Assembly: GCA_000004985.1 (NCBI GenBank)
Contig: GG739321.1
Length of the DNA stretch: 1,830 bases
Direction: 5' to 3' (one strand)
DNA from: Naegleria gruberi
Lineage: Eukaryota
Below, piece after piece: positions 1 through 1,830 of this stretch; positions within the stretch are counted from its first letter, which is position 1; every line of letters starts with the position of its first letter. The translations under genes were made by a program, and so were the position numbers. A model generated the notes under the pieces. The model did no database searches, was not told where the DNA came from, and saw only the letters and a list, made by a program, of their open reading frames with translations.

Positions 1-982
1 CTAGCAACCGTTGTTTTGGCAGTCCTGGTGGTCCTCTGAAGGCCATAGCCAAAAAATTGTCTCTTGTTTCTTTTGTTACTTCTCCATACTTAGTCAAGTC
101 ATAAACAACAGGGTTGACAATTGAGTTAATTAATTGATCTTTCACATTAGCCATATTAACCAAATTTCTATCTATTTCTTCACTTAATTCAATCTTCAAA
201 GATTTAGCCATTTTCTTTCGTTTATCTCTCTTCTCTTTAACTAACTCCTCTGGATTAGTCTTTTGTAAATACTCTTCGTACAATTCTTTCAAATTGGGTT
301 CAGGGTCCCCATGTGCCTCAATCCAATCAGGATGAGTCTCTTCAAGATCATCATTCATATTAAACCGATCACAAAAGTATTTTCTACACTTTACCCAAGC
401 TCTTTTAAGCTTAGTTTCGTAAAGAGGGTCAATTGTTTCATTCTTCAAACCCGACCATGAAGGATAATAGGTCGCTAAAAACTTATCCCTACGCAAGTAT
501 TCGGTTTGGAGTTTCGTTTCAAATCGTTTTTGGCTACATATATCACTGGTACAACAAAATAATGAGGGTGATTTGTTTGCTACAGCCCTAAACCCGTGAA
601 AAGCAGGGAAAATATGGCAAGAACATTCGTGCTTCTCGTGATTTGGATCACTAGAAGTACATTTTGAATTACAAAGTGGACATAACTCTGGGCAGCCAAT
701 AGAGAATTGACGAAGATGTGTTTTCAGATCATTCAAAGCTTTTTCACTAAAACTTTCCAAAGTCATATCAGTTATGTCTTTTCTATATTGTACAATGATA
801 TACTCAATTAACTGTTCAGAAAATACTTTTGGATCACATATTTTGATTTGATCATGGATTATTTCTTTTGGAAATAATGATTGAATATCGAAATGTGGAT
901 TAAATGGCTTGTTTAGGGTGATGTTCAATTCATTTGAAAGTTGAGTATGAATTTTTTCAAATCTTTCCTTTTCTCCACTCAT
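1..982 (-). CDS. Hypothetical Cys/His-rich protein, N-terminal 327 residues (MSGEKERFEKIHTQLSNELN…GPPGLPKQRLL). The 3' end is off-window (partial). Contains a putative zinc-binding module and a basic K/R-rich segment.
   Basis: Not in the supplied ORF track because there is no stop in the window. I checked all plus-strand triplets beginning at positions ≡2 mod 3 from 2 to 982 and none is TTA/CTA/TCA, so there is no minus-strand stop. ATG at 982..980 is the first start codon after an in-frame upstream stop (TAA at 1048..1046); no ATG/GTG/TTG lies between them. Cys/His pattern at residues 97-149: C97-x3-C101-x2-C104-x3-C108, H115, H118, C120, C122, H123, H129, C143, C144, C149. Confidence 0.85.
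   Translation of the reverse strand, partial: MSGEKERFEKIHTQLSNELNITLNKPFNPHFDIQSLFPKEIIHDQIKICDPKVFSEQLIEYIIVQYRKDITDMTLESFSEKALNDLKTHLRQFSIGCPELCPLCNSKCTSSDPNHEKHECSCHIFPAFHGFRAVANKSPSLFCCTSDICSQKRFETKLQTEYLRRDKFLATYYPSWSGLKNETIDPLYETKLKRAWVKCRKYFCDRFNMNDDLEETHPDWIEAHGDPEPNLKELYEEYLQKTNPEELVKEKRDKRKKMAKSLKIELSEEIDRNLVNMANVKDQLINSIVNPVVYDLTKYGEVTKETRDNFLAMAFRGPPGLPKQRLL
197..244 (-). other. Highly charged basic stretch within gene B (residues ~247-262: LVKEKRDKRKKMAKSL), flanked by acidic residues (EEL… …ELSEEIDRN).
   Basis: Seen directly in the translation. It is a low-complexity K/R/E-rich run, compatible with a flexible linker, a nucleic-acid-contacting patch or a coiled-coil segment. 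Confidence 0.4.
371..694 (-). other. Putative zinc-binding Cys/His-rich module within gene B (residues ~97-204: GCPELCPLCNSKCTSSDPNHEKHECSCHIFPAFHGF…LFCCTSDICSQ…CRKYFCDRF).
   Basis: Seen directly in the translated sequence. Ten Cys and five His in about 55 residues with regular C-x2/3-C spacing typical of zinc knuckle, ribbon or treble-clef folds, plus two further Cys (C199, C204) downstream. Confidence 0.5.
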
Positions 983-987
983 ATAGC

Positions 988-1830
988 TTATAAAGTGTTG
1001 GTAGATGAGATGGGGAACAGTTTCTTGCTGTGTAACACCGAAAAGTTAACAAATAGACCTTTCCATTCCTGAATAGAGTCTACAATTCTGTTCTGTAAAA
1101 CTTCTTTTTGTTCTTCGAATCCTTTTTTGTGATATTTCAGTGCATGTATAACTTTCTCTTTAAAGTCGTCTTCGAATATTTCTGTTAGCAAAGCATTTGT
1201 ATTCAAAGCAAATCGAAGAACGTAAGCCCAATTCTTCTCTTCAAAGCTCATTTTAAAGGCTATCTTAGATGTTGTTTCGGGATCCATATATGTTGTCTTA
1301 AGCTTGCATTCTATATCATCAGTAATTTTTGTTACAATCGATGTGTTAATATGTGATTTCACTTTTGAAATAAACCCATTGGCATGTGTTTCGGCCCATC
1401 TTTTGTCAGTTTGTTGGTTTGCTAAAATTATCGTAAAGGTGTTTCTCATATTAATTTTCATTTCTTTCAATTGGTTTAGAGATTGTTCACAACTCTCTAA
1501 GTATTTTCTGTTGCTACACTCTTTCAAATTTACAAGCAACAATGAAAATAATAAATTGATAAATGCTGCTGTGCTATTAATGGTATGTTCAGTTTTCTCG
1601 ATATAGTTATAAATCAAATTATAAACCTCTATACCTTTATCAAATATAGTATCTATGAAATTGCTATCGATATCAAAAGGAAAATTAACAATAAGCTTTC
1701 CAACAACAACTACTTGCTCCCTAATGAAGGGAATATTTAACACTTCCTTTGGTTGGAAAGCATTGTACAAATTGGGAAGCAAATGCCTGCAACCTATTTT
1801 TTTTCTTGGGAACAATTTCAGCAAGCATTT
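988..1830 (-). CDS. Hypothetical protein, C-terminal 278+ residues. The 5' end is off-window (partial), or less likely the protein starts at TTG 1824..1822. No P-loop or other recognisable motif in the visible part.
   Basis: ORF track shows a minus-strand frame open from 1824 to TAA at 990..988. I reverse-complemented the window end (AAA TGC TTG CTG AAA TTG TTC CCA AGA...) and this frame stays open to the window edge at 1830 (K-C-L-L-K-L-F-P-R-K-K...). The first in-frame ATG is far downstream (…KEMKINM…), so the true start is probably beyond 1830. An uninterrupted ORF of >840 nt in ~67% AT DNA is very unlikely by chance. It has the same orientation as the downstream gene and is tightly spaced to it. 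Confidence 0.8.
   Translation of the reverse strand, partial: KCLLKLFPRKKIGCRHLLPNLYNAFQPKEVLNIPFIREQVVVVGKLIVNFPFDIDSNFIDTIFDKGIEVYNLIYNYIEKTEHTINSTAAFINLLFSLLLVNLKECSNRKYLESCEQSLNQLKEMKINMRNTFTIILANQQTDKRWAETHANGFISKVKSHINTSIVTKITDDIECKLKTTYMDPETTSKIAFKMSFEEKNWAYVLRFALNTNALLTEIFEDDFKEKVIHALKYHKKGFEEQKEVLQNRIVDSIQEWKGLFVNFSVLHSKKLFPISSTNTL
1797..1804. repeat. Homopolymer T8 on the + strand (A8 on the coding strand of gene A, codons AGA AAA AAA ATA encoding R-K-K-I).
   Basis: Counted directly: t1797..t1804, flanked by a1796 and c1805. Confidence 0.9.

What the first reader, a model, noticed from the sequence alone, without database searches (positions are those of the whole stretch)
536..694. 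Dense Cys/His cluster in gene B looks like a dual zinc-binding module and may match the VLIG/URGCP C-terminal signature
Residues 97-149 read C-P-E-L-C-P-L-C-N-S-K-C-(x6)-H-E-K-H-E-C-S-C-H-I-F-P-A-F-H-G-F …(x12)… L-F-C-C-T-S-D-I-C-S. The elements CPxC…C, H-x2-H, H-x-(x)-P-x3-G-[FY] and C-T-S-x-[IV]-x-S resemble what I recall of the conserved C-terminal block of the interferon-induced very-large-GTPase (GVIN/VLIG) and URGCP family. That recollection is uncertain and I cannot verify it here. If correct, it would place a piece of a eukaryote-type immune GTPase architecture in a tightly packed, SD-less, AT-rich two-gene arrangement that looks microbial or viral. If incorrect, it is still an uncharacterised metal-binding domain.
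Basis: partly seen in the sequence, partly recalled or inferred. Interest (0 to 1): 0.6.

Follow-up and report, generated by a model that had tools for sequence, protein, structure and literature searches.

The report
Naegleria giant-GTPase tail, Cys/His module
The cysteine/histidine cluster is real and is the conserved tail module of the "very large GTPase" (VLIG/GVIN/URGCP-type) family, here in a gene fragment of the amoeba Naegleria gruberi, not in a bacterial or viral two-gene operon; it is probably a two-zinc module, but that has not been tested.

Summary
Window 536-694 (minus strand) encodes the 53 residues quoted, with 13 Cys/His against about 4% in the rest of the protein.

The recalled resemblance to VLIG/URGCP is essentially right. 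A profile of this region found 297 proteins. Many are 1,600-1,900 aa and carry the match at their extreme C-terminus. All 13 such long proteins scanned contain the Pfam URGCP-like GTPase domain. Named hits include "Interferon-induced very large GTPase 1" from a sea cucumber and icefish, and a rotifer "VLIG-type G domain" protein.

Eight positions are essentially invariant in 134 members: C-x3-C-x2-C-x3-C-x5-8-H-x2-6-H-x4-H-x20-C. That is enough ligands for two tetrahedral metal sites.

The "microbial or viral two-gene" framing is wrong. The window is an entire 1,830-bp Naegleria gruberi contig (XP_002668103.1). "Gene A" and "gene B" are one coding sequence broken by a frame change at 990-1045. 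The GTPase domain would lie upstream, off the contig.

No solved structure or known zinc-finger family matches. The AlphaFold models are mediocre, and I could not read their coordinates. Zinc binding is therefore inferred, not shown. Modest interest: a new member of a known but poorly characterised family.

The parts
536..694 (-). Cys/His block as flagged (gene B residues 97-149). It holds the eight conserved putative ligands plus five lineage-specific Cys/His.
   Evidence: Translation; enrichment; conservation.
659..694 (-). C97-x3-C101-P-x-C104-x2-K-C108 knuckle. Codons are 692-694, 680-682, 671-673 and 659-661. G96, P102 and K107 are also nearly invariant.
   Evidence: C97, C101 and C104 in 134/134; C108 in 133/134; P102 in 133; K107 in 127; G96 in 126.
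614..640 (-). His triad H115, H118 and H123 (codons 638-640, 629-631, 614-616).
   Evidence: 123, 127 and 134 of 134. One search shows that most apparent losses are shifted His residues nearby.
551..553 (-). C144, the eighth conserved ligand candidate. It lies 20 residues after H123 in nearly all members.
   Evidence: 133/134; spacing table.
311..730 (-). The whole conserved module (residues 85-224): the last part of a preceding helix, the Cys/His block, the invariant W176 (455-457), the AW..CR helix and the PDW motif.
   Evidence: Alignments A2 and A3; local profile alignment; translation; AF2 secondary structure.
2..982 (-). 'Gene B' ORF, 327 codons from the ATG at 982-980. It runs off the contig with no stop codon. 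Residues 72-300 equal XP_002668103.1.
988..1830 (-). 'Gene A' ORF, 280 codons, open at its 5' end, stop at 990-988. It is the helical region that precedes the Cys/His module in the same protein in homologs.
   Evidence: Single BLASTP HSPs of the frame-repaired 610-aa protein span both ORFs, e.g. residues 49-504 against P0047 1170-1606 of 1615. tblastn of P0045 and P0028 gives collinear hits in frames -1 and -3.
990..1045 (-). Zone in which the reading frame changes. The cause is either a 1-nt indel (sequencing error or real mutation; a T-run 'CTTTTC' lies here) or a short intron.
   Evidence: the last frame-2 stop is at 1048-1046 and the frame-0 stop at 990-988. 51 GT..AG pairs would also restore the frame.
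2..310 (-). Extension after the module (residues 225-327), including a Lys/Glu-rich predicted long helix. It is absent from all aligned homologs.
   Evidence: Alignment A2; AF2 helix 244-298.

Best explanation
The window is a small contig of the amoeboflagellate Naegleria gruberi. It carries the 3' third of a single gene for a VLIG/GVIN/URGCP-type giant dynamin-superfamily GTPase.

The flagged Cys/His cluster is the family's conserved C-terminal module, with the signature G-C-x3-C-P-x-C-x2-K-C-x5-8-H-x2-6-H-x4-H-x20-C...P-x-W...A-W. Its eight invariant Cys/His most likely chelate two structural zinc ions (4 Cys and 3 His + 1 Cys in total; which residues share a site is unknown). The zinc would lock a small, otherwise poorly packed loop region onto the C-terminal helices.

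By analogy with GBP-like and dynamin-like GTPases, and with GVIN1 coat formation, the tail module would serve assembly or target binding, while the upstream G domain (not on this contig) drives nucleotide-dependent oligomerisation.

Shown: the sequence, its conservation, its homology to named GVIN1 proteins, its position at the C-terminus of URGCP_GTPase-containing proteins, and the one-gene structure.

Inferred: zinc as the metal, two sites, and the role of the module.
For: Provenance: 100% identity to XP_002668103.1/EFC35359.1 of Naegleria gruberi, on a single contig of 1,830 bases, which is the window length.

Family:
- 297 hits at E<=1e-3, of which 157 at E<=1e-10. Many are 1,600-1,900 aa with the match at the extreme C-terminus.
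- PF25683 URGCP_GTPase scores 67-186 bits against a cut-off of 55 in all 13 long hits scanned. PF25496 URGCP is also present in the Holothuria protein.
- Source names include Interferon-induced very large GTPase 1 (Holothuria, icefish) and VLIG-type G domain-containing protein (Adineta). Other sources are the sponge Oscarella, the glomeromycete Ambispora and the dinoflagellate Polarella.
- Pairwise BLASTP to the Holothuria GVIN1 gives E 3e-8 over the block.

Ligands: eight C/H columns are invariant or nearly so over 134 members, with fixed spacing 3-2-3-(5-8)-(2-6)-4-20. All eight are C/H in 116 of 134, and the rest are mostly alignment shifts.

One gene: single HSPs cross the junction, and tblastn hits are collinear in two frames.

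The eLife/bioRxiv GVIN1 paper describes only an unassigned 'C-terminal domain' after the G domains, and GVIN1 coat formation on bacteria.
Against: - No metal-binding evidence exists. No Pfam zinc family matches in the local library, and no PDB sequence relative matches even with a 48-sequence profile.
- The AF2 models are of low to moderate confidence (mean pLDDT 60.7 and 69.8). Their coordinates could not be inspected, so convergence of the side chains is untested.
- The G domain is not on the contig, so membership rests on the C-terminal ~450 residues only.
- The frame break may mean this copy is a pseudogene.
- URGCP proper and human GVIN1 were not compared directly.
Confidence: 0.8

Rival explanations
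1. One reading: two separate, tightly packed genes of a bacterium or virus, the second carrying a captured piece of a eukaryotic immune GTPase.
For: There are two ORFs in different frames, separated by 5 nt (stop at 990-988, ATG at 982-980). GC content is 33%.
Against: - The contig is Naegleria gruberi.
- Homologs align across both ORFs in one HSP.
- All identified relatives are eukaryotic.
- The signature probe found 0 matches in prokaryotic species genomes and IMG/VR.
Confidence: 0.02
2. The locus is a decayed pseudogene or gene relic. The frame break is real, no full-length protein is made, and the Cys/His module is merely inherited, not functional in Naegleria.
For: - There is a frame change at 990-1045.
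- The contig is a tiny orphan of 1,830 bp.
- The RefSeq model is partial.
- VLIG genes are known from my own knowledge to be pseudogenised often in animals (for example, human GVIN1 was long named GVINP1).
Against: - About 607 codons are otherwise free of stops in a 33% GC sequence, where random frames are full of stops.
- All eight ligands, W176 and the AW..CR motif are intact.
- A single-base error in a T-run or a short intron explains the break equally well.
Confidence: 0.2
3. The conserved cysteines bind an iron-sulfur cluster, or form disulfides, rather than binding zinc. C97-x3-C101-x2-C104 has the CX3CX2C spacing of radical-SAM [4Fe-4S] sites.
For: The spacing is seen directly in the sequence. 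No known zinc fold matches.
Against: - No Radical_SAM or ferredoxin Pfam hit appears even at E<=10.
- The context is a helical tail of a cytosolic GTPase.
- Three invariant His plus a distant Cys accompany the four Cys, which is typical of structural zinc sites (established knowledge of zinc-finger chemistry).
- A CPxC knuckle with a conserved Gly before it is a classic zinc-knuckle feature.
Confidence: 0.08

Closest known systems
Interferon-induced very large GTPase 1 (GVIN1/VLIG-1) of animals
   Same: - The C-terminal Cys/His module is homologous, with identical ligand spacing (C-x3-C-P-x-C-x3-C-x6-H-x2-H-x4-H-x20-C in icefish P0169) and CT[ST]D[IV]xS after the last Cys.
- The module sits at the extreme C-terminus, after a long helical region.
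   Different: - Identity is only about 27% over about 95 residues.
- Animal proteins have 'CPFC..PC' and a different helix after the block (DYWKY...).
- Naegleria has no interferon system.
- The G domain of the Naegleria gene is not on the contig.
- The Naegleria protein continues at least 100 residues beyond the module.
URGCP (up-regulator of cell proliferation) and Pfam PF25683 URGCP-like GTPase domain proteins
   Same: All 13 long homologs of the module that I scanned carry PF25683 above its cut-off. The Holothuria protein also carries PF25496 URGCP.
   Different: URGCP itself was not retrieved or aligned here. PF25683 cannot be tested on the window because that region is missing.
Protist and fungal VLIG-like proteins (dinoflagellate Polarella glacialis and marine-metagenome paralogs, sponge Oscarella, Glomeromycota Ambispora)
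   Same: These are the closest relatives. They share about 30% identity over the module and about 24-26% over about 450 C-terminal residues, including the 'gene A' region.
   Different: The dinoflagellate proteins end about 30 residues after the module and have HH at 122-123 where Naegleria has CH. No relative above about 35% identity was found.
Classical zinc-binding modules (C2H2 fingers, zinc knuckles/ribbons, cross-brace RING/PHD-type binuclear domains)
   Same: The block has a CPxC knuckle, eight Cys/His ligands within about 50 residues, and little regular secondary structure in the block.
   Different: No sequence-profile or fold match to any of them was found. The ligand order C4-H3-C and its spacing do not correspond to a family I can name.

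Membership tests
VLIG/GVIN/URGCP-type giant GTPases | Conserved C-terminal Cys/His module homologous to that of named GVIN1/VLIG proteins | tested here: met
   - Profile hits to Holothuria GVIN1 (E 3.3e-12) and icefish GVIN1-like (E 3.8e-11) in a library of 1.84 billion proteins.
- Pairwise BLASTP E 3e-8.
- Identical ligand spacing.
VLIG/GVIN/URGCP-type giant GTPases | VLIG-type / URGCP-like G domain (PF25683, PROSITE VLIG-type G) in the same polypeptide | not testable with these tools
   The contig ends about 280 codons upstream of the module, and the ORF is open at the 5' end. In homologs the G domain lies about 700-1,000 residues upstream of the module.
VLIG/GVIN/URGCP-type giant GTPases | Collinear helical region between the G domain and the Cys/His module | tested here: met
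   Residues 49-166 onward of the frame-repaired protein align in single HSPs to residues ~1170-1610 of 1,615-1,660-aa URGCP_GTPase proteins P0047, P0045, P0050 and P0079.
VLIG/GVIN/URGCP-type giant GTPases | Precomputed Pfam family of the module (PF26772.1) | tested here: inconclusive
   The protein database lists PF26772.1 for P0001 and for 14 homologs. The model is absent from the local Pfam copy and no paper in the library mentions it, so I cannot say what Pfam calls it.
VLIG/GVIN/URGCP-type giant GTPases | Interferon inducibility / cell-autonomous immune function | not testable with these tools
   No expression data are available. Interferon is a vertebrate cytokine (established knowledge), so this feature cannot apply to Naegleria in that form.
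Known zinc-finger / zinc-binding domain families | Significant sequence-profile match to a curated zinc-binding family or to a solved zinc protein | tested here: not met
   Pfam gave no hit below E 0.03 and none was zinc-related. PDB phmmer and a 48-sequence profile gave nothing significant.
Known zinc-finger / zinc-binding domain families | Fold similarity to a solved zinc-binding domain | tested here: inconclusive
Known zinc-finger / zinc-binding domain families | A set of 4 or 8 invariant Cys/His with fixed spacing | tested here: met
   Eight columns at 92-100% C/H over 134 members. The spacing 3-2-3-(5-8)-(2-6)-4-20 is conserved.
Known zinc-finger / zinc-binding domain families | Demonstrated metal content / tetrahedral geometry | not testable with these tools
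   This needs protein chemistry, or a structure with coordinates. Model coordinates are not exposed.

The most novel reading that the evidence does not exclude
The C4-H3-C module is a previously uncharacterised binuclear zinc fold that defines the tail of all VLIG-type giant GTPases, from Heterolobosea, dinoflagellates and fungi to vertebrates. It is occasionally fused to other NTPases; P0130 carries it next to AAA+ domains. This would mean the 'interferon-induced' giant GTPases descend from an ancient, pan-eukaryotic GTPase whose target-binding or assembly tail is this zinc module. It would be a direct handle for dissecting how human GVIN1 builds its antibacterial coat.
Probability: 0.4. Interest if true: 0.55.

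Novelty: new member of a known kind. Interest (0 to 1): 0.35.

Why it matters
Giant VLIG/GVIN GTPases are the least understood class of interferon-inducible GTPases. The first mechanistic paper on human GVIN1 leaves the C-terminal domain unassigned.

Three findings give testable starting points. The tail carries an eight-ligand Cys/His signature. That signature is invariant from Naegleria to fish. The family is spread across distant eukaryotic supergroups. These suggest metal-site mutants of GVIN1 as an experiment, and they argue that the family predates animal immunity.

For this window specifically, the result is a corrected annotation. It is one interrupted gene fragment of a VLIG-like protein, not two genes, and it is not microbial or viral.

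Tried and rejected
- **Pfam.** The local Pfam scan of both ORFs gave nothing above noise. PF26772 is listed in the precomputed annotation, but it is not in the local library and not in any paper.
- **PDB by sequence.** The single-sequence search gave only weak hemagglutinin HA2 coiled-coil noise (E >= 0.026). The 48-sequence profile gave nothing.
- **Third homolog search.** The third homologous-protein search, with the diverse alignment A3, returned only the two proteins already known. It was wasted. Names for distant hits came from cluster look-ups instead.
- **Searches for related loci.** I replaced it with a degenerate DNA probe for the commonest signature. It found 0 hits in the prokaryote and viral collections. 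The probe is narrow, so this is weak negative evidence.
- **Encoding contig.** The look-up of encoding contigs for P0001 returned nothing on record.
- **Intron or indel.** I tried to decide between an intron and a 1-nt indel at the frame break. 51 GT..AG pairs restore the frame, so it remains undecided.
- **Literature.** Searches for a described zinc module in VLIG/URGCP, or for VLIG in Naegleria, found nothing.
- **Radical-SAM reading.** I considered reading CX3CX2C as a radical-SAM site. I rejected it as the main explanation for lack of any other radical-SAM feature, and kept it as a minor rival.

Full report
**1. What is in the window**

All long ORFs lie on the minus strand.
- One ORF enters from the 5' end of the minus strand (window 1830) and stops at 990-988. 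This is "gene A", 280 codons.
- Five bases later an ATG at 982-980 opens a second ORF in another frame. It runs to position 2 without a stop. This is "gene B", 327 codons.

Window 536-694 on the minus strand translates to CPELCPLCNSKCTSSDPNHEKHECSCHIFPAFHGFRAVANKSPSLFCCTSDIC. The only slip is the gap after HGF, which is 9 residues and not 12.

The segment has 13 Cys/His in 53 residues. The other 557 residues have 22 (3.9%). The binomial probability is about 1e-7.

**2. Where the sequence comes from**

Gene B residues 72-300 are 100% identical to XP_002668103.1/EFC35359.1, "predicted protein, partial [Naegleria gruberi]". That protein is known from a single contig of 1,830 bases, which is the length of the window. 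The window is therefore a whole small scaffold of a heterolobosean amoeboflagellate. The 33% GC content fits this. The sequence is eukaryotic nuclear DNA, so the absence of a Shine-Dalgarno sequence means nothing.

**3. One gene, not two**

I joined the two ORFs into a 610-aa protein by a one-base frame repair.
- BLASTP then gave single HSPs running from gene A through the junction into gene B. Examples are residues 99-520 against P0012 127-524, 49-504 against P0047 1170-1606, and 88-505 against P0045 1216-1609.
- tblastn of P0045 and P0028 against the raw window gives two collinear hits, in frames -1 and -3.

The frame must change between 1045 and 990. A T-run lies in that zone. However, 51 GT..AG pairs (23-398 nt) would also restore the frame. 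I cannot say whether the break is a base-calling error, a real frameshift (pseudogene) or a short intron. In every case the "two-gene operon" is an artefact of reading.

**4. What the protein is**

The first word-indexed search found only one distant homolog. A second search, with the pair as a profile, found 24 homologs at about 30% identity. They are from marine protists, including the dinoflagellate Polarella glacialis.

A profile of these 25 sequences (A2) was run exhaustively against 1.84 billion representatives.
- It gave 297 hits at E<=1e-3 and 157 at E<=1e-10.
- Many hits are 1,590-1,870 aa, with the match at the very C-terminus.
- All 13 long hits I scanned carry Pfam PF25683, "URGCP-like GTPase domain", at 67-186 bits against a cut-off of 55. 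Most also show weaker RHD3 or GBP GTPase matches.

Source names for the hits:

| Hit | Organism | Name given by the source | E-value |
|---|---|---|---|
| P0155 | Holothuria leucospilota | Interferon-induced very large GTPase 1 (1,836 aa; also has PF25496 URGCP) | 3.3e-12 |
| P0169 | Champsocephalus (icefish) | Interferon-induced very large GTPase 1-like | 3.8e-11 |
| P0182 | Adineta steineri (rotifer) | VLIG-type G domain-containing protein | not listed; member of the P0116 cluster (P0116: 2.2e-18) |
| P0042 | Oscarella pearsei (sponge) | transcriptome ORF, no descriptive name | 2.9e-55 |
| P0110 | Ambispora gerdemannii (glomeromycete fungus) | unnamed CDS | 1.3e-19 |

Pairwise BLASTP of gene B against the Holothuria protein aligns residues 84-179 with 1679-1772 (E 3e-8).

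The icefish module reads GCGQQCPFCEVPCEAGGKEHEKHHAAVHRPKGLGGYRKVDSKKLSETLCTTDVNS. The recollection was therefore correct at the level of the VLIG/GVIN family. URGCP itself was not retrieved, so that part rests only on the Pfam domain name.

**5. Which Cys/His matter**

I aligned 134 family members to a profile of the module.
- C97, C101 and C104 are present in 134 of 134.
- C108 and C144 are present in 133.
- H123 is present in 134, H118 in 127 and H115 in 123. Most of the apparent His losses are shifted histidines one to three positions away.
- G96, P102, K107, F128, G130, W176 and W196 are also nearly invariant.
- C120 is Cys in only 76 members. C122, H129, C143 and C149 are not conserved.

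The family signature is C-x3-C-x2-C-x3-C-x(5-8)-H-x(2-6)-H-x4-H-x20-C. That makes eight ligands, the number needed for two tetrahedral sites. Which four go together cannot be told from sequence alone.

**6. Structure and known folds**

- AF2 on gene B with the 25-sequence alignment gave mean pLDDT 60.7.
- AF2 on the trimmed module (residues 48-240) gave mean pLDDT 69.8 and pTM 0.57, with 61-77 in the Cys/His block. The predicted layout is two helices, a mostly irregular Cys/His region with short strands, and then further helices.
- Coordinates are not exposed, so I could not test whether the side chains converge.
- PDB sequence searches found nothing, either with one sequence or with a 48-sequence profile.
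- The local Pfam library has no model for the module. The precomputed annotation lists PF26772.1, which I could not identify.

The module has no solved relative and no match to any zinc-binding family in the libraries I could search.

**7. Mechanism**

The best-supported reading is a structural two-zinc module that caps the C-terminal helical region of a dynamin/GBP-like giant GTPase. The basis is threefold:
- eight invariant Cys/His with rigid spacing;
- a G-C...C-P-x-C knuckle;
- little regular secondary structure in the block.

Its role is inferred, by analogy with GBPs and with human GVIN1, to be assembly or target binding. Human GVIN1 forms a coat on Burkholderia, and its "C-terminal domain" is left unassigned in the paper.

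An Fe-S cluster is a minor alternative, because C-x3-C-x2-C is also the radical-SAM spacing. No other radical-SAM feature is present.

**8. Distribution**

Identified relatives are all eukaryotic: animals, a fungus, dinoflagellates and Naegleria. A degenerate DNA probe for the commonest form of the signature found no match in 185,579 prokaryotic species genomes or in IMG/VR. The probe is narrow, so this is only weak negative evidence. I found no paper in the library linking VLIG to Naegleria or describing the zinc module.

**9. Verdict**

- The "dual zinc module" is plausible but unproven.
- The microbial or viral two-gene framing is refuted.

The finding is a new, fragmentary and possibly pseudogenised member of a known but poorly characterised family. 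Its interest is modest. It lies mainly in the invariant eight-ligand signature and in the wide eukaryotic spread of a family usually thought of as interferon-induced.

Noticed in passing
window 990-1045 (minus strand): The reading frame changes here between the two ORFs. A T-run (CTTTTC) lies in the zone, and 51 GT..AG pairs could also restore the frame. The cause could be a sequencing error, a real frameshift or a short intron; this is undecided.
   Followed up: partly
window ~82-84 and 2-310 (minus strand): The RefSeq model XP_002668103.1 starts at Met72 and stops at ...KYGE, where GTAACA follows (a possible splice donor). The ORF itself stays open to the end of the contig. Residues 244-298 form a Lys/Glu-rich predicted long helix that no homolog has.
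   Followed up: partly
P0130 (1,587 aa; hit): Here the Cys/His module sits at the N-terminus (residues 14-214) and is followed by three AAA+ ATPase domains, with no URGCP_GTPase domain. Either the module is mobile between NTPase families, or two neighbouring genes were fused in the gene model.
   Followed up: partly
P0039 cluster (3,641-3,936 aa, JGI): These are giant proteins with a kinase fragment, a URGCP_GTPase domain and the module in mid-protein (1396-1851), followed by about 1,900 further residues. Some members are named serine/threonine protein kinase by their source.
   Followed up: no
window 671-694 (minus strand), residues 97-104: C-x3-C-x2-C has the same spacing as the radical-SAM [4Fe-4S] motif. 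No other radical-SAM feature is present, and there is no Pfam hit.
   Followed up: partly
homologs P0002-P0030: The closest relatives form a large group of near-paralogous sequences from marine metagenomes and transcriptomes, one named for the dinoflagellate Polarella glacialis. This suggests a big expansion of VLIG-like genes in dinoflagellates.
   Followed up: no
gene B residues 50-114 (window ~641-835): There are weak PDB sequence matches to influenza hemagglutinin HA2 (E 0.026-1). I take these as helical or compositional noise, not homology.
   Followed up: no

What the first reader, a model, noticed from the sequence alone, without database searches (positions are those of the whole stretch)
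980..1048. Stop and start 5 nt apart: translationally coupled gene pair, or one large gene split by a frameshift
Gene A ends at TAA 990..988 and gene B begins at ATG 982..980, leaving a 5-nt gap (GCTAT on the coding strand). There is no purine-rich Shine-Dalgarno element in the 20 nt upstream of the ATG (…CCAACACTTTATAAGCTAT|ATG). The two reading frames differ by one nucleotide and both stay open across 988..1046, because gene B's frame only hits an upstream stop at 1048..1046. A single indel anywhere in that ~60-nt overlap would therefore fuse the two ORFs into one protein of more than 600 residues. The arrangement is consistent either with an operon using stop-start coupling in a lineage that does not use SD (for example Bacteroidota) or with a large single gene disrupted by a frameshift, a sequencing error or recoding.
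Basis: seen in the sequence. Interest (0 to 1): 0.5.

Follow-up and report, generated by a model that had tools for sequence, protein, structure and literature searches.

The report
Frame-broken giant-GTPase gene fragment, Naegleria
The close stop and start codons are not two coupled bacterial genes but a single reading-frame break inside one eukaryotic gene, the tail of a GVIN/URGCP-type giant GTPase on a tiny Naegleria gruberi scaffold, most likely a sequencing error or a recent inactivating mutation, so the feature is ordinary.

Summary
On the minus strand, frame A is open 1830..991 and ends at TAA 990..988. Frame B is open 1045..2 with its first ATG at 982..980 and lies -1 relative to A. 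The operon reading fails. The window is the entire 1830-bp scaffold of the eukaryote Naegleria gruberi, which carries two NCBI "predicted protein" models. An exhaustive phmmer search with A+B found 108 relatives. Eighteen align in one stretch across the junction. The six full-length relatives scanned carry the URGCP-like GTPase domain PF25683. A alone and B alone hit the same 33 proteins, collinearly in 32. A profile built from 29 homologs places A on positions 57-252 and B on 285-486. So TAA and ATG are incidental: an out-of-frame stop and an internal Met. The break lies between about 1062 and 991, probably 1045..1010. Its cause cannot be decided without reads. I favour a base-calling or assembly error, or else a very recent frameshift, because both halves are otherwise fully open and all conserved residues are intact. 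A short intron is weakly possible. Programmed frameshifting has no support. Interest is low.

The parts
991..1830 (-). Frame-A segment (280 codons, runs off the scaffold's 5' end). It is the helical region upstream of the C-terminal Cys/His domain of a GVIN/URGCP-like giant GTPase.
   Evidence: Open frame. Residues 62-258 (nt 1647..1057) match homolog-profile positions 57-252, 80.4 bits, E 2e-26. A alone hits 34 family proteins. The NCBI model EFC35360.1 (P0002) covers only Met124 to the stop.
991..1062 (-). Zone in which the reading frame must switch from A to B (-1). The most likely sub-zone is 1045..1010, which contains the runs TTTT 1044..1041, AAA 1023..1021 and CCCC 1014..1011.
   Evidence: Upper bound: the conserved Trp (W256, 1065..1063), aligned in frame A. 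Lower bound: TAA 990..988. A single indel must lie below the frame-B stop at 1048..1046. The best homolog P0003, and P0038, gain 10-13 bits when frame B is read from 1014 or higher. Post hoc shuffle tests give p of about 0.014-0.04. A pooled test is not significant.
988..990 (-). TAA, the first stop met in the wrong (A) frame after the break. It is not a genuine gene end.
   Evidence: Homologs continue for about 250 or more aligned residues past this point.
983..1045 (-). Frame-B open extension upstream of the ATG (LFGVTQQETVPHLIYQHFISY), probably coding at least in its 3' half.
   Evidence: LIYQHFISY aligns with LLLSHFIQY of P0003 and HFVEY of P0037. In the AlphaFold2 model of the repaired protein, YQHFISYMS forms helix 277-285 with block-mean pLDDT 73-82. 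This evidence is suggestive only.
980..982 (-). ATG, an internal methionine codon rather than a start codon.
   Evidence: It lies inside the stretch aligned to homologs (Y-M-S-G against Y-L-F-G, Y-L-K-G and Y-V-S-G). The organism is a eukaryote, where a start 5 nt after a long ORF's stop would not be used efficiently (established knowledge). The NCBI model for this half starts at a different, later Met.
2..982 (-). Frame-B segment: the conserved C-terminal domain of the family plus an extension of about 100 codons that runs off the scaffold's 3' end.
   Evidence: nt 910..284 match homolog-profile positions 285-486, 149.7 bits, E 2e-47. B alone hits 109 family proteins in the local set.
551..697 (-). 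Cys/His cluster GCPELCPLCNSKC..H..H.C.CH..PAFHG...CC. This is the family's most conserved motif, is probably metal-binding (inference), and is intact here.
   Evidence: Nearly invariant columns G379 C380 C384 P385 C387 C391 H398 H401 H406 F411 G413 C427 in a 29-sequence alignment. No Pfam model covers it.

Best explanation
Region 980..1048 is the interior of one protein-coding gene of the eukaryote Naegleria gruberi. The gene encodes the C-terminal ~600 residues of a GVIN/URGCP (VLIG)-type giant GTPase homolog. Its reading frame is broken once, by a -1 shift (one base missing or two extra) somewhere between about 1062 and 991, most likely 1045..1010. After the break, frame A runs into an incidental TAA (990..988). 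The ATG at 982..980 is an ordinary internal Met codon in the true downstream frame. Shown: the eukaryotic source; single-polypeptide homologs spanning the junction; collinear profile matches of the two halves. Inferred: the cause of the break. I consider a base-calling or assembly error in this tiny Sanger scaffold the most likely cause (about 0.5). A genuine, very recent frameshift (pseudogene or null allele) comes second (about 0.35). The stated confidence is for the one-gene reading, whatever the cause of the break.
For: Source: P0001 and P0002 are 100% identical to parts of B and A. They are NCBI EFC35359.1 and EFC35360.1 of Naegleria gruberi, on a contig of exactly 1830 bp. Single polypeptide: an exhaustive phmmer search of the fused query gave 108 hits, 18 of which align in one stretch across residues 280/281 (e.g. 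P0003 110-505, P0004 87-504, P0008 74-507). A alone and B alone hit the same 33 proteins, in the right order in 32. A profile of 29 homologs, query excluded, matches A at positions 57-252 (E 2e-26) and B at 285-486 (E 2e-47), which are adjacent and non-overlapping. Family: PF25683 URGCP-like GTPase domain in P0003, P0004, P0005, P0008, P0011 and P0022. P0005 is named 'Interferon-induced very large GTPase 1'. The ATG is internal: frame B upstream of it aligns with the best homolog. Evidence for an error or a recent event: there is only one lesion; 280 + 348 codons are otherwise stop-free at about 8% random stop density; all nearly invariant family residues are intact. The assembly is Sanger with 1,977 scaffolds (PMC9928731 Table 1). 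The break lies about 810-1050 nt from either scaffold end, where Sanger read tails would meet (inference).
Against: No reads or second copy of the locus could be examined, so error and real mutation cannot be separated. The position of the break is only weakly localised: the pooled homology test and the codon-usage test are uninformative. The window's linker between the two conserved blocks is a median of about 22 residues longer than in homologs, which leaves room for a short intron. GVIN-family genes are often pseudogenised or annotated as pseudogenes in other lineages, so a real lesion is quite plausible.
Confidence: 0.9

Rival explanations
1. This is a genuine frameshift mutation. The locus is a recently inactivated pseudogene, or a null allele, of a GVIN/URGCP-like gene, and the sequence is correct as deposited. 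(This is a sub-case of the one-gene reading; it rivals only the sequencing-error sub-claim.)
For: The frame break is present in the deposited scaffold. No intact copy was found in any collection. The family is prone to pseudogenisation or pseudogene annotation elsewhere, such as human GVINP1. The scaffold holds only the C-terminal third of the gene, and no other Naegleria relative appeared among the hits.
Against: There is only one lesion in 1830 nt. Both halves are stop-free and every nearly invariant residue is retained, so any inactivation must be very recent. The scaffold is tiny and from a Sanger assembly, where single-base indel errors are common (plus general knowledge).
Confidence: 0.35
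2. A short spliceosomal intron spans the junction. Splicing out a GT..AG segment whose length is 2 mod 3 joins frame A to frame B, so the genome sequence is correct and the gene is intact.
For: The organism is a eukaryote with introns. From memory, and not verified here, Fritz-Laylin et al. 2010 report short introns with a median of about 60 nt. Nineteen GT..AG pairs of 32-194 nt restore an open frame. The window's linker is a median of about 22 residues longer than in homologs.
Against: No candidate donor matches GTAAGT, GTATGT or GTGAGT at more than 4 of 6 positions. Most candidates delete either the conserved Trp or the LIYQHFISY stretch that aligns with the best homolog. The one candidate that keeps both is only 35 nt long. 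The genome annotators did not model an intron here. GT and AG are frequent by chance in this sequence.
Confidence: 0.08
3. These are two real, separately translated genes (stop-start coupling or reinitiation). The family's C-terminal Cys/His domain would have become an independent protein by gene fission.
For: An ATG lies 5 nt after the stop. NCBI annotates two predicted proteins on the scaffold.
Against: The source is eukaryotic, where coupled polycistronic translation is not the norm. All 32 collinear homologs carry both halves in one chain, and 18 align across the junction in a single stretch. Neither NCBI model uses this ATG, and both models start at internal Mets. Frame B upstream of the ATG shows homology to the best hit.
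Confidence: 0.03
4. Programmed -1 ribosomal frameshifting fuses A and B during translation.
For: B is -1 relative to A, and both frames are open over 57 nt.
Against: No X XXY YYZ slippery heptamer in frame A occurs anywhere in 1046..991 (read). No Rfam frameshift element or other RNA family was found. Cellular -1 PRF in eukaryotic chromosomal genes is rare (general knowledge). No homolog requires frameshifting.
Confidence: 0.02

Closest known systems
GVIN1 / VLIG-1 / URGCP family of giant (very large inducible) GTPases
   Same: The window's two ORFs together match the C-terminal ~400 residues of family members. These include the conserved Trp-containing helical region and the GCxxxCPLCxxKC...H..H.C.HH..PAFHG Cys/His cluster. 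Full-length relatives carry Pfam PF25683 URGCP_GTPase, and one is named Interferon-induced very large GTPase 1. Human GVIN1 forms an antibacterial coat on Burkholderia (bioRxiv 10.1101/2025.03.24.645074).
   Different: Identity to the spanning relatives is only about 23-28%, and the nearest named relatives are from a glomeromycote fungus, sponges and a dinoflagellate. The GTPase domain lies outside the 1830-bp scaffold and could not be seen. The source organism is a heterolobosean amoeboflagellate without an interferon system. The ORF continues about 100 codons past where most homologs end.
Frameshift-split ORFs in draft assemblies, or pseudogenes annotated as two adjacent hypothetical proteins
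   Same: There are two abutting same-strand ORFs in frames one base apart. Each matches a consecutive part of one protein family, and the incidental stop and ATG lie in a poorly conserved linker.
   Different: Nothing substantive differs. Only the cause (error or mutation) is unresolved here.
Bacterial translationally coupled gene pairs
   Same: The stop-to-start distance is short (5 nt) on the same strand.
   Different: The source is eukaryotic. There is no SD and no overlapping ATGA/TAATG. Homologs are fused, and the termini are not conserved.

Membership tests
GVIN/URGCP (VLIG) giant GTPases | Conserved C-terminal region (helical segment plus Cys/His cluster) collinear with family members | tested here: met
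   Homolog profile: A matches positions 57-252 (E 2e-26) and B matches 285-486 (E 2e-47). All nearly invariant residues are present.
GVIN/URGCP (VLIG) giant GTPases | VLIG-type / URGCP-like GTPase domain (Pfam PF25683) N-terminal to that region | not testable with these tools
   In homologs the domain lies about 500-1000 residues upstream. The scaffold ends before it, and no further N. gruberi sequence was reachable.
GVIN/URGCP (VLIG) giant GTPases | Single very large polypeptide (more than 1000 aa) | tested here: inconclusive
   The repaired reading gives at least 609 residues that run off both scaffold ends. Full length cannot be seen.
Translationally coupled prokaryotic gene pair | Prokaryotic (or phage) origin | tested here: not met
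   Both encoded fragments are 100% identical to NCBI Naegleria gruberi proteins on a contig of 1830 bp. There is no match in phage, plasmid, viral, or bacterial/archaeal genome collections.
Translationally coupled prokaryotic gene pair | Homologs occur as two separate genes with conserved termini | tested here: not met
   Eighteen homologs align in one stretch across the junction, and 32 of 33 carry both halves collinearly in one chain.
Programmed -1 ribosomal frameshift site | Slippery heptamer X XXY YYZ in the upstream frame within the overlap | tested here: not met
   None occurs in 1046..991 in frame A (read).
Programmed -1 ribosomal frameshift site | Stimulatory downstream RNA structure | not tested
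   Only an Rfam scan was run, and it found nothing relevant.
Spliceosomal intron | GT..AG boundaries with consensus-like donor, with removal restoring one ORF and the homology | tested here: inconclusive
   Nineteen frame-restoring GT..AG pairs exist. Donors match the consensus at no more than 4 of 6 positions, and most candidates remove residues that align to homologs. There are no transcript data.

The most novel reading that the evidence does not exclude
The deposited sequence is correct and the break is biologically used. One possibility is an unusually short or non-consensus Naegleria intron. Another is recoding or reinitiation that expresses the conserved Cys/His C-terminal module of a giant-GTPase homolog separately from, or fused to, the upstream helical region. 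A milder and more likely novelty is that this scaffold is evidence for a GVIN/URGCP-type giant GTPase in Heterolobosea. That would extend the family, and its uncharacterised Cys/His domain, deep into eukaryotic diversity.
Probability: 0.06. Interest if true: 0.45.

Novelty: new member of a known kind. Interest (0 to 1): 0.12.

Why it matters
For the finding itself it matters little. It is an annotation and assembly clean-up: the two N. gruberi "predicted proteins" EFC35359.1 and EFC35360.1 should be merged and flagged as one frame-broken gene fragment. It also illustrates that operon and Shine-Dalgarno reasoning misleads when the source domain of life is unknown. There is a modest side value. 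The scaffold shows a GVIN/URGCP-like giant-GTPase C-terminal domain in a free-living amoeboflagellate. Its relatives are in fungi, sponges, dinoflagellates and vertebrates. This is relevant to the deep ancestry of a cell-autonomous immunity GTPase family whose C-terminal Cys/His module has no Pfam model or solved structure.

Tried and rejected
- Pfam and NCBIfam scans of A and B gave nothing above threshold.
- The k-mer homology search with fused A+B returned no hits. It did not return even the identical source proteins, so it says nothing about paralogs.
- PDB sequence searches gave only chance-level hits. A family member hits only the Sey1 GTPase domain.
- DNA searches of phages and plasmids, viral contigs (15, 16, 51), metagenome contigs (50, 63) and bacterial/archaeal genomes (64) found no copy or close relative. 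Orthologous loci could therefore not be compared.
- The look-up of encoding contigs for the two NCBI fragments found nothing on record.
- Promoter, terminator, repeat and Rfam scans of the window gave chance-level results.
- Attempts to pin down the break all failed or were weak. The summed phmmer score over all homologs varies by less than 1% among break positions and simply rises for any variant that shortens the linker. The pooled local-alignment shuffle test was not significant (frame-B extension z 0.31, frame-A tail z 1.5). The codon-usage switch-point model differed by only a few bits. I had picked out by eye an 'F..Y/F-L' linker motif across the family. It did not survive the objective pooled test, so I rely only on the post hoc P0003/P0037/P0038 matches.
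- Foldseek of the AlphaFold2 model against the PDB found nothing with E at or below 0.001. The afdb50 library was unavailable.
- The Fritz-Laylin 2010 paper was not held, so the Naegleria intron statistics are from memory only.

Full report
**1. Observation**

All features lie on the minus strand.
- Frame A is open from the window edge (1830) to 991 and ends at TAA 990..988, giving 280 codons.
- Frame B has a stop at 1048..1046 and is then open from 1045 to the other window edge, giving 348 codons. Its first ATG is at 982..980.
- The spacer is GCTAT.
- No purine-rich element precedes the ATG.
- B is -1 relative to A.

With this strand's base composition about 8% of random codons are stops. The two long ORFs are therefore far beyond chance. 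The 21-codon open stretch of frame B upstream of the ATG is not (P about 0.17).

**2. Source**

An exhaustive phmmer search returned two 100%-identical fragments. P0001 is 229 aa and matches part of B. P0002 is 157 aa and matches the end of A. Both are NCBI entries of Naegleria gruberi: EFC35359.1, 'predicted protein, partial', and EFC35360.1/XP_002668104.1. Each was seen on one contig whose length is 1830 bp, which is exactly the window.

The window is therefore a complete, tiny scaffold of the N. gruberi NEG-M assembly. That assembly is Sanger-based, 40.9 Mb, 35% GC and 1,977 scaffolds (PMC9928731 Table 1). The window has 30-39% GC. It is eukaryotic nuclear DNA, so Shine-Dalgarno, operon and Bacteroidota arguments do not apply. 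No match exists in phage, plasmid, viral, metagenome or bacterial/archaeal genome collections.

**3. What the two ORFs encode**

Neither ORF matches a Pfam or NCBIfam model. The exhaustive search with A+B concatenated found 108 relatives.
- The six full-length relatives scanned (P0003, P0004, P0005, P0008, P0011, P0022; 1204-1869 aa) all carry Pfam PF25683, the URGCP-like GTPase domain. All six also hit the RHD3 GTPase model and three the GBP model, more weakly.
- Named members include 'Interferon-induced very large GTPase 1 (VLIG-1)' from the dinoflagellate Durusdinium.
- Other members are uncharacterised proteins from the fungus Funneliformis, the sponges Oscarella and Corticium, and a frog.

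The window corresponds to the C-terminal third of such proteins. For example, query residues 110-505 align to residues 1214-1609 of the 1614-aa P0003.

**4. One gene or two**

Four results bear on this.
- Eighteen homologs align in a single uninterrupted stretch running from within A (start residue 233 or earlier) to within B (end residue 418 or later), across residues 280/281 of the concatenation.
- Searched separately, A hits 34 and B hits 109 of the collected relatives. Thirty-three are hit by both, and in 32 the A match lies upstream of the B match in the same chain.
- A profile HMM was built from 29 homologs without the query. It matches frame A residues 62-258 (nt 1647..1057) at profile positions 57-252 (80.4 bits, E 2e-26). 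It matches frame B (nt 910..284) at positions 285-486 (149.7 bits, E 2e-47). These two blocks are adjacent and non-overlapping in one architecture.
- An AlphaFold2 model of the repaired protein (mean pLDDT 78, pTM 0.64) shows a long helix 211-266 running through the conserved Trp. A short loop follows, and then helix 277-285 (YQHFISYMS), which contains the 'start' Met.

The two-gene reading is therefore rejected. TAA 990..988 is an out-of-frame stop, and ATG 982..980 is an internal Met codon. Neither NCBI model uses that ATG.

**5. Where the break is**

Hard bounds are the conserved Trp codon (1065..1063, frame A) and the TAA. A single-base indel must lie below the frame-B stop, that is within 1045..991.

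The best homolog, P0003, aligns LLLSHFIQY to the frame-B stretch LIYQHFISY, which lies upstream of the ATG. Reading frame B from 1014 or higher adds 10-13 bits for P0003 and P0038. Post hoc shuffle tests give p of about 0.014 (P0003), 0.016 (P0037) and 0.04 (P0038). The frame-A tail scores at chance against P0003.

A pooled test over 29 homologs and a codon-usage switch-point model are uninformative, so the localisation to 1045..1010 is only suggestive. Homopolymers in this zone are TTTT 1044..1041, AAA 1023..1021 and CCCC 1014..1011. Adding one T to the first run gives ...EWKGLFVNFFGVTQQETVPHLIYQHFISYMSGEKERF...

**6. Cause of the break**

This step is inference.

- **Error or very recent event.** There is only one lesion. 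Both halves are stop-free. All nearly invariant family residues are intact (G379 C380 C384 P385 C387 C391 H398 H401 H406 F411 G413 C427 W479). The scaffold is tiny, and the break lies about 810-1050 nt from either end, where Sanger read tails would overlap.
- **Real mutation.** No intact copy exists in any collection. Family members are often pseudogenised or annotated as pseudogenes: human GVIN1 was long catalogued as GVINP1.
- **Intron.** Nineteen GT..AG pairs would restore the frame. No donor matches a consensus at more than 4 of 6 positions. Most candidates delete residues that align to homologs, and the only one sparing them is 35 nt long. The window's linker is a median of about 22 residues longer than in homologs, so an intron is not excluded.
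- **Programmed -1 frameshifting.** There is no slippery heptamer and no Rfam element.

My estimates are: one gene 0.9 or higher. Within that, error about 0.5, real frameshift about 0.35, intron about 0.08, and recoding or two genes about 0.05 together.

**7. Comparison with the known, and verdict**

The feature works like, and is, a frame-broken ORF of the kind common in draft assemblies and young pseudogenes. The gene is a previously unrecognised member of the GVIN/URGCP giant-GTPase family, annotated only as 'predicted protein', as judged by its C-terminal region. The defining GTPase domain lies off the scaffold and could not be tested.

The finding is ordinary, and interest is low. The modest side interest is the presence of this immunity-associated family, and of its uncharacterised, probably metal-binding Cys/His module, in a heterolobosean. 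That module has no Pfam model. No solved structure was found for it by sequence or by fold search.

Noticed in passing
window 551..697 (minus strand): There is a strongly conserved Cys/His cluster (GCPELCPLCNSKC..H..H.C.CH..PAFHG...CC). It is nearly invariant across 29 homologs from fungi, sponges, dinoflagellates and metatranscriptomes. It has no Pfam model and no significant PDB sequence or fold match. It is probably a metal-binding module of the GVIN/URGCP C-terminal domain.
   Followed up: partly
window 2..283 (minus strand): Frame B continues for about 100 codons beyond the point where most homologs end. The stretch is Lys/Glu-rich, and a long helix 527-581 is predicted. It runs off the scaffold without a stop. 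The NCBI partial model P0001 ends at ...KYGE (nt 82..80), immediately before GTAACA (79..74), which suggests the annotators placed a splice donor there.
   Followed up: no
whole window: No second observation of this sequence and no Naegleria paralog turned up anywhere. The 90% clusters of both NCBI fragments have a single member. The closest named full-length relatives are about 25-28% identical and come from Glomeromycota, sponges and dinoflagellates. The N-terminal two-thirds of the gene, including the GTPase domain, is absent from the scaffold. Whether the scaffold is an under-assembled N. gruberi locus or a stray sequence was not resolved.
   Followed up: partly
window 988..1461 and 80..766 (minus strand): Both NCBI gene models on the scaffold start at internal methionines: Met124 of frame A, and MTLESF, the 73rd residue after ATG 982..980 in frame B. 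Upstream residues that still match the family profile (A residues 62-123) are therefore left unannotated.
   Followed up: yes
(method): The word-indexed protein search returned no hit for the fused query, not even the 100%-identical source fragments that are in the same collection. The exhaustive HMMER search found 108 relatives. A negative result from the k-mer tool would have been misleading here.
   Followed up: yes
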